Virus record (IMG/VR): IMGVR_UViG_3300019378_000009
Span: 45,429 to 109,428 of that record
DNA from: a virus
Lineage: Duplodnaviria; Caudoviricetes
Length of the DNA stretch: 64,000 nucleotides
Reading direction: 5' to 3' (one strand)
In this document: piece by piece, positions 1 through 64,000 of the stretch
Position numbering within the stretch: position 1 is the stretch's first letter
How the letters are laid out: each line of letters begins with the position of its first letter
Program-made: the position numbers and the translations under genes
Notes under the pieces: generated by a model
Database searches by the model: none
What the model was told of the DNA's origin: nothing
The model's input: only the letters and a program-made list of their open reading frames with translations

Positions 1-2
1 TT

Positions 3-212
3 TTGGCTTATGACGCGGATTATCGGACAGAAAAAGAAACAAAAAATAAATTTGAAGAATATAAAAAGATTGCAAAAACTTTAGCGCCATTTTTTAGTAC
101 GAGCGTTCTTATGGATTGGTCACATTTGTTACCATATAAAGCTTCGCCTATTGATTGTGGCAAAGAAATTTTTAATAAGTTATTGGAGAGTAGATATTAT
201 GTTAAATTTTAA
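3..212 (+). CDS. Probable DNA primase, C-terminal fragment (truncated by window edge)
   Basis: YDAD (TOPRIM DxD-like) and KASPIDCGKEIFNKLL ending resemble phage primases; directly upstream of RecJ and DnaE. Confidence 0.55.
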   Translation: MAYDADYRTEKETKNKFEEYKKIAKTLAPFFSTSVLMDWSHLLPYKASPIDCGKEIFNKLLESRYYVKF

Positions 213-1956
213 ATTAAATCCTAATGCAATTGATAGTAATTCTACTGCGCCTTTGGCTGATTATTTGCGCTCATTGGGTATAGAAGCAGTAGAAGAATTT
301 ATGAAAGTTCCAAATAGATCAAATGAACTTGATGGGGAACTTTTAGAAAATGCTTTACATACAGTAGCTTGGTTAAATAAATTATTTACTGAAAATAAGA
401 AATTCTTTTTAATTGTAGACTGCGACACTGACGGTTTTACATCCTCTGCAATATTTTATAATTATTTTAAAAAGCTGTTTCCGGATGCGGACATACAATG
501 GATGTTACACGAAGAGAAGCAGCATGGTATAGAATTGGATAAAATACCAGAAGATAGGGAAGTTATTATAGTACCAGATGCAGGTAGCAATCAGTTACAT
601 GAAATGGAAGTTCTAAATGCGCAGGGTAAATATGTATTTATTATGGATCACCACCAAGTAGAGAAGCCTATTCCCGTAGGCATGGAGTATATAACTGTGG
701 TTAATAATCAGACGTCTGATTTATTTTCCAATAAGGCCTTAAGTGGTGCTGGAGTGACATTTAAAATTGTACAACTATATGATAAAGTATATAATTGGCA
801 TGGTGCTAATGAACTGTATGATCTAGCAGCTTTGGGAATTATTGCAGACTGTATGGATAGCAGAACATTAGATAATAATTATATTATCTACAGAGGATTA
901 AACAATGTGGTTAATCCAATGTTTAAGGCACTTTTAGATAAGCAAGCGTATTCTATTGAAGGTGATATTCCTACCAAAATTGATGTTGCATTTTATATTG
1001 CACCCCTGATTAATGGTACGATTAGGATGGGAACAATGGAAGAGAAAGAACTTCTGTTCCGTGGTTTTATTGAAACAAAACATACTGAATTTTATCCGCA
1101 CGAATGGCGCGGCACCACTACGATGGAAGACTTTTATCATCGTTCTGCTCGTATAGCCTATAATGTAAAGAACGAACAAAACAGGCTAAAGATGAAATGC
1201 TTGGAGTTTCTTCAGAAGCGTGTGGAAGAAAATGGTTTAAATAATAACCAAATTATTGCTGTTGTTGTATCAGATGATGACGAGGTAGTTGTTCCAAAAA
1301 CCATTACCGGACTTGTGGCTATGGAATTGTTAAGACTATATGGTAAGCCATCACTAGTATTAAGACCGGTTATCGACGCAGAAGGCAATAAAACTTTTGC
1401 AGGAAGCGGAAGAAGTTATAGTTATGAGCAACTTCCTTCATTTTTGCAGTTTGTACGCGACCAAGAAGAAAGCGTATACGCTCAAGGACATTCATGCGCG
1501 TTCGGTGCCTCTATTAAGGCGGAAGAGTTTGAACATTTTATTGAAACTTGTAATGAAAAAATGTCACATATTGATTTTTCCAACAATGCGATTATGGTAG
1601 ACGCTATATTTGAGAATAATATAAACCCATTATTGATATACGAATTTGCTCAGGGAAAAGCCATATATGGCAATAGCATACCACAACCGCAAATAGCAGT
1701 TCGCGCCAGAGTCAATAAAAATGATATTCGTATTATGGGAAAAGATGCAAGTAGCATTAGAATTACAATTAAAAACATTCCATTTGTAAAATTTAAAGAC
1801 GCTGAACTGGCAAAAAAATTACAAAGCGCATCTAATTTTATAGTTACTGTTATAGGTAAGCCTGCTCTTAATACATATAATGGAGCGACTACCTCTCAAG
1901 TAAAAATTACTGATATAGAAGTTGAACCAATAGCTAATACTGGAGGATTATTTTAA
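199..1956 (+). CDS. recJ: RecJ-like ssDNA exonuclease (DHH family)
   Basis: DCDTDG, HGI, PDAG, MDHH, LGIIAD, APLING and GSGRS motifs; ATG at 199 follows a GGAG RBS. Confidence 0.92.
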   Translation: MLNFKLNPNAIDSNSTAPLADYLRSLGIEAVEEFMKVPNRSNELDGELLENALHTVAWLNKLFTENKKFFLIVDCDTDGFTSSAIFYNYFKKLFPDADIQWMLHEEKQHGIELDKIPEDREVIIVPDAGSNQLHEMEVLNAQGKYVFIMDHHQVEKPIPVGMEYITVVNNQTSDLFSNKALSGAGVTFKIVQLYDKVYNWHGANELYDLAALGIIADCMDSRTLDNNYIIYRGLNNVVNPMFKALLDKQAYSIEGDIPTKIDVAFYIAPLINGTIRMGTMEEKELLFRGFIETKHTEFYPHEWRGTTTMEDFYHRSARIAYNVKNEQNRLKMKCLEFLQKRVEENGLNNNQIIAVVVSDDDEVVVPKTITGLVAMELLRLYGKPSLVLRPVIDAEGNKTFAGSGRSYSYEQLPSFLQFVRDQEESVYAQGHSCAFGASIKAEEFEHFIETCNEKMSHIDFSNNAIMVDAIFENNINPLLIYEFAQGKAIYGNSIPQPQIAVRARVNKNDIRIMGKDASSIRITIKNIPFVKFKDAELAKKLQSASNFIVTVIGKPALNTYNGATTSQVKITDIEVEPIANTGGLF

Positions 1957-2345
1957 TGGATACTTGGTATAAATATAAAAACACTAGTTTTAAAATAGAT
2001 TTAAACAAAGTTAATATTTCAAAACAAATTTGTTATGGGAACTTTTTATTGGCATCAATTTTGTGGAAAACAATAAAGAGCAAGCCTTCACAGTCTATGT
2101 TCAATAAGTTTTTCTCTAATGCTGCTATTGTTCTTCAAGCAACAGTTGCGCAAAAGGGCTTTAACAACAAAGAAATTGGCGATGCTTATAATTATATTGA
2201 TAAGATTACTAAGGATTTAATTGCAAATAGCAATAGCGCGGAAGATTATGCATTGATGCTTGGAAATATTTCCGAGTTCGATGATATGAACTACACTTTC
2301 ACGGAATTGATTGCTTTTGTGCGGGCAATTGCGACAAAAATTTGA
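1956..2345 (+). CDS. Hypothetical protein
   Basis: 129-aa ORF coupled to recJ by a TAATG overlap. Confidence 0.7.
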   Translation: MDTWYKYKNTSFKIDLNKVNISKQICYGNFLLASILWKTIKSKPSQSMFNKFFSNAAIVLQATVAQKGFNNKEIGDAYNYIDKITKDLIANSNSAEDYALMLGNISEFDDMNYTFTELIAFVRAIATKI

Positions 2346-2370
2346 TTTTTTGTGAATTTTGTGTTATAAT
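2342..2370 (+). promoter_or_regulatory. Sigma-A-type promoter upstream of dnaE
   Basis: TTGATT-17 nt-TATAAT with extended -10 TG, then AGGAG RBS. Confidence 0.65.
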
Positions 2371-2400
2371 ATTAATAGAAAATAATAAAAGGAGAGTTTT

Positions 2401-5400
2401 ATGAATATTAATACATATGCAAGCTTGCATAATCATTCAGAGATCTCCAATCTGAAGTTAATAGATAGCATAAACAAAATTGAAGATTTAATCCAATATG
2501 CCGTGGATTTAGGATTGGCAGGAGTGGCTATAACAGACCACGACTCTGTTGGCGGCCATGTTCGTGCATGGAATTATTACAACAGCCTGCCAGAAGAAGT
2601 AAGAAATAATTTTAAACTTATTCTTGGAAATGAGATTTATCTTTGTCGCAGTGACTTGACTGCAGAGACTCATCAAAAAGGCGAAAAATTTTATCATCTT
2701 ATTCTAATCGCTCTTGATGATATTGGTCACGAGCAAATTAGAGAATTAAGTACACGCGCTTGGTCTCGTTCTTATATGAAAGCAATTATGAGAACGCCAA
2801 CTTATAGTGAAGACTTGTTTGATATTATTGGCGCAAACCCGGGGCATGTTATAGCAACAACTGCTTGTCTTGGTGGATATTGTGGCTCGAAATATGCGCT
2901 CAGAGAATATGAAGCAATTGAAAGACATCTTGGTATGATGGAAGAGCTGTTTGGTAAAGAGAACTTTTTTATTGAACTACAACCCTCCAAACAATCTGAC
3001 CAGTTGATGTATAATAAATATATGGCTGCGACATATTGGGATAGATATAATTTTATTTGCACAACAGACTCGCACTATTTGAAAAAAGATGATGCAGCAA
3101 TTCATAAAGTATTCTTAAATTCTAAAAGCAGTGGTGACAGAGAAGTAGACAGTTTCTATGCCTCCGCTTATATGATGGGATTTAAAGAAATACAAGAATA
3201 TTTTGATAATGCTAATATGCATGACGAATTTATGCAAATGGCGGCAAATACACTTTCTATTTGCGAAAGAGTGCAAGGATATAATTTAAAACAAAACTCA
3301 ATTATACCTAAAATTAAATATGAAAATAATTCAGAATCTGTATTGGCAGTTAATTCTTTTATAGAATGGGCACAAACCATCACTTCTGATGTAGATTATA
3401 TTCTTAAAATGTTTACGGAAGTTAATCCCGCAGATGTTTATATGCTTTATCTTGTTTCTCAAGGTTGGCACAAAATTAAAGACCTACCAAATCAAGAAAA
3501 ATATATTGTAGAGTTAAACTACGAATGTGAACAATTATATAAAATTAGCAAGCAACTTGAACAAAGTATGAGCGACTATTTCATCACAATGGCAAAGATG
3601 ATTGACATTATGTGGGAAGAAGCTGGTACACTTGTTGGTCCGGCTCGTGGTTCCGCAGGTAGTAGTTTGATTGCATATTTACTGGGTATTACACAGATTA
3701 ATCCTCTTACTCAACCAGTAGAACTCCCATTCTGGCGCTTCCTACACGCAGAGAGACCTGGTCTTCCTGATATTGATATAGATACAGAAGCCGATAAGCG
3801 AGTTGCTGTATTTAATAAGGTAAGAGATTATTTCCAGTCTCTTGGTGGAGATATGATACACGTATGTACATACGGAACAGAAGGTAGTAAGTCTGCTATT
3901 AAAACCGCGGCAAGAGGTTTGGGTATAGATGATGATGTGGTTTCATATTTTAGTTCTATGATACCAAATGAACGTGGTTTTGACTGGACATTGAAACAAT
4001 GTTATCTTGGAGACGATGACCATCGCGCTATCCCCGCATTTAAAGCAGAAATGGATAAATATCCTATGTTGTGGAAAGTAGCAAGTGCCATTGAGGGCAT
4101 GATAACTAGATTAGGTTGTCATGCTTCTGGTGTATTAGCTCTTAACCAACCTATTTGGAAAAATAACGCAGCGATGAAAACCAGCAAAGGCATTCTGGTA
4201 ACCGCGTATGACCTGGAAGATACCGAGCAGTTAGGTGGAGTTAAATATGACTATCTTACTGTACAAGCACTGGATAAAATACATGTATGTATGAACTGGT
4301 TGCTTGAAGATAAGCATATAGAATGGCAAGGAGACTTGCGAAAAACATATACTAAATATATTTCACCTGATGCTATCAATTATACTGATAAAGGTATGTG
4401 GGATAGCTTGTGTAACAAAGAAATTCCTAGTACGTTCCAGTTTGATACGGCACAGGGAGGACAGGCAGTTAATCTTATTCAGCCGCATAGTTTACTCGAG
4501 TTGTTAACAGGAAACTCTGTCATGAGACTTATGGCTCAAGATGGTGGTGAGTTACCTTTGGAGATATACGCAAAACATAAGGCAGACATTAATATTTGGT
4601 ATAGAAAAATGCGCGAAGCAAACTTAAACGATGTAGAAATTCAAATTCTTGAATCACATTTGCTTCCCGTTTATGGTGTTGCGGCGTCGCAGGAGTCAAT
4701 GATGAAGTTGGCTATGGATGACAAGATTGCGGGCTTTACTATTGGTGAAGCGAACATTCTTCGTAAGGCAGTAGCAAAGAAAAAGAGAGATTTGCTTGAA
4801 AAAGGTAAAAATCTTTTCTATCAAAAAGGATTGGAAAGAGGAACCAGACTTGAGTTATTGGATTATGTATGGAATGTACAAATTATGACGCAGGCTGGTT
4901 ATTCATTCAGTGACATTCACACAACTGCATATTCATATATAGCAATTCAGGAAATGAATTTGTGTTATTTTTATCCTGATATTTATTGGAAAACTGCTTG
5001 TCTTTCTACAGATGCAGGCGCAATTAATGCAGAAGATTTTTATAACTTAAATGAGCAGAATATTGTAACGGCAACAGAAGAAGAAGATAAGCGTGAACAA
5101 AATAAGGTTCAATACGGTAAAATGGCAAGTGCCATTATTAAATTACAGGAATTTACTGAAGTTGCTCTGCCAGACATTAACAGCGCACGATTTGGTTTTA
5201 CACCAAATGAACAAGACAATAGCGTAATGTTTGGGTTGAGAGGAATTTCTCGCGTTGGAGAGCCAATTATTCAAGCAATATTAGCCAAAAGACCTTTCAC
5301 GTCTTTGGAAGACTTTTGTGAAAGAATGGTTGATGAAGATGGTAAGAAACAAATTAGTAAAGATAGGGTTGTTAATTTAATTAAGGCTGGTGCATTTAAC

Positions 5401-6330
5401 CATATAGAAAATAAAGCAAGAGCAGAAATCTTATCTGATTATTTGCATAAAACTTGTGAGCCAAAAAGTCGTTTGACATTACAGAATTTTGCTATGTTAA
5501 TTGCACATAACCTTATTCCGCAAGAATATAGTTATCAAATTAGAGTATATAATTTTACCAAATATATTCGCAAACAAAAGTTAGCAAGCAGTTATATTTT
5601 GGACTCAGTTGCGATGGATTTTTATATGGAAAATAACTATCCAATGACTTTTGTAAAACAAATGACCAATACAGATGGCATGATTGTAAATACAATTTCT
5701 AAAACTACTTGGGACAGCATATATGAAAGTGAAATGAATAAAGTTCGCGCTTTTATAAAAAGCAATCATGATGTTCTATTGAATAACTTAAATGAACAGT
5801 TGTTCGCGGCTGAGTGGAATAAGTATGCTAGCGGCGATGAGTTAAAATGGGAGCTTGATTCTATGAGTTTCTATTATAGCGGACATCCACTAACTAAGGT
5901 AGAATTGCCTATTGAAATTTCTGGAGTAAAAGACTTGGTTGAGAACGAGTTTGATGGCTTTTGGACAATCAAAGGTAAGCAAGTGCCTAAATATAGATTG
6001 AGAACCATTATTGGCGCGGTTATTGATAAAGATACCACTAAAGGTACATTTACTTTGTCGTGTCCAGACGGAGTAATTAATGTTAAGGTATTTAAGCAAC
6101 AATTTGCTCGATATGCGCACACTCTTTCTGAAACAGATGAAGAAGGAAATAAGACAGTGTTAGAAAATAGTTTCTTTGATAAGGGCACTTTTTTGGCTGT
6201 TACAGGCATTTTAAAAGGTGACACTTTTATGCCTAAAACTTATAGAAGCACTGGTTTTGATCCAATATTAAAAATTGTATTACAAGAAGATGGTTCATTA
6301 GATTATCTTATGCGCAAGGCGGAAGAATGA
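2401..6330 (+). CDS. dnaE: DNA polymerase III alpha subunit (DnaE type)
   Basis: PHP domain (HNHS, AITDH, TACLGG, DSHY), GPARGSAG, PDIDID catalytic motif, HASG, KYDYL, HhH (GISRVG) and C-terminal OB-like region. Confidence 0.96.
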   Translation: MNINTYASLHNHSEISNLKLIDSINKIEDLIQYAVDLGLAGVAITDHDSVGGHVRAWNYYNSLPEEVRNNFKLILGNEIYLCRSDLTAETHQKGEKFYHLILIALDDIGHEQIRELSTRAWSRSYMKAIMRTPTYSEDLFDIIGANPGHVIATTACLGGYCGSKYALREYEAIERHLGMMEELFGKENFFIELQPSKQSDQLMYNKYMAATYWDRYNFICTTDSHYLKKDDAAIHKVFLNSKSSGDREVDSFYASAYMMGFKEIQEYFDNANMHDEFMQMAANTLSICERVQGYNLKQNSIIPKIKYENNSESVLAVNSFIEWAQTITSDVDYILKMFTEVNPADVYMLYLVSQGWHKIKDLPNQEKYIVELNYECEQLYKISKQLEQSMSDYFITMAKMIDIMWEEAGTLVGPARGSAGSSLIAYLLGITQINPLTQPVELPFWRFLHAERPGLPDIDIDTEADKRVAVFNKVRDYFQSLGGDMIHVCTYGTEGSKSAIKTAARGLGIDDDVVSYFSSMIPNERGFDWTLKQCYLGDDDHRAIPAFKAEMDKYPMLWKVASAIEGMITRLGCHASGVLALNQPIWKNNAAMKTSKGILVTAYDLEDTEQLGGVKYDYLTVQALDKIHVCMNWLLEDKHIEWQGDLRKTYTKYISPDAINYTDKGMWDSLCNKEIPSTFQFDTAQGGQAVNLIQPHSLLELLTGNSVMRLMAQDGGELPLEIYAKHKADINIWYRKMREANLNDVEIQILESHLLPVYGVAASQESMMKLAMDDKIAGFTIGEANILRKAVAKKKRDLLEKGKNLFYQKGLERGTRLELLDYVWNVQIMTQAGYSFSDIHTTAYSYIAIQEMNLCYFYPDIYWKTACLSTDAGAINAEDFYNLNEQNIVTATEEEDKREQNKVQYGKMASAIIKLQEFTEVALPDINSARFGFTPNEQDNSVMFGLRGISRVGEPIIQAILAKRPFTSLEDFCERMVDEDGKKQISKDRVVNLIKAGAFNHIENKARAEILSDYLHKTCEPKSRLTLQNFAMLIAHNLIPQEYSYQIRVYNFTKYIRKQKLASSYILDSVAMDFYMENNYPMTFVKQMTNTDGMIVNTISKTTWDSIYESEMNKVRAFIKSNHDVLLNNLNEQLFAAEWNKYASGDELKWELDSMSFYYSGHPLTKVELPIEISGVKDLVENEFDGFWTIKGKQVPKYRLRTIIGAVIDKDTTKGTFTLSCPDGVINVKVFKQQFARYAHTLSETDEEGNKTVLENSFFDKGTFLAVTGILKGDTFMPKTYRSTGFDPILKIVLQEDGSLDYLMRKAEE

Positions 6331-7460
6331 TGATAGTTTTAATTTTAGATTTAGATTGGATATTTGATAAAAGCGAATTACCAAATGTAGATTGTATGAA
6401 GCTGTCGTCATTTCACAAGCAGCGCAAAGACACTGTATATTTTGTAGGAGATATGTCTGAGCTAACCATGACATATGATAGATTGTATGTATTCGGTGAA
6501 TCGGACAGCACTCCCACGATGAGTTCAAAAATTTTAAATGATGAACGCACAGTATTATTTGGAAAAAGATTTGAGTTATGTGGTGCTAAAAAGTTGGGTA
6601 CGGTAGTTATGGGATGTCGCCCTGATTATTTGCTTTATGATGTAACAGATGAAAAAAGTAACTCATATATAAAAGCTAATTTTGTAACTTTTTATACTGA
6701 TTGCGGCGAAAAAATACAAAAGCGACAATCTTGGAAAAATACAAAAAAGGGTGTAAAGCGTACTATAGTTACTGATACTACTTTATGGCGGCAAAAACCA
6801 GAAGAAATTGAACAGTGTTTTGAAGAATTAAAAGGCGAAAAAAATATTGTTTTTTTAGCACCAATTTCCATTAAATTTTTAATCGACAACAGAAGTGTTC
6901 AAGAAAAATTTTTTAGATTACATTTCTCAAAAGGTACAAAATTTAAGTGGAGAAATGATATTGGTAGCGACGAACAATCAGCACAAAAAATTGTGTCATT
7001 TTTAAATGATTTTCGTAAACATACAAAAAGCAACATTGGTGCAATCCCAATTCGCGCTATAGAACAGGGCGAAGTAGAATTGGAAAGTTTAAAACGACTT
7101 ATTAAAGTTTTTGCCATATTTAAACAAAATAAAATTAAATGCTTTTTGCCGCCAATAGAACATTTGGAGCGTATTACATTTCAATGGTTGCGTTCTTGGT
7201 GTGAAAAAGGATTTGAAAACAGTTTTATTGAGGAAATGGTATTTTTTGCTTCTGCTTCAAAAGGCACTAGATGGTTTCATATTATAAATGAGCCAAAATA
7301 TTGGGGTACGCAAAAAACGAAGTTTTTAATTAACTTATTGTGTTTTAATGAATGGAGAGAACTATTGCCACAAATGAGCGTACAATGGGGCAATAATAGC
7401 ATTGACTGTTCTTGTATAGACTTCAATATAATAGACAAATACGCATTTTCATTAATATAG
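6327..7460 (+). CDS. Hypothetical protein, possibly a degenerate radical-SAM-like protein
   Basis: PNVDCMKLSSFHK and RPDYLLY recall a phage radical SAM family, but no CxxxCxxC is present. Confidence 0.45.
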   Translation: MMIVLILDLDWIFDKSELPNVDCMKLSSFHKQRKDTVYFVGDMSELTMTYDRLYVFGESDSTPTMSSKILNDERTVLFGKRFELCGAKKLGTVVMGCRPDYLLYDVTDEKSNSYIKANFVTFYTDCGEKIQKRQSWKNTKKGVKRTIVTDTTLWRQKPEEIEQCFEELKGEKNIVFLAPISIKFLIDNRSVQEKFFRLHFSKGTKFKWRNDIGSDEQSAQKIVSFLNDFRKHTKSNIGAIPIRAIEQGEVELESLKRLIKVFAIFKQNKIKCFLPPIEHLERITFQWLRSWCEKGFENSFIEEMVFFASASKGTRWFHIINEPKYWGTQKTKFLINLLCFNEWRELLPQMSVQWGNNSIDCSCIDFNIIDKYAFSLI

Positions 7461-7468
7461 GAGAATTT

Positions 7469-8029
7469 ATGAAGCAATTATTTTTAGATATAGAAACGAC
7501 AGGTTTTAGCAGAGATTGGAATGAAATTATAGAACTTGCGGCAGTTTTATATGATGATCAAAAGAAAGAAATGATAGATAGTTTCCATATGTATGCAAGA
7601 CCGATTAAAGGCATTCCCGCTAATATTACCGAACTAACCGGTATTACTAATGAACAGGTAGCTAATTGTGGGCCAGAGTGGGATATGTTATTAGACTTTT
7701 GTGATTGGTATGATAACCATAGTGCAGAACAAATTATAGGTCATAATTGCAAAGCTTTTGATTTACAATTTATAAAAGCTAAGTGTGATAAATATCATTT
7801 AACTTGGAAGGGTGAAACTGTGCCAATTGTAGATACCTTATCCTATGCAAGACAATTGAAGAAGAAAGGTTTGCTTAATACCGAAAATCTTAAACAGACA
7901 ACCATTGGTGCGCATTTTGGAATTAACTATGAAGCGCATTCAGCATTATCAGATGTAAGAGCCTTAATTAAAATTTATCAAAAAATGTTAGAATGTGAAA
8001 CTCCCAATCGTGCAAATTTGGGATTTTAA
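7469..8029 (+). CDS. DnaQ-like DEDDh 3'-5' exonuclease (Pol III epsilon-like)
   Basis: DIETTG, GHNxxxFD and HSALSD motifs; GGAG RBS. Confidence 0.9.
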   Translation: MKQLFLDIETTGFSRDWNEIIELAAVLYDDQKKEMIDSFHMYARPIKGIPANITELTGITNEQVANCGPEWDMLLDFCDWYDNHSAEQIIGHNCKAFDLQFIKAKCDKYHLTWKGETVPIVDTLSYARQLKKKGLLNTENLKQTTIGAHFGINYEAHSALSDVRALIKIYQKMLECETPNRANLGF

Positions 8030-8041
8030 GAGGTGAATAAA

Positions 8042-8194
8042 ATGAATAAAGACTTATCTGCTTTTAGCACAGAAGAATTGGAAAACATGTACGAACAATG
8101 TCGCGTAGAAATGAGTAAAATGATTTTTAATCCAGATTTTGTTCTTATGTGTGCGGCAATAGAACAAGAATTAGATAAAAGAGGAAAACAATGA
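8042..8194 (+). CDS. Small hypothetical protein (50 aa, not in ORF track)
   Basis: GAGGTG RBS; MNKDLSAFSTEELEN...KRGKQ; ATGA overlap with the next gene. Confidence 0.65.
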   Translation: MNKDLSAFSTEELENMYEQCRVEMSKMIFNPDFVLMCAAIEQELDKRGKQ

Positions 8195-8895
8195 GTATTT
8201 CAAGAAACTCTGTTCTTGAAACTTTGACGCAAAAAGGTTTTAAATGCACTAATATACAAGAGTATAAAACTTTAGATACTGTACTACAATTAGAGTGTTC
8301 TGTTGGACATAAAATTTGTGCAGACTTTCGTACTGCGCGAGACGATAGATTTTATTGTCCCATATGCGAGGGTAAGAAAAGTTTAGGCACGCTTGTGTTT
8401 CATAAAGAACCACCAAAGAAAAATGGCAAGCGTATTGTTGCCATTGATAATGCAACCAAACATGCAGGCGTGGCAGTATTTGACAATGGTAAATTAGTAC
8501 ATTATGAATTGAAAGAGTTCGAAGGCGAACTAATTGATAGACTGCTTGCAAATCGTAACTACATACGAGATGTAGTAATTAAGGGTTGGCAAGCTGATTT
8601 AATTGTATTGGAAGATATACAATTGCAGAAAAATGTTACTATCTTTAAGACCTTATCTATGTTGAGAGGCAGTTCTATGGTTGCTATTAGAGAGTGCGGA
8701 ATCACTTGTGAGGTTGTTCCTAGCGCCACTTGGAGGTCTCATTTTATGATTAAGGGTGATCGAATTGCGGAAAAGGCTCAAGCAATAGATAAAGTTATGG
8801 ATATGTATGGCGTTAAGGTTGTAGACGATATTGCAGAAGCGATATTGTTAGGTAAATATTCTGCTGACGCAGCAAAAGTTACCAAGTTGTTTTAA
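8191..8895 (+). CDS. RuvC-like Holliday junction resolvase with N-terminal zinc-ribbon domain
   Basis: VAIDNATKHAG, IVLED and DDIAEAI acidic motifs; CxxGH...CPIC at the N-terminus. Confidence 0.8.
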   Translation: MSISRNSVLETLTQKGFKCTNIQEYKTLDTVLQLECSVGHKICADFRTARDDRFYCPICEGKKSLGTLVFHKEPPKKNGKRIVAIDNATKHAGVAVFDNGKLVHYELKEFEGELIDRLLANRNYIRDVVIKGWQADLIVLEDIQLQKNVTIFKTLSMLRGSSMVAIRECGITCEVVPSATWRSHFMIKGDRIAEKAQAIDKVMDMYGVKVVDDIAEAILLGKYSADAAKVTKLF

Positions 8896-8897
8896 TG

Positions 8898-8934
8898 AAA
8901 AAAGGACAGTATAATTACTGTCCTTTTCTTTTTT
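8898..8934. terminator. Bidirectional intrinsic terminator between the convergent replication and structural operons
   Basis: AAAAGGACAGTA-TAAT-TACTGTCCTTTT hairpin with A/T tracts on both sides. Confidence 0.85.
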
Positions 8935-11539
8935 ATATAGATTTAATTAATTTTGCCAATATGCTTTGGTAACGACTAGGTTGTTCTACTGTTACTGTAT
9001 CTTTTAGGGGCTCTCGTAATATTCTATTAATACCAACTACCCGTATCTCGTCAGTGAAAATTTTATCTAAGATTTCAGCAGCAGTAACTGAAGTTTCTTT
9101 ATCTATATTATTAATATATTTATAATAATCTACTAGTTCTTCTTGTAAGTTTTCTAAGTCCCCCTCTAATTGAGCAAGTTGTTCTTTTTGACCTTGTTTA
9201 AGAGCGTACTCATAAAGTGCCGTTGCTTTTTCTATTCTATTAGTAATATAATTATAAGGAATGGCATTTAAACTATCTTTATTATAAACTTGTATTACGC
9301 TACCAACAGAAAGTCGAGGTAAGGCAATGCGTTCTAACATACCAATATCTAACACTGTTAAAGAATGTGATTCTTTTATTTTATTTATGTCTGCAAAATG
9401 AGTTACTGCTTGATTATATAAGCTAATTGAATTTAATTCATCTGTATTACTATAAGTTTGCTCATAAATATATTGTCCATAATTTTGATACAAAATTTTA
9501 AAGACTTGTTGATTAATTTGTGTTTGTATTGTGTCGAACTTATTTTTAATACCATTAGAACTGATTGTTTCTGGTTTAGGTGCATATTTATTTATTAAAG
9601 AGACAATTAATTCATATGCTCCTGGCGCAAAATCTCTATTGATTTTAAAAGAGAAACGAGAACATAAAGTTTGAGCAGTTTTAATTAGTCCTGTATAATA
9701 TACATACTCTTCATTAAAATTATCGCCGTCTTCCACAGAATACAATTCTAAAATTTTGCTTTGATACATATTAATGTGTTCTTGAGTATCATTTATAAGT
9801 TTTAAGAAATAACTACTAAAAACAGAAGAGTTATTAGGTATATCTAATTCATCAGAATAACCTAATTTTTGTATAATATCAAAATATTTAGAATTTTTAA
9901 TAACATTTTCTAAATCAAGCATAGTTTTACTGATATTATTTAAATAAGTATCCCAGGATGTGTCTCTAGCCTTTTTATTAGAATTTAATTCTTCCTCATA
10001 AGCAGAGCAAGCAGCTGCATAATTTTCTGCATAACTAATAAACATTTGTCGCAATTTGAACAATTTTCCTGTATAAGTATATAATTCTTCAGAATAATAC
10101 TGAAGCTGTATGTTTAAATTACGATATGTTGTGTGTATTAATGAGTTTAAATACTCCCAATCATTTATACTCATTTTTCCACGAAAAGGAGAAAAATCTA
10201 TTAAAAATTGTCCTAAATAGTCATTCTTTTGTGTTATAGAAAAAAATTCTTTTAATTCATTTTCTATTTGCGTTTTTACTTTTTGCCGATATTCTACTAT
10301 ATCTGTGTTATTTTGATAAATGGTTGCAGAAATATTATTACTATCTAATTGTCCATTAAGATAGTATTGTAATTCTACATCATATAAGGTATTATTATTC
10401 ACTACATACCCTTCTACTCCAAAAGGATTATTTGCCTCTGGATTAATTGGAAATGTATACAAATGATAAGAAGAATTTGTTTTGGAGACAGTCTCAAATG
10501 AAATTTCTCCAAGATATTGTCCTTTAGTATCATTATAGCGGACAATATATGTTGCTTTATCCATTAATTCTGTTTCTTTATTTGCGCCAATTGTGCATCG
10601 AACAATAGGAACAAAAGCGGCAGAAGGAGTATAATTTTTTATCATATCACTAACCGCGCCTTCAATATCATTCCAATTTGCAAATTGCCCTCCGTTTGAT
10701 ATTGTATCTGCTATATATCTTTTTACAAAGGTCGGCAAAGGAGGTACCATAGTAATTTGTTTTTCATCTGCATCTGTTCCTCCAGATACGTGTAATATAG
10801 TAGTTAATTCTGTACCCTCATAAGAGGACGTGTAATTATGCAAGTTGTATTCCGGAGCATAACGATAACCTGAAAAAGTTTTATTTTTATAATCAACAAA
10901 ATCTAACAGCCTTGTGTTATAATTTACAATTAATTCTGCACCTACTATATTGCAAGCTTCTATGATGGCGTTATAAGGATTACTATTGTTTATTTCAAAA
11001 GTAAATTTTTTAGATGGCAAAGTTAAATCTTGAGTTTGAGAGGTTACAGACCATTTGTAATCTAAAAAGTTATCTTTTAAAATTTCTCGCGTAATTTGAT
11101 AAATATTTTTAGGTTGTAATAAATCTGAGTTAGATGCATTAATAGTCGAATAACTATAATTTATATTGTGCTTTGCCCATAAATATGTTATTTCATCTTC
11201 TGCAGTAATGTTTAATATAGAATTAAGTTCAGAATTTTCTGGTTGTATGTCTTTTATAATTAGTTCTATTTTTTTTTGTTGGTCTATAATTATATACATG
11301 CGGGCGCCGATAAAATAATACGACAACAAAGGATTACTAGATAAAATATTTACGCCAGAAGCTTCATCTTTAAGCATTTGTTTAGCAACTAAAGAAAAAT
11401 TTAAGGTATATTGGCTATGTTTACCTTCATTTAATTGCTCATTATAAGTTGAAAATTGTAAAGTTTCATTATTGTTTATGGGAGAGGAGACTGGTATCCA
11501 ATCTCCTCCTACATCTAAAAATATAGTAAACTCTCTCAT
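8933..11539 (-). CDS. Tail tip / baseplate hub (Tal-like) protein
   Basis: 868 aa, last gene of the tail operon; NPYNAIIE...YNLHNYT...TILHVSGG pattern resembles siphophage tail-tip proteins. Confidence 0.6.
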   Translation of the reverse strand: MREFTIFLDVGGDWIPVSSPINNNETLQFSTYNEQLNEGKHSQYTLNFSLVAKQMLKDEASGVNILSSNPLLSYYFIGARMYIIIDQQKKIELIIKDIQPENSELNSILNITAEDEITYLWAKHNINYSYSTINASNSDLLQPKNIYQITREILKDNFLDYKWSVTSQTQDLTLPSKKFTFEINNSNPYNAIIEACNIVGAELIVNYNTRLLDFVDYKNKTFSGYRYAPEYNLHNYTSSYEGTELTTILHVSGGTDADEKQITMVPPLPTFVKRYIADTISNGGQFANWNDIEGAVSDMIKNYTPSAAFVPIVRCTIGANKETELMDKATYIVRYNDTKGQYLGEISFETVSKTNSSYHLYTFPINPEANNPFGVEGYVVNNNTLYDVELQYYLNGQLDSNNISATIYQNNTDIVEYRQKVKTQIENELKEFFSITQKNDYLGQFLIDFSPFRGKMSINDWEYLNSLIHTTYRNLNIQLQYYSEELYTYTGKLFKLRQMFISYAENYAAACSAYEEELNSNKKARDTSWDTYLNNISKTMLDLENVIKNSKYFDIIQKLGYSDELDIPNNSSVFSSYFLKLINDTQEHINMYQSKILELYSVEDGDNFNEEYVYYTGLIKTAQTLCSRFSFKINRDFAPGAYELIVSLINKYAPKPETISSNGIKNKFDTIQTQINQQVFKILYQNYGQYIYEQTYSNTDELNSISLYNQAVTHFADINKIKESHSLTVLDIGMLERIALPRLSVGSVIQVYNKDSLNAIPYNYITNRIEKATALYEYALKQGQKEQLAQLEGDLENLQEELVDYYKYINNIDKETSVTAAEILDKIFTDEIRVVGINRILREPLKDTVTVEQPSRYQSILAKLIKSI

Positions 11540-11545
11540 TTTCGT

Positions 11546-12616
11546 TTACTCCTCTTCTTGAATATCGGATTGTGAAGTATTATTAATATTATTATTATGT
11601 AAAAAGTACACCTCACATCTTAAATCTCCACCAGAAATATTGGAAATATCCGCAGTTATTGTGAATGTTTCCTCTCCAGTATTTGGATCTATGTCTTTTG
11701 CCCAAGAAAAAGCAACAAATGCTGATATAAAGGGATTAACCGCTTCTTCGCCTGGAGTATCTTCTGACGGAGGTTCTTGGTAAAACCAATTAATTTGAGG
11801 CGAAGAAAGATTATCTACTGCAGATATAGGTCCAATTATAATCGTCCATTGATTTCCTTCCTTGCTGGATTTATCATTTGTGGCTTCAGATAACAGAAAG
11901 GTATTGAAACTTCCCATACCAATGGTAGGCAATTTATATTCAAGAAGAGATTTCTTTCTAAACCAATCTACATAATTTTGTTTATCAAATTGTAATAAAT
12001 AAGGTTCATCCCTTGGCATTATGGGAGTATAATATTCATTAGATGAAGGATATTTCTTAAAATTAATAGTCAAGTTGTCGCCATAAATAGAACCAAATTC
12101 TGGTACTGGAACTATCAAATCACCACGCACAAAATTTTCAAATATCGAATCGAAAGGGCTTTCTTGTTTGTCGGCAAGGTCTTCATAATTAATTTCAGAT
12201 TGATAATCGTTATCAAAACCCACCACATATGCACCAACAAAAGTTGGTATAGCAGGTCGCCATGAAGATTCTGGTACTGCGGATAAATAATATGTCTTAG
12301 ATGGAGTCGTAATTACGCTTTCCCGAATTGAATTGTCCTTCTTATAATAACGCAATATATAAGATCCTGTCGGAAGTGTAACTCCATTTTCTGTTATTTC
12401 CTTCGACAGACAACTAATTATTACAAAATATTGTTCTTCATCAACTTTAATATACGGAACATTGGCGCCTATTAAATACTGGAGAGTATTCATATTATTA
12501 TAAATCTTGTTTATTTCATCTCCAATAATATTAAAATTTTGATTAACGGCTCTTCCCCAGTTTCCACTTTGCCCAATAATTGGCAACTGTAGGCCTATTT
12601 TATTAATTGATGCCAT
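11546..12616 (-). CDS. Putative minor tail / receptor-binding protein
   Basis: N-terminal LQLP...WG..VNQNFNII anchor-like motif; lies between Dit-like and Tal-like genes. Confidence 0.5.
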   Translation of the reverse strand: MASINKIGLQLPIIGQSGNWGRAVNQNFNIIGDEINKIYNNMNTLQYLIGANVPYIKVDEEQYFVIISCLSKEITENGVTLPTGSYILRYYKKDNSIRESVITTPSKTYYLSAVPESSWRPAIPTFVGAYVVGFDNDYQSEINYEDLADKQESPFDSIFENFVRGDLIVPVPEFGSIYGDNLTINFKKYPSSNEYYTPIMPRDEPYLLQFDKQNYVDWFRKKSLLEYKLPTIGMGSFNTFLLSEATNDKSSKEGNQWTIIIGPISAVDNLSSPQINWFYQEPPSEDTPGEEAVNPFISAFVAFSWAKDIDPNTGEETFTITADISNISGGDLRCEVYFLHNNNINNTSQSDIQEEE

Positions 12617-13981
12617 TTATATAACCTCCGTATATTGTCTAATAGTTAAAGTGCCTTGAAAATTAGGCGTATAATTAGCACTTTCTTCTGCTGTTTCAAT
12701 ACTATTTAAAGTATTATACACATCTAGTATTGAAGGTATTACATAATATTCACAACCATGTTCAATAACAACTTCTGAATAAAAACCAAAATAACATTCC
12801 TCACTACCAATAACATCTGTATAAGAAAAATCTTCAGTACATTCCGTGTCATATAAAATAAAACAATTAGATGTTTGTGTTGGATAAGGATTAATTGCTT
12901 TAAAATCACCGATGTTTGAAAAATATTGAGTATTACTATCAAAAGTTCCAGGTTTACATAAAAACCAATTATAAGCAGTAGAAACCAACTGCTTAAAGTG
13001 TTCTTCTCCTTCAATTAAAATTGGCTTTCCAGGAGACTGCAATACTAAAGGAGAATAATTATATTGATTATTTATAACTTTCATTAAACCATTAAAATTA
13101 GCTTGTTGTGGCAATATATTATTGATAAAAAATAAATTAGAAGGGCTATTATATTGAATAACCTGTCTATCTCTAATTGAATTTTCTTTTAGTGTAAAAG
13201 ATAGTGTGCTTATAAAATCATAACCTATTTTATCTTGTTTTATATCTAAGTTTAATTTATACAATCCTGCTATATAATTTTCCTTTTCATCAGAGCCATA
13301 TGATACTCTATAATAAAATTCCGCCGAATCATCCCCTAAAAAATTAATTCTATAATGATAAGTTGTTTTTTTATCTGTAGTAACTCTATCATAAAGGACT
13401 ACAGAAGGTAAAACAAGATTATTATTAAAAGCACCATCACAATTTTCTATCAATGCAAATTGATTTTCTTCAAGTTCTTGTTCTTTTAAATAAAATTCAT
13501 TTTGAGCTGAATCAAAGTCTAATATAGCATCCATAGCATTACGTGCATAAGGAGAGGTTGTAGTAATAAAAGTAATTTCAAAACTTGCCACAAAAGTGTT
13601 ATTATCTTGCTCATAAAGATTTGGATCTGAAACGCTATTAATTACAACATCAAATTCCCAATCTTGTGTAAAATCCATTTTAAAATTACCTTGCGCGCCA
13701 GCTTTAAGCCAATGCATCATATTTATTATTTGTGCTCTTGTTAAACCCGAGGCCATTAACACGAGCGGGAACTCACGCTGGGGGCGTGTAACCCCCAAAA
13801 CGTGCTGTCCTTTTTGATATTGAGAAGAAACTAAATCAACTTGCGCACCAGTAGAAACATATAGTTTTAAATCATCAATATCGTTTTGAATAACTAAGTT
13901 GTATTCAGATGAATGTATATTATCAAAAGTGAAAAACATATATTCGTCATAATAGAAAAAATCATTTCTTGGTGTTAACAT
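12617..13981 (-). CDS. Distal tail protein (Dit-like)
   Basis: FTFDNIHSSEYNL start, MHWL and SPYA motifs; directly downstream of the tape measure gene. Confidence 0.7.
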   Translation of the reverse strand: MLTPRNDFFYYDEYMFFTFDNIHSSEYNLVIQNDIDDLKLYVSTGAQVDLVSSQYQKGQHVLGVTRPQREFPLVLMASGLTRAQIINMMHWLKAGAQGNFKMDFTQDWEFDVVINSVSDPNLYEQDNNTFVASFEITFITTTSPYARNAMDAILDFDSAQNEFYLKEQELEENQFALIENCDGAFNNNLVLPSVVLYDRVTTDKKTTYHYRINFLGDDSAEFYYRVSYGSDEKENYIAGLYKLNLDIKQDKIGYDFISTLSFTLKENSIRDRQVIQYNSPSNLFFINNILPQQANFNGLMKVINNQYNYSPLVLQSPGKPILIEGEEHFKQLVSTAYNWFLCKPGTFDSNTQYFSNIGDFKAINPYPTQTSNCFILYDTECTEDFSYTDVIGSEECYFGFYSEVVIEHGCEYYVIPSILDVYNTLNSIETAEESANYTPNFQGTLTIRQYTEVI

Positions 13982-16900
13982 TTAATCCCCTCTCTTGAAT
14001 TACTTTAGCAAACTCTTGCGCTAAAATACTTCCGGCTTTCTTAAAGTCTTGATTATTATTTAAATTATTGGTTTGTATAACAATTGAACCAATAGAAATA
14101 GAATTGGAGTCGCCATCAATGTTTTGCATAGCTTTTGTAGGAGAATATGCAAGTCCATCTAGCATATGTCGTATTAATAAAGTATCATCTGCACTTAAGA
14201 ACGCTTCTGGTTTAGATGGAGTTCCATCTACCCAAGCAAGACCTGTATAGTTCACCAATCCACCAGATGCATTTTGAGTTGTTTCACCCAAGTCAATATA
14301 TTTATCAACATTAAAATTAGGATCATTTACAATTGTATCAATCATTGTATCAATGTGAGTAATTTTATCTTCAATCGTTTTTAATGCTTTATCTCGTATC
14401 TCTTGCTTCCGAGCATCTGCTGCTTCCTCATCCAGTTCAGATAATTGTTGCAATAAGTCTTTCTGCATGCTCTTAGTAGAGCTTCCAAAACCACTGCTTA
14501 ATGCTGCAATTTGTTTTACTAAAGATTCTCGTTTGGTTTCACGCTCTTGCTCTTCTTGTAAAGCATCCAGTTTATCAAAATAATTAGAATAATTATTTGA
14601 CATTTTTTCAAGCAAATCTTTCTCTTGTTCATAGTAATCTTGCAGTACCTGTTTCTGTCCTTCGATTGCATTTTCACTATATTCAGATGCCTTTTTAAGA
14701 AGATCAATATTGGTATCATACCATGCAACAATACTGCTATCAATGACACCCTTTTCTGCTGCCGCTACCATTGCCGCTCTATCTTCTATCCAGTTACCTT
14801 CTGCATCCTGGAACAACAAACCGTTCTCTGTAAGAACTTTATATTCAGACTGCTGAGTAAAAGCCTCTAGTTGTTTCTTTTGTTTTTCATATAACATTAA
14901 CAACTCTTGAGCATCTTCAAGTTCTAGCTGGTCTGCGGCTGCGATTGCATCTTGTACTTTTTGAATTTCTTTTTGCAACTTCAATTGCTCAAGTTCTTCT
15001 TTGGTAAGTGCTGCCGCATCTTTCCATGCCTGTGAATTATATAGCCAGGCATATTTCATAAGCTCCTGTTGCTGTTTTAAATACTCCAATTCAGCTTGCG
15101 CCATGCGTCGTTTTTCATCAGTATCAGCAAGCTCTAATGCACCTTGAACTTTTTGCATTTCAAATTGCCAGTCTTTTAATGCTTTTTCTGTAGCCTTTGT
15201 AGTTAAATCATCTCTGTTTAAAGTGCCCGCAAAAAATGCCTTAACATTATCAGGATCTTGAAAAAACTCTGCATTTTCTCTTTGTAGGGCGGCTAAATCA
15301 ATGTTACTTAATTCACCCATAGCATATTTTTTGGAAGCTTCTATGATGTCATCATAAGAAGAATACTCTCTTACATAGTCTTCAAGCACATCTTGAGGAG
15401 TGGAGCCGATTATATCCATTAATAAATTAATAACATCTTGCTTTTTAAACTCATCATTGGATGCTGCAAGTGCCAACATGAAACTGTCTGCTGTTCCATC
15501 AGAAGAGGCGAAAGCGTTTGCTAACAATTGTTTGGTTTGATCTTCTGTCATCTTATGTTGTTCTAGCATGTAGTTGTATAATTCACCAAGCTCTACGCCA
15601 GTAAAGCCCCAATCAGACATGACACCAAGAGCCGCATCGCCTTTTTGACCCAACATGCCCATTAAATCAGCTACACGTTCATATTCTGCATAAACAGCAT
15701 TAAAAGCTTTCTTGGCAGACTCTGGAATTTCCTTAACGGCATCATTGTATGCATCCATTTGCTCTTGTAAGCCTTCGCCATTTGCCTTAATCATTTTTAA
15801 CACGCCTTCTTGCAATTCCCCTATGTTATCTTCTGATGCGGCAAAGGATCTAAATTCCGCCTCTTCCATAGTGTTTATAGTAGATTCTATAGCGTTTGCG
15901 GCGTTTTGTAATTGTACGGCAGTATAATTGGCACTTTCTTTTTCTAGCTCCATAAAAGCCTTATCTATATAAGCGGCTTTAATACTATCATTATAATCGC
16001 CTTTTTGTATACTTGTCTGTGCCTGTGTAAAAGCTTCATTTGTTAAATTTGCTATATCTTCGGCAGCTTGCTTTGCTTCTGCGGTGACTTTAGTCCAATT
16101 AACCGAGCCGTCTTCGTTCATGTAGTTATTTTCATCAGTAGATAAAGAAGAAATTTCTCCAGCAAGTTCTTCTAAGCGCTTATAATCTTCTTCAGTTTTA
16201 TAAGTTTTTGAACTTAATAATTGATATTCTTTTGATATAGCAGAAAGATTTTGCTCTTTTACTTTAGCATCATATAGTTTCTCTTGTTTGTGTTCTAGCT
16301 GTCGTTGTCTACCCGCTTCGGTTTTATTGTCGCGCTCTTCTCTTCTGCGCATACGTCTATCTTCTCGACTTCGTTTACGTCGTTCTCGGTCTGCTTGTCT
16401 GTCTGCTTTTCTTTCTGCGGCTTTCTCGGTATTTCCAGTAAGCCTTTTTATAGTATTAGCAAGCCACGGAATAGTATCTTGGAGCCAGTTCATAAATCTT
16501 TCTCCAATTTCTTGAGTGTCAGCAAGATATTCATTAAAAACACGAAAACCATCTGCTAATTCTTGTAAAAACTCTGCTGCAACCTGTAAGCCAGGACTCA
16601 ATCTTTTAAATATATTAAAATAATTAAGAACTCCACCTACAAGATTAATTAGATTAGCAACAAAATTAATTGCTTCAAAAATTATATCTATAATTGGCGG
16701 CAAAAATTTCATAACTGCGCCAAATATCCATGTTATTGCTTCTACAATTAGACCAAGTGCTGGATTCACTGCAAGCACAATGCGAATTATATCGGAAAAA
16801 GCATCAAATATTTTTCCAAGAAAAACCAAAAGCTTTGGAATTAAAGACAAATAATCTTTTAATGAACCGCCCATATCTTTGAAATGAGAAAATGCTCGTT

Positions 16901-19721
16901 CAAGAAGATAAAACACAGCTTCTATAATTAAACCAATCCATGTTAAAGAACTTTGTGCGGCTTTCAAAATACCTTTAAAAATGCCTTTGAATCCTGCTTC
17001 AGCTCCCTCTTTAAGTGTTTTACCAAAAAGCTTAGGAAAGAATTTACCAAAAATTTTAGTAATCCATTCTGCAATATCATCCCATAGTTTACCAAAAATA
17101 TTTTTAGTAGTTTTAGTAACTTTTTTACCACCTTTAGCAATATCTACTAATACATCGTCAACAACTTGTGCAGGAGCCGACAACGACGCTTGAGGTTTTA
17201 CTTTTGCTTTTATTTTAAATGAACGATTGGCCTGTTTTTTAATAATAGATTTAGAGGCCTGCTCTACAATCTCTTCGCTGCTCTCTTTATTAATAAGAGA
17301 GGCAGTGCTAGAAGCAGTAATTACTGAAGTATTAGAACCTACATTTAAACCAGCACTTTGTTTCTGTGCTGCTTGCAACTTTCTCTCTGCTGCTATTTTA
17401 CGCTCAGTATTTCTTAAATAATCATCTGTTTCTTTATCATGTACATTACCAACGTCGACCATAATATCGCCAGTTTCTGCAATTCCTTGTTGCAACTGAT
17501 TTTCTGCGACTTGCTCTTTGGCAATATTTTCAGTTATTACAACTTGTGTTTCTGTAGACGCTTTTTGCTTTTCTTTCTCGGTTTTAATTTCTTTTTTGCC
17601 AACAACTATCTTGCTTTTAATTAGTTCAACAACTTTAGAAATATTTGTGCCCCATTCTGCTAACTTTGAAGTAATTTGCATTGCAAAGATGGGTGTCAAA
17701 ACCGCTCCTATGCCCACAACAACTGCACCCAAGATTTCAGTGTGGTTACTTACATATTCTAAACCAGAAGATATTTTATCTAAAGTGTCTATAAATACAT
17801 CGCTATTAGTAACAGTAGTAATCAATTGCTGGAAACTAGTAGTCAATCTGGTGCTAGCAGCTTCCAAACCTTCCATATACTTTCTATGTTGGGCCATAGT
17901 TGCGCCTGCAGAAGTCATTGAAATGTTTAACAATTCTTCCGTACGGCCAAAATCTTGCATCATTGCAATTAAACGCGACTGTTGACGTGTACCAGCCAAT
18001 GCCACAGTAACATTTGCTTGTTGGTTTCTATTTAAATCATCCCATTTGTGTCCAACTTCGGTCAAAACAAGCTCCAAATCTCTGAATTGACCATTTTGAT
18101 CCATCAAAGAAACACCTATATTGTCTAAAGCTTTTTGTACTCGGTTTACATCTACGCCATCTTCTAAAGTTGCACCATAGTCAGTTAATTCTCTCATACG
18201 AGAAATAACTGTCTTCAACGCTGTACCGATGGTTTCCGGTGCTTCCTGTGTTACTTCTATGCCTTTTGCAAGCAATCCAAGAGTAAAGTCCATAGACATG
18301 CCGGCAAGATTGGCCTGAGCCGCGACCTTACTTAAAGCCACAGCTAGTCCTTCATAGTCAGTAGCAGATGCAGCCGCAAGCGCCGCAAACTTATCAGAAA
18401 CTTCCATAGCCTGTTCCGCAGACATTTGGAAACCGTTCATGGCATTGGTCAACAACTCTATAGAACGAGTACCATCAATACCTGCGATTCTAGCAGCCTT
18501 TGCTGCCGCCTCAGTTAATACAAGAGCATCCTGTAAAGTTTTACCCTGTTGCAAATACTTTGTTGTCATATCTGCAATCTGAGTTGTGGTCATACCAGTT
18601 TGCTTTGCAAGATCTTGTAGTGTACCAACAAGTTGCCACGCCTGTTCACGCGACAACGATGTAACGACAGTCATATCAGTCAATGCTTTATCCATTTCCG
18701 TAATGGTTGCTTTAACTTGATTAACTACTCGTTTAAAACCGTTTAAAATTACACGATAAGATATAAAATTTAATGCTGCTTTGGTAATTACATTACCATT
18801 TCTTCCCAAGGCTTCATTAAACTCATCTAGTGCCTGTTTATTTTCTTCTGTTTCTATTTTTGCCTTTTTAGCTTCTGCAACATTGGCTTTTGTGGCACTA
18901 GTGTGCTTTTTAAGATCGTCAATTGCCTCAGTCATGGGTAATAGATAAGATGGCGCTCTTTCATTGCTACTTGAGAGCGTCTCTTTTCTTGTTTCTTTTA
19001 AAACTGCTACTTGTTTTTGTAGTTCACTATATGCTTTTTGTTCTTTTTGTAATTTTTGAACTACTTCCGCACTTTCTGTTTCTACTAAATCTGTATAAGT
19101 TTTATAAACTTTCGCAATAGCTTCCCATTCTGTTCCTGCAATCTTTGCAGGAGCCTGAGACATGGCAGCAGTTATGGTAGCCGCAGAAGATACATTCTTA
19201 CCAGTTAATGGATTAAGAACAGAGCCTCCATGCTGCTCTACTGCTTTGGTCATTAGATTTTTACTTGTTTTTGCCGTAGGTGTGTAACCACCATCAGCTT
19301 GTTTGTTCCAACCACGAACCAAATCTCGTTGTTTTTGAATACTTATGCTTACTTTCTTTTGTAAATCATCGTATTTTTTATCAATGGCATCTAGTTCAGA
19401 TTGTAATGCGCCAGATATGGTTTTAGAGGTAAAAATTCTACCAAGTTCCTTAATTTGAGAAACTACGCCTGTTAAGGTTTTGCCTAATACCGCATACTCT
19501 TTTTCACTAACTTCTCCCGTTGCAGACATTTTAGATTGCATATCTCCCAACAGGCCGTCGATGGTTTTTAAGACTGCGGCTAGTTTATTTGCCTCTGCTC
19601 CTTCTAACTTAACTTCTCCGCCATTTTGTATTTGTTTAAAAATGCCAGCAACTTTTTGCAAGTCTTGCATTTCGGCGGAAATTTTAACTTTTATTTCTTT
19701 TTTAGTAGTGTTCGCTGACAT
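13962..19721 (-). CDS. Tail tape measure protein
   Basis: 1919 aa, helical and Ala-rich; TP901-type core (ETIGTALKTVISR, AGTRQQSRLIAMM), hydrophobic block, ASGGL...VDGTPSKPEAFL C-terminus. Confidence 0.93.
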   Translation of the reverse strand: MSANTTKKEIKVKISAEMQDLQKVAGIFKQIQNGGEVKLEGAEANKLAAVLKTIDGLLGDMQSKMSATGEVSEKEYAVLGKTLTGVVSQIKELGRIFTSKTISGALQSELDAIDKKYDDLQKKVSISIQKQRDLVRGWNKQADGGYTPTAKTSKNLMTKAVEQHGGSVLNPLTGKNVSSAATITAAMSQAPAKIAGTEWEAIAKVYKTYTDLVETESAEVVQKLQKEQKAYSELQKQVAVLKETRKETLSSSNERAPSYLLPMTEAIDDLKKHTSATKANVAEAKKAKIETEENKQALDEFNEALGRNGNVITKAALNFISYRVILNGFKRVVNQVKATITEMDKALTDMTVVTSLSREQAWQLVGTLQDLAKQTGMTTTQIADMTTKYLQQGKTLQDALVLTEAAAKAARIAGIDGTRSIELLTNAMNGFQMSAEQAMEVSDKFAALAAASATDYEGLAVALSKVAAQANLAGMSMDFTLGLLAKGIEVTQEAPETIGTALKTVISRMRELTDYGATLEDGVDVNRVQKALDNIGVSLMDQNGQFRDLELVLTEVGHKWDDLNRNQQANVTVALAGTRQQSRLIAMMQDFGRTEELLNISMTSAGATMAQHRKYMEGLEAASTRLTTSFQQLITTVTNSDVFIDTLDKISSGLEYVSNHTEILGAVVVGIGAVLTPIFAMQITSKLAEWGTNISKVVELIKSKIVVGKKEIKTEKEKQKASTETQVVITENIAKEQVAENQLQQGIAETGDIMVDVGNVHDKETDDYLRNTERKIAAERKLQAAQKQSAGLNVGSNTSVITASSTASLINKESSEEIVEQASKSIIKKQANRSFKIKAKVKPQASLSAPAQVVDDVLVDIAKGGKKVTKTTKNIFGKLWDDIAEWITKIFGKFFPKLFGKTLKEGAEAGFKGIFKGILKAAQSSLTWIGLIIEAVFYLLERAFSHFKDMGGSLKDYLSLIPKLLVFLGKIFDAFSDIIRIVLAVNPALGLIVEAITWIFGAVMKFLPPIIDIIFEAINFVANLINLVGGVLNYFNIFKRLSPGLQVAAEFLQELADGFRVFNEYLADTQEIGERFMNWLQDTIPWLANTIKRLTGNTEKAAERKADRQADRERRKRSREDRRMRRREERDNKTEAGRQRQLEHKQEKLYDAKVKEQNLSAISKEYQLLSSKTYKTEEDYKRLEELAGEISSLSTDENNYMNEDGSVNWTKVTAEAKQAAEDIANLTNEAFTQAQTSIQKGDYNDSIKAAYIDKAFMELEKESANYTAVQLQNAANAIESTINTMEEAEFRSFAASEDNIGELQEGVLKMIKANGEGLQEQMDAYNDAVKEIPESAKKAFNAVYAEYERVADLMGMLGQKGDAALGVMSDWGFTGVELGELYNYMLEQHKMTEDQTKQLLANAFASSDGTADSFMLALAASNDEFKKQDVINLLMDIIGSTPQDVLEDYVREYSSYDDIIEASKKYAMGELSNIDLAALQRENAEFFQDPDNVKAFFAGTLNRDDLTTKATEKALKDWQFEMQKVQGALELADTDEKRRMAQAELEYLKQQQELMKYAWLYNSQAWKDAAALTKEELEQLKLQKEIQKVQDAIAAADQLELEDAQELLMLYEKQKKQLEAFTQQSEYKVLTENGLLFQDAEGNWIEDRAAMVAAAEKGVIDSSIVAWYDTNIDLLKKASEYSENAIEGQKQVLQDYYEQEKDLLEKMSNNYSNYFDKLDALQEEQERETKRESLVKQIAALSSGFGSSTKSMQKDLLQQLSELDEEAADARKQEIRDKALKTIEDKITHIDTMIDTIVNDPNFNVDKYIDLGETTQNASGGLVNYTGLAWVDGTPSKPEAFLSADDTLLIRHMLDGLAYSPTKAMQNIDGDSNSISIGSIVIQTNNLNNNQDFKKAGSILAQEFAKVIQERGLNVNTKK

Positions 19722-19729
19722 TTGTCACC

Positions 19730-20140
19730 TCACTTTTTCAAACTCTCCTGAAAGCTTGTAAGAATAGATTTAAATTCATTTTGTAAATCAGGAAGTTCTA
19801 CTTCTTGCATTTGTTCTGCTATATATGTTGAAAAATTTTCAATTAAATCTTTAATCGACTCTTCGTCTATGCTTAAGATTATATCTGTTATTACACTACC
19901 TAGAATTCCATAGTTACCCTTAGAAAATTCACTAAATAAGGTAGAATTGCCCATACGAGAAATAGCAGTCAATCCTTCTAAACAGTAGGCTAAATACAAC
20001 TTCTGTAAAGACATATGTGTAGTTTTGTAAAATTGTGATTTTTTATAATTCTTTTTCTGTTGTTTAAGAAAGACAGTTCTTTCCAAACAATCCATATTGT
20101 TGGCTTTTGCCAACATTTCTTTAATTTCTAAATTTGTCAT
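19730..20140 (-). CDS. Hypothetical protein (tail assembly chaperone position)
   Basis: ATG at 20140 after GGAGA; immediately upstream of the tape measure gene. Confidence 0.5.
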   Translation of the reverse strand: MTNLEIKEMLAKANNMDCLERTVFLKQQKKNYKKSQFYKTTHMSLQKLYLAYCLEGLTAISRMGNSTLFSEFSKGNYGILGSVITDIILSIDEESIKDLIENFSTYIAEQMQEVELPDLQNEFKSILTSFQESLKK

Positions 20141-20150
20141 AAGCTTCTCC

Positions 20151-20870
20151 TTATTTATCTGTAATGTACTTAATCTTTTTCTTCGACATGATTTGTCGTT
20201 TTTGTATATCATAGCCAATAATTTTTGGCACAAATTTAGTTAATGCTTGAATATGAAAATAATTCATATTAAATAATTCATCAAATGTATAACCAAGCTC
20301 ATAATTTAATGGCATAATAATTTTTAACAGTTCTTCATATTGACTATTATTACTAGTTTGCTTTTTATTGCCATTTTTTATACGCTGTATTTCTGCTTCT
20401 TTATCAATTAACCATTGCGGTTTATATGCTTGAAATTGACTTTGATCATTAAACTTTTTTAAACCCGCGGATACTAATGCTATTTCGCATATACGTTCAA
20501 ATAAAATTTGATCAATTTCTATACGTTTAATACTCCATATGCCATTATTATCTTCAAATTGTTCTTGCAATAAAAAACATAAAAAATATTTAATATTGCG
20601 TACCAAAATATTCTCCTTATTAAATTTATATAATTTTAACATTTCCCACAAGCTCGAATACTGATTATGAGTTTTATTCCTCCAATCCGCAGAGCTCATG
20701 TGACATAAAGCTAATGCATTTTGTATATAAGGATTAATAAAACTGTCTTTTAAATTAATTAAGCGCATATGAAAATCAAAATTATCTTTTAAATTGGCAT
20801 CCGAGATATAAAAAGTAACAGGCTCTTCCGCAATTAACAAGATTTCAGAAAAATTATCTTGAAATTTCAT
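20151..20870 (-). CDS. Putative tail assembly chaperone
   Basis: Position in the tail operon; YTFDELFNMNYFHI resembles chaperone C-terminal motifs. Confidence 0.5.
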   Translation of the reverse strand: MKFQDNFSEILLIAEEPVTFYISDANLKDNFDFHMRLINLKDSFINPYIQNALALCHMSSADWRNKTHNQYSSLWEMLKLYKFNKENILVRNIKYFLCFLLQEQFEDNNGIWSIKRIEIDQILFERICEIALVSAGLKKFNDQSQFQAYKPQWLIDKEAEIQRIKNGNKKQTSNNSQYEELLKIIMPLNYELGYTFDELFNMNYFHIQALTKFVPKIIGYDIQKRQIMSKKKIKYITDK

Positions 20871-20882
20871 GATAGCTCCTTA

Positions 20883-22697
20883 TTATATAGATAAAGTTCT
20901 TATATTATTCATTTTAATACGATACATTATAGATAAAGAAGGCATTTTTTTATTAGTAATACTGCCATTATTAGATAAAATATTAAATGCTCTTCCGTAT
21001 ATTAATTTATAATCAGGTTTTTTCCCATGATTATTTAAAAAATCTTCCCATAACTTGCTAATAAGCAAATCTATTTGTGTTTGCAAAAATTGAACCTGAG
21101 AATAGCTACTATAAGAAATCTGTCGTGCAGGATTGGACATCACTATTAAAAAATCCTTAATCTTAGCAGGAGTGATTTCTTTTAATTTTTCTAATATATC
21201 TGCAGTATTATGAATTGAACCAATACTTTCTAAAGCCATGGCTAACTGTTGATTATGTCCATCTTTTGGATTGCCAACAATTTTAGTACATATTTCCAAC
21301 CAGGCTAAATAATAAATAATAGAATTATTAAAACGAATAAAACTTCTCATATTACTAGAAGGAATCGCCCCAGCATTGTTATAAACATATCTAATCAAAC
21401 TGTTAATTTTATTTTGATTTTCTTTATAACTTTCTGAACCAACATGCTTGTTGATTTCATTAAAATTTAAATTTGCAGAAGAGGCATTAGCTGAAAATAA
21501 ATCTTCTGTCGTAACAGTTACTATATTATTATTTTGAGATATATTTTTAACCGCCATAGATAATTTAACACTTGAAGGGATATTAATAATAATATCTCCC
21601 ACTGAAATAGAAAGAATTAAATCAGCTTTATTTATCTTATTGTCTAAACCGCCTTTTTGACCATAAGACTCACCGCTTGCTAGAGTATGATACGCTCCTT
21701 TATTCAAACCAATATTTTGAGAAATAATATTAAAAACATTAGTTTCAAAAGAATTAATAATATCGTCTTGATAGGCATTGATTATAGCGTTTTCAGATTT
21801 AGTAGATAATTCAAATTCAGTAATCTTGCCTAGTTCTTTACTATTGGGTTTTAATGTTTTCTGTACCTCTATACTCGCTCCGTAAATGCTCTTAGTAGAT
21901 GCATCATTTTTAAAACTTTCTAGCCAATCTCTTACACGATCGTCTCCAATAAACTCAGCACGCATTTGTTCTGCTATTGCTTTAAAAACTTTTTGTAATT
22001 CTTTAATTTGTGGAGTGGTTTTAATATCTTTACACAGCATAGATTGTGCTGTTTTCTTATCTATAATATGAGCATGCAGTAGTCTTCCAACATAGTCTTC
22101 ATATGATTCGCGGCCAAAATGATAATCAAGAGCAGAGGCGGCGCTTTGCGCCATTTTATAATTAAGTATTGATTTTAAATTTGCAGATTGACCAATCTGT
22201 TCCAAATCATTATAATAATGTATAAAGTCTTCCCAAGTTTGTATATTAACATTATTTCCCATTTTGTGTTCTTCTTCGTTAATTTTATCAAACACTTGGG
22301 TTTTCCACAAATTATTAATTTGAATAATTCTAGTTCCTATAACACCCTTTTGCTCAGCTACTAGCTCCTCTAGCATTCGGCGCATAGAAACTTCAGCAGT
22401 ATGTAAACCAGTAGACCAAGTTTTTTGGTGGGAGTGTATATAAGTATAGTGACCATTATTATTACCACCTAAAATATAAACCAAATTTGGATTTTTCAAT
22501 TCTTGTATGGCATATTTAGAAACAGTATATTTATTTCTTTTGTTGTTTGCCTTAGACAAAGCCTCAAGCATTTTTTTATTTTCTTCTTGTTCTGCTTTTG
22601 CTTTGGTTTTAGCTTCTTGTTTTAATCTTTTTTGCTCTTTATCTTCTGTGGTATTTTTTTTATTACTTTTTCCCTTATTTAGTGCCATATTATTCAC
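20883..22697 (-). CDS. Hypothetical protein (604 aa, basic N-terminus)
   Basis: Long intact ORF in the tail operon; no family recognised. Confidence 0.7.
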   Translation of the reverse strand: MNNMALNKGKSNKKNTTEDKEQKRLKQEAKTKAKAEQEENKKMLEALSKANNKRNKYTVSKYAIQELKNPNLVYILGGNNNGHYTYIHSHQKTWSTGLHTAEVSMRRMLEELVAEQKGVIGTRIIQINNLWKTQVFDKINEEEHKMGNNVNIQTWEDFIHYYNDLEQIGQSANLKSILNYKMAQSAASALDYHFGRESYEDYVGRLLHAHIIDKKTAQSMLCKDIKTTPQIKELQKVFKAIAEQMRAEFIGDDRVRDWLESFKNDASTKSIYGASIEVQKTLKPNSKELGKITEFELSTKSENAIINAYQDDIINSFETNVFNIISQNIGLNKGAYHTLASGESYGQKGGLDNKINKADLILSISVGDIIINIPSSVKLSMAVKNISQNNNIVTVTTEDLFSANASSANLNFNEINKHVGSESYKENQNKINSLIRYVYNNAGAIPSSNMRSFIRFNNSIIYYLAWLEICTKIVGNPKDGHNQQLAMALESIGSIHNTADILEKLKEITPAKIKDFLIVMSNPARQISYSSYSQVQFLQTQIDLLISKLWEDFLNNHGKKPDYKLIYGRAFNILSNNGSITNKKMPSLSIMYRIKMNNIRTLSI

Positions 22698-23391
22698 CTA
22701 TATGAAAATAGCTTTGTTCTTGTCCTCTGTGTATAATTTGCCATTGCAAAGGTGCGTGCAAAATAGTGCCAGACACAAAATCAAATACTGGGATAGACAT
22801 TAAAGAAGCTGCAGGAATTTTAATAAATAAACGATCACTGATCTTATTATTATTTCCTTTTGCAAAAATTTCTAAAGTAAAGTATCCATAATGAGGAGTA
22901 TCAAAAGCAAAACAATCATTAGTAGATATAAAATCATAAAATACTAAATAAGACTGCCCCTCTTCAAAATCTCCAATTAGTTTACCCTCTTGAATTGTAA
23001 AATCAATCACTAAGTCATGATTTTCATTATAAACCCACGCATTAAAAATCTGTTCTGAATGAGGTAAAAAAATTTGACCACCATCTGCTTCACAATAGCA
23101 AAAATTAGACAACATCTTTTTACCTTGTTTGTCAGCTACTAAGCTCATTACCTTATCATTTAATGCTACTTTACTAATTGAAATATAATCTGGCAAACCA
23201 TCTCTCGCCGCAATCACTTGATTTTTTGCAGAACTGTCTGAATTCGTAATGCGATATGATAAATTTACAATAACATTTTCTAAAATAGTGTAAGGTTCAC
23301 CAGCACTATATTTTTTACCACCAATAATGCGGTCAGAATTGCAGCGAATAATTACATCGCATAAATCTCCATATTCATATAAATTGTTCAT
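22690..23391 (-). CDS. Divergent tail-tube-like protein
   Basis: DLCDVIIR...IGGKKYSAGEPY N-terminus and YFTLE...IKIP recall tail tube folds; position in the tail module. Confidence 0.4.
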   Translation of the reverse strand: MNNLYEYGDLCDVIIRCNSDRIIGGKKYSAGEPYTILENVIVNLSYRITNSDSSAKNQVIAARDGLPDYISISKVALNDKVMSLVADKQGKKMLSNFCYCEADGGQIFLPHSEQIFNAWVYNENHDLVIDFTIQEGKLIGDFEEGQSYLVFYDFISTNDCFAFDTPHYGYFTLEIFAKGNNNKISDRLFIKIPAASLMSIPVFDFVSGTILHAPLQWQIIHRGQEQSYFHIGE

Positions 23392-23414
23392 AATTATTCC
23401 CCTCCATTTATTAT

Positions 23415-23443
23415 ATTATAACACAAAGTAGTATAATTGTCAA
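23415..23443 (-). promoter_or_regulatory. Internal sigma-A-type promoter within the structural operon
   Basis: Minus strand TTGACA-17 nt-TATAAT with TG, then GGAGG RBS. Confidence 0.75.
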
Positions 23444-23450
23444 ATTCGGA

Positions 23451-23476
23451 AAAGAAAACCCGGAATTACTTCCGGG
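23451..23476 (-). terminator. Intrinsic terminator after the tail tube paralogue
   Basis: CCCGGAA-N4-TTCCGGG stem followed by a U tract on the minus strand. Confidence 0.65.
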
Positions 23477-23630
23477 CATCTTATTGTGCTTCCATTTTCA
23501 ATCTTTTGTATATAAATTCCAAATTTCCGTCATTACAGTAGATTACAACTAATCTGTTTTAAATTATTATATTACGCTGTCGTAGTTCTAAAATAATTTG
23601 CTGTTTTCTAAATCTTATTTTCAAAATAAA

Positions 23631-24560
23631 CTATTTAAGAGTGCTATAGTTTAATGCTAAGATACTATCTCCACCAAAAACTATCCTTTGTAATTTATCT
23701 TGTCCAAAGAAGGAGTTTTCACCAATTTTAACAATTGTTGAAGGAATATAAATATTTTCAATTTTTATATTATTATCCGCAAAAGCTCCATCTGTAATAT
23801 ACATAACTTTTTTACCCAAATGCCAAGCAGGAATAACAACATCACCGGTGTACACACTATCAGTTAATCCAACAATGCTATAAGTTAAATTATCACTATT
23901 TAATTGATAATTTAAATTTTTATTAATCATATAACCAAATCTCAGCCAAGGTTTTTCCGCGATATGATAAAATATATCATGCCCATTAAGATGTGCGTCA
24001 TCCTTAATCTTTACAATTCCAACGTTACCACTACAATCAAATACAGCGGCATCGCCTTCTGCATCTTGTGTTAAATTTAAAACGCCATTTGGAATAAAAC
24101 ATGGAATAAAAATCCATACTTTTTTCTTTTGGCCAGTTTTTTGATCAATAAAAAATGTCTCACCTTCAATAGCAAAAGGACTAGGGAACTTATCGGTAAC
24201 AGATAATATTCCCCTTTCTTCATCGTAATCACATCCGAAGAAAGTTTTTAAAACTTCTGCACTTCCCAATGCATTTTGCATTTCCAGAGTCATTGTTTTT
24301 CCATATTTTAACAATGGATTTGCGTATCGTCCACCAGTAATAATCTTAGTAGGACCCTCTTGTGTTAAATTTGCTATTTTAAGAGTATCTATATATAAAT
24401 GCGTACATTCAAAATCAAAAGGGGTTAAAGCACTGCCACTGGTTTTATGTACGCATCCACTTTTTACATTATAAGAAGCTCCTGGCGCCAATTTATAAAT
24501 GCAAGCATTCATAACAGTTACAACACCAAAGCCTTTCATTAAATCTTGAAAAGAAATCAT
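23631..24560 (-). CDS. Major tail protein paralogue with a C-terminal BspA-like leucine-rich-repeat extension
   Basis: First ~205 aa closely match 24614-25339; tail YSIVGL...VVIP...GKKV..ITDGAF...IYIPSTIVKIGENSF is TpLRR/BspA-like. Confidence 0.75.
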   Translation of the reverse strand: MISFQDLMKGFGVVTVMNACIYKLAPGASYNVKSGCVHKTSGSALTPFDFECTHLYIDTLKIANLTQEGPTKIITGGRYANPLLKYGKTMTLEMQNALGSAEVLKTFFGCDYDEERGILSVTDKFPSPFAIEGETFFIDQKTGQKKKVWIFIPCFIPNGVLNLTQDAEGDAAVFDCSGNVGIVKIKDDAHLNGHDIFYHIAEKPWLRFGYMINKNLNYQLNSDNLTYSIVGLTDSVYTGDVVIPAWHLGKKVMYITDGAFADNNIKIENIYIPSTIVKIGENSFFGQDKLQRIVFGGDSILALNYSTLK

Positions 24561-24578
24561 TTATTTTCCTCTCTTTTA

Positions 24579-24605
24579 GAAAACCCTCCCGCCTAAACGG
24601 GAGGG
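24579..24605 (-). terminator. Intrinsic terminator between the two tail tube genes
   Basis: CCCTCCCG-N6-CGGGAGGG followed by TTTT on the minus strand. Confidence 0.75.
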
Positions 24606-24613
24606 AATGTTAA

Positions 24614-25339
24614 TTATTCACCTGTTTGTTCTGTTTGCTCTGTTTCAGTGTGATAATCCTTATTCGGAGTACCAGTAGCTTGAGCTTGATCTGCACCTGC
24701 AAACCAAGATTCGCTACGAATCTGATAAAATACTTCTTTAGTATTTGTATCGTCATCTGCACCTTCCCAAGGAGAGGCATCAGTTCTAATTTTAGTTACG
24801 CTTACAGTACCGTTAAGATCAAATACTGCAGCATCGCCCTCTGCATCCTGAGTAAGAGTAAGAATTGCATCAGGGAGGAACTGAGGAATAAAGATTTTTA
24901 CATCTACTTTGTCTCCGCTCTTTTGATCTATAAAGAAAGTATCTCCTTCAATAGCAAAAGCGCCAGGGAATTTATCAGTTACAGAAAGAACTCCGTCTTC
25001 ATAGTCGCAACCAAAAAATTCAGTTAATACAGCTTCTCTACCAAGCGCATCCTGCATCTCCATTGTCATAGTTTTACCATACTTAAGAAGAGGGTTAGCA
25101 TATTGACCACCAGTAATAGTCTTAGTAGGACCTTCTTGTGTAAGATTTGCTATTTTAAGAGTGTCCAAATAAAGGCCAGTACATTCAAAATCATCGGGCG
25201 CCAATGCACCTGCATTGCTAGTACCATGTGCGCAAGAACCACGTCCAACATAAGTGACACCTTCCTTAAGCTTATAAATGCAAGCATTCATAACGGTTAC
25301 GACACCAAAACCCTTCATTAAATCAGCAAAAGTTGCCAT
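24614..25339 (-). CDS. Major tail (tube) protein
   Basis: Follows the head-tail joining genes, has its own terminator; LYLDTLK...TITGG...MEMQDAL pattern. Confidence 0.75.
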   Translation of the reverse strand: MATFADLMKGFGVVTVMNACIYKLKEGVTYVGRGSCAHGTSNAGALAPDDFECTGLYLDTLKIANLTQEGPTKTITGGQYANPLLKYGKTMTMEMQDALGREAVLTEFFGCDYEDGVLSVTDKFPGAFAIEGDTFFIDQKSGDKVDVKIFIPQFLPDAILTLTQDAEGDAAVFDLNGTVSVTKIRTDASPWEGADDDTNTKEVFYQIRSESWFAGADQAQATGTPNKDYHTETEQTEQTGE

Positions 25340-25354
25340 TATAATTTTACCTCG

Positions 25355-25846
25355 TTAAAATTTATCAATTTTTCCGCTACCATCTGTAACTTCAAATAGT
25401 AACGCGTATCCAAACAATTTCTTACTGATAATTAAATCAGTCATTGTATCAAATACTAATTTGTTTGAAGCTGCAAACTTATGGTTATTTACCAATTTAA
25501 TAATTCTATTACAAATTTGAATTGGTCTAATTTTTAAGTCTACAAGCTCCCATTTATCTTCGTTACATACCACATTAATCTGAATGACTCCATCTAGTTT
25601 CTTAGTTTCGTCACCAGGTATAATTTGTGTGGTATAAATATTAATTACGCTATTTTTTGCATATTCTTCCTTATTTTCAAAATCAAACACAGGTTTTAAA
25701 GTAATATAATCTTCTACCAATTGCGGCAAGGGTGCCAACATATTCAAAGCATTGTTAGAGTCATTAAACAATAACTTCCTAATCAACTCATCCGCAAGCA
25801 ATTTGTTCTTAATTCCTGCCAAAGTTTCTTCAATTTTTTCTAACAT
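25355..25846 (-). CDS. Tail terminator / completion protein
   Basis: Synteny, size, IRP motif. Confidence 0.55.
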   Translation of the reverse strand: MLEKIEETLAGIKNKLLADELIRKLLFNDSNNALNMLAPLPQLVEDYITLKPVFDFENKEEYAKNSVINIYTTQIIPGDETKKLDGVIQINVVCNEDKWELVDLKIRPIQICNRIIKLVNNHKFAASNKLVFDTMTDLIISKKLFGYALLFEVTDGSGKIDKF

Positions 25847-26662
25847 TTATACTACCACCTTGTATGTTTTACTAATAATTCCAGCATCATTTTTCACACT
25901 AATTTCAATTTCTTTTAAGCCATATGGTATCTCAAATACTACTTCATTTTCTTTGCGCGATTTTATGTTAAGGGGAGAAGAAGAATTAAAAAATCCTTGC
26001 AAAGTTCCGAATGTATAATTAATACCTGCCTTCAGTTCATCGCAATTGTGATACTCAATAACATCAGAGCTTTTAGAAAAGAAATCTCTTTCTAAAGAAG
26101 CATATACAATTCCTGGATTAGTAATTGCGTCATAATCAATTACTTTCCACGGTTTCTCGCCAATAATAACTTTAACACCATTTTTAATCCACTCTTGACG
26201 CGGCAAAATTAAAATGGGTTTTTCTTTATCTGAAACATTCAATTTTTGTTGAAATTCAGTATCTACATACGTTCTCAAAGATGAAATGAAATATCCACCA
26301 CATTCAGTATAACTATCCATCACTTGAACTTTTGCGTTACATTGGTAAGCTTTTTGTTTTATATAAGACACTTCTCGCGGAATAATAACATCCTCATAAA
26401 CAAAGAACATTTTATTATCCCAAGTGTAATAATCAGTTTTAAGAAGATTTTGTTTTAAATCTTGTTGCTTTGGTGTAAATACAATTGCCGTATCGGGACC
26501 CTCGGTATCTGTAAACACCATCGTTGCATCCCGGTCTATATCTAAGCGCACTATATGAATAATAATTGGAGACGCACCTTCTGTAATAAAGCGTGTTTCA
26601 AATTTTTTTCTACACTCTGCTTCATTATTCATTCTTGTGCGAAACAAATCAAAATTACTCAT
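25847..26662 (-). CDS. Head closure / head-tail joining protein
   Basis: Synteny; WKVIDYDAITNPGI beta-rich pattern. Confidence 0.5.
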   Translation of the reverse strand: MSNFDLFRTRMNNEAECRKKFETRFITEGASPIIIHIVRLDIDRDATMVFTDTEGPDTAIVFTPKQQDLKQNLLKTDYYTWDNKMFFVYEDVIIPREVSYIKQKAYQCNAKVQVMDSYTECGGYFISSLRTYVDTEFQQKLNVSDKEKPILILPRQEWIKNGVKVIIGEKPWKVIDYDAITNPGIVYASLERDFFSKSSDVIEYHNCDELKAGINYTFGTLQGFFNSSSPLNIKSRKENEVVFEIPYGLKEIEISVKNDAGIISKTYKVVV

Positions 26663-27107
26663 CTGCGTTTACATCTCCTATCGTCGGAGTTCCATTATAG
26701 CTTCTATAATAAAACTCCTCTGTTTTGCGAGCCTGCGTAGTAAATGCCTCTAAGGCTTTCACTATACTTGCAATCAAATTACCACTAGAAAATGCTTTAA
26801 CGTCTTTGTCCGCATAAAGATTTTCATAATTTCTCTCCTTTGAAAGTTGGTATTCTAACCAAAGTACTTTCATCCAGCACAAAATTACTTCAAGTTCTGA
26901 CATAGTAATATTATTTACAAAACTACCTTCGCCATTTTCATTAATTATATATGCTAAATCAATGCGCGGAAAACGAAACCGAGCAATGGCACGCACTGCA
27001 AATTCATTCAGTGCCTGCTCAAGCTCTTCGTTCGTATAAGACGCTAAAGTACAACTACTCAGCGTAGATAAAAACAGGGGAAATAAAAACTTATTCCATT
27101 GACGCAT
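26655..27107 (-). CDS. Head-tail adaptor protein
   Basis: Synteny; AIARFRFPR...ELEVIL..MKVLWL...FSSGN pattern. Confidence 0.6.
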   Translation of the reverse strand: MRQWNKFLFPLFLSTLSSCTLASYTNEELEQALNEFAVRAIARFRFPRIDLAYIINENGEGSFVNNITMSELEVILCWMKVLWLEYQLSKERNYENLYADKDVKAFSSGNLIASIVKALEAFTTQARKTEEFYYRSYNGTPTIGDVNADE

Positions 27108-27573
27108 CTTCTACCTGCAACTCAACGCCGAGAATTTTATTCAAATCGTCGATCATTGACAAGGGAAGTTCATTGATATGTTCTCTTGCAAGTATAATAA
27201 CATTATCCCGATTTACATCGTTACCTTGTATAAATTCACGGATAGCTTTTCTATTGCCCTGTTTTAAAGCCAAAGTAATTTCCTCTTCTGAAGCCGCAAC
27301 AACTTTATCTTCAACTGGGAAGAAAATTTCAGCAACCTCTGCTTCAAACTGTTTGACGGGTTCTATCTTAAACTTTCCTTGTTTATACATCCTTTCAAGA
27401 GTAGGATTTGTAAAAATTCCAAGAGCAAAAGTACGAGGAATTCTTACTTTTTTTATATTGTAAGGAATAACAACCAAACGCTCAGGCGTAGTCATATCAT
27501 ATGAAGGCATTCTTAAACTAAGTCCGCCCTTACAATTCTTTACAATATCATAAAAATTTAACTGTTCTGCCAT
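27091..27573 (-). CDS. Hypothetical protein downstream of the capsid gene
   Basis: 160-aa ORF with AAAGGA RBS. Confidence 0.7.
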   Translation of the reverse strand: MAEQLNFYDIVKNCKGGLSLRMPSYDMTTPERLVVIPYNIKKVRIPRTFALGIFTNPTLERMYKQGKFKIEPVKQFEAEVAEIFFPVEDKVVAASEEEITLALKQGNRKAIREFIQGNDVNRDNVIILAREHINELPLSMIDDLNKILGVELQVEDASME

Positions 27574-27593
27574 TTATCTAAAATCCTTTCGTT

Positions 27594-27614
27594 AAGGGGT
27601 GGGTTTTCCACCCC
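27594..27614 (-). terminator. Hairpin after the major capsid gene
   Basis: GGGGTGG-N5-CCACCCC; weak U tract. Confidence 0.55.
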
Positions 27615-27643
27615 AAATATATATTTAACAATTATTTCCTATA

Positions 27644-28672
27644 TTAAACAGCGCCTTCGCCGTCAACAATGTCTTCGTCAGTATAAACGCAAACATCATT
27701 AACAAGAGTAAGACCAACACCCACTATACGATGTGCATTCTGTTCAACCGAACCACTTGGATGAGCATCCTCAACAATAACAAGGTCACCCTTCATAGCT
27801 ACCTTAACGGGCTTAGAAGTTGCAGGAAGAATGAACATATCACCCTCCTTGAATACCCAGTTAGTATTATTTTCATCTGCAAGATAGTTAGGAAGCTCAA
27901 CTACAGGAATACCCTTATACATAGTTACAAAACCACGATTGCGGATATCATCTGCATCAGCAGTTGTATGATTAGGAACAGTTGCCCAACCTGCACCATT
28001 GTCAATCTTAGAAATTGCAGGTCTAAAGCCCATAATGATAGCATCGCCATACTGATTAGCAATAGAAATAAGTCTATCAACAGTTGCCTTAACGAAACCA
28101 TTACCAGCATCGATGTTAGCTGCAGGTGCATGAGTCTTAGCAGTTCTAAGCGCCTGTACTGCTGCAATATAAATCTTCTCTACAAAACCATCGCGAATAT
28201 TAGCCATCAATTCTGCAAGAGAATAGTTACCAAGAAGGATATCCTCAAGAGTAACAAATACCTTTACGGTCCAAGTCTTAGTAGTAACCTGGAAGCTCTT
28301 ATTATCAAGACGTCTTGCCTTATAGATACCACCACGAGAACCTTCAATAATACCAAGTCTAGCTCTACGCTTACCAATTCCTCTAATTTCAAAGATTGGC
28401 TCTGCATCACGAGCAAATGTCTTAACTTCTGTAAAACCACCTACAATATCAGTGATTGCTTTTGGAAGCTGTTCCTGAATAACCTCTTCAAGCATAGCAA
28501 AAATTTCAGCCTTGTGAGCGCGAATTTCACGAGCGGAAGCATTCTCCAAACCATATGTTTCAAGAATTGCATTAACTGCAGCCTCATTTGCATCTACTGC
28601 GGAAAACTTAGAAGGATCTGCAGGAGCTATAGCTGCTCTAAAAAGTGTTTTAAGTTCTTGTTTAGTTGCCAT
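27644..28672 (-). CDS. Major capsid protein
   Basis: 342 aa; synteny after protease/scaffold and decoration genes; G..TMYKGIPVVELPN motif. Confidence 0.85.
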   Translation of the reverse strand: MATKQELKTLFRAAIAPADPSKFSAVDANEAAVNAILETYGLENASAREIRAHKAEIFAMLEEVIQEQLPKAITDIVGGFTEVKTFARDAEPIFEIRGIGKRRARLGIIEGSRGGIYKARRLDNKSFQVTTKTWTVKVFVTLEDILLGNYSLAELMANIRDGFVEKIYIAAVQALRTAKTHAPAANIDAGNGFVKATVDRLISIANQYGDAIIMGFRPAISKIDNGAGWATVPNHTTADADDIRNRGFVTMYKGIPVVELPNYLADENNTNWVFKEGDMFILPATSKPVKVAMKGDLVIVEDAHPSGSVEQNAHRIVGVGLTLVNDVCVYTDEDIVDGEGAV

Positions 28673-29201
28673 CTTCAGTCACCTCTTCTTCAATTGCCTC
28701 TATTACACCAAGATAAAGGAATTCGTATGCTTCGCTTCCGTCAGGAAGAGTAGAAGCAGTAGCCTTAAACATAGCGCCCTCAGCATCTGCCTGAAGTGTA
28801 AGAACACCATCAGTTACCTTTGCATAACCATTACCTTCAATTTCGCCAGTGTAGTTGTTAGTAGTGAAAGTATCACCAACATAAAGTCCGATACAACGAG
28901 GATAAACAACACCATCTACAACAGGCTCAGCAAAAAGTCTAAGCTCATTGAAGTAAGTAAGAAGCTCTTCAGTATAATGTACGAAAGGCACGGTGTGCTT
29001 CGAAGGATCGTAATTACTTACAGTACCCTCAGCATCGAGACCAAGAATGATACCATTTTCAATGTAATCGTTGCCACCTACGGTTACCTTAGCAATGCTT
29101 TCCATATCTGCGGGCATATTAGCCAGAATATGACCATTGCGCAAACCGCAAAGGTTGTTCATTTCGAATACCTTGAATGTAGGAAGGAAACTCATAATCA
29201 T
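28662..29201 (-). CDS. Capsid decoration/cement-like protein
   Basis: IENG, GDTFTTN and TLPDG motifs; lies between scaffold and capsid genes. Confidence 0.6.
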   Translation of the reverse strand: MIMSFLPTFKVFEMNNLCGLRNGHILANMPADMESIAKVTVGGNDYIENGIILGLDAEGTVSNYDPSKHTVPFVHYTEELLTYFNELRLFAEPVVDGVVYPRCIGLYVGDTFTTNNYTGEIEGNGYAKVTDGVLTLQADAEGAMFKATASTLPDGSEAYEFLYLGVIEAIEEEVTEDGN

Positions 29202-30646
29202 TAGTTTTTACCTCTATTCATATTTTTATATTTTTGAACAACTGCTGCCTCATCACACTCGTTGTAGTCACTTGGCACGTTGTCTATATTTGATATTTCA
29301 AATATCACTGAATCTGTATTGGTTTGTGTTGCCGCATACGCGTCAGCTAAACCATTGACTAATTCTTCAACTGTATATTCGCCGTTTCTAAACTTTTCTA
29401 TCGTTTCTGCATCAAGCAAATGAGAATAACAGGTAAGAATATTGTCTTTATAAATTATTTGCAATGAAGCAAATCTTTCTTGTGCTTCATTAGATGACTG
29501 AGTGAGAATTTCAATAGAAGCAGTTAATTCAGAAACTGTAGCTTCAAGACGCTCGCAATTGCTTCGTAAAGCTTGGAATTCTTCATCTTCTTCTTTTGAC
29601 TTTCCGTCGTTGTCTTCTGAGAACTTGTCATCTTTGTTTTTGTTTTTGTCTTCTGGGTCGATTGTTGTTGCATTTGTGTCTGTTCCACCATCAACAAATG
29701 CGGGGGTACTATCGCCCTCGTTTGTTTCTGTTCCAACAACTGGCTCAGTTTGTGTTTGATTACCATCTTCAAAAATCTCAGTAGTGCCTTTCTTTGCGTT
29801 CGTTAGAACTTCAATTTCTTCATCGCTTAAATAACGATTGCGAACACTGCACTCCAAAGTAAGTTGCAACGAACCATCTGTATCGCGGCTCATTTGATAG
29901 CGGTTATAAATTCCATAATCGCTGCAAACTACAACATAATTCTCTGGCTTATGCTCACAAACATAACCATAAATGCGCTGGGACTCTAAAGTTCTATAAA
30001 TTTCAGTTACAACTTCTTCAGCCGTAGGCTCTACATTGAACATAGCGCTGAATAACGCCTGATACTTACTCTTGTTTTCGTCTGTAATAAAATCAGGAAG
30101 TTCAACAGCACTAAAGAATTCAGAACCGGTAAATGCAGGAGTGTCATTGTCTCCAAGAACACTAAGTCCAATAAGTTCGCCGTCGGTAAACTCAAGGTTC
30201 TTAAAATTGCCCGCACTATCGCGATTGATTTTGTACTGAACAGAATTGGGGTCAAGCTCTAAAGAATGTTGTTTGCCAATAATCTTAGAAGCAATAACAC
30301 CAGTATCATCAGGTCTTCCTGTGTACAAGATAATGTCAGTTACAGCAAATGTAACACCCTGTGCGGCATCTTCTACATATTCTAAAGTAGCACTTTCTGG
30401 TACTAAACCATAAATATTTTGAACATTGTTGTGACCAACAAAATCTTCATCAGCTACCGAATAAAAGCCAACAACAGGAGTGTAAGCAATAGAAGAAAGC
30501 AACTTATCAGAAAATTCTTTGGTAAACAATCTCTTGTCTACTGTTTCTCCAATATAGTAAATCTTCAACTTTGCTTTTGAATATTTAGCATTTGCCGCAT
30601 CTGGAGTAAGCTCCTCAACAAAAGCCGGAATACTAAACTTATTCAT
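29201..30646 (-). CDS. Prohead protease-scaffold protein
   Basis: FVGH, HSLEL and LSVLG...PAF motifs; acidic coiled-coil C-terminus. Confidence 0.75.
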   Translation of the reverse strand: MNKFSIPAFVEELTPDAANAKYSKAKLKIYYIGETVDKRLFTKEFSDKLLSSIAYTPVVGFYSVADEDFVGHNNVQNIYGLVPESATLEYVEDAAQGVTFAVTDIILYTGRPDDTGVIASKIIGKQHSLELDPNSVQYKINRDSAGNFKNLEFTDGELIGLSVLGDNDTPAFTGSEFFSAVELPDFITDENKSKYQALFSAMFNVEPTAEEVVTEIYRTLESQRIYGYVCEHKPENYVVVCSDYGIYNRYQMSRDTDGSLQLTLECSVRNRYLSDEEIEVLTNAKKGTTEIFEDGNQTQTEPVVGTETNEGDSTPAFVDGGTDTNATTIDPEDKNKNKDDKFSEDNDGKSKEEDEEFQALRSNCERLEATVSELTASIEILTQSSNEAQERFASLQIIYKDNILTCYSHLLDAETIEKFRNGEYTVEELVNGLADAYAATQTNTDSVIFEISNIDNVPSDYNECDEAAVVQKYKNMNRGKN

Positions 30647-30666
30647 TTTGTACCTCAGTTGTGTTT

Positions 30667-32190
30667 TTATTTTTCTTCTTCTTCTTCTACGGGTACATCT
30701 TCTTTTGCGGAGTCAGGTTTGGTTTCTGTTTCAGTTTTTTCTTCTATCTTGTTAACCATTCCTGCCGCATTAGCGCCGCCAGTATAAGAAGTAGATAACG
30801 GAGTTAATTCATTCAATTTCAAGAAATCTTCAAGTTCAACCTTGCTTGGGATGTCTACTTGCTTTGTACCCAAACCAACGACATACTCTAGCTTAGAAGC
30901 ACCTAAGGTAGCGCCCTCTTTATATTGCAGAAGCATATTGCTAAAGTTATATACGGATAATGGCAACATATTAAGACTACATTGATAACCCTTGAAATTA
31001 AATTGATTGTTTATTGTTAAATTATAAAACGCAACCAAATCTTGTACATACTGCCATACAATAGATTCTTTACGGCGAAGAGAAAATTCTAACGACTCTT
31101 TTGAAGTTCCACTATATAAATTCTCATTTTCACCATCAACATTGTAAATAGCTGCATATGCATTAGAAAGCGTTTTATTTTCTTTTGTTTGATCTTCGCC
31201 AATAGACAAAACATCTAAATCACCAAAAGTAGTAAGCATACGCACATACTTATTTCTTGTAAGTGTTTTACTCATACTCTTGTGTAAAGCTGTCATTTCG
31301 GGAATTTCAACTACTAATTTATCTTCCCAAGTAGGCATCTTGTGCGCAATAATCTTAACAAGTTGCTGTTCATTGCGCTCCAATTCATTAGCTCTGTATT
31401 GGTCATATTGTATAATAGCGCCAAGAGAGCGTAAATATGAAGGAAAAGTCTTGTCATTTAAAACAAAGCCCGCAGAAAACTTAGGACTAAGTTTTTGCCA
31501 ACGAAGATTTGCGTCCTCTTTATATGCATCATACATCGCCTTCATTTCGGAGGGATACATTGGGAACAAAAGGTCTAACTGTTCTTTTGTAAAACCTTGG
31601 TCATCAAAATAACCAAAATCAAACTGGAACACATTAGTGCCAAATTGTGTTGTGCCTGTAATTCTACAGCGCTCTGGCGGTAAAACAATAGTTGAAATTG
31701 TTTTAGAACCAGTTCTTTTTACAGTAGTTACAAACAAGGCACCGTCTATAAATAATTTACCCAACAAATGCGGAAAAGTTGTTTCGATAGACAATCCATC
31801 AACAACCTCCGCCATGTTAAAATAAATTTCTTCATAATCGGCAGTCTTTTGTTTTTCTTTTACTAGGCGAGGATAAAAGGTATAACGCCAGTAAAACATA
31901 TTTTTCAAACTATCAATAAGAGTTGCATAAATTGGATAAAAAGTATATGCTTCTCTAGAATATTGTCTAACAACAGAAAGGTTATTAACATTATAATAGT
32001 TTGTATTAAAAGAATCAACAGTAAGAGAGCCTATTGATGTTGATTCATTGCGATTTTGGTTTACATTTCGACCAATACTCGCATCATCTTTATACATCTC
32101 TTCTATTGCGCTACGAGTTATTTTAAACTTCGTAGCAAGAGAAGTTGCAGTTTTTTGCAATTCTTCTGTTTGTATTGATTTTACTTTCAT
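30667..32190 (-). CDS. Portal protein
   Basis: 507 aa, directly after the large terminase; PLSTSYT near the C-terminus. Confidence 0.8.
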   Translation of the reverse strand: MKVKSIQTEELQKTATSLATKFKITRSAIEEMYKDDASIGRNVNQNRNESTSIGSLTVDSFNTNYYNVNNLSVVRQYSREAYTFYPIYATLIDSLKNMFYWRYTFYPRLVKEKQKTADYEEIYFNMAEVVDGLSIETTFPHLLGKLFIDGALFVTTVKRTGSKTISTIVLPPERCRITGTTQFGTNVFQFDFGYFDDQGFTKEQLDLLFPMYPSEMKAMYDAYKEDANLRWQKLSPKFSAGFVLNDKTFPSYLRSLGAIIQYDQYRANELERNEQQLVKIIAHKMPTWEDKLVVEIPEMTALHKSMSKTLTRNKYVRMLTTFGDLDVLSIGEDQTKENKTLSNAYAAIYNVDGENENLYSGTSKESLEFSLRRKESIVWQYVQDLVAFYNLTINNQFNFKGYQCSLNMLPLSVYNFSNMLLQYKEGATLGASKLEYVVGLGTKQVDIPSKVELEDFLKLNELTPLSTSYTGGANAAGMVNKIEEKTETETKPDSAKEDVPVEEEEEK

Positions 32191-32208
32191 TTGTTTGCCT
32201 CACCATTA

Positions 32209-34014
32209 TTAGTTTATCAAAACCGCATCTGCCCAAGAATACGACTTCTTTTGTCTCTTTTTATAATATTCTTGTTCTATTTGAGTTGATACCGCATAAA
32301 TTCCGTATTCGGCCGCAGAGAAAAAGTCTTTTTGAATTTTCTTATTGCGTCTATCAATACGAAGTGTGTTAGACACATTATCGCTAGTATCAATAATAAT
32401 GAGGTTTTTAAGTTCTTCTTCCATTAGATCCATATATCTATAGGGTTGAAGTTTTGCACGCTTTGTTGCTTCAGACGCGCGCAAGAAATTTTTGTTTTGA
32501 GAAAATCTGGTCAATGCTTCGTGCATCTTAATCAGACCTCTAACAGAACCATTACTTACACGAGAAAAGAAAATTCTGTGTATGTGTTCTCCCTCTTTAC
32601 CACCTGATTTAATTTCATAACAAAGTGTGCGATATTTAGGATATCTAATTATATCTTTTTCCGCACTCTTGGGAGGATTGATAATGCCATAACCAGGCAA
32701 TTCTAATCCAGTATCTCTATCTTTTGTGGGCTTATTTATCCAATCGCGAAGCGCTGCTCCAATACCGTTGGCGTCATAAACAAACATTCTAGCTTCATAA
32801 GTCGCTATAGTCTTTTTTAACTCATTTGCAACTACTTCATAGTCCGTACTATTTATAACAAACAGGTTGACCATTTTATAGTTAAACATATGAGGACCAG
32901 GAGATACTCTAATTACTATTACCGCAGTATCCGCACTACCATCCTTCGCCATATCAGCAGTTACAATATAAAATTCCTCTTTGTCCAATTCCATTGCATG
33001 CTCTTCGGCACGTCTAATTTGACGCATCGCCGCAATAACAGAAGGGCCAAATGCTGCTCCAGACTGCGCCCCGCTCCAACGAGATTTATATTCTCGGTCT
33101 AATGATCCTCGATCAAAACTGGGCGAAGAAATAATTTCGCGCATTGTTTGAGCTTCTAGGCGCCCGTGCATAAGAGGAATAACATAACTTCCGCCCAGTA
33201 TCATATAATGGTCTGGGTCAAGCGCGCAATAACAAAGAGTTTCTATATTTTTATCATATGCAAATGTACCTTGAAATCCTGCGGTTGTGATATAAATCTT
33301 CTGGCCATGAGGCTCATTAGGATTAACTTCGCCGCGACAGTTAGTACGCTGAGCATTCATAAGGGGTATAACTTCTTCATTAACCACTACGGGGTCTTGT
33401 TCAATAACTTCCTCGAAAATTCCATGGTGTCTACGCATACCTCTTGGGTGACCGCCAACAACGTCGAACACACTACCACTAGTAAATCTAAATTCTGCAT
33501 AGTCAGTACCCTCTGTATAGGCTGCCTTGATACCACGCTTCTGCATTTCATTTTTCAGAAGCGGAAATTTCACCCATAAGTCTTGAATAACTTTTTCTTT
33601 TGCAATTTGCGCAGCCTGACTTTTCGTACCAGCAGTAACGAAACCGTTACTACGTGGCACAATCATACTGCTTGTATATTGCTGGTAAAAAGCCAAGAAA
33701 GACTTAGAAAACGCACGAGTGTAAGTTGCAAAGGTTTGACGATGTCGTGCCATACATCTCAACACAATTCGTTGCGCGAAAAACATAGAAAATCTGCTAT
33801 TTTTTGGCGTCATTATATCTGCCAAAATATCTGGGTACACTAAAAAGGTGTTTAGTGCATTTGTATATAGTTCCAAATTGTTCTTCACTCGTTCTTTGCG
33901 CAATATTTTAACTTGCGCGCTATTAGAGGAATTCAAAAAGGAAATATAGGCATCAATTTCGGGTTCAAGATAAGTAGCCTCTTCCAGGGCAGTAGAGAAA
34001 TTGATATTTTCCAT
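32209..34014 (-). CDS. terL: Terminase large subunit
   Basis: Walker A TRAFSKS, RGMRRH plus Walker B GIFEE, YITTAG, RNase H-like ADMAKDGSAD, DANGIG, KDFFSA. Confidence 0.92.
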   Translation of the reverse strand: MENINFSTALEEATYLEPEIDAYISFLNSSNSAQVKILRKERVKNNLELYTNALNTFLVYPDILADIMTPKNSRFSMFFAQRIVLRCMARHRQTFATYTRAFSKSFLAFYQQYTSSMIVPRSNGFVTAGTKSQAAQIAKEKVIQDLWVKFPLLKNEMQKRGIKAAYTEGTDYAEFRFTSGSVFDVVGGHPRGMRRHHGIFEEVIEQDPVVVNEEVIPLMNAQRTNCRGEVNPNEPHGQKIYITTAGFQGTFAYDKNIETLCYCALDPDHYMILGGSYVIPLMHGRLEAQTMREIISSPSFDRGSLDREYKSRWSGAQSGAAFGPSVIAAMRQIRRAEEHAMELDKEEFYIVTADMAKDGSADTAVIVIRVSPGPHMFNYKMVNLFVINSTDYEVVANELKKTIATYEARMFVYDANGIGAALRDWINKPTKDRDTGLELPGYGIINPPKSAEKDIIRYPKYRTLCYEIKSGGKEGEHIHRIFFSRVSNGSVRGLIKMHEALTRFSQNKNFLRASEATKRAKLQPYRYMDLMEEELKNLIIIDTSDNVSNTLRIDRRNKKIQKDFFSAAEYGIYAVSTQIEQEYYKKRQKKSYSWADAVLIN

Positions 34015-34029
34015 AATACTTCCCCCGGA

Positions 34030-35070
34030 TTAGAAATAATCTTCTTCACTCGAACTATTGGTAGAAAAATCAGCATCTTCAAACAAATCACTCAAGTCAA
34101 CGTCCTCAGCCGCAAGCTGTGCGTCCAAGTCGCGATTCGCCGCAATAGCGTTGTCATTAATCAAATCTTCCAAAGATACTTCCGCAAACGCTTCTTCATT
34201 TGCATTTTCTTCTACCTTTTGCGCATAGGATTTAGAAATACTTTCAAGTGTCGCCGCAAGCCCAGTACAGTCTTGCACAAGCACCCTAATATATTCCTTA
34301 AAGTCCGCAATAGTTTTATCTACTACGTCTCTTTCTACGCCATCATAATACTTAAACTGTCCGCCACATTGTTCGATATAATCTCCCAAGTCGCTGACCG
34401 TCGAAATAACGTCTTTGTTGCTACTCTGAATTACGTCATCAATTTGCGCAGTTTTAGTAAATGTACTATATGCGCTCGTCAAATCTTTAATTCCTTTTGC
34501 GTCGCCCGCAAGTATAGCTTGGTCCAACTGAATGGAAATTCTAGCTGCTTTTTTAATTGCATCAATTTGAAGGGGATTGGTTATATCTCCGGCGCGCAAT
34601 GTGCTTACCAATAGACTATCCAATTGCACATATTCCTCAAAGGAATATTCTCCGCCCCATTTTATTTTCGCTCGCCGCATGAATTGCTCCTTTACTGGTT
34701 CAATTCCTGCAAGCAGCTCCGCAAACGTATTACAACGCTCCCATTCCGCATTAACTTCAGTCCACAGGTCTTTGGTACGTCCCTCTGCCCACATTACTGG
34801 GGTAGCAGGATTTTCATCAGCCCATAACTCCATGTAGGCGGCAAAAATGGTTTTGTTGCTTCCTAAACGCTCTTGTAGTTCGGTCCATTTGTCTGGCTTA
34901 AAGGGGATATTATAGGTGCGGCAAAAAAAGTTTGCCTGTTCGAGATTTTTCGGGTTAATTTGCTTTACTAAACAATCCAAGCAAGCGCTACCACTAATTG
35001 GATTATTTGTAGGCAATATTTCGGTTAGTTTGCCACAAAGGGCACATTTTCCAATCTTTAAAATACTCAT
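34030..35070 (-). CDS. Probable terminase small subunit with N-terminal Zn finger
   Basis: CALC...CLDC; DVVDKTI motif; directly upstream of terL; ATG at 35070 after AAAGGAGA. Confidence 0.6.
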   Translation of the reverse strand: MSILKIGKCALCGKLTEILPTNNPISGSACLDCLVKQINPKNLEQANFFCRTYNIPFKPDKWTELQERLGSNKTIFAAYMELWADENPATPVMWAEGRTKDLWTEVNAEWERCNTFAELLAGIEPVKEQFMRRAKIKWGGEYSFEEYVQLDSLLVSTLRAGDITNPLQIDAIKKAARISIQLDQAILAGDAKGIKDLTSAYSTFTKTAQIDDVIQSSNKDVISTVSDLGDYIEQCGGQFKYYDGVERDVVDKTIADFKEYIRVLVQDCTGLAATLESISKSYAQKVEENANEEAFAEVSLEDLINDNAIAANRDLDAQLAAEDVDLSDLFEDADFSTNSSSEEDYF

Positions 35071-35094
35071 AGTCTTTCTATCTCCTTTATATAT

Positions 35095-35123
35095 ATTATA
35101 CTCCATTTTACCCAAAAAGTCAA
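35095..35123 (-). promoter_or_regulatory. Promoter of the terminase/structural operon
   Basis: Minus strand TTGACT-17 nt-TATAAT. Confidence 0.7.
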
Positions 35124-35495
35124 TTCTGGAGAATAGGTAATTTGGAAATAGAAATGCAGAATGGATTTAAGAATGTTGGAATTGGATTTTGGTTACATGT
35201 TGAGATTGGATTTTTCGTTTCATACGATCTTTTTTCCACAACAGGCCCGGGTTGTTCATAATTTCGTAATATTTGTCTAACACTCCCCCCCCGTCGTTAT
35301 GCACAAAAAAAGAGCATACCCGGGCATACTTTTGTGCATATTGCCTAAAGTTTGTTAAAATTTTAACATTATTCATATTTGATGCTTTTGTGCATATTGT
35401 ACAAAAAATTTATTCTTTTTTCTACATAGAAAGTATTGACAAAGATAAAAATATATGGTAAAATAGGGTAGAAAATAAATCAAGGAGCTTTTCAA

Positions 35496-35900
35496 ATGGA
35501 TACATTAATACTTGCAAAAATCGACCGTTTTTATGCAAATAACGGACAAGAGGCGGAGCGAGTTTTCCGCTACACTTACACGGGCAAGCTTACAAAAGCC
35601 GATAACATTAAGCACACCGACGGCGCCGACTGCGACGACATTCAAATCAAGAGCGCGAGAGCAAGCGTCTGCAAGGGCACAGATATCAATGCATATCTCT
35701 CAAATGACAAAGCAAGCCGTTTTGCTTATGTTGTCAAGGATATGAGCATAGCCTACATAATGACAAAGGCACTATATATTGAGTTTGTAAATGCTTTCGC
35801 TACAATCACAACTGAGAGCGCAAAAAACGGTGGTGCTACAAAGTTAAGGCTTAAAAGCGAAAGCAAGGCGATGCTTCAATGGTTAGCGGAGAGGGTGTAA
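35496..35900 (+). CDS. Small PD-(D/E)xK-like nuclease-fold protein
   Basis: N.G...E, D and IQIK motif set; own promoter, RBS and terminator. Confidence 0.55.
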   Translation: MDTLILAKIDRFYANNGQEAERVFRYTYTGKLTKADNIKHTDGADCDDIQIKSARASVCKGTDINAYLSNDKASRFAYVVKDMSIAYIMTKALYIEFVNAFATITTESAKNGGATKLRLKSESKAMLQWLAERV

Positions 35901-36172
35901 ACCCTCTCCCTTTTGCATTGTTGAAATTTAACGAGCGCGTCCGGGCGCGACCCGGTAACTTGCACAAAAAGTTGGGGTGCACGCAGTATAAATTTGTGCA
36001 AAATTTTTGAGGAAGAGGATTGACTTTTTCAGTGATTTGTGGTATAATATAAGTGTCAAGGGGCGAGGGAAACCCAAGTTGCAACAGGGTAGTGAACGGA
36101 ACTTGAAAAAAATTTTTGAAAAATTTTTCAAAAACCCCTTGACAAATCCACGAAAGTGTGGTATAATATAAG

Positions 36173-36429
36173 TGTAAGAGGGAAGGACAACAAACTGTAC
36201 TTGCACCACCGTCACCAAGAGTGTGAGAGCGGAGTGCAAGAGGGGAGAAGTCACCTTGCAAGGCTTCCCTTTCACAACCGAGGTAATGAGGTCACTCTCC
36301 GCAGACTCGCAAAGCCATAAGAGGTGGGAACGCAAGTTGTTCTGTAAGACGAGCCCTCGGTATAGAAATCAGTAGACCAAAGACAACACTCAACCCTTGA
36401 AAGAGTGTGTGGACGGAGCGAGGGTATAT
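36173..36429 (+). ncRNA. Candidate structured non-coding RNA upstream of tRNA-Ser
   Basis: Strong promoter with no RBS/ORF; stems CTTGCAC/GTGCAAG, CCTTGCAAGG, ACCGAGG/CCTCGGT, GAAC-GCAA-GTT, ACACTC/GAGTGT. Confidence 0.5.
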
Positions 36430-36534
36430 GAGAGGGTAGCTCAAGGGTAGAGCGGCATCCTGCTAAGATGCGGCAGACGAGGTCAGTGCACGGACTAGTC
36501 CACTGTATGGGTTCGAATCCCATCCCTTTCACCA
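36430..36534 (+). tRNA. tRNA-Ser(GCT)-like RNA with oversized variable region
   Basis: Acceptor GAGAGGG/CCCTTTC, D arm GCTC/GAGC, anticodon arm GCATC-CTGCTAA-GATGC, T arm ATGGG-TTCGAAT-CCCAT, encoded ACCA. Confidence 0.8.
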
Positions 36535-36671
36535 TAAAGACTTGGCGCGGCCGGTGTCGCGCCGGGCCGCCCGGGCTGCCGAAAATTTTTTCAGCTTTTT
36601 CGCAAAAACACTTGACAAACAAATAGTTTTGTGGTATAATATATACAGAAATAAAGAATGAGGTGTCTATT

Positions 36672-36854
36672 ATGAAACACGTGGCTTACAATCTTGTCAC
36701 TCACGAAGTACTTTTTTCCAATCATTCCAATGCTTTAAAGCGCAGAGTTACCCAAATAGAACGTTGGAATATAGCTAATGGTTATGGCAAGGGCAAATGG
36801 ATATTCGCCCACGGCAAGCAGTGTGAATATAAAATTGCTGCCAAGCTCCACTAA
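36672..36854 (+). CDS. Hypothetical early protein
   Basis: Own promoter and GAGGTG RBS. Confidence 0.7.
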   Translation: MKHVAYNLVTHEVLFSNHSNALKRRVTQIERWNIANGYGKGKWIFAHGKQCEYKIAAKLH

Positions 36855-37004
36855 AAAGGAGCTAGCGCCCGGGCGGCCGACTGGGATTGTTAAATTTTTC
36901 ACAAACAAGCAAGTGGGAAAATTTTAAAAAATTTTTAAAAAAGAGCTTGACAAATCAAAGCTTTTGTGATATAATATACTTGTAAGAAAGAGAGGATACA
37001 ACCA

Positions 37005-37487
37005 ATGTATAGACTTGATAGAATGAGAAAACAATACGAACAATTCACTGCCGCAGAGGGTTACATCATCGGCTTCCGTGATGGCGACAAGGTGTATGCG
37101 GTAGACCTTGATAAAATACCTCGCAGATACACCAGAATACAAAAGGAAAGCAAGAGCAACGGTGGTGGCTATGGCTTGTATGTAAAAATCACCGAACCTG
37201 CTATCCTGTCCGAGCTACTGCCGAAAGCCTACTATGTATGCGAGCTTGCCGACCTCATAGACAATGACGGACACCTCAACGGCAAGGGCGAACTCAAACA
37301 CTTTAACAAAGGTGTTATGTTTGAAAAGAAAATATGGGAACTCAACGGTATGGAGTTCAGGGGCAAGGACAGTGTAAGATTTTACGAAAGTGGTGATATT
37401 ACCATTGACGGAAAAGAAATACAAATTAAGTTTGAATGGGCAAGAATTTGTTATGACCGCACACTAAAAAGACTGACCGCCAAATAA
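37005..37487 (+). CDS. PD-(D/E)xK-like nuclease-fold protein, circularly permuted relative to 35496-35900
   Basis: NKG..FE, GD and IQIK motifs in the C-terminal half; ES..NGG in the N-terminal half. Confidence 0.55.
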   Translation: MYRLDRMRKQYEQFTAAEGYIIGFRDGDKVYAVDLDKIPRRYTRIQKESKSNGGGYGLYVKITEPAILSELLPKAYYVCELADLIDNDGHLNGKGELKHFNKGVMFEKKIWELNGMEFRGKDSVRFYESGDITIDGKEIQIKFEWARICYDRTLKRLTAK

Positions 37488-37592
37488 GGCGGCCGGTCCC
37501 GGCCCGGGCGGCCGTTCATAATTTATTTACATTTGAGGGGTTGACTTTTCCCTCTCGGTGTGATATAATATATAGAAAGTGAGGACACGAAT

Positions 37593-37736
37593 ATGTTGCA
37601 AAAGAATATAGAAAAACAAGAGCGAAAAAATCGCAAAACTTGGCAGGGATATTTCACTCGCAAGACACCAACCAAGAAAGAAAAAGAAGAAAAAAATCGT
37701 AAAAAATACAAAAAAGGTATTGACAAAGACGATTGA
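37593..37736 (+). CDS. Small very basic protein (47 aa, not in ORF track)
   Basis: Promoter, GAGG RBS; MLQKNIEKQERKNRKTWQGYFTRKTPTKKEKEEKNRKKYKKGIDKDD. Confidence 0.7.
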   Translation: MLQKNIEKQERKNRKTWQGYFTRKTPTKKEKEEKNRKKYKKGIDKDD

Positions 37737-37783
37737 ATGTGTTATAATATATATGTAAGAAAAAGAAAGACGAGGTAATCAAA

Positions 37784-38038
37784 ATGGAAACCACTTACAG
37801 TGTAGAAGCAAAGTGCGATAAGACAAGCGGAATGAATGTCGAGTTCAAGGGCATTGACAATTTGGAAAGTGCGATGGCGTGTGTAACCACTCTTGAGTTG
37901 GCATTTCCAAATATCACCGTCATTTGTGAACAGACGGGCGAAATAATGTATCACCGTTTGATGTCGTTTGAGATTTTCAATCCCAGTATGGAAATGGGTA
38001 AGGCAATCTTCAAGGCAGAGTGTGATATGTACTTTTAA
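37784..38038 (+). CDS. Hypothetical early protein
   Basis: Own promoter and GAGGT RBS. Confidence 0.75.
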   Translation: METTYSVEAKCDKTSGMNVEFKGIDNLESAMACVTTLELAFPNITVICEQTGEIMYHRLMSFEIFNPSMEMGKAIFKAECDMYF

Positions 38039-38540
38039 AGGACAAGGCGCGAATCGGTAGTTATATCGGTTCGCGCCAAACACATTCTTCTCGGTTAGCA
38101 TATGCTAACTCGTGCCCGGGCGCTTTGTGCACTTTGTACATATTTGGGGCGAAAACTTTTTTATTTTTGTGTAATTTGACGATTGACTTTTCACTCATTA
38201 TATGATATAATATTAGTGTCAAGAGGGGAAGGGGTATAAACGGTCGCCACTTGCAAGCCTTCCATTGATAAAGGTGCCGAAAAATTTTTTGAAAAATTTT
38301 TCAAAAACCTCTTGACAAACCATAAGTTTTGTGGTATAATATAAATGTCAAGGGGCGGTGTTAAGCAACCGAGAAGGACACACATAAGCGCAATCGTGTT
38401 TGATGAAGTCGGGACTGCCGAAAAAATTTTTGAAAAACTTTTCAAAAACCCCTTGACAAATCACCAAAAGTGTGATATAATATAAATGTAAATAAGGAGA
38501 GCCGACACTCCATTAACAAACGGAGAAAAGGAAGAAAAAT

Positions 38541-38870
38541 ATGGCAACTATCGCATTTATCAACGAAAACGGAAATGTATCGGCAAAGGTTCGTGAGCGT
38601 CTTAAGTCGCAGACTATGACCGCTATCACAAAGGCTATGGACAAGTGCAACCTTGAAACCATAGTCAATGCAGACAAGGGCTTGTCTATCCCTCTCGGCA
38701 CTGACAAGACCAACGGTAACCCCATTTACGCACACATCTCGGTTGTGATTTCACAACACAACCCTGCGGAAAAGACCGCAAAGACCAAGACCAAGACCAA
38801 GAAAAAGGTCGCAGACGAGGTCGCTCTCCCCGACATTTTCGGGGCAGTAGACGAGGGTGAGGGAGAGTAA
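38541..38870 (+). CDS. Hypothetical early protein, family B copy 1
   Basis: Paralogue of 46726-47076 (F.NE.GNVSAK.R, VNAD.GLSI, LPDIF). Confidence 0.85.
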   Translation: MATIAFINENGNVSAKVRERLKSQTMTAITKAMDKCNLETIVNADKGLSIPLGTDKTNGNPIYAHISVVISQHNPAEKTAKTKTKTKKKVADEVALPDIFGAVDEGEGE

Positions 38871-39015
38871 TCTCCCTCTCACAAACACCTGTCCGCCATT
38901 GGCGGACGGCGCCCGGGCGGCCGGAATTGTGAACAAATTGTTAACTTTTATAAAACTATTGACAAATCAAAACAAATGCGATATAATATTAGTGTAAGAA
39001 AGAGAGGAAAACAAT

Positions 39016-39255
39016 ATGACAATTAAAGAGTTGCCACTTATTTATAATGTTGATAAGGTTGTAGTGTATAATAAAAGAGGTCTTGTATCTTCCTTTTGGA
39101 GAAACTCACAATTTAGTCTTGCCGAGCAAGTCGAATATAACCGCACACAGTTAATCGGTGCAGAAAATGTTCTTAATGAAAAAATTGAGTCAATGAGTAT
39201 TGGTGTATCGGGTATTGCCGACAATGTGATAACTTTAGAAATTTATTTAAAATAA
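39016..39255 (+). CDS. Hypothetical early protein
   Basis: Own promoter and RBS. Confidence 0.75.
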   Translation: MTIKELPLIYNVDKVVVYNKRGLVSSFWRNSQFSLAEQVEYNRTQLIGAENVLNEKIESMSIGVSGIADNVITLEIYLK

Positions 39256-39327
39256 ATTTTCCAAAACCCCTTGACAAATCGGTTTGTTTGTGATATAATA
39301 TAGGTGTAAGAAAGAGAGGTAACAACT

Positions 39328-39576
39328 ATGATTTCAAGAAAAGAAGCCGAAAGAACTACTGATGCATACTACGAGGTTGAAAGAGTACTTGGAGAGGTTG
39401 ACGATATGATGCTCACCAAAGAAGAAATCTATGCAAGATTTCCGTGTGATTGCGATGGAGTGCCATACATCACCATCTCCGCTTTTGAAAATGCTCTCCG
39501 CAACCTAATGCATATGCGACACATAGACAGTGTATGCGTAAGGGGTGTTCGCCACTACGGAGCCGTCAGAAGATGA
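39328..39576 (+). CDS. Small winged-helix-like protein
   Basis: LTKEEIY...ISAFENALRNL...I....VRGVRHY pattern; own promoter. Confidence 0.5.
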   Translation: MISRKEAERTTDAYYEVERVLGEVDDMMLTKEEIYARFPCDCDGVPYITISAFENALRNLMHMRHIDSVCVRGVRHYGAVRR

Positions 39577-39713
39577 CGGCTTGGCGGCCCGGGCGCTTTG
39601 TGCACTTTGTACACTTTTCCCCGAAAAATTAGTGCATTTTTGTGCAACTTGCCATATTGACAAATGCGGAAAAATGTGATATAATTATAGTACCAAAGGA
39701 AAGAGAGGAACAT

Positions 39714-40166
39714 ATGATGCTTGGAAACACCATTCTTGCACTCAACGACATCAAGGAACTTGAAGTCAAAATCTCCGACACCAAGAACGGAGAATGTATC
39801 CACCAAACCCAACGAAACGGCATAGGTGCGAAACTCCGTGAAGCACTTGCCAACGATTTCTTGCAGATTTTTCCCTACTCGGAAAATGCAGAGGACATCG
39901 TGGCTTATGTAACGGACGACGGGCTTGTGCTTGAAATTCCCAACCAAAGCGTCAAAGACGGCATTTCCAATGTGAACGGCAGTGGCGCAATCACTGTGGA
40001 ACTCGGCTTTACGGTTAAGAACTTGGAATACAATGCACAAGACGAAAGCGAAAGCCACAAGGTCAAGGTTGCCGAAAAAGAAGCCAAAGCAAAGGAACTT
40101 GCCGAAAAGAAGGCAAAGAAAATTGCGAAAGACAATGCGGCTCGCAAGAAGGCAAAGGGAGAGTAA
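39714..40166 (+). CDS. Hypothetical early protein, family A copy 1 (Lys/Ala-rich tail)
   Basis: Paralogue of 43279-43752 and 47772-48266. Confidence 0.85.
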   Translation: MMLGNTILALNDIKELEVKISDTKNGECIHQTQRNGIGAKLREALANDFLQIFPYSENAEDIVAYVTDDGLVLEIPNQSVKDGISNVNGSGAITVELGFTVKNLEYNAQDESESHKVKVAEKEAKAKELAEKKAKKIAKDNAARKKAKGE

Positions 40167-40306
40167 TCTCCCTCGCCAAGCCGACCAAATGTAAAGTTTG
40201 GTTGGCGCGGCGCCCGGGCCGTTCATAATTTATTTACAATTTAGGTATTGACAAGTCAGTTATTTTATGATATAATATATACATCAAGAGAAAGAAGGAT
40301 AATAAT

Positions 40307-40555
40307 ATGAAATTTCAGCAAATCAGTAGAAGCAAAAGACACGCCAAATTTTATGACGCTTGCACAGGGGAAATCTTTTTCGCAAAAGGTTTCACTTATA
40401 TGAAAACCGATGATAATGATATGGTTAATGCCGTTCAATTAGACGGTATTGAGAGGGGAGAATTAACATTCTTTGAAGAAGGTGAAGATATTGACATTCT
40501 CAAAAGCGAAGTCGTTATCAACTACGAAGCAAACGAGGTGTTGTCGTGGATTTAA
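40307..40555 (+). CDS. Hypothetical early protein
   Basis: Own promoter and RBS. Confidence 0.75.
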   Translation: MKFQQISRSKRHAKFYDACTGEIFFAKGFTYMKTDDNDMVNAVQLDGIERGELTFFEEGEDIDILKSEVVINYEANEVLSWI

Positions 40556-40677
40556 CGGAATGCCAACTTTTGTTGGCACGCCCGGGCGGACGTTCACAAA
40601 TTGTTTACAATTTGGATATTGACAAATCGTTTTATTTGTGATATAATATATACACAAGGAAAAAGGAGATAAACAAA

Positions 40678-40980
40678 ATGAAAGTAAATCTTATGGTAAA
40701 TTGGGAAGAAAAGGAAATTCTCACTGTCCAGGAACTTGACGAACGCATTGATGCGAGAGTTGACAAGGTGATGCTGGACGCCGATGCTTATGACGAGCAT
40801 CTTGATGACTATATTGACTGTAACTATACCAAGAGAGAACTCTTTGATGCTTTGTCTGGTAGCGATGCAGAGAGAGAAAGGGTACTTTCCGACATTCGTT
40901 CAGGAGTTGGCGAGAGCATTTACGATTGGGTGAATATGGATATCAGTGGCAATTTCCACGATGTAACCATAGAGGTCTAA
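40678..40980 (+). CDS. Small acidic protein
   Basis: Own promoter, AGGAG RBS, Asp/Glu-rich. Confidence 0.8.
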   Translation: MKVNLMVNWEEKEILTVQELDERIDARVDKVMLDADAYDEHLDDYIDCNYTKRELFDALSGSDAERERVLSDIRSGVGESIYDWVNMDISGNFHDVTIEV

Positions 40981-41175
40981 CAAACAAGGCGCGAACTCAA
41001 AAAGTTGGGTTCGCGCTTTCTACATAAAATAGATTGTTAAATATTTAACAAGGGCGTGCCCGGGCGGTTCATCGTTTTGCACAAAATGAAGTGTCAAACA
41101 AATAAAAACTTTGTGCAATATTACTACTTGACTTTCTCATTATTTTATGGTATAATTAGTATGTAAGAAAGAGAG

Positions 41176-41460
41176 GTGATTGTTATATTACTTGCAACAA
41201 TGTGGAACTCAATCAAAGATATATTTCAACCGATATACTGTAAGACTTGTAAGTCAAAGCATTACGCGACAATCGGTTTCATATGGCACTTATGGAGAAA
41301 ACACGGTATCAAAATCACAAGGCGAGATTTTAAGTTTTTGGCAAAGTATAACTTAATAACAAGGTTAGTTGTCGGTGTGTTGTGTGCCGTGTTCTTTGTT
41401 CCATTGCTCGTGTTAAAGTTTATCTTGCTTCCGTTGTATTACTTATACAAAATTTTATAA
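41176..41460 (+). CDS. Putative membrane protein with C2H2-like motif
   Basis: CKTC...HLWRKH followed by a hydrophobic C-terminal helix; start uncertain. Confidence 0.6.
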   Translation: MIVILLATMWNSIKDIFQPIYCKTCKSKHYATIGFIWHLWRKHGIKITRRDFKFLAKYNLITRLVVGVLCAVFFVPLLVLKFILLPLYYLYKIL

Positions 41461-41473
41461 AGGAGAATAAAAA

Positions 41474-41686
41474 ATGATTACAGTAGAAGTTACCGCAGAA
41501 GTCTTATATACTTGCGAACTCACCGCAGAGGACGAAGAAAAGGTAAAGGCATTTGCCGAAGAAAATGATGTTGAGTTGGCGGTTGCCGTTGGGGAACTCT
41601 ATTCAGTAGGAGAAATCAATTTATACAAAAATTCCGTTGAAAGCGATTTCAGTACCGAAAGAATTGATGACGCATACGAAGAGTGA
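41474..41686 (+). CDS. Small acidic protein
   Basis: AAGGAG RBS, Glu-rich. Confidence 0.75.
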   Translation: MITVEVTAEVLYTCELTAEDEEKVKAFAEENDVELAVAVGELYSVGEINLYKNSVESDFSTERIDDAYEE

Positions 41687-41838
41687 GTTAGCATATGCTA
41701 ACTCGCCCGGGCGCATTGTGCATACTGCACAACATATAAGGCGCGGATTGTAAAAAGTTTGTGTATATTGCCATATTGACTTTTGGTTTATTATATGATA
41801 TAATAAGAATGTAAAAAGGAAGAAACGAGGTAAACAAA

Positions 41839-42336
41839 ATGAATTGGTTTGAATTTTCTTTGAGCGGTTTCCTTGCCGTATTTATCGTGCTTAATATTGT
41901 CAATGTAATTATCCAAACTGTCAAGTCTATTGCTACTATCAAGTGCAGTGCTTGGGCGGCAGCAGGTGTTAATGCACTTGCCTATGGTTTATATACCATC
42001 GTGGTGGTATATATGAACGCAGACGGACTTGGTCTGTTTTGGAAAGCAATAATTATAGGTGTTGCCAACTTGCTCGGTGTGTATGTTGTCAAAGTTATTG
42101 AGCAGAAGAAAAGAAAAGATAAACTTTGGAAAGTTGAAGCAACCGTTGACCGCACCTCTATTACTCGCTTGGATAATAACCTTGACGAAGCACACATACC
42201 CCATAACTATGTAGTTGCAGGCAAATACGGAATTTTTAATTGCTACTGTGCAACCCAAAAGGAAAGCCTTGTAGTAAAAGAAATTTTGGATATGTATGGT
42301 GCAAAATATTTTGCAAGTGAGAGTAAACCCCTCTAA
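41839..42336 (+). CDS. Membrane protein resembling DUF2179/DUF5698 (UPF0316-like)
   Basis: Three hydrophobic helices (NVIIQTVKSI, NLLGVY) plus a small soluble C-terminal domain. Confidence 0.55.
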   Translation: MNWFEFSLSGFLAVFIVLNIVNVIIQTVKSIATIKCSAWAAAGVNALAYGLYTIVVVYMNADGLGLFWKAIIIGVANLLGVYVVKVIEQKKRKDKLWKVEATVDRTSITRLDNNLDEAHIPHNYVVAGKYGIFNCYCATQKESLVVKEILDMYGAKYFASESKPL

Positions 42337-42480
42337 ACGAGGGGCTAGCGCCCGGGCGGTTCGTCATTTTGCACAATAAACAAATAAGAAATTAAAAAAT
42401 GTTTGTGCAATATGCCATATTGACTTTTCCATTTGTTTGTGATATAATATATATGTAAGTGAAAGAAAGGAACCACTCCA

Positions 42481-43122
42481 ATGATAGTAATTATGTTTGA
42501 CACCGAAACCACCAACGAAATTGATTGCCCTTTTTGTTACGATTTTGGCTTCTCCGTCCTCGACACCGACAAGCAAAAAATTCTTGAAAAGCACTCCTAT
42601 GTTGTAGCAGATATTTTTTGCGACAAATCGCTTATGGCTTCCGCCTATTTTGCAGATAAGATACCGCAATATTGGGAAGATATTAAAAGCGGAAAAAGAA
42701 TGCTCCGCAAATGGTCAACCATTAAAGCAATAGTCAGAGAGGTAATGGCACAATATAACATTGATACCGTAATTGCCCATAATGCTCGCTTTGACTACTG
42801 TTCAACCGCCACTACGCAAAGATACCTCACCTACTCTAAATACAGATACTTTTTCCCTTATGGCACGAAATTTGTTTGCACTCTCAAAATGTCAAGAGAG
42901 GTATTTGGTAAAGACGAAAATTATATTGCTTTTTGCGAAGAAAATAATTACCTCACCACCTATAACAAACCTCGCTTTACTGCCGAAATAATTTACCGCT
43001 TTCTCACCAACAACACCGATTTTGTTGAAAGCCATACGGGGCTTGAAGATGTGGAAATTGAAACGGAAATTTATCTTGAATGTATAAAGAGAATGCCCTC
43101 GGTTGACGGACTGCTTTGGTAA
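42481..43122 (+). CDS. DEDDh 3'-5' exonuclease
   Basis: FDTETT, AHNARFD and ESHTGLEDV motifs. Confidence 0.88.
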   Translation: MIVIMFDTETTNEIDCPFCYDFGFSVLDTDKQKILEKHSYVVADIFCDKSLMASAYFADKIPQYWEDIKSGKRMLRKWSTIKAIVREVMAQYNIDTVIAHNARFDYCSTATTQRYLTYSKYRYFFPYGTKFVCTLKMSREVFGKDENYIAFCEENNYLTTYNKPRFTAEIIYRFLTNNTDFVESHTGLEDVEIETEIYLECIKRMPSVDGLLW

Positions 43123-43278
43123 GTGGTCCGCCAATGGCGGACAGCGCCCGGGCGTTTGTGCACCTTGCACAAAAACACCGCCCAAAACTTACAAAAATTT
43201 GTGCAATATGCCATATTGACTTTTACCCAATTATGTGGTATAATAAGTATGTAAGAAAGAGAAAGAGAGGTAACAACT

Positions 43279-43752
43279 ATGCCCAACTTTATTAACACCA
43301 ACACCGCCCTCAATGCCCTTAAAGGTACTACCGTTAAGGTAAGTCAGACCAAGAATGGCGAGGCTATCCACCAGACTATGCGAAATAAAATCGGTGCGGT
43401 ACTGCGTGAGGCTCTTTTTGCAGACCTTAAAGAGATTTTCCCCACCTCTACCAACCCCGAAGATATCGTAGCATACCTCACCGCAGACGGAATTATTCTC
43501 GAGATTCCTAACGAGAGTGTAAAAGACACTATCACCAATGTAAACGGTAGCGGTGCAATAAGCCTTGAAATCGGCTTTACTGTTAAAAATCTTGAATACA
43601 ACGCACAGGACAGTGCAGAGGCATACGAGGTAGACAGAGCCGAAAAAGAGGCGAAAGCCAAAGCCAAAGAAGAGGCAAAGGCGAAGAAAATCGCCAAAGA
43701 CGAGGCAGACCGCAAAGCCAAAGCCAAAGCAAAGGCGGAAAAGGGGGCATAG
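43279..43752 (+). CDS. Hypothetical early protein, family A copy 2
   Basis: Shares HQT.RN, LEIPN.SV and GSGAI..E.GFTVKNLEYNA with the other copies. Confidence 0.85.
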   Translation: MPNFINTNTALNALKGTTVKVSQTKNGEAIHQTMRNKIGAVLREALFADLKEIFPTSTNPEDIVAYLTADGIILEIPNESVKDTITNVNGSGAISLEIGFTVKNLEYNAQDSAEAYEVDRAEKEAKAKAKEEAKAKKIAKDEADRKAKAKAKAEKGA

Positions 43753-43905
43753 TCCCTCTTTTCTTTTGCGGAAGATTGTTAAAAATTTAACAAGCCGGCC
43801 CGGGCCGCGTTCATAAAAAATTCATAAATAAATTTTGAAAAAACTATTGACAAATTGACTTGTTTATGATATAATATATACACAAAGGAAAAGGGAGAAA
43901 AGAAA

Positions 43906-44223
43906 ATGATTGAAAAAGAATTTGACTTAACCACTCTCACAGATGAAGAACTTGCCGATTTTCATACGGCATGGGTAAACGAAGCAAAACGAAGAGATAA
44001 ACAACGCAGACGAAATGCCGCATTGCTCTTATACGAGGCGGTAGGTCAATTCATTGACACTATGGCGCACTATGACTTTGTAAAGTTGGTATCAATGGAG
44101 TTTGTCAATGAAGAGGGCGAGGATTGTGAGTTTGATATCAATGTTTTCGGTGAAGAGGTACTTACCAACATTCGTGAAACTTTGCGGTTAGAGATAGGTC
44201 AGTATAGCGGAGAGGACGAGTAA
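43906..44223 (+). CDS. Small acidic protein
   Basis: Own promoter and RBS. Confidence 0.75.
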   Translation: MIEKEFDLTTLTDEELADFHTAWVNEAKRRDKQRRRNAALLLYEAVGQFIDTMAHYDFVKLVSMEFVNEEGEDCEFDINVFGEEVLTNIRETLRLEIGQYSGEDE

Positions 44224-44390
44224 TCGTCCTTTTCGGCATTTAATTTGTGGCAAAAGTTCTGCCCGGGCATTCGTCATTTTGCACAAAAATCAGTTCGCGC
44301 GGTGTGAAAAGTTTGTGCATTTTGACTATTGACTTTTTACTGATTATGTGGTATAATATGTATGTAAGTAAGAGAGAGGAGAACATCAAA

Positions 44391-44546
44391 ATGACTTGCC
44401 ATTATACCGTCAAAGACCTTATTGAATATCTTGAAACCTTACCCAAAGATACCGAACTTAAAATTGAGAGAGCAAGCGGCAATCTCACGGACGGCTTCGA
44501 CCTTGAATACGAGGACGGCAACCTTATCCTCTGCAATGCTTATTAA
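44391..44546 (+). CDS. Small hypothetical protein
   Basis: TVKDLIEYLETLPKD, a common small phage protein start; GAGGAG RBS. Confidence 0.7.
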   Translation: MTCHYTVKDLIEYLETLPKDTELKIERASGNLTDGFDLEYEDGNLILCNAY

Positions 44547-44562
44547 AGAAGGGAGAACGAAA

Positions 44563-44766
44563 ATGATGTATGTATATCTTGTTTATGAAGAGTGCCACGG
44601 TTTGGTAATGGTCTGTGGCTCTGAAATGGGAGCAATCAACAAGGTTAATAGCCTCGCCCCTAACTATGGCATTGACCCCGAAACAACACCGCTTGACTAT
44701 AACTCCCATCACCATTATGGTTGGGAAGGTGCGGTATATTTTGTGAAAGAGGTGGTATTTGACTAA
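44563..44766 (+). CDS. Small hypothetical protein
   Basis: GGGAG RBS; coupled to the next ORF. Confidence 0.7.
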   Translation: MMYVYLVYEECHGLVMVCGSEMGAINKVNSLAPNYGIDPETTPLDYNSHHHYGWEGAVYFVKEVVFD

Positions 44767-45005
44767 TGATAGTAACAAAATATGAACATCTAATAGACGG
44801 CTCTGAATATGACGAAGAAGATGTCAGAGATGTCGCGGCGGAACATATCACGTGGGATAACTTGAACGAGGCGTTAGACGATTTTGATTTTCATTGGTTG
44901 TGGCAACATTTAACCCAAGAGGGACAAATGGAACTATATGACAAAGCAATTGAAACCTACCAAGAAGAATATTTTTCCGCCATTGAAGTAGAAGAGGACG
45001 AGTAA
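44766..45005 (+). CDS. Small highly acidic protein
   Basis: TAATG coupling; Asp/Glu-rich; terminator follows. Confidence 0.75.
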   Translation: MIVTKYEHLIDGSEYDEEDVRDVAAEHITWDNLNEALDDFDFHWLWQHLTQEGQMELYDKAIETYQEEYFSAIEVEEDE

Positions 45006-45493
45006 ATCGTCCTTTTTCTTTTATCAAAATACAAAAGATAATCCATGGCAGAAATCGTGCCCGGGCTAACATGCGCCCGGGCCGCAAATTTGAACAAATC
45101 AAGTCTATTTTATTAACAAATTGTAAACTTTTCAATCAGAAGCAACACCTCCCTTCCACAGCTGTACACCGGATATCCCATTACCGTTACATGCCTCCCG
45201 AGTAATAAACCACCGGTAATAAGCAGCTATAAGCAGCAGCAGCACCACCTGTCCTTTGCCCATAAGCAGCAGCACAAATTTGACATAATTATTCAAATCC
45301 ACGAAAAAGCAGCTACAAGAAGCTGCAAAAATTTGAATTTTTATACGATTTATGATATAATATTTATAGAAAAAGAGGAAAAACAAGAAAAAATTACAAG
45401 CATTTCTGGAATATTTACGCATCGCCGCAGTAGGTGATAAAATAATGAATATGTAGATCTGGATATAATTATTACGAAAGGGGAAGCAAGAGA

Positions 45494-45739
45494 GTGAAAA
45501 ATCTGAAAGAGTGGTTTGAAGAGCAGAGTCTATGGATATGCATACTAGGCATTGTAATCTGTCTAATAGTTTTAGCAGGTTGCATCTTTGGTTGCGCAGC
45601 TGTTTTTATGCTGTTGTGGAACTATGCAATAGTTGCAGCGCTGACTATAGCTATGCCTATTGGTTACTGGCACGCAGTGTGTATGGTAATTATACCGGCG
45701 TTCATATGTTTGCCTGTTGTACGTAAAAATATAAAATAA
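45494..45739 (+). CDS. Small membrane protein
   Basis: Almost entirely hydrophobic; LLWNY...IGYWHA; terminator at 45755-45783. Confidence 0.65.
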   Translation: MKNLKEWFEEQSLWICILGIVICLIVLAGCIFGCAAVFMLLWNYAIVAALTIAMPIGYWHAVCMVIIPAFICLPVVRKNIK

Positions 45740-46234
45740 GCAGTAGCAGCAGCAAGAGAGGGCTAGTTCCCTCTCTTTTTTTTGTTGCGGCGACGGGCGT
45801 AAATTTGATTTTATTTGTCAAAAGCAGGAGCAGCAGAAAAACAGGCCCACACGTTTTCTTGCTTTTCGCCGCAAACTGTGATATAATATTAGTACAGAAG
45901 CAGGAAAACAAGAGAGAAGAAATTGCTACCAAATTGCATGCGGAAAATTTTTGTTGGATACTTGTTCAGAACAGAGAATTTCCATCATAAATTGCCGTTA
46001 TTTTGGTGATTTTTTGGACGCTTTTTAAAGGTTATGGCTTCTCTTTTTCCAACCTGTTGTTTGCGGGCAAGGATGCTCTGGCGCAAAATTGACTTTAAAA
46101 TTCAAATTTGTGCTCGACAGCATTTTTCGCCGCAAACAATCTACACAAAGCCAAAAATACATTCAGCCGCACATTTGCTTTTTCCCGCAATCTATGATAT
46201 AATTATTATAGAAAAGAGGAAAGGAAAAAGAATA

Positions 46235-46585
46235 ATGAAAACTATCTACGAAACCCTTGACGGCAAGGTGTTCCGCGATGCACACGAAGCAGAAATACAC
46301 GAGAATGAGGTTCTGTCTTGCGTGAATATGTGGAGCTGGGAAAAGGAGCGTACTACCGACACCTCTGAGGCTCGTGTAGTGCATCTTGTAGGTGATGGCG
46401 CAGGTGCCTATTTCAAGGCTATGATGCGTACTAACCCCGACGAAAATTGGGATGACCACGACTTTGACAGCTGGTTTGATGATGAAGACACCGGCTGGTT
46501 CTATTGGGACGAGTATGCGGAAACTTACCGCTACATCGACTCCGAAGTTGTTGACTTGCTCATTCGCGCAAATCACGAAATTTAA
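46235..46585 (+). CDS. Acidic hypothetical protein
   Basis: Promoter and RBS; YETLDGKVF...EAEIHE start seen in phage proteins. Confidence 0.75.
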   Translation: MKTIYETLDGKVFRDAHEAEIHENEVLSCVNMWSWEKERTTDTSEARVVHLVGDGAGAYFKAMMRTNPDENWDDHDFDSWFDDEDTGWFYWDEYAETYRYIDSEVVDLLIRANHEI

Positions 46586-46725
46586 AAATGCGACCAATCG
46601 CAAACTTGCTTTTTCACAAAATTTATGCTATAATATATATGTAAGAAAGAGAAAAGCAAACTTACTTTGTTCATTAAAAAATTATATAGGCGCCGACTGC
46701 CAAGTGTCGGAGAAAGAGGTATCTT

Positions 46726-47076
46726 ATGACTACTATTCAATTCACCAACGAGAAGGGCAATGTATCCGCAAAGGCAAGAAAGCACATTAAGGATTCGGTC
46801 ATTGCGAAGATCGCTCAGGCTTTCGAGGTGGCTGGTCTTGAGTCCGTAGTAAATGCAGATGGTGGTCTCTCCATCGCAGTAGCACAGGACGCAGGAACCG
46901 GTAAGACCATTTTCACTCACCTTGCGTTCACTGTATCTGACCGCGATCCTGCTGTAAAGACTGCAAAGTCTAAGAAGAAGACTAAGGCACCTACCGCAGA
47001 GGTAGAGCTTCCTGATATCTTTGCTGAGATTGAGGCAAATGACGAGACCGTAACTGGTTCCACCATCGAGGACTAA
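46726..47076 (+). CDS. Hypothetical early protein, family B copy 2
   Basis: Paralogue of 38541-38870. Confidence 0.85.
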   Translation: MTTIQFTNEKGNVSAKARKHIKDSVIAKIAQAFEVAGLESVVNADGGLSIAVAQDAGTGKTIFTHLAFTVSDRDPAVKTAKSKKKTKAPTAEVELPDIFAEIEANDETVTGSTIED

Positions 47077-47175
47077 GAGTCCTTTCTTCCCCAGTAGCGA
47101 GAGGGACATTAGTGTCCCTCTCTTCTTATATTCCACTACATCACACATTTTAATTAAAGAAAGGACAAACTACCT

Positions 47176-47634
47176 ATGACTACTATTCTTACCAAGCTTA
47201 AAGAAGCACTCGCCGCACTTCTCCCTCTCATCGACGAAACCCGCATCGCAATCTACGCAGAAGCCAACAAGCGCAAGCAGGCTCTTATCGCAGCTGTTGC
47301 CGACATGCAGGAGGCAAAGGATGCAATGCATGATTTCGTAGATCTTGCTGGTTCATTTGCTGACTGTGCAGAATCCAATGCAATAGATATGAATATTTCC
47401 GAAGACTATGTGAATGAAATGCTTTCCGATATAAACGTATTTCAGACGCCCATTGAACAGTTTGATGATTACTGCGAACAGTGTGGCAAAGAAATGACTC
47501 GTGATGAAGAGCAGTACATGGACGAAGACGGAAACGGTTTTATGTGTGAAGCATGCGATAAGCTACTTCATCCTGAAGCAGAAGCCGGAGACCCTGACCA
47601 GATGACCTTTGAAGAATTGGCAGAGTCCATATAA
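47176..47634 (+). CDS. Coiled-coil protein with C-terminal Zn ribbon
   Basis: CEQC...CEAC; AAGGA RBS. Confidence 0.7.
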   Translation: MTTILTKLKEALAALLPLIDETRIAIYAEANKRKQALIAAVADMQEAKDAMHDFVDLAGSFADCAESNAIDMNISEDYVNEMLSDINVFQTPIEQFDDYCEQCGKEMTRDEEQYMDEDGNGFMCEACDKLLHPEAEAGDPDQMTFEELAESI

Positions 47635-47771
47635 TAAAAACCAACCAGAAGCAGGAAATCCCTGCTTCTTTTATTTTGGCTTTGGCGTAAATTTGACAAG
47701 CGCATAAATTTGATTTTTGTCGCAATTTATGATATAATATTTATAGAAAATGGATGAAAGGAAAATAGAAA

Positions 47772-48266
47772 ATGAAACTTACACTTGTCGAAAAAATGTT
47801 GCAGGAAATTATGGGTCTTGATATTCCTATTTCTAATACTACTCGTGGAGAACAAATTCAGCAAACTTTCCGCAATAAGTTAACTGCTCAGCTCAAGGAA
47901 GCACTGTTTGAAGATTGTATGGAAGCATTTCCTGCCTCAAAAGAGAATGGAATAATTCCCTATCTTACAAAAGATGGAGTTATTTTGGAATTGCCCAATG
48001 GAAGCGTTGCGGACGGAATTACCAATGATATTGGAAGTGGAGCAATTTCTATTGAGATGAAATTTACCATCAAGGGCTTGGAATATAATGCTGCCGATGA
48101 AAGCGAAGACTATGATTTGCACTTGCTTGAAAAGCAGAAAAAAGCAGAAGAAGCCGAAAAGAAAAAGGCAGATAAGATTGCAAGAGACCGTAAAGCAAGA
48201 GAAGCAAGAGAACTCAAAAGAGCTAAAATGCTTGAAGCAGCAGGAAGATTTACAGAAGAGGACTAA
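47772..48266 (+). CDS. Hypothetical early protein, family A copy 3
   Basis: QQTFRN, LELPNGSV and GSGAISIEMKFTIKGLEYNA; charged tail. Confidence 0.85.
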   Translation: MKLTLVEKMLQEIMGLDIPISNTTRGEQIQQTFRNKLTAQLKEALFEDCMEAFPASKENGIIPYLTKDGVILELPNGSVADGITNDIGSGAISIEMKFTIKGLEYNAADESEDYDLHLLEKQKKAEEAEKKKADKIARDRKAREARELKRAKMLEAAGRFTEED

Positions 48267-48304
48267 TGTCCTCTTTTGTTTTTAAGAAAAGTTGAAAGTA
48301 AAAT

Positions 48305-48957
48305 TGACGGATTTCGTCAAATCCGTTAACTAAAAATTTTTTCGTTAACTAATTTATGTTTTCGTTAACCAACAGTTGACTTTTTAACGAAATTGCGTTA
48401 TAATATTTATAGAAACAAAATAGGAGAGAAACAATATGAACGAACCAAAAGGAGTGTTCTTTTTCTTCTCAATGCTCGATAACTTTAATATGCTAATGGA
48501 ACAAGGTCAAGCACAAGCAGCATACGAATATATAAATGCAATAAGAAATTATGCTATTGATGGAATAATTTACGAGGGAAATGATTTGTTTGTGCAGTTG
48601 TTAATGAATGGTGATATGAAAGTAATGGATAGCGTTCAAGAAAAAAGACAAATGGGTTCAAATGGCGGAAAAGGTAATTTAGATTTAGATTTAGATGAAC
48701 GAATTCAAGAAGCAATAAGAGGTTATACTTTTAAAACAAAAGCAGCCATTGTTAAGTTTGTTGAAGGAAAAAGAACAACTGTTTTAGATCACATTAAAAA
48801 AATGGGTTTTGCTGATGAAGATTGGTTAAATCCTTTTCAAGACCAAGAAGTTAGGGAGAAAGTTAATCCGTTAACGGAAAGTGACGGATTTCGTCAAAAA
48901 AATGACGAAAAGTTAACTGACGAATGTCCGACATCTTCGTTAACGAAATCGTTAACA
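48305..48957. repeat. TGACGGATTTCGTCA and CGTTAAC repeats shared by the promoter and gene body of 48436-49074
   Basis: TGACGGATTTCGTCAAA at 48305 and 48882; CGTTAAC at 48324, ~48343, 48363, 48869, 48938 and 48950. Confidence 0.75.
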
Positions 48958-49074
48958 TTTGGACAACTGACGGAAAGCGATAAAGATAAAGATAGTCGTC
49001 AGTCACTCGACACAGAAAGACGCTCTTTAACCATAGCAGAAGCAGTAGCTAAACATCGCAATAGCATTTTGTGA
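48436..49074 (+). CDS. Putative replication-initiator-like protein (DUF6291-like N-terminus plus HTH)
   Basis: FFFFSML...AIRNYAIDG...GSNGGK pattern; DNA repeats inside the 3' half. Confidence 0.45.
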   Translation: MNEPKGVFFFFSMLDNFNMLMEQGQAQAAYEYINAIRNYAIDGIIYEGNDLFVQLLMNGDMKVMDSVQEKRQMGSNGGKGNLDLDLDERIQEAIRGYTFKTKAAIVKFVEGKRTTVLDHIKKMGFADEDWLNPFQDQEVREKVNPLTESDGFRQKNDEKLTDECPTSSLTKSLTFGQLTESDKDKDSRQSLDTERRSLTIAEAVAKHRNSIL

Positions 49075-49373
49075 CGACAGAAAATTATATTTTTTAAACC
49101 ATGTTGAGCAGTAAAACGACTGCCGTACTGCTGACTGTTTGCGGCGAGATTTGACAAAAAACCAAAACTGTGTTATAATATTTATAGAAAAAAGGAAATG
49201 TTCCAAAGGCAAAGAGAGAATGATGAGGAGCATAGTCCATACAAACCGAATGGCGGACACGGAGAATGAAGCAAGTTACAAGAGTTTCTTGTTGTGTTGC
49301 GTCAATAGTTTTGCGGCAAGGAGCTTAGCCAACTTCTTGCCGTTTTTTTATAGTAAAACAAGGAGAAACATAA

Positions 49374-50072
49374 GTGGAAAAGATAGAAAGCAAATGGCTG
49401 TTCCCAGTGCGAATGGAGAACAGCAAAAGCATTGAATGGGTAGAAGATATTGTAGAGGCTTTTAGCAAGTTTAAGGCTCCGATTACGCAGGCAACTTGGG
49501 AACATTGTTTGCGGCGAGGGGTAGTAGGTGCAGGCACCCCCGAACACAACAAGTTGCTTAGGGAGTGGTGGAACACTGGTTGGCAGGAAATGCCTATCTT
49601 GCCCGCAAAGTGGGGAGGAACACCAGTAATGAAGATTACCCAACAAGTACTGGGACAAACTCTGGAATTGATATATCCAACAATAGAAAAGACTTGTGAG
49701 GCATTAGGGTGCGGCTTCCGTGCATTTAGAGATATTGCGCAAGGAATACACCCCAACCGCTACTTTGACGGAGAAGTGCGCCCTCTTAGACAGATTGCGG
49801 CAAAAGAGCTTCCCTATCCGCCTTGGACACTTTTCGCCGCAGACGATACTATCATAGGATATTTCCAAACCAAACAAGAAATGGCGGATTATTTGGGTAT
49901 TCACCATAAAATAATTGATGTGGCGCATAATAACAATTGGAACAAATTGGCAAGCGGCAAATGGTTTTGGTGCGAGAGGTGGGGATTTATGCCAATTAGC
50001 CCAGATGATGAACCTTTGGGTAGTAATTGGCGTGAAAAATATAGTCCAGATTACTCTCCTGGGGAGATTTGA
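49374..50072 (+). CDS. Hypothetical protein with NUMOD1/HTH-like DNA-binding segments
   Basis: IYPTIEKTCEALG and YFQTKQEMADYLGI; GTG start after AGGAG. Confidence 0.5.
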   Translation: MEKIESKWLFPVRMENSKSIEWVEDIVEAFSKFKAPITQATWEHCLRRGVVGAGTPEHNKLLREWWNTGWQEMPILPAKWGGTPVMKITQQVLGQTLELIYPTIEKTCEALGCGFRAFRDIAQGIHPNRYFDGEVRPLRQIAAKELPYPPWTLFAADDTIIGYFQTKQEMADYLGIHHKIIDVAHNNNWNKLASGKWFWCERWGFMPISPDDEPLGSNWREKYSPDYSPGEI

Positions 50073-50223
50073 CTTTTAGTCCAAAATAGGATATAATATA
50101 TATAGAAGTTAGAAAGCAATACTATATATTGTTTCTCTTGCTTAATAGTAGTGCGCGCTACTTTATATATAATAAACGAGAATGGGAATACCTGTTCTCG
50201 TTTTTTGTTTTTGGAGGTAAAAT

Positions 50224-50676
50224 ATGGATAGTAATTATTTTATGGGTGCACCCAATACCTATCGCGGATATGCTCCATCCTACTTATCTGCGATGAACGG
50301 TATGCCCTCAAACAGTAACCCAATGGGAGCAAATAACACTAACATAGTATGGGCTATGGGCATGGAAAGTGCCAAAGCATATCCCGTACTACCCGGCAAG
50401 ACAGTATTGTTAATGGATAGCGAAGGTCCTCATTTCTTCATCAAAACAGTGGACAACAACGGTTATGCCACTATGAAGAGCTATTCTTTCCAAGAAGACA
50501 TTCCCGTCGTGCCAAATCAGTCTGCGGCAAATTATGTTACTAAAGAACAGTTGGATGAAGTTGTTGCTAAGCTAATGACACATATTAAAACAGTATCAAC
50601 AGCAGAAGAAACAACCAAAACAACTATGGCGGAAACAAAGGCTGCGGAAGAACCCAAAGTAAAAAATCTATTGTGA
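50224..50676 (+). CDS. Five-gene cassette, gene 1 (hypothetical)
   Basis: Asn/Met-rich N-terminus, then IVW..G.ESAKAYPV.PG.TVLLMDSE...FFIKTVD..G and YVTKEQ; GGAGG RBS. Confidence 0.85.
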   Translation: MDSNYFMGAPNTYRGYAPSYLSAMNGMPSNSNPMGANNTNIVWAMGMESAKAYPVLPGKTVLLMDSEGPHFFIKTVDNNGYATMKSYSFQEDIPVVPNQSAANYVTKEQLDEVVAKLMTHIKTVSTAEETTKTTMAETKAAEEPKVKNLL

Positions 50677-50686
50677 GGAAAAAAGA

Positions 50687-51187
50687 ATGTATAATAACAA
50701 TGCAAACAATGTAAACCCTCTCTATACTCTTCTTGGCTTAACCGGTGGTGGACAAGGTCAAGGTCAAGGTGGCAGCCAACAAGGTGGTCAGCAAGGAGGA
50801 CAACAGGGAGGACAGCAACAAGGTGGTGGACAACAGGGTGGCGACCCTATGGAAACCCTTATGCAATTAATTGCGGCAATGGCTAGTGGTCAAAATGCTA
50901 TGAATGCATTAACAAGCATCATTCCCGCACTTGGTCAAAGAGTTCAAAATCACTCTCCCCAAGAACTCGAAAAATTTACTCGTAACGAGTACAATCGTCA
51001 AGGTATTGATATAAATGCGGCAATGAAACAATTGCAGGAAATGATGAATGCCGGTGGCTATAATGTAAACAATGGCGGCTACAATGGCGGATATAATACC
51101 AATAACGGTGGATATAACGCAGGAAATGGCGGCGGCTATAACGCAAACAATAATCAAAATAACACAAATACTAATAACAACTTTTAA
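50687..51187 (+). CDS. Five-gene cassette, gene 2 (Gly/Gln/Asn-rich low-complexity protein)
   Basis: QGG repeats and NGGYN repeats flanking a helical core. Confidence 0.8.
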   Translation: MYNNNANNVNPLYTLLGLTGGGQGQGQGGSQQGGQQGGQQGGQQQGGGQQGGDPMETLMQLIAAMASGQNAMNALTSIIPALGQRVQNHSPQELEKFTRNEYNRQGIDINAAMKQLQEMMNAGGYNVNNGGYNGGYNTNNGGYNAGNGGGYNANNNQNNTNTNNNF

Positions 51188-51260
51188 GAGAGAATGAGCT
51201 AAGTCGACGGCTTATTCTCTTTTTATTTTTTAAAAATTATGTTTAAGGAGGTAATTAAAC

Positions 51261-53050
51261 ATGGAAACAGCAATGCTTAGTCCCGCTGATGCTATGCTTT
51301 TGGGACAAAATAATGGATTTGGAAACAACGGTGCTTGGATTTGGGTGCTCTTGTTAGCGTTCCTTTGGGGCGGTAACGGCTACGGATTCGGTAACAACCG
51401 TGGAGGAAATGGTATGTATAGTGACTTTATAGACGGTAGCGCGACAAGAGCAGCCGTAAATAGCGGATTCCAATACAATCAGCTTGATAATGGTATTCGT
51501 GGTATCCAGAACGGATTGTGTGATGGTTTCTATGCAGTCAATAGCAGCTTAAAAGACGGCTTCTATGGAACGCAGGGCGCTATTAAAGATTGCTGCTGCA
51601 ACTTGAGAAGCGAACTTGCAGACTGCTGCTTAAATTGTGTGGCAGCCTAAACAAGCAATTGTTTAGTTAAAAATTCGGTGAATTGCTGGGAAGCTAAAAG
51701 ATAGACAAAATTTGACTTCTTGTCGATATTAGAGTATAATATAGATAGAAAAACATATGGAGGTCAATTTTATGTTTTATGTGTATGAATGGTATAATAT
51801 AGATACTAAAGAAATTTTTTATGTTGGCAAAGGCTGCAATCGTCGTTATAAAATTGTAGCAGGAAGAAATGAAGATTTTTTAAACTATCACGCCAATCAC
51901 AATGTAGATGTAAGGATAGTTAAAGAATTTGAAAAAGAAGAAGATGCTTTTAAATACGAAGAAGAATTAATACAACTATATTGGAAACAAGGACAACCTC
52001 TGTGCAATCGTAAAGAGGGTGGAAATGGCGGCGTTGCTGGAATTTGGACAGACGAAATGCGAGAAAAAATGTCCAAAGAAAACCCAATGAAAGCAGAAGA
52101 ACAAAGGTTAAGAATGTCTATTCACAATCCTATGAAAGAACCTGAGGTGGCTCGAAAAGTAGGAATTGCGAATTCAGAACCAGTCATATTAAACGGTGTT
52201 TATTATGAAAGTACGGGTGAAGCAGCACGAAGCTTAAATAAACATATAAAAACCATAAGAACTTGGTGCAAAAGAGGTTATGACACTGATGGTAATCCTT
52301 GTCGTTATGCAAATAAAGAACAAGCATCCTATACTTTCAAGCGCACTTGTTCTAAACCAGTTTTAGTAGATGGTCAATGGTTTCCATCTGTTAAAGCTGC
52401 GGCGAATTTTATAGGAGTTAATGATAGTTCTCCATTAGTAAAAGCATTAAAAGCCAACAAAACATACTACGGACACATAGTATCTTATGCTAATCAGCAG
52501 CCAAGCGAGGAGAATTCCTAAATAGTATCCTCGAAGGTTCAACGACTAATGGGTGAGGAAGGATACCAATAATCCCAACACGAGTGCCGAACTCCAAATG
52601 ATATTTGGATGAAGATATAGTCTGAACTATATGGAAACATATAGAAGTATGAGATAAAGAACTCATACGATAACACTGGTTCGTGGCACAACGAATCGCA
52701 ATATTGATGCGCTTAGATACGATATGAGCAAGGGCTTCTGCGACGTGGTTACAGCTAACAACTTAAACACTCGCGACATCCTTGAGTCTCAGAATGCTAA
52801 CACTCAACGCATACTTGACTACATCAACTGCAACGAGAAACAGGCATTGAGAGATCGCATCCAGACTTTGGAAACCAGCGGTATTATACAAGCTCAGACA
52901 AAGAACCTTGTAGATACTCTTAGACCTTGCCCAATCCCTGCATATATCACATGCAGTCCTTTCCAATCATACACAGTTAATCCTTATGGTGGCGGTGTAG
53001 GATATGGATACGGTGCAGGCTATGGTTACGGATGCGGCTGCGGCATCTAA
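51261..53050 (+). CDS. Five-gene cassette, gene 3, spliced: join(51261..51630,52686..53050), 244-aa Gly/Asn/Cys-rich protein
   Basis: Removing the intron restores frame and gives ...ELADCCCTTNRNIDALRYD...; hydrophobic WIWVLLLAFLWGG segment, two CCC motifs, LRPCPIPAY and YGCGCG end. Confidence 0.88.
51631..52685 (+). mobile_element. Group I self-splicing intron
   Basis: P (AATTGCTGGGAA), Q (AATCAGCAG), R (GTTCAACGACTA), S (AAGATATAGTCT); P1 GCTGCT/GGCAGC with U.G at the 5' splice site; P10 TTGTGT/GCACAA; terminal G at 52685. Confidence 0.93.
51772..52521 (+). CDS. Intron-encoded GIY-YIG homing endonuclease
   Basis: YVY...FYVGKG..RR, EEELI, N...GG catalytic domain; NUMOD-like repeats; own promoter (TTGACT-17-TATAAT at 51712-51740). 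Confidence 0.88.
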   Translation: MFYVYEWYNIDTKEIFYVGKGCNRRYKIVAGRNEDFLNYHANHNVDVRIVKEFEKEEDAFKYEEELIQLYWKQGQPLCNRKEGGNGGVAGIWTDEMREKMSKENPMKAEEQRLRMSIHNPMKEPEVARKVGIANSEPVILNGVYYESTGEAARSLNKHIKTIRTWCKRGYDTDGNPCRYANKEQASYTFKRTCSKPVLVDGQWFPSVKAAANFIGVNDSSPLVKALKANKTYYGHIVSYANQQPSEENS

Positions 53051-53108
53051 TAATTAAATAAATGTCAGAGGGAGTGCTTGTTACTCCCTCTTTGATTTGG
53101 AGGTTAAA

Positions 53109-53456
53109 ATGGCGAAATGTAGAATTTTACGAGCTTCTTTAGCAGTAGATGGAGCAAACATAACTTTAACGCTTCCTAATACAGAAGAAGCTCTAACAAA
53201 TAGAGATGTTTTAAGGTTTTATATTACAGCAAATATTCCGGAAGATAATCCTCTAGGAACGGTGTCTGTAATTGTGAATGGCACAACCTTTCCTTTAACA
53301 ACTATTCTGGGCAATTCGGTGCGTACAGAACAGCTAAGAAGCAGATTTGTATATACAATACAGTTGGGAGCAGAAACACCTAACTTTGTAATGAAAACTT
53401 GCTTACCTGAAACTTCTTTTGTTTATCCTGCATATGCAGCACCTGCGGTGGTATAA
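53109..53456 (+). CDS. Five-gene cassette, gene 4 (small beta-rich protein)
   Basis: GGAGG RBS; alternating hydrophobic beta pattern. Confidence 0.75.
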   Translation: MAKCRILRASLAVDGANITLTLPNTEEALTNRDVLRFYITANIPEDNPLGTVSVIVNGTTFPLTTILGNSVRTEQLRSRFVYTIQLGAETPNFVMKTCLPETSFVYPAYAAPAVV

Positions 53457-53457
53457 G

Positions 53458-53904
53458 ATGCATAAGGCTAACATAGATCATATAATTAAACAAGGCACCT
53501 TTCAACAAATGGAAGAGATGCGGGAAGTTTTGGTTGAGGCAATTAGCAAACTAAAAGAATTTTCTCCAACTTCATATAGTGAAGTGGAGTTTGATTTACA
53601 TAAGATAGCTCACAACGGCAAGCTGGGAGAAGACTTGGCAAAGAAGTGGGTGTCTTGCATGCAGAACAAAGACGGTACTACTGGAGAACATTGGACGTGG
53701 GATCAAGTTCTACAAGTACAAAAAGATAAAAAGATTGGTACGGACCCCGGAGAGGTTTATGCAGTATTGAATATGATGTATAGCGATTATTACAATCCGA
53801 AGTTCGATACCAATGTATATGTGGAAATGACAAAAGACTGGATTAATGATCCAGATGTACAAGATTATAAAACCTTGAAATATTACTACTATGTAGTACA
53901 TTAA
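53458..53904 (+). CDS. Five-gene cassette, gene 5 (helical protein)
   Basis: WV..MQNKDGTTGEHWT, LNMMYSDY, WINDPD and K..KYY motifs. Confidence 0.8.
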   Translation: MHKANIDHIIKQGTFQQMEEMREVLVEAISKLKEFSPTSYSEVEFDLHKIAHNGKLGEDLAKKWVSCMQNKDGTTGEHWTWDQVLQVQKDKKIGTDPGEVYAVLNMMYSDYYNPKFDTNVYVEMTKDWINDPDVQDYKTLKYYYYVVH

Positions 53905-53908
53905 CACT

Positions 53909-53936
53909 AGCAGCGGGACTTGTTCTCGCTGCTTTA
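53909..53936 (+). terminator. Terminator closing the five-gene cassette
   Basis: AGCAGCGGGA-loop-TCTCGCTGCT-TT. Confidence 0.7.
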
Positions 53937-54016
53937 CTGTTTGCGGCAAAGCGTAAATTTGCTTTTTGGCAAAAAATATGATATAATTATTATAGAAAAA
54001 GAAAAGGAGAAAAGTT

Positions 54017-54367
54017 ATGGGATATTACACCTATTATACACTGCATACCAATATGAGTGAGGATAAGGAAAGAGAAATTGCGCTTTGGATGGTAGATAAT
54101 CTTGATTATTTTGATTGTACCGAGAGAAGTTATGTAGAGCGTAGTCTTTATCCTCTTGAAGATATTACTGGTGACTCTATGAAATGGTACAATCATCAAG
54201 ACGATATGAAAAAAGTAGCACATGCGTTTCCTGATGTCAAGTTTGAGCTTTACGGCGAGGGTGAAGATAGAGAAGATACTTGGGTTGAGTATTATTGGAA
54301 CGATAAATTTGAGAGAGCAACTGCACGCATTGTCTGGGATGAACCGCCTTATTGGATGCATGAATAA
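54017..54367 (+). CDS. Hypothetical phage protein
   Basis: MGYYT, KWY and FELYGEGE motifs; promoter and RBS. Confidence 0.8.
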   Translation: MGYYTYYTLHTNMSEDKEREIALWMVDNLDYFDCTERSYVERSLYPLEDITGDSMKWYNHQDDMKKVAHAFPDVKFELYGEGEDREDTWVEYYWNDKFERATARIVWDEPPYWMHE

Positions 54368-54384
54368 ATAAAAGGAGAAAATTA

Positions 54385-54699
54385 ATGTTCGGTAAAGAGA
54401 GACGCTTAAAAAAGAAAATGATGTTTTTACTTCAGATGGATTGCAATGAGCATCCGTGGGATATTCCTGAAGATACTTTGTGGCTAAATTTTAATGAAGC
54501 ATTGAGAGCGGCACTGGATGCCGTACACCCACTTAGCAAAGATATCGATTGGAATGAATTTGATATAGAGCCTGGCATATCTGCGTTTTTGCCAGAATGT
54601 TTTGAAATTTTACCTATTTCAATTAGTACACCTCAACGCATCACTTGGCTTGGTAGAGAAGTAAAGGAGAGAAAACATGAGCCAAAGAAAATTTGTTGA
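54385..54699 (+). CDS. Hypothetical protein
   Basis: AAGGAG RBS. Confidence 0.7.
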   Translation: MFGKERRLKKKMMFLLQMDCNEHPWDIPEDTLWLNFNEALRAALDAVHPLSKDIDWNEFDIEPGISAFLPECFEILPISISTPQRITWLGREVKERKHEPKKIC

Positions 54700-54838
54700 T
54701 ATTGATGAAGTTTATACAAAACTAACGGGAACATTCATTACCGCAGATAATGAGTTACTTATTCCTCTTAAAGCACTACAGATTGCAGTGGAAGGCGCTA
54801 CTACGCTTGTCGTACCGGAAGCAGACGCAAAAAATTGA
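54677..54838 (+). CDS. Small hypothetical protein (53 aa, not in ORF track)
   Basis: AAGGAG RBS; open frame to TGA. Confidence 0.6.
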   Translation: MSQRKFVDIDEVYTKLTGTFITADNELLIPLKALQIAVEGATTLVVPEADAKN

Positions 54839-54893
54839 CTTTTACACAAAAATGTGATATAATATTTTTGTAAGAAAATTAAAGGAGAATTTT

Positions 54894-55127
54894 ATGAACG
54901 AACAGCAGAATGTTTATGTCTGTCCTGTATGTGGCAGACAAGGTAAAGTGTGTGGTATTATGCCATTGATTGAAAATATACGCTATGACTCAGTACAATG
55001 CGAGTGTGGGGTTCAGTGGAGAGTATATTACAAGTTTGAGAACCCGAAAGCAGAAGTGATGTATGCGCCGGCAGATAAGGATGTAGACGAACCTAAGCCA
55101 GAAGAAGAACAGACACAGGGAGAGTAA
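54894..55127 (+). CDS. Small Zn-ribbon protein
   Basis: CPVC...CEC; promoter and RBS. Confidence 0.7.
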   Translation: MNEQQNVYVCPVCGRQGKVCGIMPLIENIRYDSVQCECGVQWRVYYKFENPKAEVMYAPADKDVDEPKPEEEQTQGE

Positions 55128-55138
55128 TCTCCCTTTAT

Positions 55139-55215
55139 GCTCCCGTAGTCCAACCGGAAGAGACAGGGGACTTAAAATCCCTCCAGTGTGGGTTCGAATC
55201 CCATTGGGAGCACCA
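55139..55215 (+). tRNA. tRNA-Leu(TAA) with short variable loop
   Basis: Acceptor GCTCCCG/TGGGAGC, anticodon arm GGGGA-CTTAAAA-TCCCT, T arm GTGGG-TTCGAAT-CCCAT, encoded ACCA. Confidence 0.9.
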
Positions 55216-55339
55216 GTGAGAGTTTATTTCTTTTTTCTTTCTTTTGAAGAGCGAAGTAAAATTCGCTCTTTTTTATTTTTGAATTTTTGCGCAATTTGTG
55301 ATATAATATATATGTAAGAAAGAAAGAAAGGAAATAATT

Positions 55340-55495
55340 ATGACCAATCTTGAAAATGATGTTCGCAAATATCTTGGGCTTGCTCCATACAACACTATGT
55401 CTAATATCTGTTATGCCGATGGATACTTCCTTATGTCGTTATACAACAAATACGGCAAATTGGCAGTGATGAACAAGATAAAAGAGTTGAAATAA
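55340..55495 (+). CDS. Small hypothetical protein (51 aa, not in ORF track)
   Basis: Promoter, AAAGGA RBS. Confidence 0.65.
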   Translation: MTNLENDVRKYLGLAPYNTMSNICYADGYFLMSLYNKYGKLAVMNKIKELK

Positions 55496-55514
55496 GAAAG
55501 AAAGGAAAACAATT

Positions 55515-55946
55515 ATGAACTTGACGAAACATGAACAGTTGGACCTCATACGCAGAATAGAGAATATGGTGAGCAATATTGGCGATTATCTCTATGAAGA
55601 GAAGGATGCCCACGTGAACAGACAGATTGACTGTATTGAGAACGCATTGAGTGTGTTGAAGCAGTCTTTCTATGATGAAAACACCTACATCAAACTTCGC
55701 GACCGTAACACCGGTGAGATTGAGTATCGCTACTTTGAGCAGGGTGACATCGGTGCTCTCTGCTACAAGGCTTCGCAGTTCTATGCGTGGTCTGATTGCG
55801 ACGATACCTATGAGATTGTCGAAATTATGTGCGACGGTAGAAAGTTGGAATTTGTTGGTTGGCAAGAGGGCATGCTGTTTGAGTACAGGGATGTTGAGTC
55901 GGGTGAGATAGTTGCCTCGGCTGAACATTGGGAATGGGACCACTAA
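55515..55946 (+). CDS. Acidic hypothetical protein
   Basis: RBS; operon context. Confidence 0.75.
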   Translation: MNLTKHEQLDLIRRIENMVSNIGDYLYEEKDAHVNRQIDCIENALSVLKQSFYDENTYIKLRDRNTGEIEYRYFEQGDIGALCYKASQFYAWSDCDDTYEIVEIMCDGRKLEFVGWQEGMLFEYRDVESGEIVASAEHWEWDH

Positions 55947-55959
55947 TAAGGAGGAATAT

Positions 55960-56163
55960 ATGGGAACATTTGAAGTAGATGTCAACGCTATGGTAACCGT
56001 TCATGAGAGTGAACATTTTACCATCTGTGCTGATAGCGTTGAGGAAGCCGAAGAAAAAGCAAAGAAACTATTTGAAATGCGTATGTGGGAGAAGCACGGT
56101 TATGCAGACTACGATGAAGTAGAGGTCATGCACTACCCCGAGAATTGGAGGAACGGAATATGA
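55960..56163 (+). CDS. Small acidic protein
   Basis: AGGAGG RBS; ADSVEEAEEKA motif. Confidence 0.75.
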   Translation: MGTFEVDVNAMVTVHESEHFTICADSVEEAEEKAKKLFEMRMWEKHGYADYDEVEVMHYPENWRNGI

Positions 56164-56498
56164 ATGAAAGATACTACAAGATAGGCTACGGCTGTGGCTG
56201 TGGCAATAATGAAGATTATATAACCGCGGTTGACTTAAAAGCCGCAGAAGACTACGCATATCAGGAAGCGATAGAGGAATATGAGATGTTTGAGGGACTC
56301 CACGGTATTCGTGGCGTAGAAGACATCGCAGTGGATGACTACGATCTCGATGAGGGTGATATTCCCGATGAGATGTATGACCAGATATATCAGGACTACC
56401 TCGACGAGCGTGAGGGTCAGTTGGATTACTGGGCAGAGGAAATCACCGAAAAGGAATACCTCATTGGTATTGGCGAATTGGAGGACGACGATGAGTAA
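56160..56498 (+). CDS. Highly acidic protein
   Basis: GGAGG RBS, ATGA overlap, Asp/Glu/Tyr-rich. Confidence 0.75.
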   Translation: MNERYYKIGYGCGCGNNEDYITAVDLKAAEDYAYQEAIEEYEMFEGLHGIRGVEDIAVDDYDLDEGDIPDEMYDQIYQDYLDEREGQLDYWAEEITEKEYLIGIGELEDDDE

Positions 56499-56685
56499 GA
56501 AAATAGTTCGACATATTCCCACCCAGTGTTGTTACTACACAGAAGAGGATGGCAAAACAGTTATTATTTGCGATGCCCATCTCACTCCCGAAATAGATGG
56601 AAAGATATTCTGGGAATATGTTGATGAATTTGTAAAAAAAGAAATTAAGCCAAGTGATCCGTACGCTGCAGCAAGGAGTAAATGA
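56491..56685 (+). CDS. Small hypothetical protein
   Basis: GGAGG RBS; overlaps the previous stop. Confidence 0.65.
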   Translation: MSKKIVRHIPTQCCYYTEEDGKTVIICDAHLTPEIDGKIFWEYVDEFVKKEIKPSDPYAAARSK

Positions 56686-56686
56686 T

Positions 56687-56962
56687 ATGAACGAAAAGAA
56701 ACAGTATTTGATAGACGAAGACACACTAAAAGACCTGCTTACCGCGGCACACTACTATGCCATCCTTGAACGAGATGGCGTGGATAACTGGGAATGGTAT
56801 ATGGAAGGCAGAAAAGATTATGTTCTTGAAGGAATAAGAGAAATGCCTTGGCACCAGGGTAAGTCTTGGGAGGATCTGGAACGATATATTGAAGAAGAGG
56901 GTTATATGATATCGGACCTTGTGAATGACGAGATAGAGGCATTCTGGGAGGCGGTTGAATGA
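56687..56962 (+). CDS. Hypothetical phage protein
   Basis: LERDGVDNWEWY motif common in phage small proteins. Confidence 0.75.
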   Translation: MNEKKQYLIDEDTLKDLLTAAHYYAILERDGVDNWEWYMEGRKDYVLEGIREMPWHQGKSWEDLERYIEEEGYMISDLVNDEIEAFWEAVE

Positions 56963-57393
56963 AACGAAGAGAATTTGGCGAACCGATAAAGATGTACCTC
57001 GTGGAAGAGGATAGACTTCATCAGTTGTTGATGATGGAACACGAACTTCAATGTGGACAGAGAGATAAGTTCGAGTATTTCTGGGATATGATGGAAGACT
57101 CCGGTTGTGAACACCACGTATCGCATAGAGAGTTTGTCAAGGCTGTGGAGAATATGACTTTTGACAAGTTGGCAGAGATGGACTTAGCATTGTATACCGA
57201 ACATGTGCCTTCTGATGAAGTGGTATATGCAAGTTGGACTGGAATAAATGGCGACCAATGTTCTCACTGCGGTAGAAGCCTTCGTGACCTGATGGATGGC
57301 GATAGTTATTATTCGTCGGAGTTTGAAAATGCGGGGTTTGACCAGTTGAAAGCGTGCCCATTTTGTGGTGCGAGAATAAAGAAGGACACCTAA
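56959..57393 (+). CDS. Protein with C-terminal Zn ribbon
   Basis: CSHC...CPFCGA. Confidence 0.7.
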   Translation: MKRREFGEPIKMYLVEEDRLHQLLMMEHELQCGQRDKFEYFWDMMEDSGCEHHVSHREFVKAVENMTFDKLAEMDLALYTEHVPSDEVVYASWTGINGDQCSHCGRSLRDLMDGDSYYSSEFENAGFDQLKACPFCGARIKKDT

Positions 57394-57478
57394 TCGTGTC
57401 CTTTTTTCGCATAAATTTGCATTTTTACAAAAATTATGATATAATATAAATGTAAGAAAAGGAAAGGAAAATAAATTT

Positions 57479-57670
57479 ATGACGAAAGAGAAAGCAGTTG
57501 CTGCGGCAAAAGCATACAACGACATTGAAGACTTCCATATGTTTATGGATGACATTCAGATTGCTTACGAAAGAAACGAAGGCGACATTCGCGAGTTTTA
57601 CAAAACACAGTTGGAGCCCTTACTTGAAGCAGAACTTAAACGCCGTGAGGCTGTGCTTGAAAGTTTATAA
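57479..57670 (+). CDS. Small hypothetical protein
   Basis: Promoter and RBS. Confidence 0.7.
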   Translation: MTKEKAVAAAKAYNDIEDFHMFMDDIQIAYERNEGDIREFYKTQLEPLLEAELKRREAVLESL

Positions 57671-57694
57671 TAAAAAGGAAAGGAAAATAAATTT

Positions 57695-57916
57695 ATGACA
57701 AGAGAATTTCACATTGAGTATAGCGAGCTTAAACATGGCGATGAATATGAGGCGGAGTTTATGGAGCGCCATACTCCAGGACCGAGTTGTGCAGTAAGAG
57801 AATATATTCCGGAAGACGAGTGTTACGACGAAGAGTGGGAATTACTTCTTTATGAAGATCTAAGAACTCTCGGTATGCTACCTGGCGAACCCGTCTGGAT
57901 TGAAATTGATTATTGA
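57695..57916 (+). CDS. Small acidic protein
   Basis: RBS region AAAAGGAAAGGAAAATAAATTTATGAC identical to that of the previous gene. Confidence 0.7.
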   Translation: MTREFHIEYSELKHGDEYEAEFMERHTPGPSCAVREYIPEDECYDEEWELLLYEDLRTLGMLPGEPVWIEIDY

Positions 57917-57930
57917 GAAAGGAAAGAAAA

Positions 57931-58068
57931 ATGAGTAGACCGATTTGCCCGTCTTTTGACGATACTTGCCCATATTGTAAGAGAGGCTTCTGCTATATGC
58001 AGGAAATAACCGGAGATAGCCCGCTTGACCAGTGTGATGAGTGGATTGATGATGAGGAGGAAGAGTAA
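57931..58068 (+). CDS. Small Cys-rich acidic peptide (45 aa, not in ORF track)
   Basis: AAAGGA RBS; MSRPICPSFDDTCPYCKRGFC...DDEEEE. Confidence 0.6.
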   Translation: MSRPICPSFDDTCPYCKRGFCYMQEITGDSPLDQCDEWIDDEEEE

Positions 58069-58260
58069 ATGGATAAACCCACCACCAACATCAATGTAAA
58101 TTACGACGAGGCCCTGTTTCTCTCTACCGCGGTCACGCATACGCTTCGTAATCTTCGTAAAACCCATTCGCCCGAAATGATACGAAAGATGTTCCCAAAC
58201 GCCGATTTTGAATACCTTATCGGGCAGGTTCAAATCGCTTGCGAACTGTTGGAGGAGTAA
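58069..58260 (+). CDS. Small hypothetical protein
   Basis: GGAGG RBS; abuts the previous stop. Confidence 0.65.
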   Translation: MDKPTTNINVNYDEALFLSTAVTHTLRNLRKTHSPEMIRKMFPNADFEYLIGQVQIACELLEE

Positions 58261-58261
58261 T

Positions 58262-58516
58262 ATGGTTTACTATCACGGAGAAATAAACACCCCTGTCGAG
58301 CGTCATATCGACATATACATCGCGGATACCGACTACAACTACGCCGAATGGAAGGTGTGGGATGAGGCAAGAGCATATGGTGCTCGCTTCATTGAAGATG
58401 TCGATATTGATTATGACGAACGAGACTTCGTTGATGAATGCGAGGGCTGGATTATCAGCCAGATTACCGAGCAGGAGTACGACGAGGCTATGAGAGACGG
58501 GGAGTGGTGTGTGTAA
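58262..58516 (+). CDS. Small acidic protein
   Basis: GGAGG RBS; C-terminal ITEQEY resembles ITEKEY of 56160-56498. Confidence 0.7.
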   Translation: MVYYHGEINTPVERHIDIYIADTDYNYAEWKVWDEARAYGARFIEDVDIDYDERDFVDECEGWIISQITEQEYDEAMRDGEWCV

Positions 58517-58809
58517 TGGGTGTTTTGGAACAAGCATCAATGATTTCAGAGGCAGTATGTCGTGAGCTACCCGATGACAACTGTGAATTGTATCACTTTT
58601 GTGTGGGATGTCCTGCAAAGATAGTGGGCGAACCTCTTGCAAAAGCAGGTTTTCGTCATCACTCAGATAGCGCAAAAGAGATATTTCGTGACATAGAACT
58701 CCTTATTTCTGCTAAATACGAAGGTTATGCAACTTGGAGTGAGTTCTGGGAACAGTTTGAAAAACTGCGTGAATTACACGAAGGAAAGAAGAAGGAATAT
58801 TACATATGA
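58516..58809 (+). CDS. Hypothetical protein
   Basis: TAATG coupling. Confidence 0.65.
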   Translation: MGVLEQASMISEAVCRELPDDNCELYHFCVGCPAKIVGEPLAKAGFRHHSDSAKEIFRDIELLISAKYEGYATWSEFWEQFEKLRELHEGKKKEYYI

Positions 58810-59069
58810 GAGTAAGAGTTGAGATATATCAGGTATGGGATCAGGATATGGAAGGCAGAGACCGCCACGCCTATCACTTTACCGATGTGGTGGATGCCTG
58901 TGCTTTTGCCGTTGCCAATGAGGGCAGAATTGCCTATCGCTTACCTTCTGTTATCAAGGTTGTTACTGGCTATGACACCAAAGATCTTGGGCATATGAGT
59001 GTAGGCGAGTGTTATTATGAACTCTCAGATGGAGAAATCAGAAGTTATGCGAAGGAGTTGAAACAATGA
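58806..59069 (+). CDS. Hypothetical protein
   Basis: ATGA overlap, RBS. Confidence 0.7.
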   Translation: MRVRVEIYQVWDQDMEGRDRHAYHFTDVVDACAFAVANEGRIAYRLPSVIKVVTGYDTKDLGHMSVGECYYELSDGEIRSYAKELKQ

Positions 59070-59278
59070 GTAAGCCTAATATGTACTGCGGTGAATGCCC
59101 GTATTGGCTCGCATTTGGTGAGCCGGAGACCACTGACGAACAGAACGAAGCGATACTCGCCCATTGTAAAGAGTGCAATTTTGATCCTGACGAAGCAGAA
59201 AGAATAGATAGAATGATGCGCGCCGCGAGACAACAGATAGTGTTGCGTAAAGCAATACACGATGAGGGTAACCGATGA
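59066..59278 (+). CDS. Small Zn-binding protein
   Basis: CGEC...CKEC. Confidence 0.65.
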   Translation: MSKPNMYCGECPYWLAFGEPETTDEQNEAILAHCKECNFDPDEAERIDRMMRAARQQIVLRKAIHDEGNR

Positions 59279-59562
59279 TGACAGACGAGGAATTCACTAA
59301 AGCATACAAGGATTATATGGATGAATACCGCGCTGACGATGATGATATAAGCGATGAAGAGTACGAGACTGCCGCACAGGAAGCACACGATAATCTTGTA
59401 CGAGACCTGATAGATGCTGGTTTCAAAATATGTGAGGCGAGAGAATTGCTTACTCGCTCATTAGAGATACTTTATATTCTGGGATATGATAGCAGTTTCA
59501 CCAATCCTACAATAAGTACGCTAACAATCGAAATAAAGAAGTTTTTGGAGGATACACAGTAA
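59275..59562 (+). CDS. Acidic hypothetical protein
   Basis: ATGA overlap. Confidence 0.7.
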   Translation: MMTDEEFTKAYKDYMDEYRADDDDISDEEYETAAQEAHDNLVRDLIDAGFKICEARELLTRSLEILYILGYDSSFTNPTISTLTIEIKKFLEDTQ

Positions 59563-59966
59563 TGGGACTTGATAATGGGATTTGTATAAAACGCAGGGAC
59601 AATCTACCCAACTGCGTACTCTGCTTTGATAATGATGAATGGCGTAAGAACAGCGGCTATGACTTGGAAGTCGCATACTGGCGGAAGTGTTGGAATGTCC
59701 GCCACATCGTCTTCGATGTGCTCCGTCGCGGCGATGATAATGACAGTGTTATTGATATAACAAGAGAAGAACTCGTAAAAATAATCCATCGCTTTGAAGA
59801 TGACCTCCACTATTTTGACTTCTTGGAAGAAGAATGGGGTAGTTGTATTTGGACTTGGAATGAGTTCCGCCGCTTCCAGAAACGGAACTTGAAGAACTTG
59901 AAAAAGTTGGTTCATATGATGAAGAAACATCCCGAAATTGAGGTAATATTCTACGACAGCTACTGA
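59562..59966 (+). CDS. Hypothetical phage protein
   Basis: MGLD...EVAYWRK.W...FYDSY motif family; terminator follows. Confidence 0.8.
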   Translation: MGLDNGICIKRRDNLPNCVLCFDNDEWRKNSGYDLEVAYWRKCWNVRHIVFDVLRRGDDNDSVIDITREELVKIIHRFEDDLHYFDFLEEEWGSCIWTWNEFRRFQKRNLKNLKKLVHMMKKHPEIEVIFYDSY

Positions 59967-60064
59967 TAAAAACAGGACGGTTTATGCCGTCCTTTTTGTT
60001 TTAAAAATTTGATTTTTTGAAAAAATTGTGATATAATATATATGTAAGAAAGAGAAAGGAAGAA

Positions 60065-60391
60065 ATGTTTATGCCTATCAAGTTATGGATTGACGATGTA
60101 AGACCAACTCCCGAGGGATATACGGGATTTATGACAACCAATGCCGCACTTCGCTTCATTCACCAGAATTACAACATTATTGACGAGATTTCGCTTGACC
60201 ACGATGCTGGTGATTGTGCGAAAGAGGGTGGCGACTACATTAATATTTTGAGAGAGATGCAGAGACTTTCTCGCAGACACGGCTTTGATTTCTCGCACAT
60301 CAAGTTTCGACTTCACTCTGCTAATCCTGTTGGCGTGCAGAATATGCGGTATATACTTGAGGATAACGGATGGAAGGAGATAAAGCAATGA
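60065..60391 (+). CDS. Cyclic-phosphate-processing receiver-domain-like protein
   Basis: LWIDDVRPTP, ISLDHDAG and HSANPVG motifs. Confidence 0.75.
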   Translation: MFMPIKLWIDDVRPTPEGYTGFMTTNAALRFIHQNYNIIDEISLDHDAGDCAKEGGDYINILREMQRLSRRHGFDFSHIKFRLHSANPVGVQNMRYILEDNGWKEIKQ

Positions 60392-60630
60392 CAAATGTGC
60401 CAATTACTCCTAAAATGAATATTGATTTCATTATTTATAATTTAATTCAAGCAAAAAGTGAAGGTTTTACTATTCCAGAATTGCTTGAAGAGGTAAAAGT
60501 ATATGATAATAGTATTACTGAACCACTACTTCAACGCAAAATTGACGACTTAATTATTAAACAGAATATTGTTCGTCAAAAATTTGATAAATATTATACA
60601 GAGAGAAATAGTTGGAAGGAGACAAAGTAA
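60388..60630 (+). CDS. Small winged-helix-like protein
   Basis: FTIPELL...LQRKIDDLI...IV....KYY; ATGA overlap. Confidence 0.5.
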   Translation: MTNVPITPKMNIDFIIYNLIQAKSEGFTIPELLEEVKVYDNSITEPLLQRKIDDLIIKQNIVRQKFDKYYTERNSWKETK

Positions 60631-60631
60631 A

Positions 60632-60907
60632 ATGAAAGTAATACAAATCGACGAAGAAAACCACGGACACATCGGTGCTGCTGTGTCTATGAAGGCGGCA
60701 TTTCAGTATCTTGTAAGAGCAAAGTGGCTTACATTTGATACAGAGATATGGCTGTTTGATAGTTGGGTAACTATCGGTGAGATTTTTGACGATAACGGTT
60801 GGAATAAGACGAACGAAAATCTTGTTGAATGGGCAATGAATCGTGATGAGGAAGTGTGGGACGGTATGTTCTACCTTTCCGCAGATGAACTTATTGAAGA
60901 AGATTGA
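60632..60907 (+). CDS. Hypothetical protein
   Basis: AAGGAG RBS. Confidence 0.7.
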   Translation: MKVIQIDEENHGHIGAAVSMKAAFQYLVRAKWLTFDTEIWLFDSWVTIGEIFDDNGWNKTNENLVEWAMNRDEEVWDGMFYLSADELIEED

Positions 60908-60971
60908 CGCACACTGCCGTGATCCGAAATTTCGAGCCGCCAAGTGTATATATAAGAAAGGAAAGAAGTAA

Positions 60972-61136
60972 ATGAAACAGATTATATATCAAACAATATA
61001 CGCAATTATACAGCTAGGAGTCACTCTCTCACTTGCATTTAGTGGTATCGGCTATGAACATTGGCAGTGGTGGATGGTATTGCTTGGAATAGTTTTTGCC
61101 TACTTTATTGGTCTGGCACAGGGAGGGCTTGACTAA
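60972..61136 (+). CDS. Small two-helix membrane protein (54 aa, not in ORF track)
   Basis: AAAGGA RBS; hydrophobic; TAATG coupling to the next gene. Confidence 0.6.
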   Translation: MKQIIYQTIYAIIQLGVTLSLAFSGIGYEHWQWWMVLLGIVFAYFIGLAQGGLD

Positions 61137-61546
61137 TGAGGCTTTGGCATCAGAAACTAATACCTTATCTTGACCGACAAAGGCTACTTGGTCAGCATCG
61201 TGAATGTTGTGCTCTTCGCGGTAAGGGTTGGGGCAAGAAACATGCAACAGTTGATTATGTCTTCACACACGATTTCTCATATTTGGTTGCTTATCACTAT
61301 TTGGTAATGGACGAAATGACGAGGCGTGGCTATAACCACGACAACAATTGGGAAGATATTGACTATCGTGGTCTATCTTTGCCATATGAGAGAGGACACA
61401 CCTCCATAACTTTATTCAAATTGGAACGAGATGCCTCACAAAAAGGACATATCATCTATCCAGAACACAACAACGATTACCTTCACGAGTGTGTCAACTT
61501 ACTAAAAGAAAAAGGAGCTCCAATAGACTATGATAAAATTTACTAA
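61136..61546 (+). CDS. Pyrimidine-dimer DNA glycosylase-like protein (TIGR02328-type)
   Basis: MRLWH..LIP.L.RQ.LLGQHRECCALRG.GWGKKHATVDYVF and IYPEHN..YL.EC motifs. Confidence 0.8.
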   Translation: MRLWHQKLIPYLDRQRLLGQHRECCALRGKGWGKKHATVDYVFTHDFSYLVAYHYLVMDEMTRRGYNHDNNWEDIDYRGLSLPYERGHTSITLFKLERDASQKGHIIYPEHNNDYLHECVNLLKEKGAPIDYDKIY

Positions 61547-61922
61547 TCAAAAAGAATGCGGCGATGCTACTTCTTGGTATGATGTAATTATACCCCAAGA
61601 CTGGACAATGCGCGACTTTATTGCATATGTAGTACACAAATATGCAGTGGTATGTAAAGAATGGGGTACCATAAAATTAGCATCTTATCGTGGATGCGAG
61701 GGGCACATTGTAGAATACGATGGACGCAACGGAAAATGTGGTACCTGTTATTTGTATGCTGGAGAAGCGTTTATGAACGAAGACCAGCAAGATTTTTATC
61801 TTGAAAATAGTAGAAAATTATACAATCAATACATAGATTGTAAAGTGCGTTCTGTACGAGCAAACGGCGGCTGGGGCGTTATGGACTACATTTTAACTAT
61901 GGAGGTAGAAGAAAATGGGTGA
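61530..61922 (+). CDS. Hypothetical phage protein
   Basis: ANGGWGVMDY motif; RBS. Confidence 0.7.
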   Translation: MIKFTNQKECGDATSWYDVIIPQDWTMRDFIAYVVHKYAVVCKEWGTIKLASYRGCEGHIVEYDGRNGKCGTCYLYAGEAFMNEDQQDFYLENSRKLYNQYIDCKVRSVRANGGWGVMDYILTMEVEENG

Positions 61923-62466
61923 TATTTTAGCAATCAACACTGCAGAAGACTACGATCAGGGCACTCGCGCGTGTAAATTACCGAGTATGTCGGTATATAC
62001 TTTTGACTGGAAGTGGAACACTTGGCGCGGCTTCTGGCAAAACATAAAGCAGTGGTTTAATAACAGAAAAGCCGCAAAGCAACGAGCAAAACTTGGTTAC
62101 TGTTATGGTGATGTATGGGACTGCGGCAACAACATTTGCCAGAGAATGGCGCATATGTTAACTCACTACCGCAACAAGTGCAACTCGTGGCCGGACAGGA
62201 GCTTTCCTACTTTCAAGGAGTGGATTGAGTATATTGACGAGATAATTGACCTGTTGGAGTTTGCCGAGACTGATCCTGACGAGTTTAATGATTACACCGA
62301 AGCATTTGATAACGCATTACATAACACTCCCGTGGACAAAGAAGCATATGAGGAACTTCGTGATAAATATTATAACGAGTGTCGTGCAATATGTGAAAAA
62401 CAGACCGCCGCGAGACAGAAAGCACTTGCGATGTTCGCAACATACGCTGACGATATTTGGTGGTAA
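61915..62466 (+). CDS. Hypothetical phage protein
   Basis: QRA..GY...DVWD...DIWW pattern; terminator follows. Confidence 0.75.
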   Translation: MGDILAINTAEDYDQGTRACKLPSMSVYTFDWKWNTWRGFWQNIKQWFNNRKAAKQRAKLGYCYGDVWDCGNNICQRMAHMLTHYRNKCNSWPDRSFPTFKEWIEYIDEIIDLLEFAETDPDEFNDYTEAFDNALHNTPVDKEAYEELRDKYYNECRAICEKQTAARQKALAMFATYADDIWW

Positions 62467-62558
62467 AGAGGACGATATTGTCCTCTTTTTTTGCAAAAAT
62501 TTGATTTTTTTCATTTTTTATGCTATAATATTTATAGAAAAAGAAAAGGAGTAAAGTT

Positions 62559-62807
62559 ATGGAAAGAACTACGCCTTATTTTAACACCCCTGTGCAAGTA
62601 AAATTTTATGATGTAGATGGCAATCACTATGTTGGTGGTATTGGCTACCACGATAAAGTTATTTGCGGCTGTTGTGGCTGTGAATTTACAGTAGATGAAA
62701 TTATGGAGTTTGTACCAGAAAATACTGCAGGTATTGTTATTTTGCCTTGGGTAGACATTTCGCAAGAAATTATCGGTGATATTTACGGAGTAGAAGACGA
62801 TGAATAA
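62559..62807 (+). CDS. Hypothetical phage protein
   Basis: GGIGY...VICGCCG and WVDIS motifs; promoter and RBS. Confidence 0.75.
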   Translation: MERTTPYFNTPVQVKFYDVDGNHYVGGIGYHDKVICGCCGCEFTVDEIMEFVPENTAGIVILPWVDISQEIIGDIYGVEDDE

Positions 62808-63177
62808 ATATTTGGAATTGTGGTTAAAAATGCCCGCAAATGAATGGAAAACTGCTAAAGAATTGGGTGTTGCGCCTGCAACACTTACGGCTATGGTTCG
62901 TAGAAATTATGCAAAAGCATTAGACACTTCACCCAAAACTTATTGTCGCGAAATGTCATCTGCGGCGGTTCTTGCTTATTTGCTTGAAAAATACCAAACT
63001 TTGTTTACTGGCTTTGTAGATATATTTTGCCACAATCGTCAACTTGCAATGTTATGTACAGTAAAAGATGGCATAGCATATGATTGTTACGATAATAAGT
63101 TTGATATTTCTACTGCCTATAAAGTTAGAATAGGTAGAAAATATTTTTCTCTTGAAAATGGAAAGGAGATAGTATGA
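62800..63177 (+). CDS. HTH-containing protein
   Basis: TAKELGVAPATLTAMVRR. Confidence 0.55.
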   Translation: MNKYLELWLKMPANEWKTAKELGVAPATLTAMVRRNYAKALDTSPKTYCREMSSAAVLAYLLEKYQTLFTGFVDIFCHNRQLAMLCTVKDGIAYDCYDNKFDISTAYKVRIGRKYFSLENGKEIV

Positions 63178-63704
63178 ATAGATATTTTGTTATTGCGGAC
63201 TTGCACTTTGGTCACGCTGCTATTATTAAATATTGTTTGCGTCCGTGGAACACAGTAGAGGAAATGAACGCAGCGTTAATTAAAAATTGGAACAATACAG
63301 TGGGCAAAGATGACACTGTGTTTGTGTGCGGCGATATAGCATTAAAGAAGTCTATATGCAAGGATATTATTCCGCAGTTGAATGGTCGCAAAATACTGAT
63401 TATGGGCAATCACGATCAGGGTAGCACGCAGTTTTACCGCGATTGCGGCTTTGCAGAAGTTAGTAGGTTTCCTATTGTGGTAAAGGGATTTTATATTTTT
63501 AGCCATGCACCTTTGCAAATGATAAATACAGCTCCATTTTTTAATTACTACGGACATGTGCACAATGATCCAATGTATGTTGATACGGAAAACAGTAAGT
63601 GCATTAGTGCGGAAAGAATAAATTATACGCCGTTAGAAATATTTTTGCCGCAATATGACGAAGAACCAGAATATGATACAAGAAAAGGTAACTACAATGG
63701 ATAA
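63174..63704 (+). CDS. Calcineurin-like metallophosphoesterase
   Basis: DLHFGH, GD, GNHD, SHAP and GHVH motifs. Confidence 0.9.
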   Translation: MNRYFVIADLHFGHAAIIKYCLRPWNTVEEMNAALIKNWNNTVGKDDTVFVCGDIALKKSICKDIIPQLNGRKILIMGNHDQGSTQFYRDCGFAEVSRFPIVVKGFYIFSHAPLQMINTAPFFNYYGHVHNDPMYVDTENSKCISAERINYTPLEIFLPQYDEEPEYDTRKGNYNG

Positions 63705-63930
63705 AGGAAAACCGTTTATAAGAACCTTGCCTGGAGGTAGTCCATTACCCAATGAGATGGCTTGGGAAACATATACAGATATTCTTGGTTGCAGTTGTGG
63801 CGGAGTATATGTATTCACTTCAAAAATTTTATTATCTTATCCTGAAAAGTTTGAACACAAATGTACAAAATGCGGCAATATTGTATCTTTAAATTGTGCC
63901 TATCCGCATCAATATGTTAGACCAAAGTAA
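63697..63930 (+). CDS. Small Zn-ribbon protein
   Basis: CSCGG...HKCTKCG. Confidence 0.65.
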   Translation: MDKGKPFIRTLPGGSPLPNEMAWETYTDILGCSCGGVYVFTSKILLSYPEKFEHKCTKCGNIVSLNCAYPHQYVRPK

Positions 63931-64000
63931 AATATAACAAGCCAAGAATTTGATTTTTGGCTTATTTTATGCTATAATATTTATAGAAAGAATGAGAAAG

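Follow-up and report, generated by a model that had tools for sequence, protein, structure and literature searches.

Among the closest described systems are the promoter-early stem-loop (PeSL) cassettes of T4-type phages (Arbiol et al. 2010, PMC2839356; Comeau et al. 2014, PMC4122927), whose distinguishing features include a stem-loop that lies upstream of the promoter and works as a terminator, and excised mini-circles produced by exchange between neighbouring elements. PeSL cassettes have no known recombinase, and the authors left open the existence of a specific binding protein (PMC2839356, PMC4122927). Deletion endpoints in T4 were found at GGGC, sometimes paired with GCCC, and a sequence-specific protein was proposed to account for them, according to the summary of Mosig et al. 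1998 given in PMC2839356. Integrons are one-way arrays of small exchangeable, mostly single-gene units with a recurring site beside hairpin-forming sequence, in which the cassettes are promoterless and share a common Pc, the site (attC) is an imperfect palindrome of 57-141 bp and the enzyme is IntI. In the host-takeover module of Bacillus phage SPO1 and the pre-early region of T5, numerous small early genes are arranged in short operons under very strong host-sigma promoters.

The locus described here lies in a stretch of 64,000 nucleotides (the window) of a lytic phage with Firmicutes-type promoters and ribosome-binding sites, whose complete genome of 109,428 bp (36.9% GC) was recovered as one contig with overlapping ends. 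An array of about 15 autonomous one-strand expression cassettes was found in the window, in which the boundary promoter module of every cassette opens, at its left edge, with the invariant GC-only 8-mer GCCCGGGC (the word). Our recount reproduced the 16 exact copies, and their positions, that an initial annotation of this DNA had listed, and these are the only copies genome-wide, all lying at 36569-45082 of the window; the genome-wide count had been set beforehand as a check, and with no copies outside the array the word is not evenly spread. The rarity by chance that had been claimed for it was borne out by 100 dinucleotide-preserving shuffles (mean 0.12 copies, maximum 2), and 18 of the 19 CCCGGG sites of the genome similarly fall at 35246-45076. 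About three near copies had also been reported, and three one-mismatch copies in equivalent position were located at the array's left edge (35245, 35318 and 35939), two before the first array gene (35496-35900) and one just behind it, all three decayed by GC-to-AT changes; no G-to-C or C-to-G variant occurs among the array copies. A fourth one-mismatch match, GCCCGTGC at 33162, falls outside the array. The features of the array are as follows.

35245..35252: degenerate copy GCCCGGGT, located where the leftward late operon and the array diverge, with a GTTCATAATTT-type box behind it
35318..35325: degenerate copy ACCCGGGC; the first array promoter (35436) follows 110 nt downstream
35496..35900, plus strand: first array gene, 134 aa, with homologues in 9 of the 80 related loci and a canonical terminator after it (35888-35909)
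35939..35946: degenerate copy GTCCGGGC, behind the first gene's terminator
36020..36563, plus strand: non-coding unit whose leader has no RBS-preceded ORF; it holds consensus promoters at 36020 and 36139, a tRNA-like gene (36430-36531) and a GC hairpin
36569..36866, plus strand: cassette with 8-mer 36569, promoter 36612 and a 60-aa gene (36672-36854)
36867..37501, plus strand: cassette with 8-mer 36867, promoter 36947 and a 160-aa gene (37005-37487)
37502..38113, plus strand: cassette with 8-mer 37502, promoter 37541, a 47-aa gene, internal promoter 37720 and an 84-aa gene (37784-38038)
38114..38910, plus strand: cassette with 8-mer 38114, promoters 38183, 38312 and 38453, accompanied by short non-coding stretches, and a 109-aa gene (38541-38870)
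38911..39586, plus strand: two-gene cassette with 8-mer 38911, promoter 38959, a 79-aa gene, internal promoter 39271 and an 82-aa gene
39587..40211, plus strand: cassette with 8-mer 39587, promoter 39657 and a 150-aa gene, paralogue of 43279-43752
40212..40579, plus strand: cassette with 8-mer 40212, promoter 40248 and an 82-aa gene
40580..41057, plus strand: cassette with 8-mer 40580, promoter 40619 and a 100-aa gene
41058..41704, plus strand: cassette with 8-mer 41058, promoter 41128 and 86-aa and 70-aa genes
41705..42349, plus strand: cassette with 8-mer 41705, promoter 41776 and a 165-aa membrane-type gene
42350..43145, plus strand: cassette with 8-mer 42350, promoter 42420 and a 213-aa DEDD exonuclease-like gene (42481-43122)
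43146..43797, plus strand: cassette with 8-mer 43146, promoter 43216 and a 157-aa gene; the duplication it shares with 39587-40157 begins exactly at the 8-mer
43798..44260, plus strand: cassette with 8-mer 43798, promoter 43847, a 105-aa gene and a canonical terminator (44208-44235)
44261..45058, plus strand: three-gene cassette with 8-mer 44261, promoter 44329, 51-, 67- and 79-aa genes and a terminator (44991-45017)
45059..45082: closing doublet of two 8-mers, 16 nt from start to start, with no promoter behind

The GTTCATAATTT-type box that follows GCCCGGGT resembles the right flanks of exact copies. As had been stated, the copies are intergenic, none overlapping an RBS-preceded gene. The 16 copies are exact throughout (128 of 128 positions), with flanks that diverge from the first base outward. 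CCGG is depleted genome-wide (74 against 126 expected), yet 19 are kept within word copies, and short palindromes are strongly avoided in the array (GATC, 1 against 14.8 expected; CATG, 3 against 27.6).

Units were found to be laid out as originally described, with a stop codon, one or more hairpins, the 8-mer, operator-like boxes, a TTGACA/TGnTATAAT promoter, an RBS and one to three small ORFs, except that the word accompanies the boundary promoters and is missing from those inside cassettes. Near-consensus sigma-A promoters (11 or more of the 12 consensus positions) number 21 on the plus strand at 35436-44357; of the 16 exact copies having a downstream cassette, 15 are followed by a promoter at 28-73 nt. 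As intra-cassette promoters (37720, 38312, 38453, 39271 and others) have no 8-mer, GCCCGGGC marks cassette boundaries and not promoters. The distance from word to -35 peaks at about 31, 42, 52 and 62 nt (n=115), with R of 0.26 at periods of 9.5-10.5 nt, a statistic that paralogous copies inflate; in the window it falls into two fixed classes (28-41 and 60-63 nt). A hairpin or palindrome closing the previous cassette ends 2-5 nt ahead of nearly every copy, with a canonical sense-terminator T-run at only 4-5 of these hairpins, and in relatives the same palindromes stand to the right of the word. The word always travels with the promoter module, and 11 of the 13 longest internal repeats, including a 595-bp gene duplication, start 0-3 bp from a copy's first base. 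The proteins of the array gave no Pfam or PHROG match in 18 of 19 cases tested, and homologues in 80 related loci were detected for only 5 of the 24 genes queried from the array and the DNA immediately behind it.

With PeSL regions this array has in common composite junctions made of a stem-loop (here a putative terminator) and a strong early promoter of host-sigma type. In both, these junctions separate small orphan genes of a hyperplastic region, and it is at them that relatives differ by indels and replacements. It differs in that the phage group is unrelated, with Firmicutes-type signals and its own replication set (PolC-like polymerase, DnaB-like helicase, RecJ-like exonuclease and Sak4-like protein), and in that the core, a GGGG...CCCC stem in PeSL, is here a discrete and exact GC palindrome of 8 bp that does not form part of the stem-loop. 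The core is, moreover, conserved here across about 40% polymerase identity, with lineage-specific replacements, and crossovers are placed within 8-11 bp. Since replication set, signals and core all differ from those of PeSL, membership by descent does not hold, and the GCCCGGGC junctions are an analogue of PeSL elements; the PeSL comparison made by the initial annotation thus fits well, whereas its integron comparison fails on the defining enzyme and on cassette design. The T4 endpoints, in so far as the summary in PMC2839356 describes them, correspond to the two halves of the palindrome (GCCC and GGGC) and are likewise short GC words at which small, non-essential genes of a plastic region are deleted, but there the halves are separated inverted repeats in laboratory deletions and here they abut in an 8-mer present 16 times.

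As in an integron, small exchangeable units run one way beside a recurring site, but each cassette here has its own promoter, the site is an exact 8-bp word, and the complete genome has no tyrosine recombinase (a PF00589 search gave no match while its controls matched). Neither a serine recombinase nor a Y1 transposase was found in the complete genome, and no integrase or resolvase is encoded there. The array also shares with the SPO1 and T5 blocks its one-strand layout and, putatively, a place beside a genome end or origin; a GC-skew minimum at about 36 kb, and contigs of several relatives that end in tandem repeats downstream of the array, are indirect hints of a long terminal redundancy or first-entering end there. 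We know of no invariant GC word described for the SPO1 and T5 regions. The stretch is an early-gene array whose layout recalls host-takeover modules; its early-type promoters and orphan content suggest that its genes may act in host takeover or anti-defence.

Five complete relatives (112-140 kb), with DNA polymerases only 37-41% identical to that of this phage, carry all of their 6-12 copies within one early array, in a stretch of about 3-12 kb. The last two copies are likewise close in several relatives (21-37 nt apart). A more distant lineage has GGCCGGCC/CCGGCC in place of GCCCGGGC at the same position, its word often being the oriented, non-palindromic CCGGCCCG, and CCGG is retained in all variant words. 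The 8-mer was found 115-127 nt before the exonuclease gene start in 12 of 22 GCCCGGGC-rich related loci (124 nt in the window), and upstream of this gene in 12 phages the word is invariant, at least as conserved as the -35 and -10, while the adjoining boxes are completely different. Core proteins of word-bearing phages are only 25-48% identical to those of this phage; the exonuclease cassette is 51-64% identical in phages whose polymerase is 37-41% identical, an excess that fits horizontal cassette traffic.

Alignment of relatives had been proposed as a check on whether breakpoints of gene gain, loss and reordering map to the word, and they do: among loci where either of the two words forms an array, 14 homology breaks in intergenic DNA lay no more than 5 bp from a word edge against 2.3 expected under an intergenic null (0 of 2000 resamplings reached 14). 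These correspond to about eight independent events spanning both word lineages, and breaks per base were several-fold denser at the word than at the longer, near-identical promoter cores. Loci L021 and L026 differ by a 1.8-kb cassette with copies on both flanks, the joint sharing only 11 bp. For the sequencing runs that hold the phage, the comparison covered Logan contigs. Single cassettes of this phage are missing from independent bovine-gut contigs: in one (X15 record 10), 38908 is joined to 39586, exactly at the 8-mer, so that cassette 38911..39586 is missing, and in a bovine-gut contig (X15) 41712 is joined to 42359, exactly at the copies, with cassette 41705..42349 missing; another (X18 record 18) has a homologous block, 39597-40219, with an 8-mer on either side, and in contig L084 five homologous cassettes are arranged in another order, each of their joints having the word. 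Comparison shows that GCCCGGGC is the preferred joint for cassette exchange, deletion, duplication and reordering among phages sharing the word. The fixed crossover site in a modular early-gene platform originally suggested is supported to this extent, but only about 16-18% of breakpoints inside arrays are at the word, and word-less relatives appear equally mosaic (4.99 blocks per 10 kb in pairs without the word against 5.07 in pairs with it, by a crude measure with few truly word-rich pairs).

We give about an even chance to the reading that GCCCGGGC is a cassette joint and a crossover patch for short-identity recombination by the phage's own proteins, where we infer the recombination mechanism and the reader of the word. 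Copies would recombine with one another through the word, a GC-only 8-mer being the most stable pairing patch amid unrelated AT-rich DNA, and the exchange would be carried out by the Sak4-like annealing protein, the RecJ-like exonuclease and a ligase of the phage, with no part for a dedicated integrase; an additional protein recognising the word is possible. Only cassettes whose word is intact would continue to pass from phage to phage, which would keep the word exact and make it a working analogue of PeSL elements. Against such a patch, 8 bp is very short for homology-driven exchange and promoters hold longer identical runs, and the invariance of the word together with the roughly 10-bp spacing periodicity is more typical of a protein-read site. 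That the word is such a site at boundary promoters, whether a read-through insulator, an early shut-off or an upstream activator site, with recombination at the word merely incidental, since no other sequence is shared there, is a tentative alternative that we hold to be less probable. Its palindromic form, its exactness beside flanks that differ at once, its invariance before the orthologous exonuclease gene among changing boxes, the fixed spacing classes, a different GC word at the same position in another lineage, the 19 CCGG kept despite avoidance and the equal shuffling of word-less relatives all speak for it. However, equally strong internal promoters do without the word, word-less relatives also express this exonuclease gene, in the other lineage the word is often oriented and the periodicity is inflated by paralogous spacing copies; furthermore, no protein of this phage is confined to word-bearing genomes and no ParB-type protein is encoded; no phage-encoded reader emerged.

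An unrecognised enzyme, dedicated or co-opted, that cuts and rejoins cassettes at the word, giving integron-like capture without an integrase, we consider unlikely. It would make a staggered cut on the CCGG centre common to all variants, and the candidates are two conserved small E/D/QxK proteins whose genes stand at the head of the array (37005-37487 and 35496-35900) or the phage type II topoisomerase. Junctions precise to 8-11 bp without flanking homology would suit such an enzyme, as would the 160-aa family, which is widespread in these arrays in both word lineages with invariant E107, D131, Q140 and K142, and for which a language-model look-alike search gave a weak lead to PDDEXK_14; the 134-aa gene product has a (D/E)IQIK patch in common with it. 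However, the confident model of the 160-aa protein (pLDDT 90.5) matched no solved fold (nothing at E <= 0.001 in Foldseek; VIA Z <= 2.8), Pfam was blank, and in tblastn the family was absent from genomes G001, G002 and G006 and present in G007, not tracking the word. Topoisomerase subunits are 42-71% identical among GCCCGGGC genomes and 26-36% in others, unlike polymerase, helicase and RecJ, which are equidistant between the two, although this pattern may simply mirror overall phylogeny. The T4 topoisomerase mediates illegitimate recombination in vitro. By the summary in PMC2839356, the T4 deletions at GGGC/GCCC were once ascribed to a sequence-specific protein. Against an enzyme of this kind, most breakpoints are not at the word. 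It is very improbable that the word has no sequence-specific role, as a GC clamp, a restriction or methylation relic or the hitch-hiking end of a duplicated promoter module: it is GC-only in AT-rich DNA and always accompanies that module, but a clamp would tolerate G/C swaps and none occurs at any array copy, hitch-hiking cannot keep 8 of 8 bases while adjoining bases diverge fully, and a site kept 19 times where short palindromes are strongly avoided needs a reason.

It is among early orphan genes that phages keep their tools for host takeover and anti-defence, and apart from T4-type phages little is understood of how these genes turn over so fast. In the large group of uncultured gut and rumen phages considered here, exchangeable expression units meet at joints marked by an exact 8-base word. 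If a protein reads the word, it would be a new early regulator or recombination factor, and if an enzyme acts on it, this would be gene capture without an integrase at a joint common to gut and rumen phages that are only very distantly related. Should the word prove a true joint, these phages would draw on a shared gene pool, and it would provide a simple rule for finding accessory cassettes in metagenomes and setting their limits.

The 8-base GC palindrome GCCCGGGC (the word) occurs in 16 exact copies in the window (36569, 36867, 37502, 38114, 38911, 39587, 40212, 40580, 41058, 41705, 42350, 43146, 43798, 44261, 45059 and 45075), where shuffled sequences give an expectation of 0.12. A count over the whole 109,428-bp genome returned the same 16 copies and none beyond them, and 18 of the 19 CCCGGG sites of the genome lie within window 35246-45076. 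Three copies with one mismatch (35245, 35318 and 35939) are placed in the same way at the array's left edge. The word-delimited array described in the initial annotation, with 16 exact and about three near copies, was confirmed at matching coordinates, and the word proved confined to it genome-wide (16/16). No conservation was seen outside the eight bases, in the window or in 192 distinct copies from relatives. A full-text literature search for GCCCGGGC plus 'phage' found no relevant paper on the word in phages, and the array had no megablast match among 50,697 phage records.

The source genome is one 109,428-bp contig whose ends overlap (IMG/VR, direct terminal repeats; CheckV, 100% complete). 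It encodes a PolC-like polymerase, DnaB-like helicase, RecJ-like exonuclease, Sak4-like annealing protein, ATP-dependent ligase, two type II topoisomerase subunits, anaerobic ribonucleotide reductase, GIY-YIG homing endonucleases and a portal protein. Genes left of 35115, portal included, run leftward, all genes from 35496 run rightward, and the GC skew switches sign at about 36 kb. On the plus strand, the array has 21 promoters that agree with the consensus at 11 or more of 12 positions (12 are perfect), strong ribosome-binding sites after the promoters and then 20 small genes, because of which we read the region as an array of early genes with signals of Firmicutes type, in a lytic phage. 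The one solid family match in Pfam and PHROG was a 213-aa DEDD exonuclease-like gene; beyond this and a few matches at E 0.002-0.009, both were blank for the array proteins. Rfam returned only a tRNA-like match in the array, and no RNA datasets holding the phage were found among the public runs listed. Short palindromes are depleted in the array (35200-45100) more strongly than in the remaining genome (observed versus expected: GATC 1 versus 14.8, CATG 3 versus 27.6, ACGT 4 versus 16.4, TCGA 7 versus 26.2), which fits DNA that is the first to meet host restriction enzymes.

Features of the array and of related loci
36020-36563: non-coding unit, head of the array, promoters at 36020 and 36139 (perfect or near-perfect)
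36100-36140, 36915-36945, 38275-38310, 38415-38452, 39240-39270: AT-rich palindromes
38095-38110, 41689-41704: GTTAGC..GCTAAC palindromes
41035-41052, 43775-43792: TTGTTAA..TTAACAA palindromes
38855-38875, 40155-40175, 44210-44235, 44990-45017: hairpins with the stop codon in the loop
Word to -35, 60-63 nt: TTGACTTTT promoters, TTGTGCA-type boxes
Word to -35, 28-41 nt: TTGACAAAT promoters, GTTCATAATTTATTTACA-type box
Word to -35, 72-73 nt: two cases
L021 left end; L026, L044 and L058 right ends: tandem-repeat contig ends of relatives
L057, 6545-6620, 8840-8920, 11390-11470: promoter-hairpin units of a related locus

In the non-coding unit of 36020-36563, a leader of about 270 nt contains no ORF preceded by a ribosome-binding site. 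The unit also has a 102-nt tRNA-like gene (36430-36531; Rfam tRNA, 56.1 bits; no ARAGORN call); by eye, its anticodon loop reads GCU, its variable region is oversized and CCA is encoded. Past the closing pair of words lie about 400 gene-free bp (45083-45490) with many AAGCAGC-like repeats, and the contigs of several relatives run out in tandem repeats that lie past the array, some 2-9 kb beyond the exonuclease gene. These features and the minimum of GC skew near 36 kb hint at a genome end or origin beside the array. Two paralogous cassette proteins (39714-40166 and 43279-43752; about 66% DNA identity) have long Lys/Ala/Glu-rich tails of AKAKELAEKKAKK type that may bind nucleic acid, and a 76% identical homologue lies on metagenome contig L084.

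Each copy is preceded, at a distance of 2-5 nt, by the end of a hairpin or perfect palindrome and is followed by operator-like boxes, with the promoter to their right. No copy stands at the promoters inside cassettes, which have an AT-rich palindrome upstream instead; the word is therefore a mark of cassette boundaries and not of promoters. The AT-rich palindromes, of GAAAAATTTTTGAAAAATTTTTCAAAAACCCC type, sit directly before the -35 of these promoters and may be UP elements or look-alikes of CodY boxes. Left palindromes and right box types combine freely, with a GTCCGCC..GGCGGAC hairpin standing ahead of two different right flanks (38911 and 43146). Among the longest internal repeats of the array, 11 of 13 start 0-3 bp from the first base of a copy, including a 595-bp duplication (39587-40157 and 43146-43723). 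The GTTAGC..GCTAAC and TTGTTAA..TTAACAA palindromes lie left of the word here and right of it in L021, L022, L029 and L035, a behaviour expected of movable operator boxes more than of terminators. Several unrelated genes end in a common device, a stop codon inside a hairpin loop (GGGAGAG-TAA-TCTCCCTC, GGACGAG-TAA-TCGTCC), and therefore share their last residues (GE or DE).

A search of IMG/VR with the exonuclease protein yielded 80 loci, 23 with at least four copies of GCCCGGGC and five with 10-16 copies of GGCCGGCC in the same architecture. The core of this second lineage is often oriented CCGGCC, as in CCGGCCCG, and the element is therefore not always palindromic. In five complete relatives (DNA polymerase 37-41% identical to that of this phage, most shared core proteins 25-48%) every GCCCGGGC copy falls within one stretch of about 3-12 kb. 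Upstream of the orthologous exonuclease gene in 12 phages, the word alone was invariant throughout, apart from parts of the -35 and -10, and the boxes between word and promoter were entirely different. Copies are few or decayed in some relatives, such as G006 with GCCCGGCGCC and GCGCCGGGCGC, and absent from others. Apparent enrichment of GCGGCCGC, GGCGCGCC and CCGATCGG in some loci was rejected as equivalent to the word because these lie in coding or other contexts. In L057, which has no boundary words, a GC hairpin that begins with GGCCGGCC (CCGGCC...GGCCGG) comes straight after consensus promoters, with no ORF; these units look like small structured transcripts. An IMG/VR search found no relatives of a 157-aa cassette protein, and one useful contig, L084, came from a metagenome search with a 150-aa protein.

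Several features speak for a putative protein that recognises the word: every copy is exact, the word is palindromic and it is kept at an orthologous site, upstream of the exonuclease gene. The spacing from word to -35 is also periodic at about 10 bp, among copies that are not independent, and 19 CCGG are kept although the genome avoids CCGG and the array is almost without GATC, CATG, ACGT and TCGA. The initial annotation had seen no recombinase in the window, and in agreement no tyrosine recombinase, serine recombinase or Y1 transposase was found in the complete genome. A reading as a Noc binding site, which has a CCCGGG core, was rejected, as the AT flanks of such a site are missing and no ParB-type protein is encoded in the complete genome. 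Profiling of the 182 ORFs of the genome against nine whole relatives revealed no protein confined to word-bearing genomes. A 150-160-aa family at the head of many arrays (here a 160-aa protein, 37005-37487), with invariant E107, D131, Q140 and K142, is a lead only as the reader, and its presence does not track with the word. Its AlphaFold model, although confident (pLDDT 90.5), had nothing above Z 2.8 among solved structures (Foldseek PDB, VIA-wide), so the suggestion that the family may be a nuclease of undescribed fold comes from motifs. Circular permutation between this protein and the neighbouring 134-aa protein (35496-35900) was not established, BLASTP linking them by a 15-residue (D/E)IQIK patch alone (E 0.036). 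Topoisomerase subunits are 42-71% identical among GCCCGGGC genomes versus 26-36% in others, and other replication proteins are equidistant; this association with the word is suggestive and confounded by phylogeny.

The closest known system is the promoter-early stem-loop (PeSL) cassettes of T4-type phages, in which a terminator-like stem-loop and a strong early promoter lie between orphan genes and form points of exchange, no recombinase being known (PMC2839356, PMC4122927); T4 deletions at GGGC/GCCC words are summarised in PMC2839356. The phage group here is unrelated, however, and the core, a GC 8-mer that is discrete and exact, lies outside the stem-loop. This core is deeply conserved, and one lineage has another word in its place. 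Of the analogies offered by the initial annotation, PeSLs thus fit best, whereas integrons do not, there being no integrase and another cassette design.

Homology blocks between close locus pairs start or end at the word; between L021 and L026, a 1.8-kb insertion lies between two copies, with a joint overlap of 11 bp. In loci where either of the two words forms an array, 14 of 76 intergenic breakpoints lay at most 5 bp from the word's edge (2.3 expected; 0 of 2000 resamplings reached 14), and about eight events, from both word lineages, were left after removal of near-duplicate loci. Bovine-gut contigs from two runs, relatives at about 90-97% identity, in one case join 38908 straight to 39586 and lack the two-gene cassette, in one case join 41712 to 42359 and lack the cassette of a 165-aa gene and, in a third contig, have DNA unrelated to the window on either side of block 39597-40219. 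Each of these edges falls at a copy, and no other homology is shared by the flanks. On L084, homologues of five window cassettes stand in changed order, and every joint has the word. The crossover site proposed in the initial annotation was borne out in that breakpoints in relatives map to the word, and these comparisons support a crossover role; the mechanism of exchange and the reader are inferred. The majority of breakpoints were not at the word, and word-less pairs were as fragmented as word-bearing ones (4.99 versus 5.07 blocks per 10 kb), with no excess mosaicism in word-rich over word-poor pairs; the word is therefore a hot spot, but mosaicism does not require it. The exonuclease cassette is 51-64% identical in relatives, versus 37-41% for DNA polymerase (42481-43122 set against 2401-6327), and the topoisomerase subunits of the G003 genome are 65-71% identical, versus 42-52% in other GCCCGGGC genomes, which suggests that single genes may be exchanged horizontally among distant phages.

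Follow-up and report, generated by a model that had tools for sequence, protein, structure and literature searches.

Putative folded non-coding RNA domains closed by a long-range helix between tandem early promoters in phages of Clostridia

Composite promoter-terminator cassettes, the promoter-early stem-loops (PeSLs), have been described in T4-type phages (Arbiol et al., 2010, PMC2839356; Comeau et al., 2014, PMC4122927). The locus analyzed here belongs to a 64,000-nucleotide stretch (hereafter, the window) of a 109,428-bp contig from a large gut/rumen phage and resembles the PeSLs in its closely packed, strong early promoters of host type preceded by AT-rich regions, in GGGG...CCCC-type stems able to overlap the -35 box, and in single-cargo cassettes exchanged between phages at conserved promoter sequences. 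Exact TTGACW-N15-19-TATAAT sites numbered 28 in the window against 0.33 expected, and approximately 35 such promoters, mostly with an AT-rich upstream region, were present in the contig. On the other hand, the PeSL stems are short local hairpins serving as terminators and the PeSL cassettes carry ORFs, while here the paired strands are 60–110 nt apart, no U-tract follows, and the loop appears to be a structured non-coding cargo. Unlike in PeSLs, one strand coincides with the first 10 nt of the predicted upstream transcript and its partner overlaps the -35 box of the following promoter; the hosts are Gram-negatives in the case of the PeSLs and Clostridia in the present case. The units are best read as putative RNA cassettes of a PeSL-like promoter-cassette array.

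The early region of phage T7 starts with three strong host-polymerase promoters, A1, A2 and A3, located approximately 120–130 bp apart without ORFs between them, so that transcripts from the upstream promoters begin with long non-coding leaders, which are removed at a single RNase III hairpin (site R0.3). A closing helix that links a start site to the following -35 box has, to our knowledge, not been described for T7, while in the array described here each inter-promoter segment would represent its own closed domain, with a cargo that is variable and sometimes conserved. The 5' stabilisers of Bacillota and E. coli mRNAs named in the references of PMC3997798 (5'-terminal stem-loops of ompA and aprE; SP82 polypurine and STAB-SD elements) are similar in forming a helix from the first transcript nucleotides, with a ribosome-binding site near the 5' end as the alternative, as in the short leaders of this phage; known stabilisers are local mRNA hairpins, in contrast to the long-range helix found here, which delimits a separate domain and is followed immediately by the next promoter. 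In tRNA, the bacterial Y RNA YrlA with its tRNA-like domain and the phi29 pRNA, a terminal helix likewise joins the ends of a compact multi-hairpin RNA, but the units had no Rfam match and neither a defined 3' end nor a terminator. Their surroundings showed neither a Ro/Rsr nor a packaging context.

Three units of the same design were present in the window (Table 1). Each consisted of a consensus sigma-A promoter of the TTGACT/TTGACA-N17-TATAAT type, the 10-mer TGTCAAGRGG located 5–6 nt past the -10 box, a further 71–93 nt devoid of ORFs and terminators, and the 10-mer CCYCTTGACA, which is at the same time the -35 region of the following promoter, resulting in an ORF-free promoter-to-promoter spacing of 119–141 bp. 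The promoter and 10-mer coordinates proposed in the initial annotation all held, with the pattern far above chance, and TGTCAAGRGG after a -10 box occurred at these three sites only in the whole 109,428-bp contig. The 50–70 nt of unique sequence per unit proposed there stood in part: the last 28–33 nt before the 3' 10-mer form an AT-rich, UP-element-like palindrome with 94–96% identity among the three units, and, therefore, the unique cargo comprises only approximately 42–63 nt. As for the absence of an ORF after the unit promoters, no conserved ORF was located between them. Translation from G/ATG at the predicted transcript start gave 17, 7 and 46 codons of unrelated sequence, neither an ATG nor a frame was shared across the 104 units described below, and a coding function was rejected. 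No terminator-like site was found on the + strand within 36050–36140 or 38215–38450. The folding of the 260-nt leader following unit A (36170–36429) was no better than that of shuffled sequence (z = -0.3), and no significant antisense sites for the three cargos, this leader or the tRNA-like gene were detected elsewhere in the 109-kb phage genome.

Table 1. Features of the three units and their surroundings (positions in the window).
Feature	Coordinates	Strand	Details
Promoter P1, unit A	36020–36048	+	TTGACT-N17-TGGTATAAT; TTTGTGCAA motif upstream
Closing helix 5' strand, unit A	36054–36063	+	TGTCAAGGGG; 5 nt past the -10 box, at predicted ~+1
Variable cargo, unit A	36064–36106	+	Includes GGGTAGTGAACGGAA, otherwise only in L004
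AT-rich UP-element-like palindrome	36107–36134	+	TTGAAAAATTTTTCAA; in all three units; predicted hairpin adjoining the closing helix
Closing helix 3' strand, unit A	36135–36144	+	CCCCTTGACA; 36139–36144 = P2 -35 box
Promoter P2 after unit A	36139–36167	+	Ahead of a 260-nt non-coding leader and the tRNA-like gene
tRNA-Ser(GCU)-like gene	36430–36531	+	~32-nt insertion in the variable region; downstream of unit A/P2; missed by ARAGORN
Promoter P1, unit B	38183–38211	+	TTGACT-N17-TGATATAAT
Putative unit B RNA domain	38217–38317	+	TGTCAAGAGG (38217–38226), cargo, AT-rich hairpin, CCTCTTGACA (38308–38317)
Double-role promoter (P2 of unit B, P1 of unit C)	38312–38340	+	
Putative unit C RNA domain	38346–38458	+	TGTCAAGGGG (38346–38355), cargo, AT-rich hairpin, CCCCTTGACA (38449–38458); folding z = -4.9
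Third promoter of the B-C chain	38453–38481	+	Short leader with ribosome-binding site
First protein gene downstream of units B and C	38541–38870	+	109 aa; no family assignment

The promoter at 39267, which has no upstream partner, also carries CCCC ahead of its -35 box, and the generic leader of the promoters of this phage, TGTAAGAAAGAGAGG, resembles TGTCAAGRGG. Because of these two observations, the single G-C to A-T change in the window is weak evidence when taken alone, and the strength of the pairing case rests on comparative data and not on the window.

Pattern scans with the signature TATAAT-N5/6-TGTCAAGRGG ... CCYCTTGACA-N17-TATAAT recovered the same architecture in approximately 115 IMG/VR loci, with 104 distinct units falling into 84 unrelated cargo clusters, and also in Clostridia MAGs and isolates; candidate carriers include Ruminococcus flavefaciens Y1 (contig NZ_FRCT01000014.1) and Ruminococcus sp. 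YE282. Since the search pattern itself dictated seven of the ten stem pairs and the -35 hexamer is constrained by the promoter anyway, information comes from pairs 8–10 alone, of which pair 8 is the only one with much variation. The 5' 10-mer was found after a -10-like hexamer at 142 sites, in 135 of them at a distance of 5–6 nt, and nearly all other TGTCAAGRGG sites corresponded to a CCYCTTGACA -35 region read on the opposite strand. The CCYC-type -35 sites numbered approximately 185 versus 142 5' strands, CCYC being present also at partnerless promoters, and about one third of the TCAAGRG-type starts in the loci examined had no exact partner within 140 nt. A helix of exactly 10 bp was the mode (55 of the 104 units), with some reaching 14–19 bp; in approximately a quarter of the units the helix had only 7–9 bp and the A-rich cargo was nearly structureless, and some units may not be functional RNAs, as not every unit need be. 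No homologous loci were found in viral contigs through the downstream 109-aa protein. For the cargos of the window, a single homologue was detected for unit A (in L004) and none for units B and C, and for this reason cargo conservation is demonstrated in other phages and not in the phage of the window.

In the formal count over 72 families, stem pair 8 was G-C in 32, A-U in 31, G-U in four and of another kind in five, a result reached by none of 500 shuffles; the true partner paired in 98% of the cases versus 38–59% for partners slid along the sequence. The count with one representative per cluster gave G-C 33, A-T 32, G-T 6 and A-C 1 (Fisher p = 3e-13), and in the independent collection genome_contigs the numbers were GC 10, AT 14, GT 3 and AC 2 (p = 7e-4). 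Compensatory switches of pair 8 were present within four homologous cargo clusters, and in the genomes holding both stem types (the window, L004, L028 and L058) the strands matched pair by pair. Covariation within the -35 hexamer was considered and dropped, since the second promoter is almost always TTGACA and leaves nothing to covary. With the outer three positions freed in the search, GT/AC was retained and position 1 alone varied, uncompensated, which makes the G of TGTCAAG the probable first nucleotide of the RNA; this predicted start lies inside the helix, given the distance of its 5' strand from the -10 box. The predicted folding z-scores were from -3 to -5.5 with the 3' strand and approximately 0 without it, and a read-through RNA was predicted to fold unit by unit. 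The comparison argues that the pairing of the closing helix is under selection and acts in the + strand transcript. The selection on pairing suggested by the initial annotation was thus borne out by covariation over 72–84 unrelated cargo families and by the switches within families; the pairing was also kept in related phages, with G-U more frequent than A-C and the 5' strand tied to the predicted transcription start. The data also agree with its view of a scaffold that is conserved and a cargo that varies.

Two other candidate structures were discarded. A hairpin in the -35/-10 spacer was plausible by eye in the window, and no covariation at a fixed position was detected over 773 promoters. 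The UP-element palindrome taken as a unit-specific RNA hairpin covaried in one family and was not general, because it is also present ahead of promoters following terminators and is located outside the closed domain in some subfamilies.

In the cargo designated A1, five hairpin pairs were changed on both sides with the loop CGCRTAA conserved. Both stems covaried in a T-arm-like cargo family, characterized by a GGUUCRAAUCC hairpin, similar to the tRNA T-arm, and a GGUAA segment; all eight matches of its model in the 0.93 Mb searched were located inside units. Loci L011, L051 and L056 had P1, P2 and the downstream gene in common and differed in cargo, and in L051, L071 and L093 the cargo was common and the flanks differed. 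These patterns indicate that some cargo hairpins are selected for pairing and that the cargo is modular and swapped between otherwise identical promoter flanks. In a search for a universal cargo motif by 6-mer enrichment over the 84 cargo families, only a weak TTGCAAG was obtained, in six families, and the cargo function probably differs between cargos. At the gathering thresholds of Rfam 15 only tRNAs passed in the window and 21 related loci, and at a permissive E of up to 5 the matches over the units were at chance level, such as RT-6 on AT-rich palindromes (16–21 bits versus 46.7 needed) and PsrR1 on the minus strand of unit C (18.2 bits versus 42 needed). The units match no Rfam 15 family, including tRNA, Y RNA/YrlA, 6S, retron ncRNA and CRISPR repeats. 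On anatomy alone, retrons, type III antitoxins and CRISPR-like elements were rejected, with neither a reverse transcriptase nor identical tandem repeats or a repeat-spacer structure present.

On balance, it is probable that each unit is an ORF-less cassette of a single-promoter early array, whose product would be a folded non-coding RNA domain with a 5'-locking helix. The host sigma-A RNA polymerase would begin at or beside the G of TGTCAAGRGG and, after the -35 region of the next promoter has been copied, the first 9–10 nt of the RNA would pair with CCYCUUGACA, closing the 60–110-nt inter-promoter segment into a self-contained domain; a longer read-through RNA would acquire a beads-on-a-string fold. 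Cleavage and trimming in the AU-rich linker of 28–30 nt would leave both ends in one helix, as in stable RNAs, and the next promoter would restart transcription of whatever lies beyond. RNase J1 and RNase Y are 5'-end-dependent, and a fully paired triphosphate 5' end would shield the RNA from 5'-end-dependent decay in a Bacillota host. The RppH of B. subtilis requires at least two unpaired 5' nucleotides (PMC3997798). Protection alone would not account for the long-range closure, because a local hairpin would suffice for it. The start site, 3' end, abundance and stability of the RNA are those that we infer from the sequence. A wider interpretation, tentative and rather unlikely, is that the units belong to an uncatalogued and highly diverse class of early small RNAs in large Clostridia phages, with a common design, exchangeable cargo and an action in trans on the host. 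Each member would be transcribed from its own strong promoter and closed by a helix with its two strands at the start site and at the -35 box of the following promoter; tRNA-elbow-like modules would be among the cargos, evolution and shuffling would proceed as in anti-defence genes, and the RNAs might, for example, serve as decoys for host RNases or for defence systems that are directed at tRNA or sense RNA.

The units might instead be cis-acting leaders of tandem promoters, in which the helix protects and insulates the long 5' extension of transcripts from the upstream promoter, the cargo is mostly neutral filler and no separate small RNA is functional; we regard this as rather doubtful, despite several observations pointing in its direction. 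Without a terminator between the promoters read-through is certain, and the ORF-free promoter spacing resembles that generally known for T7 A1–A3. Over 1141 promoters, moreover, the pairing of the 5' end increased from 0.22 with a ribosome-binding site nearby to 0.47–0.63 in long or non-coding leaders, and this trend with leader length persisted once the units were removed. Some units have almost no cargo, cargo turnover is fast, with the window cargos devoid of homologues except for the single one of unit A, and 37 of the 75 identifiable genes downstream of units encode small winged-helix proteins of a single family, in keeping with a need to express that gene strongly early on. Neutral filler, however, should not retain covarying hairpins with conserved loops, nor should the T-arm-like motif be kept across phages with differing flanks; the local hairpins that would suffice for a cis-acting leader do occur in the P2 leaders; and unit A of the window leads to a non-coding RNA and a tRNA-like gene instead of a protein gene.

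Action of the inverted repeats as DNA, either as recombination junctions or protein sites of mobile promoter cassettes or as ends of miniature elements, with the two ends matching by co-movement, appears improbable. The cargo is clearly swapped at promoter-proximal sequences, the conserved stem-loops of T4-type PeSLs were suggested by their authors to be recombination targets (PMC2839356), and in L102, L087, L098 and L094 the 3' strand retains TTGACA, although the working -35 box is located 30 nt further downstream. Yet recombination at the ends should often produce G/T or A/C mismatches, which are rare, with a G-T (G-U in the + RNA) to A-C ratio of 6:1, and it would leave aside the compensatory switches inside homologous cargo families, the fixed distance of the 5' repeat from the -10 box, i.e., from the predicted RNA start, and the covarying internal cargo hairpins, which are an RNA property; neither does a dimeric protein need half-sites covarying in a genome with both variants. 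The initial annotation had offered tiny TG...CA inverted-repeat elements delivering a -35 as one option, which was abandoned: target-site duplications were absent, no two copies had the same cargo, and the CCYC of chained units fitted the upstream partner and not the promoter's own downstream sequence (38312 in the window; L058). A miniature inverted-repeat transposable element was likewise rejected, as the three units share only the AT-rich promoter-upstream segment without a duplicated flank, and the 104 units split into the unrelated cargo clusters instead of being near-identical copies. It is about equally unlikely that the closed domain is an attenuator or a processing signal, limiting or cutting the upstream-promoter transcripts before the next cassette, after the models of the PeSL stem-loop terminators and of the RNase III sites in T7 and SP82 early RNA. 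The PeSL stem-loops overlapping the -35 box are terminators in T4-type phages (PMC2839356), and the closing helices of 14–19 bp have a length fit for RNase III, but the modal 10 bp is at its lower limit. An intrinsic (Rho-independent) terminator was rejected, since a 10-bp helix around 60–110 nt (71–93 nt between the strands in the window) is not one and its 3' strand is directly trailed by ACAAAU and not by a U-tract.

Phage early regions are usually taken as arrays of small orphan proteins; with the units read as cassettes for folded non-coding RNA domains, some of these cassettes would encode folded RNAs instead. If the RNAs are stable and trans-acting, they would represent a large and so far unexploited reservoir of phage non-coding RNAs, whose rapidly evolving cargo would agree with a part in host take-over or counter-defence. 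Were their action confined to cis, they would demonstrate how Bacillota phages protect and insulate the transcripts of stacked promoters, which would be of direct use in designing expression in Clostridia and Bacilli. In both cases, a single -35 box would be selected for promoter function and for RNA pairing alike, an unusual situation. The simple closing-helix signature retrieved more than 100 units in uncultivated gut and rumen phages.

The window formed the final 64 kb of a phage contig of 109,428 bp (G+C 36.9%), with the structural genes on the minus strand up to ~35.1 kb and a plus-strand early region of small genes starting at 36.0 kb. Almost every early-region gene had an individual sigma-A promoter, close to consensus and extended at the -10 (TTGACW-N17-TGnTATAAT; the window had 28 exact matches, where 0.33 were expected, and the contig ~35), and the leader following most promoters, ATAAGTGTAAGAAAGAGAGG, was a ribosome-binding site no more than ~20 nt from the start. 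GC-rich GCCCGGGC/CGGCCG palindromes closed almost every protein cassette of this early array in a 37% G+C genome and were lacking in the RNA units. The terminase had relatives in large phages of Bacillota, among them Geobacillus E3 and SPbeta-like phages, and contigs with the unit signature had been binned with Acutalibacteraceae, Oscillospiraceae, Ruminococcus and other Clostridia, so that the host almost certainly belongs to the Clostridia.

The three units, in which the transcript start (TGTCAAGRGG) can pair with the -35 region of the next promoter (CCYCTTGACA), were located precisely where the initial annotation had placed them and were the sole sites of such kind in the whole contig. Neither a conserved reading frame nor a plus-strand terminator was present inside them. 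The segment between the helix strands, termed cargo here, had been described as unique, which held except for the last 28–33 nt before the 3' strands, a shared AT-rich, UP element-like sequence (TTGAAAAATTTTTCAA). The 10-mer differed from the generic leader of the phage by one C, CCCC was also found 5' of a partnerless -35 box (39267), and the cargos were nearly orphan; from the window alone, selected pairing would hang on one G-C to A-T change.

Coordinates of the units and of associated features in the window and in related loci (L numbers)
Feature	Location	Strand	Details
Unit A	-35 at 36020; next -35 at 36139		TGTCAAGGGG at 36054; CCCCTTGACA at 36135
Unit B	-35 at 38183; next -35 at 38312		TGTCAAGAGG at 38217; CCTCTTGACA at 38308
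Unit C	-35 at 38312; next -35 at 38453		5' strand 38346; 3' strand 38449
tRNA-like gene	window 36430-36531	+	anticodon loop CUGCUAA (GCU, Ser); ~32-nt variable-region insertion
GCCCGGGC/CGGCCG palindromes	window 35930-35960, 36541-36580, 36862-36885, 37488-37515, 38112-38125		further cassette ends
Second promoter class	window 39657, 41128, 41776, 42420, 43216, 44329		related loci L004, L005, L052, others
Paralogous early proteins	window 39714-40166 and 43279-43752	+	
105–130-aa family members	L051:2379-2753, L089:4008-4352, L058:595-930	-	~34 further loci
Local 5' hairpin examples	L110 near 2385, 3321, 6634	+	
TTGTCAAGTG...CACTTGACAA closed domain	L115:2800-2925	-	inside 330-nt leader of small gene

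Pattern scans, at first narrower and then with TATAAT-N3-6-TGTCAAG-N45-106-CTTGACAAA, matched ~115 IMG/VR loci, mostly phage contigs of 80–240 kb, comprising 104 distinct units whose variable parts fell into 84 unrelated clusters. To judge from these sequences, the units are widespread in Clostridia phages; they were absent from Rfam 15. Seven of the ten helix pairs were fixed by the search pattern, information being held only in pairs 8–10. Pairs 9 and 10 were nearly always G-C, and pair 8 was evenly split and covarying (G-C 33, A-T 32, G-T 6, A-C 1 with one representative per cluster; Fisher p = 3e-13). A formal count over 72 families (GC 32, AU 31, GU 4, other 5) was reached by 0 of 500 shuffles, pairing amounted to 98% at the true partner against 38–59% with slid partners, and an independent bacterial assembly collection gave GC 10, AT 14, GT 3 and AC 2 (p = 7e-4). 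Common descent was ruled out as the source of this covariation, because both pair-8 types occurred, always matched, within each of four homologous cargo clusters, because genomes with both types (the window and the related loci L004, L028 and L058) matched unit by unit, and because in chained units (window 38312; L058) CCYC fitted the 5' strand upstream rather than the sequence downstream of its own promoter. The latter agreement defines the unit as 5' strand, cargo and -35 region, and rules out a promoter flanked by repeats. The informative covariation rests mainly on one base pair, though with replication and with internal hairpins as support. Weak helices and A-rich cargo marked a quarter of the units, which may be decayed.

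Action of the pairing in the plus-strand transcript is the favoured reading. The 5' strand began 5–6 nt past a -10 box in 135 of 142 cases, nearly all remaining occurrences being the CCYCTTGACA -35 region read on the opposite strand. With the three outer positions freed, GT/AC was retained and position 1 varied without compensation, as expected if the RNA starts at G; G-U-type mismatches exceeded the A-C type at pair 8, with a modest asymmetry. Among cargo families of other phages, the A1 hairpin had five pairs changed on both sides and a conserved CGCRTAA loop, and the T-arm-like family covaried in both stems. Folding z-scores were -3 to -5.5 with the 3' strand and ~0 without it, and the 331-nt read-through RNA of units B and C was predicted to form two separate closed domains (z = -4.2), with the middle promoter's -35/-10 spacer as the link. 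On this evidence the units are a real feature, selected at the RNA level.

Three related loci (L011, L051 and L056) had nearly identical upstream promoters, second promoters, leaders and downstream genes and different cargos, and the L051 cargo recurred in L071 and L093 in quite different flanks. A covariance model of this shared cargo (GGUAA and two hairpins, one with loop GGCAAGCC and the other bearing a T-loop-like UUCRAAU) found eight copies in 0.93 Mb, all eight inside units; two of them, unseen by the patterns, both had matched ends (GGGG/CCCC or GAGG/CCTC). Such cassette behaviour resembles that of the promoter-early stem-loops (PeSLs) of T4-type phages, where ORF cargo is shuffled via conserved motifs that combine promoter and stem-loop, in many cases GGGG...CCCC and in some overlapping the -35 box (PMC2839356); however, the PeSL cargo is an ORF, while the cargo here is RNA. 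In a few subfamilies (L102, L087, L098, L094, L018, L027) the closed domain ended 5' of the next promoter's UP element, and hence the closed RNA domain is the conserved entity, of which the -35 overlap is the common compact form. The units are best filed as a PeSL-like phage promoter-cassette whose cargo is structured RNA and whose closing helix joins start site and -35.

The commonest gene behind the units, present in 37 of 75 with an identifiable downstream gene, encoded a 105–130-aa protein (starting MTNREFYN or MTKKEMF and containing KPTKTQxENE) whose MarR-like winged-helix signature was weak and fell short of Pfam cut-offs, with 'Ren-like exclusion protein' and transcriptional regulators as best PHROG matches; it was absent from the window's phage. 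There, unit A was followed by a 260-nt non-coding stretch (36170-36429), whose fold was not better than that of shuffled sequence, and then by a tRNA-Ser(GCU)-like gene (Rfam tRNA score 56 bits; missed by ARAGORN), and units B and C by a 109-aa protein without family assignment. In many units the upstream promoter had a weaker -35 box together with putative operator palindromes (TTGCACAAA/TTTGTGCAA); the second promoters had full UP elements. Many upstream promoters belonged to a second promoter class, with TTTGTGCAAnnTTGCCATA immediately 5' of TTGACTTTT and, in related phages, often an inverted TTGCACAAA copy upstream, a combination that looks like the putative operator of a dimeric regulator. 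Two paralogous early proteins (150 and 157 aa) shared the core TKNGExIHQT...NVNGSGAI...GFTVKNLEYNAQD and had Lys/Ala/Glu-rich tails; the one scanned (39714-40166) had no PHROG match.

The RppH of B. subtilis needs two or more unpaired nucleotides (PMC3997798). A fully base-paired triphosphate 5' end would be ill-suited to 5'-end-dependent decay in Bacillota. Over 1141 promoters from this group of phages, the first 8 nt were paired with a mean probability of 0.22 where a ribosome-binding site lay within 30 nt and of 0.47–0.63 in leaders above 60 nt or geneless, a contrast that is partly compositional, since short leaders are polypurine; the trend persisted once tandem promoters and all starts of the TCAAG type were taken out (Mann-Whitney p = 1e-21), and the units were the extreme case (0.89). 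Thus, 5' ends seem to be guarded in two ways, by a nearby ribosome-binding site or by a 5'-terminal helix. Protection alone does not explain the long-range helix, the immediate new promoter and the conservation of some cargos, and the units are therefore read as RNA cassettes with the helix as scaffold. The RNA would be either freed by cleavage in the AU-rich 28–30-nt linker or kept as a leader.

In two of the other phage loci (L110 and L112), GC-rich local hairpins, strong and enclosing a second, nested one, stood at ~+8 of promoters (e.g., TCGCCGCGC...GCGCGGCGA), a putative alternative lock for the 5' end. In the Oscillospiraceae chromosome CP091722.1 (L115), a promoter was followed by TTGTCAAGTG...CACTTGACAA closing a predicted domain of ~70 nt, which had neither a second promoter nor an Rfam match, and near-identical copies of which were present in loci L136, L151 and L154.

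Follow-up and report, generated by a model that had tools for sequence, protein, structure and literature searches.

Side tail fibres such as lambda Stf/Tfa, T5 pb1 and Pa193 gp47 are encoded behind the essential tail genes, are dispensable, and combine a conserved proximal part with an exchangeable tip. The receptor-linked exclusion genes llp of T5 and cor of T1/phi80 lie directly behind genes for tail fibres or receptor-binding proteins in T1-like and T5-like phages, and their membrane-associated products are accessory and easily lost. The protein p16.7 of phi29 organises phage DNA replication at the membrane; it has an N-terminal membrane anchor, a coiled coil and a functional C-terminal end, is non-essential and is encoded among non-structural genes. 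The i-spanins lambda Rz and P2 LysB and the T4 holin T possess an N-terminal transmembrane segment followed by a large helical Cys domain and are encoded near lysis genes. In the exosporium nap of Bacillus, the C-terminal domain of BclA (PF18573) forms a C1q/TNF-like trimeric knob, and in extracellular fibrous proteins adjacent cysteines at the ends of coiled coils act as interchain staples.

The window analysed here, a stretch of 64,000 nucleotides of phage DNA, carries on its plus strand a cassette of genes g1 to g5 (50224-53904 in the ORF list) that extends from a promoter to a terminator (Table 1). The genes form a single transcription unit, as anticipated by a sequence-only reading that had described a self-contained operon, and the same set recurs elsewhere. 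Its description as a five-gene unit holds for the core g1-g2-g3, whereas the fourth slot is variable and g5 is facultative. The strong hairpins that it had placed between the genes were recovered between g2 and g3 and between g3 and g4. The 5' leader also folds (z -3.6), and its hairpin is a possible attenuator. The promoter is of the type found in the many consensus promoters of this phage; it had been considered as a clue to the timing of expression, which was dropped since the structural operon is preceded by the same consensus type and the cassette promoter is therefore uninformative in this respect.

Table 1. Features of the cassette and its surroundings, with positions in the window
Feature	Position	Strand	Description
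Sigma-70-type promoter	50069..50097	+	TTGACT-17-TATAAT, 11/12 consensus match
Terminator-like hairpin in 5' leader	50174..50203	+	13-bp stem and U run, directly 5' of g1 ribosome-binding site
g1, 150 aa	50224..50676	+	N/M-rich head, small conserved domain, C-terminal helical part
g2, 166 aa	50687..51187	+	Small helical core between QGG and NGGYN low-complexity expansions
Intergenic hairpin g2/g3	51186..51223	+	15 bp with U run, -23.3 kcal/mol, z -4.7
g3 exon 1	51261..51630	+	Acidic N-tail, hydrophobic Gly-flanked segment, GLCDGFY motif, first CCC cluster
Group I intron, 1,055 nt	51631..52685	+	Splits g3; own promoter 51712-51740
GIY-YIG/NUMOD1 homing endonuclease gene	51757-52521	+	Intron-encoded
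g3 exon 2	52686..53050	+	Second half of CCC-TTNRNID motif, long helix, CPIPAY motif, G/Y/C tail
Intergenic hairpin g3/g4	53067..53091	+	10 bp, z -3.4
g4, 115 aa	53109..53456	+	Small all-beta 'knob'; divergent, Cys-poor member of its family
g5, 148 aa	53458..53904	+	DUF7841 protein, Pfam PF25223
Terminator-like hairpin at 3' end	53909..53933	+	Closes the unit

The spliced g3 product has 244 amino acids and 13 cysteines, with two CCC clusters, a G/N-rich head, a GYGYG...GCGCG tail and a single hydrophobic segment at about residues 24-36, which is strongly hydrophobic and flanked by glycines; the head, hydrophobic segment, CCC clusters and YG/CG tail ascribed to gene 3 beforehand are thereby recovered. 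Both exons match phrog_16490 (E 9e-17 for exon 1 and 2.5e-9 for exon 2). The N-tail is more acidic than the stretch behind the anchor, from which charge-based topology leans weakly towards N-out, C-in. The body of the protein is predicted to be mostly helical with one very long helix; the AlphaFold2 model of a homologue contains a helix of about 80 residues at a pLDDT of 45, too poor for a fold search. Three cysteine clusters are invariant (CCC-x-T-x-R, CPIPAY and the C-terminal GCGC), and the central Cys/helix region is the most conserved part of g3 across phyla. By analogy, the idea that these cysteines might act as staples fits established extracellular coiled-coil proteins. Clustering of the g3 family gives 6,975 clusters at an identity of 90% and 2,847 representatives at 50%, and none of its members has a functional name given by its source or a Pfam domain.

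A group I intron interrupts g3 and gave 48.8 bits with Rfam RF00028 (E 2.4e-10; gathering score 50). The position of splicing follows from a DNA contig of a relative (run X12) that has no intron and joins 51630 directly to 52686, exactly 1,055 nt being missing. With these boundaries the 5' splice site comes after U51630 and the intron ends in G52685, GCUGCU at 51625-30 pairs with the guide GGCAGC at 51641-46, and joining the exons gives an open frame with the sequence ADCC-C-TTNRNID, as in intron-less homologues. A 5' splice site after 51597, obtained from protein alignment, was ruled out by the same contig in favour of the one after 51630; the motif GAY-TGC-TGC-T is present twice near this site. 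The intron-encoded protein matches phrog_314 (homing endonuclease, E 2e-16) and Pfam NUMOD1 (24.6 bits, cut-off 22.8), and weakly GIY-YIG (E 0.0024). A related intron occupies the homologous site in g3 of the C. perfringens phage CPQ4. The target of the homing intron is the most conserved motif of the cassette.

Upstream of g3, the N/M-rich head reported for gene 1 corresponds to 18% N and 13% M in the first 45 residues of g1, and the QGG/NGGYN repeats of gene 2 to six QGG and five GGYN motifs in a protein composed of 20% G, 19% N and 14% Q. Relatives of g2 are typically 57-100 aa long, and low-complexity tracts are frequent among relatives of g1, g2 and g5. While g1 matches phrog_21718 (E 9e-16), searches of g1 to g4 against Pfam, NCBIfam and PDB sequences gave no significant match, and no significant DNA-binding domain was found in the cassette proteins. 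A GerQ-like identity of g1 was unsupported, the GerQ model having no match in the genome. A tail assembly chaperone pair of the G/GT type with a programmed frameshift upstream of a tape-measure-like protein was rejected for g1/g2 on frame and starts: the second ORF of such a pair would be expected in the -1 frame and without a start of its own, whereas 86 of 121 loci have g2 in the +1 frame, and in 104 of the 121 it has its own start preceded by a Shine-Dalgarno sequence. When the N-termini were read by eye, neither signal peptides nor lipoboxes were seen in g1, g2, g4 and g5.

For g4, described as beta-rich before any modelling, AlphaFold2 gave an all-beta model (pLDDT 78). Among its structural matches a single one is conspicuous, to bead III of gp47, the tail fibre of Pa193 (Foldseek E 1.5e-3; 93 residues superposed at an rmsd of 3.3 A), with a Z of 6.5 that is below 8, the level above which chance arrangements become rare. 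In the ESM Atlas, g4 reached viral hypothetical clusters only. In many phages the fourth slot is occupied by alternative proteins of 130-150 aa that are BclA_C/C1q-like (best E 8e-9, below the Pfam cut-off at 35.6 vs 38 bits); the g4 of the window had no BclA_C match in Pfam. Where two loci share 50-70% identity in g3, the family in this slot differs in 59% of the pairs; where they share at least 90%, it differs in 9 of 90. Judged from these comparisons, the putative stalk (g3) is conserved and the putative tip (slot 4) exchangeable. The product of g5 matches DUF7841 with 63.3 bits (E 3e-17; gathering cut-off 25.2), as do 29 of the 31 members of its family, and no mention of DUF7841 was found in the literature. 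The nearest ESM Atlas clusters outside DUF7841 carry a primase C-terminal PriCT_2 domain (score 0.95), for which HMMER gave no support among the 31 members.

The order g1-g2-g3-slot 4 is kept across 164 related loci. At these, g1 is found directly 5' of g2-g3 in 155 cases, g2 in 125, a member of the g4 family after g3 in 88 and g5 after g4 in 32; in crAss-like and Bacteroides phages g5 adjoins g3. Recurrence in gut Clostridia phages is borne out by this conservation of neighbourhood and extends far beyond Clostridia: hosts include Clostridia, Negativicutes, Melainabacteria and Bacteroides (crAss-like phages included), and prophages and phages with the cassette occur in Phascolarctobacterium (545-kb contig), Melainabacteria (172-kb contig) and Bacteroides, and Butyrivibrio is a further host. 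Cultured phages of C. perfringens and Butyrivibrio carry the full cassette, and in C3_41T2LP, a phage of B. uniformis, g3 is accompanied by a g4-like gene, DUF7841 and a possible g1 analogue (E 0.22), g2 not being detected there. Phages of E. coli, Salmonella and Shigella also have g3, which stands alone in T1-like and 9g-like coliphages; none of its enterobacterial neighbours matched the g1, g2, g4 or g5 profiles at a probability of at least 40%, in a comparison with single-sequence targets of low sensitivity. Homologues of g3 are present in the cultivable E. coli K-12 phages CAjan, JenK1/JenP1, egaa and herni and in one BASEL phage.

The cassette usually lies 3' of the last tail, tail-fibre, receptor-binding or lysis genes (for example in loci L088, L093, L117, L129, L136, L139, L142 and L151), a position that the cassette or g3 also takes in the T1-like phage pSf-1, a T5-like phage and the crAss-like cr53_1. 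In temperate phages it is found between the lysis genes and the integrase gene, and in the T5-like phage it is reduced to a pseudogene directly 3' of the receptor-binding gene. It is surrounded by non-structural genes in the window and in the C. perfringens phages XP41-N3 and CPQ4 (antirepressor 5', Gam/Erf 3'), and the cassette genes of C3_41T2LP lie 3' of recombination genes. A small sigma-70 region 4/GerE-like gene is often seen 5' of the cassette. The virion types concerned are unrelated and include siphoviruses, crAss-like podoviruses, T1-like and 9g-like phages. In the C. perfringens phages phiCP39-O, 26F, 9O, 13O and 34O, the flanks of CPQ4 are present at 97-98% identity and the 3.2-kb cassette is missing; the cassette is thus dispensable, as near-identical phages differ only by having or lacking it. 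It is a very widespread, horizontally mobile and dispensable unit of tailed phages.

Parts of g3 are also found joined to other proteins, most of these fusions being single metagenomic sequences and possibly artefacts. In P0122, g3 is joined in frame to g4. P0133 and P0130 combine the N-terminal half of g3 with a Blautia-phage-like tail protein that carries a Peptidase_S74 chaperone domain; in P0132 this half is linked to an SGNH esterase, and in P0136 to a distal tube part like gp9 of phi29 (E 2e-10). The C-terminal half stands at the end of Dit-like tail proteins in P0128 and P0129; P0128 shows no similarity to the tail protein encoded upstream in Dulem virus 36.

We tentatively favour, at somewhat less than an even chance, the reading in which the cassette proteins assemble into an accessory fibre associated with the tail or into a device for penetrating the envelope. 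In such a device g3 would form an anchored, Cys-stapled stalk that oligomerises through its helical body and is held together by disulfides, g4 would be an exchangeable distal knob on this stalk, and g1 and g2 would be translated in step and might serve as adaptor or assembly partners. The lack of signal peptides in g1, g2, g4 and g5 would imply assembly in the cytoplasm, as for virions, and the finished fibre would be located on the virion and might recognise or penetrate the host envelope. This reading is suggested by the gene order conserved in 164 loci, by the usual position behind tail, fibre, receptor-binding or lysis genes, by the fusions of g3 parts to g4 and to tail proteins, by the resemblance of the g4 model to a trimeric tail-fibre bead together with the BclA_C matches of alternative slot-4 proteins, by the conserved stalk with its exchangeable tip, by a dispensability like that of side fibres and, by analogy, by the stapling of chains through adjacent cysteines at coiled-coil ends in extracellular fibrous proteins. 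A membrane-anchored fibre had been proposed from the sequence before; the architecture of g3 fits this, with a hydrophobic N-terminal segment and then the helix of about 80 residues in the homologue model, while the placement of a fibre on the virion is what we infer.

Several observations speak against a fibre. The hydrophobic segment of g3 resembles a membrane anchor, which would be unusual in an external virion fibre; a part that does not have to dock on the virion would spread more easily over unrelated virion types; in the window, XP41-N3, CPQ4 and C3_41T2LP the setting is non-structural; the monomer model of g3 is of low confidence, and most of the fusions could be artefacts; and the conserved part of g3 is the central Cys/helix region, whereas receptor-binding fibres would be expected to conserve the N-terminal anchor. 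Virion proteomics was not found in the literature for any carrier of the cassette, and the papers on the Butyrivibrio phage Ceridwen, on phage 9g and on C. perfringens phages report neither a function nor virion data for cassette genes. The main alternative, which we rate somewhat below the fibre, is an action of the cassette in infected or lysogenic cells and not in the virion, where a bitopic g3 stalk in the cell membrane would present the knob, and the complex would either exclude other phages at DNA entry or organise a membrane process, much as p16.7 does for phi29 replication. The hydrophobic anchor with its weak N-out, C-in leaning agrees with this, and partners devoid of signal peptides would be self-consistent as a complex at the cytoplasmic face. 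Its own promoter and terminator, its presence or absence between near-identical phages, its portability across virion types, its frequent vicinity to recombination or replication genes, its place between lysis genes and integrase in temperate phages and the T5-like pseudogene, which stands where T5 has llp, also argue for an action in the cell, as does the PriCT_2 lead of g5, the latter weakened by the HMMER result. However, the partners fused to g3 are tail proteins, an esterase and a fibre chaperone domain, none of them a cytoplasmic-face protein, and known exclusion proteins are single lineage-specific genes and not sets of four to five genes that cross phyla. In more general terms, the cassette might represent a previously unrecognised cross-phylum machine that is no part of the virion and acts in the infected cell, with a membrane stalk, an exchangeable recognition knob and partners rich in low-complexity sequence; it would serve to exclude competitors or to organise infection at the membrane, and it reaches from T1-like coliphages to crAss-like and Clostridia phages, a proposal that we consider conceivable and no likelier than the action in the cell.

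That the cassette is a lysis accessory, with g3 as an i-spanin or class III holin/antiholin tuning the disruption of the envelope, appears improbable. The outline of g3 is that of lambda Rz or T4 T (N-terminal transmembrane segment, helical Cys body and, in coliphage homologues, a Pro-rich end), holin or endolysin genes adjoin g3 in many phages, and in crAss-like phages g3 is near genes annotated as holin and LysB/FtsL-like, lying two genes 3' of the latter with the DUF7841 gene in between. Also, the authors of the paper on phage 9g did not identify a complete lysis module (PMC4276943). Yet there is no lipoprotein partner among g1, g2, g4 and g5, most hosts are Clostridia with a single membrane, the carriers already have separate holins and lysins, phages free of the cassette lyse normally, and no lysis gene was seen among the ORFs of the window within about 3 kb. 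A modification of the spore surface or exosporium of infected spore-formers, as the sequence-only reading had envisaged, is hardly credible. Cys-, Gly- and Tyr-rich proteins that need no signal peptide are reminiscent of coat proteins, alternative slot-4 proteins match the BclA C-terminal domain, and a GerE-like gene is often upstream. This proposal is contradicted because the cassette or g3 occurs in phages of non-spore-formers: the cassette is found with Phascolarctobacterium, Melainabacteria, Bacteroides/crAss-like phages and Butyrivibrio, and g3 in enterobacterial phages. Moreover, a search of the genome with Spore_GerQ gave no match even when E values up to 10 were allowed, the BclA_C matches remain under the Pfam cut-off and do not include the g4 of the window, and no spore coat family in Pfam or NCBIfam was found for g1 to g5.

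The cassette is among the commoner unannotated gene sets of gut phages, and thousands of phage genes would be annotated at once whether it turned out to be an accessory fibre of a new type or a membrane device in infected cells. Since g3 is present in E. coli phages and the cassette in cultured phages, its role can be tested by ordinary genetics and proteomics.

When compared to the systems named at the outset, g3 shares with phi29 p16.7 the succession of anchor, coiled coil and C-terminal end; there is no sequence similarity between the two, and g3 is Cys-rich and has four partners. With the spanins and holin T it shares the outline only, as the cassette has no outer-membrane lipoprotein partner and no match to a Pfam or PHROG lysis family. 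Llp and Cor, whose position and easy loss recall the cassette, are single small lipoproteins directed at one receptor each, whereas the cassette is multi-gene, cross-phylum and without a lipobox. BclA is alike in that its fibre ends in a small beta knob that forms trimers, a domain matched by the slot-4 proteins of many other phages; the cassette differs in having no collagen-like stalk and hosts beyond spore-formers, and the g4 of the window belongs to another family. Side fibres resemble the cassette in gene position, dispensability and the combination of a conserved proximal part with an exchangeable tip, and g3 pieces are fused to tail proteins and to the Peptidase_S74 fibre chaperone domain. 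Side fibres have no transmembrane-like segment, CCC clusters or G/Y/C tail such as those of g3, and share no common sequence family with the cassette, in which the tip is a separate small protein and two partners are rich in low-complexity sequence.

The genes g1 to g5 lie on the plus strand as one unit with its own promoter and terminator (see table). The hairpin in the leader suggests that the unit may be under attenuation or antitermination control, and the two intergenic hairpins named in the sequence-only reading are present, with a stability far above that of shuffled sequence. The source record is a complete phage of 109,428 bp with direct terminal repeats, encoding a PolC-like polymerase and a 1,919-aa tape-measure protein, with the structural module on the minus strand and numerous short plus-strand cassettes that have consensus sigma-70-type promoters. 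Between 35000 and 45000, 25 plus-strand TTGACA/T-17-TATAAT sites (11-12/12 matching, mostly with extended -10 TG) precede small ORFs, and a promoter of this kind also serves the minus-strand structural operon (35123-35095), so that early and late genes are not separable by promoter sequence alone. The ORF immediately upstream of the cassette (49374-50072, 232 aa) stands behind a promoter at 49151-49179 that is perfect at 12/12 positions; it matches NUMOD1 weakly (E 0.009) and may encode a free-standing homing-endonuclease-like DNA-binding protein. About 1.2 kb downstream lies a tRNA-Leu gene (anticodon UAA; 55139-55215; 53.8 bits), with a terminator-like hairpin after it (55246-55271).

Features of the g1-g5 unit in the window
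Feature	Position	Strand	Remark
Promoter TTGACT-17-TATAAT	50069-50097	+	start of unit
Terminator-like hairpin in leader	50174-50203	+	directly 5' of g1 ribosome-binding site
Five ORFs g1-g5	50224-53904	+	ORF reading of window
g1	50224-50676	+	
g2	50687-51187	+	
g3 exon 1	51261-51630	+	
g3 intron	51631-52685		
g3 exon 2	52686-53050	+	
g4	53109-53456	+	
g5	53458-53904	+	
Terminator	53909-53933	+	end of unit

Scans with the g3 family yielded at least 292 confirmed loci in viral contigs and 220 loci in species-representative genomes. At 90% identity the family forms 6,975 clusters, none of which carries a Pfam domain or a useful name, and at 50% identity there are 2,847 representatives. Gene co-occurrence was counted over the 164 loci fetched, where g1 was present in 155, g2 in 125, g4 in 88 and g5 in 32, with gene order and strand agreeing with the window throughout. 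In loci that lack g4, the position directly after g3 (slot 4) is filled by another beta-rich protein of 130-160 aa, frequently matching the BclA C-terminal domain under the Pfam cut-off; in many genome loci g5 immediately follows g4, as in the window. Often found directly upstream of g1 (L010:3496-3738 and the corresponding place in many loci) is a 76-86-aa protein made up entirely of a helix-turn-helix like that of sigma-70 region 4 (Pfam E 6e-8; phrog_36); no counterpart was observed in the window. A phrog_17879 protein of 175-250 aa often lies 3' of the cassette (phiCP39-O, L176 2640-3167; L010:5987-6580); the phiCP39-O record annotates it as 'contains ferritin domain', and a relative matches Rubrerythrin (1e-5). 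Since phages without the cassette have it too, it counts as a neighbour rather than a member.

The protein features described from sequence were borne out: g1 has an N/M-rich head (18% N, 13% M), g2 carries QGG and NGGYN repeats (20% G, 19% N, 14% Q; 6 QGG, 5 GGYN), g3, besides its G/N-rich head and G/Y/C tail, contains a hydrophobic segment and CCC clusters, and g4 has a predicted all-beta fold (pLDDT 78). The sole structural match of the g4 model to stand out was tail fibre bead III of Pa193, and g5 is a DUF7841 protein. The model of a g3 homologue is poor (pLDDT 45); in it the hydrophobic segment is helical and another helix runs for about 80 residues. Such a pattern is typical of fibrous oligomers when folded as monomers. 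Members of the g3 family have 6-15 Cys beyond the anchor. Within the set, conservation is highest for g3; g1 and g2 drift faster, and slot 4 switches family even among phages whose g3 is at least 90% identical. Reading of the N-termini revealed no signal peptide in g1, g2, g4 or g5. By comparison of related loci, g1 and g2 share a slight overlap, with a separate start for g2. A contig from sequencing run X11 has 23 other letters at 51123-51132, within the NGGYN tract, so the length of the low-complexity tail of g2 varies among close relatives.

The intron that interrupts g3 belongs to group I (Rfam 48.8 bits, E 2e-10); it contains a GIY-YIG/NUMOD1 homing endonuclease gene as well as a promoter of its own. 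In a DNA contig from run X12, representing a relative 90-95% identical, 51630 is joined directly to 52686 and 1,055 nt are absent, which excludes a 5' splice site after 51597. Accordingly, a U precedes the 5' splice site, a G ends the intron and GCUGCU (51625-30) pairs with GGCAGC (51641-46) in a short P1 stem. The joined exons give an open frame for a 244-aa product reading ...ADCC-C-TTNRNID..., as in intron-less homologues. Clostridium perfringens phage CPQ4 has a related intron with endonuclease at the homologous site of its g3, indicating that the intron is directed at the best conserved motif of g3. In the deposited CPQ4 record (L171, MZ401006; 1638-3300), g3 exon 1 and the endonuclease are annotated as separate hypothetical proteins and exon 2 is left without annotation.

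Phages phiCP39-O, 26F, 9O, 13O and 34O, 97-98% identical in nucleotide sequence to the flanks of the CPQ4 locus, lack 3.2 kb containing g1, g2, g3, g4 and a 66-aa gene. These relatives form plaques, and the cassette is therefore accessory and behaves as a mobile unit. Carriers span Lachnospiraceae, Oscillospiraceae, Christensenellales, Bacilli, Negativicutes and Melainabacteria, among others. The cassette occurs in long bacterial contigs of Phascolarctobacterium (545 kb) and a melainabacterium (172 kb); many other genome matches are phage-sized contigs binned into metagenome-assembled genomes, making their host labels uncertain. Cultured carriers are Butyrivibrio phage Ceridwen, six C. perfringens phages and Bacteroides uniformis phage C3_41T2LP, the last of which combines g3 with a g4-like gene, DUF7841 and a coiled-coil protein. 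The crAss-like Suoliviridae have the order DUF7841, g3, g4-like gene, amid tail genes and adjoining genes annotated holin and LysB/FtsL-like. In the crAss-like phage cr53_1 (L169, NC_055889), in-frame stops under table 11 in the 'holin' (2700-3209) and in the ORF after the g4-like gene (5937-6500) suggest stop-codon recoding. Enterobacterial phages of the 9g-like and T1-like groups have a g3 homologue that bears the hallmark motif CCCETN (HMM E 9e-9, hhalign 98.7%), and profile comparison against single sequences detected no relation of the genes neighbouring this homologue to g1, g2, g4 or g5. In the T5-like Salmonella phage polluks (L174, NC_102110; 3790-4400), a g3 homologue directly follows a pb5-like receptor-binding gene; its several in-frame stops indicate a decaying copy (pseudogene).

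The anatomy of the cassette supports g3 as an anchored stalk and slot 4 as its exchangeable knob, alongside accessory partners. In one g3-related sequence (P0122) g3 and g4 are joined in frame; in long proteins the N-terminal half of g3 is partnered with a tail protein with a Peptidase_S74 domain, an SGNH esterase or a phi29 gp9-like segment, and Dit-like tail proteins end in its C-terminal half. Among the remaining long forms are evident chimeras with bacterial enzymes, which calls for caution over single fusions. The location of the cassette behind tail genes, the joining of g3 parts to tail proteins, a fold like that of a fibre, a tip open to exchange and the absence of export signals make us lean tentatively towards an accessory device of the tail, either a fibre or one for penetration. 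The main rival, which we hold somewhat less likely, has the cassette forming a complex anchored in a membrane of the infected cell, for exclusion or organisation. It accounts better for the hydrophobic anchor of g3 than a fibre does, and also for the portability across virion types and for cassettes amid non-structural genes in several phages, that of the window included. A role in lysis fits poorly and is improbable. The spore-surface role proposed from the sequence fits poorly too and has hardly any likelihood, the range of host and phage carriers ruling out a spore-specific function.

Public labels for members include 'spike protein/glycoprotein', 'viral fiber' and 'lateral tail fiber chaperone', as deposited, with the basis unstated and no functional test cited. 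The cassette would be an accessory fibre-like module made of functionally uncharacterised families, and the chance that it stands further from known systems is a real one.

Follow-up and report, generated by a model that had tools for sequence, protein, structure and literature searches.

The window analysed here, a stretch of 64,000 nt, comes from a virus record of 109,428 bp with direct terminal repeats, of which it makes up the final 64 kb. Its DNA is also present in faecal metagenomes; RNA runs containing the locus were looked for and none was found. A gene of the phrog_16490 family is found in it as two open fragments, with the ORF of a candidate homing endonuclease between them. The gene belongs to a cassette headed by its own promoter, and the fragments and their surroundings are arranged as follows (here and below, + denotes the strand shown).

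50069: promoter heading the cassette
50174–50203: terminator-like hairpin just downstream of the cassette promoter
51186–51223, +: terminator-like hairpin at the end of the upstream Gly/Asn-rich gene, just 5' of the host gene
51245–51251, +: Shine-Dalgarno sequence AAGGAGG of the host gene
51261–51630, +: exon 1 of the host gene (phrog_16490 family), with 123 codons followed by the T of the junction Cys codon
51631–52685, +: group I intron, 1055 nt
52686–53050, +: exon 2, starting with the GC of the junction Cys codon and continuing through 119 sense codons to the stop; its first 6 nt are a P10 strand
53067–53091, +: terminator-like hairpin 3' of exon 2

Read without splicing, the ORF starting at ATG 51261 runs past its 123 codons into six junk codons and then a stop at 51650, and the frame of exon 2 is open from 52688 to 53050, that is, also upstream of Met 52724. 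Joining of position 51630 to 52686 combines T and GC into a TGC (Cys) codon and yields an open 244-aa frame, the predicted product of which reads DCCC-TTNRNID over the junction (context ...RSELADCCCTTNRNIDALRY...; junction region of the 244-aa product ...ADCCCTTNRNIDALRY...). The predicted ligated junction of the window phage is ...GACTGCTGCT|GCACAACG..., with the exon-2 side also given as ...GACTGCTGCT|GCACAACGAATC.... The intron coordinates, the T|GC junction and the 244-aa frame had all been proposed in a first-pass annotation of this DNA, and direct reading confirmed them.

The same annotation had made its reading dependent on whether homologues continue CCC-TTNR across this point. Intron-less homologues were found, and they do continue with CCC-xTNRNID, aligning end to end and uninterrupted at the junction. 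Residues 1–244 of the spliced protein align with them at approximately 40% identity (best E-values 5e-44 in tblastn and 9e-50 in blastp), and in the phrog_16490 profile exon 1 corresponds to positions 18–139 (E 2e-16) and exon 2, to positions 142–281 (E 3e-12), the two matches being contiguous. Intron-less genes read CCC-(E/D/T)TNRNID, e.g., NCCCDTNRNID and QCCCETNRNID; uninterrupted examples are a 234-aa homologue from a human-gut phage scaffold (...QNCCCDTNRNIDAVRY...) and a 258-aa homologue from Dulem virus 35 (...QDCCCQTQRAIDGVNY...).

The intron is inserted in the invariant CCC motif of phrog_16490, between the first and second bases of the codon for the third Cys. In an alignment of 73 sequences the three Cys residues, R130, D133 and 23 other positions are invariant, while T128, N129, N131 and I132 are nearly so. 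The intron marks CCC-xTNRNID as the segment under the strongest constraint in this family, which has thousands of members. The DNA consensus of 47 distinct intron-less contexts, TGcTGCTGc GAnACnAAncGnAAcATnGA, shows that the target is conserved at the nucleotide level too. Functional importance of the CCC motif, suggested in the first-pass annotation, is reasonably argued for by the invariance of these Cys residues among the 73 sequences.

The host family comprises more than 7,600 clusters, carries no names and contains no Pfam domain. Features of the protein are a Gly-flanked transmembrane helix, long helices and a Cys/Gly tail. An AF2 model of the family (73 sequences) gives only the transmembrane helix and the long helices, with pLDDT 49 and pTM 0.17, and was for this reason left out of the fold search; Pfam, NCBIfam, PADLOC, a PDB profile search and the ESM Atlas yielded no lead to the function of the host protein. 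The cassette is conserved; besides the host gene it contains genes for a phrog_21718 protein, for a small helical protein and for a protein weakly similar to BclA_C, as well as a fifth gene, and it is found at different genome positions in Clostridium phage CPQ4, Dulem virus 35 and the window phage. It corresponds to a widespread gut-phage accessory cassette that combines a coiled-coil, Cys-rich, membrane-anchored protein with a BclA_C/C1q-like protein, and the host gene is its membrane-anchored Cys-rich core. The first-pass proposal that the host gene is conserved and valuable to the phage holds in its first part, as the three Cys are invariant and CCC-xTNRNID is uninterrupted in homologues, and is conjectural in the second, the cassette being self-contained and variable in its genome position.

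Ribozyme core and covariation

The P1 helix with its U.G pair, the P10 helix and the P/Q/R/S cores, all claimed previously, were confirmed, and the terminal G52685 is present. The anatomy of the intron is as follows.

51625–51630, +: P1 5' strand GCUGCU; the 5' splice site is after U51630 (U.G pair)
51635–51646, +: internal guide sequence, with the P10 strand UUGUGU at 51635–51640 and the P1 strand GGCAGC at 51641–51646
51647–51666, +: P2 hairpin, 8 bp, GCAA (GNRA) loop
51674–51679, +: P3 5' strand UUCGGU, pairs with 52586–52591
51683–51689, +: P4 5' strand (element P) UUGCUGG, pairs with 52494–52500
52494–52500, +: P4 3' strand (element Q) UCAGCAG
52501–52537, +: P6/P6a (CC..GG; CGAGGA/UCCUCG), with covariation
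52537–52548, +: element R, including the P7 5' strand GACUA at 52544–52548
52550–52577, +: P7.1 extension (UGGG/CCCA around an internal region)
52586–52591, +: P3 3' strand GCCGAA
52593–52609, +: P8 hairpin UCCAAAU/AUUUGGA
52611–52622, +: element S, including the P7 3' strand UAGUC at 52618–52622
52627–52644, +: P9 hairpin, 7 bp, GAAA loop
52647–52668, +: P9.1 hairpin GUAUGAG/CUCAUAC
52685, +: terminal (omega) G, last base of the intron; the 3' splice site is after this G
52686–52691, +: P10 exon-2 strand GCACAA, 6 bp with UUGUGU

The Rfam model RF00028 matches positions 52410–52644 with 48.8 bits, 1.2 bits short of the gathering cut-off of 50 (E 4.7e-11 in a local search, 2.2e-09 in the whole window and 9e-13 in a genome search). 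The match spans Q, P6, R, P3', P8, S and P9, that is, only the 3' half. The 5' half is missed because a P5-loop insert of approximately 790 nt (promoter, leader and, mostly, the endonuclease ORF) splits the halves, and the shortfall in score fits this separation. No other group I introns were identified in the 109-kb genome with RF00028. When the intron is folded without its ORF, the MFE structure contains P1, P2, P4, P5, P6, P7.1, P8, P9 and P9.1; P3 and P7 can never both appear in such a structure, since they form a pseudoknot. The P7.1 extension is typical of IA-type introns. Subgroup IA2 is characterized by P7.1/P7.2 between P7 and P3' and by extra P9.x helices; P7.1, with covariation, and P9.1 are seen here, and judging by its helices the intron would be of the phage IA type. 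Two other kinds of insertion were considered and rejected: a group II intron, for which both an RT ORF and an Rfam match are missing, and an intein, since nothing is inserted at the protein level and the intron contains stop codons.

Covariation was analyzed in a set of 14 distinct related introns from IMG/VR and Clostridium phage CPQ4. P3, P4 and P7 are paired in 12–14 of these sequences, with P3 paired in all fourteen and compensatory changes at three of its positions (variants UUCGGU/GCCGAA, UCGGGU/GCCCGA, UUGGGU/GCCCAA and CUAGGU/GCCUAG). Two to four standard pair types are observed at each of the six positions of P6a, and several pair types at most positions of P9.1, while P7 and most of P4 are invariant. 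In P7.1 the sequence is wholly different between relatives, with complementarity kept. Moreover, in six relatives the P1 guide co-varies with the synonymous TGC/TGT choice in the exon codons, the observed P1 pairs being GCUGCU/GGCAGC, GUUGCU/GGCAAC, GUUGCU/GGUAAC and GCUGUU/GACAGC.

These data bear on a reading of the ORF map in which nothing is spliced and a free-standing endonuclease gene separates two small genes (129 aa and 108 aa) that are independent of each other. This is how gene callers see the locus, and the GenBank record of CPQ4, in which the same gene is split by a homologous intron, likewise separates exon 1 and the endonuclease, both as hypothetical proteins, leaving exon 2 and the intron unannotated. 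We assign this reading a negligible probability: the two fragments are separated precisely by a ribozyme core with covariation, they are halves of one family that abut at its most conserved motif, and exon 2 is homologous and in frame from 52688, upstream of Met 52724.

The endonuclease gene in the P5 loop

As had been stated in the first-pass annotation, a GIY-YIG ORF with its own promoter lies between P and Q. Its insertion point is identified as the P5 loop by ORF-less relatives, which show a plain P4-P5-P4' hairpin.

51712–51740, +: promoter-like TTGACT-17-TATAAT inside the P5 loop, 11/12 consensus match
51759–51763, +: endonuclease Shine-Dalgarno sequence GGAGG, with an 8-nt spacer to ATG 51772
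51772–52521, +: GIY-YIG/NUMOD1 homing endonuclease gene, 249 aa, approximately the last 13 codons of which overlap P5', P4' and P6

The CPQ4 intron has identical promoter hexamers with identical spacing. The ORF encodes 254 aa if read from ATG 51757 and 249 aa from ATG 51772; the latter is the most likely start, as GGAGG is 8 nt away from it and the relatives begin at the equivalent Met. The C-terminal codons (..ANQQPS..) are encoded by the Q/P6 part of the core and conserved in all relatives, and they are under dual constraint, by the protein and by the ribozyme.

In Pfam, the NUMOD1 domain (PF07453) passes with 24.6 vs. the cut-off of 22.8, and GIY-YIG (PF01541) scores 18.6 bits, below its cut-off of 22.6; a match to phrog_314, "homing endonuclease", has E 2e-16. 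Sequence searches of the PDB with the endonuclease gave empty or spurious matches, and hence a comparison of folds was needed. The AF2 model built from 43 homologues has pLDDT 86, and its first 82 residues match the catalytic domain of I-TevI (1LN0) with Z 9.3 and rmsd 2.0 A over 78 residues. The N-terminal domain is also similar to the GIY-YIG enzyme PD-T4-3 (Z 9.3) and to the UvrC GIY-YIG domains (Z 7.4–7.6), and in the same comparison later parts of the model resemble the DNA-binding modules of I-TevI and I-HmuI (Z approximately 6). Tyr5, Tyr17, Arg25 and Glu63 are invariant in 43 members of the endonuclease family, and the candidate catalytic Asn79 is invariant in a four-sequence alignment of the closest relatives; by motif position, Y5, Y17, R25, E63 and N79 may be the equivalents of the I-TevI catalytic residues. 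As modelled, the intron ORF encodes a GIY-YIG/NUMOD1 endonuclease of the I-TevI-like type, with predicted cleavage activity.

Intron lineages and their distribution

The endonuclease of the homologous intron in Clostridium phage CPQ4 (MZ401006) is 53% identical to that of the window, and the predicted ligated junction in this phage is ...AGCTGTT|GTTGCGAAACT.... Several IMG/VR contigs (L088, L090/L093, L095, L113 and L114) also carry the intron in the homologous gene. The endonuclease family comprises 582 clusters at E<=1e-5, and its genome context was examined in IMG/VR, where a query with the single endonuclease gave no matches and a query with the alignment did retrieve loci. At 41 of the 80 best IMG/VR loci the endonuclease is flanked by host-gene exons, that is, the core gene of the cassette is intron-split in the window copy and in at least 41 IMG/VR loci.

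Reading of the junctions yields two intron lineages with insertion points 3 nt apart within the CCC run. The first, with a GGCAGC-like guide and the exon reading ...TGY TGY T|GY, is represented by 15 distinct contexts including the window, and the second, with a GGCACU-like guide and the exon reading ...TGY T|GY TGY, by 14 distinct contexts. RF00028 also matches introns chosen to represent the second lineage and a third sequence variant. CPQ4 has the first-lineage architecture but the earlier register, its junction being one codon earlier in the Cys run. Some introns of the second lineage have an insert of approximately 70–80 nt in the P1 loop.

Tolerance of such inserts in relatives would agree with conditional splicing, dependent on a phage or host factor or on competition with translation. 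A related possibility is an alternative 5' site at GCUGCU 51592–51597; in either case the amount or isoform of the cassette protein would be modulated. A second CCC run at 51591–51599 indeed offers the same P1 partner 33 nt upstream, and direct reading shows that splicing from there would leave the frame unchanged, with the loss of 11 codons. Still, this site is proposed purely from sequence, other family members do not conserve the upstream CCC, and P10 together with the short P1 loop favours the annotated site. We consider conditional or alternative splicing of this kind very improbable.

The relatives also illustrate how such elements degrade. The endonuclease of L088 is frameshifted and split over two frames, L095 is devoid of an endonuclease ORF, and L113, with identical exon sequence in the stretches compared, retains it; these states are classic stages of endonuclease decay. 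The window intron could likewise be real but decaying, with splicing poor or lost, the host gene effectively a pseudogene and the endonuclease a remnant, and the Rfam score slightly under the gathering cut-off might be read in the same way. However, none of the core helices is disrupted, the terminal G is in place, neither exon is interrupted or truncated, and the endonuclease retains the residues at the invariant catalytic positions. Moreover, in a strain approximately 96–98% identical, from another metagenome, the intron is retained across both splice sites, five of the six changed exon codons are synonymous (the sixth yields D121E), and the intron changes keep the P2 GNRA loop (C51656>U). 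Decay of the window copy is therefore judged very improbable.

An intron-less allele of the window phage was sought as an exon joint in four DNA runs that share part of the locus, and no such joint was observed; the shared parts are fragmentary low-depth contigs, and one run contains the approximately 96–98% identical intron-bearing variant. As no near-identical intron-less allele was found there, homing is deduced only from distribution, the endonuclease family occurring for the most part at this single insertion site.

Predicted splicing and mobility, and the target gene

With a probability of about 93%, in our estimate, the region 51631–52685 is a mobile phage IA-type group I intron in the phrog_16490 gene, carrying an I-TevI-like endonuclease. 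Judged by its sequence, the intron is genuine and well-formed, and probably active and mobile. In the pre-mRNA, the guide GGCAGC would pair with the exon end GCUGCU to form P1 with its U.G pair, and free guanosine would attack after U51630. P10 (UUGUGU/GCACAA) would then align exon 2, and ligation of the exons after G52685 would produce the mRNA for the 244-aa protein. The endonuclease gene in the P5 loop would be transcribed separately, from its sigma-A-type promoter, and translated with its own Shine-Dalgarno sequence from the start at 51772. Intron-less alleles of this gene in co-infecting phages are the expected substrate of the enzyme, with the cut predicted near TGYTGYT|GY-GAR-ACN-AAY-CGN-AAY, a sequence conserved at the nucleotide level; by analogy with I-TevI, the cut would be staggered and lie about 20–25 nt away from the insertion site. 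Repair of the cut would copy the intron into the intron-less allele.

Similar organization is known for the td intron of phage T4 (group IA2) with its endonuclease I-TevI. Both introns have self-splicing-type cores with P7.1/P9.1-type helices, both loop the endonuclease ORF, with its own expression signals, out of the core, and in both endonucleases a GIY-YIG catalytic domain is followed by a linker and small DNA-binding modules. The ORF of the td intron is located in P6a, whereas in the window intron the ORF occupies the P5 loop, and the ribozyme core (Q/P6) doubles as the coding sequence of its 3' end. Further differences are that the td host is a nucleotide-metabolism enzyme and the window host, an uncharacterised accessory membrane protein, and that the window endonuclease, unlike I-TevI, has no sequence-level match to any PDB entry. 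Both introns target the most conserved codons of their host genes; homing recognition sites often encode functionally critical residues (PMC3984707).

The 3' core of the window intron (R, P8, S and P9) has 79–86% nucleotide identity with introns of Staphylococcus Twort/K-like phages and of the Clostridium perfringens phages phiCP13O, phiCP34O and CPQ4. The related intron of phiCP13O splits the tape-measure gene, whereas that of the window splits the phrog_16490 gene. The element is of an ordinary, already known kind, and its target gene is new to the literature searched, in which we found no report of this intron, nor of introns in the phrog_16490 gene.

The analysis corrects the annotation of the locus, turning two "hypothetical" fragments and an orphan ORF into one 244-aa gene and a mobile element, and the GenBank record of CPQ4, a culturable Clostridium perfringens phage, needs the same fix. 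CPQ4 and its host, C. perfringens (strain JCM 1290), could serve as a laboratory system for studying splicing, homing and the role of the cassette. The two lineages inserted 3 nt apart provide a compact natural case of how GIY-YIG endonucleases and introns shift their insertion sites. More speculatively, and with low confidence, we suggest that the nine CCC-coding bases of this cassette gene, very abundant in gut phages and probably dispensable, may long have served as a hot spot of homing, occupied by two diverged intron/endonuclease lineages. Their persistence would then depend on how prevalent the target is among co-infecting phages and how well its nucleotide sequence is conserved, and not on whether the host gene is essential; the intron could, in addition, adjust the level or isoform of the cassette protein, possibly via the in-frame 5' site at 51597.

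Gene neighbourhood of the interrupted gene

Five genes make up the unit at 50069–53936, with the interrupted host gene in third place, and the promoter of this unit (50069–50097) has the same form, TTGACT-17-TATAAT, as that of the intron-encoded endonuclease. The last gene of the unit is found at the following position:

53419/53458–53904, fifth gene

This gene recurs approximately 1.2 kb downstream of the host-family gene in 28 out of 82 loci. Elsewhere in the window, a tRNA-like gene (36430–36531) has an Rfam score of 56 bits and reads CUGCUAA in the anticodon loop (GCU, Ser-type), and its variable-arm position carries an insert of about 32 nt, which is unusually long; ARAGORN makes no tRNA call at these positions despite the Rfam match.

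A possible alternative 5′ splice site

Exon 1 contains a second CCC run, TGC TGC TGC (51591–51599; protein ...IKDCCCNL...), 11 codons 5′ of the junction CCC and not conserved across the host-gene family. GCUGCU, the partner of the intron guide sequence at the junction, is repeated within this run, and a hypothetical splice after T51597 would keep the frame with the loss of 11 codons; therefore T51597 may serve as a cryptic or alternative 5′ splice site.

A possible third intron variant and other apparently interrupted genes

Six IMG/VR contigs (L146–L151) carry the endonuclease with flanking exons of the same host gene, while their intron core has no match to the sequence anchors used for the intron core. 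A group I intron is called by Rfam (38 bits) in L146, the only one of the six tested, and the introns of these contigs may form a third variant, by sequence, at this insertion site.

Clostridium phage CPQ4 (MZ401006) appears to have two further interrupted genes: the tape-measure gene is represented by two CDS with a 426-nt gap between them, and the large terminase gene is interrupted by an annotated homing endonuclease.

15426–17951 and 30444–32520 of CPQ4, stretches with the split tape-measure and large terminase genes

At the phiCP13O locus (1583–2651), a related intron core separates the two CDS annotated as “minor tail protein”.

Probable dual constraint on the endonuclease and its decay in relatives

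The ribozyme strands P5′, Q and P6 encode the endonuclease C-terminus ..YANQQPSEENS (52481–52521). As NQQPS is kept in all relatives, its conservation in this core-encoded segment points to a dual protein/RNA constraint.

Judging by one related strain, the intron ORF is evolving much faster than its host gene: in the endonuclease region (52133–52432) this strain has 24 changes in 300 nt (~8% divergence), compared to ~1% in the exons flanking the intron. For the endonuclease ORF, 22 altered codons are listed, and nine of them are non-synonymous. Three IMG/VR contigs with the same intron show stages of endonuclease decay among relatives. The endonuclease has 314 aa in L113, whose exon sequence is the same as that of L095 in the stretches read; the ORF is broken across two frames in L088 (2268–3255, as oriented), and of the promoter and ORF, only the promoter –35 element and the last ORF codons are left in L095 (10340–10630).
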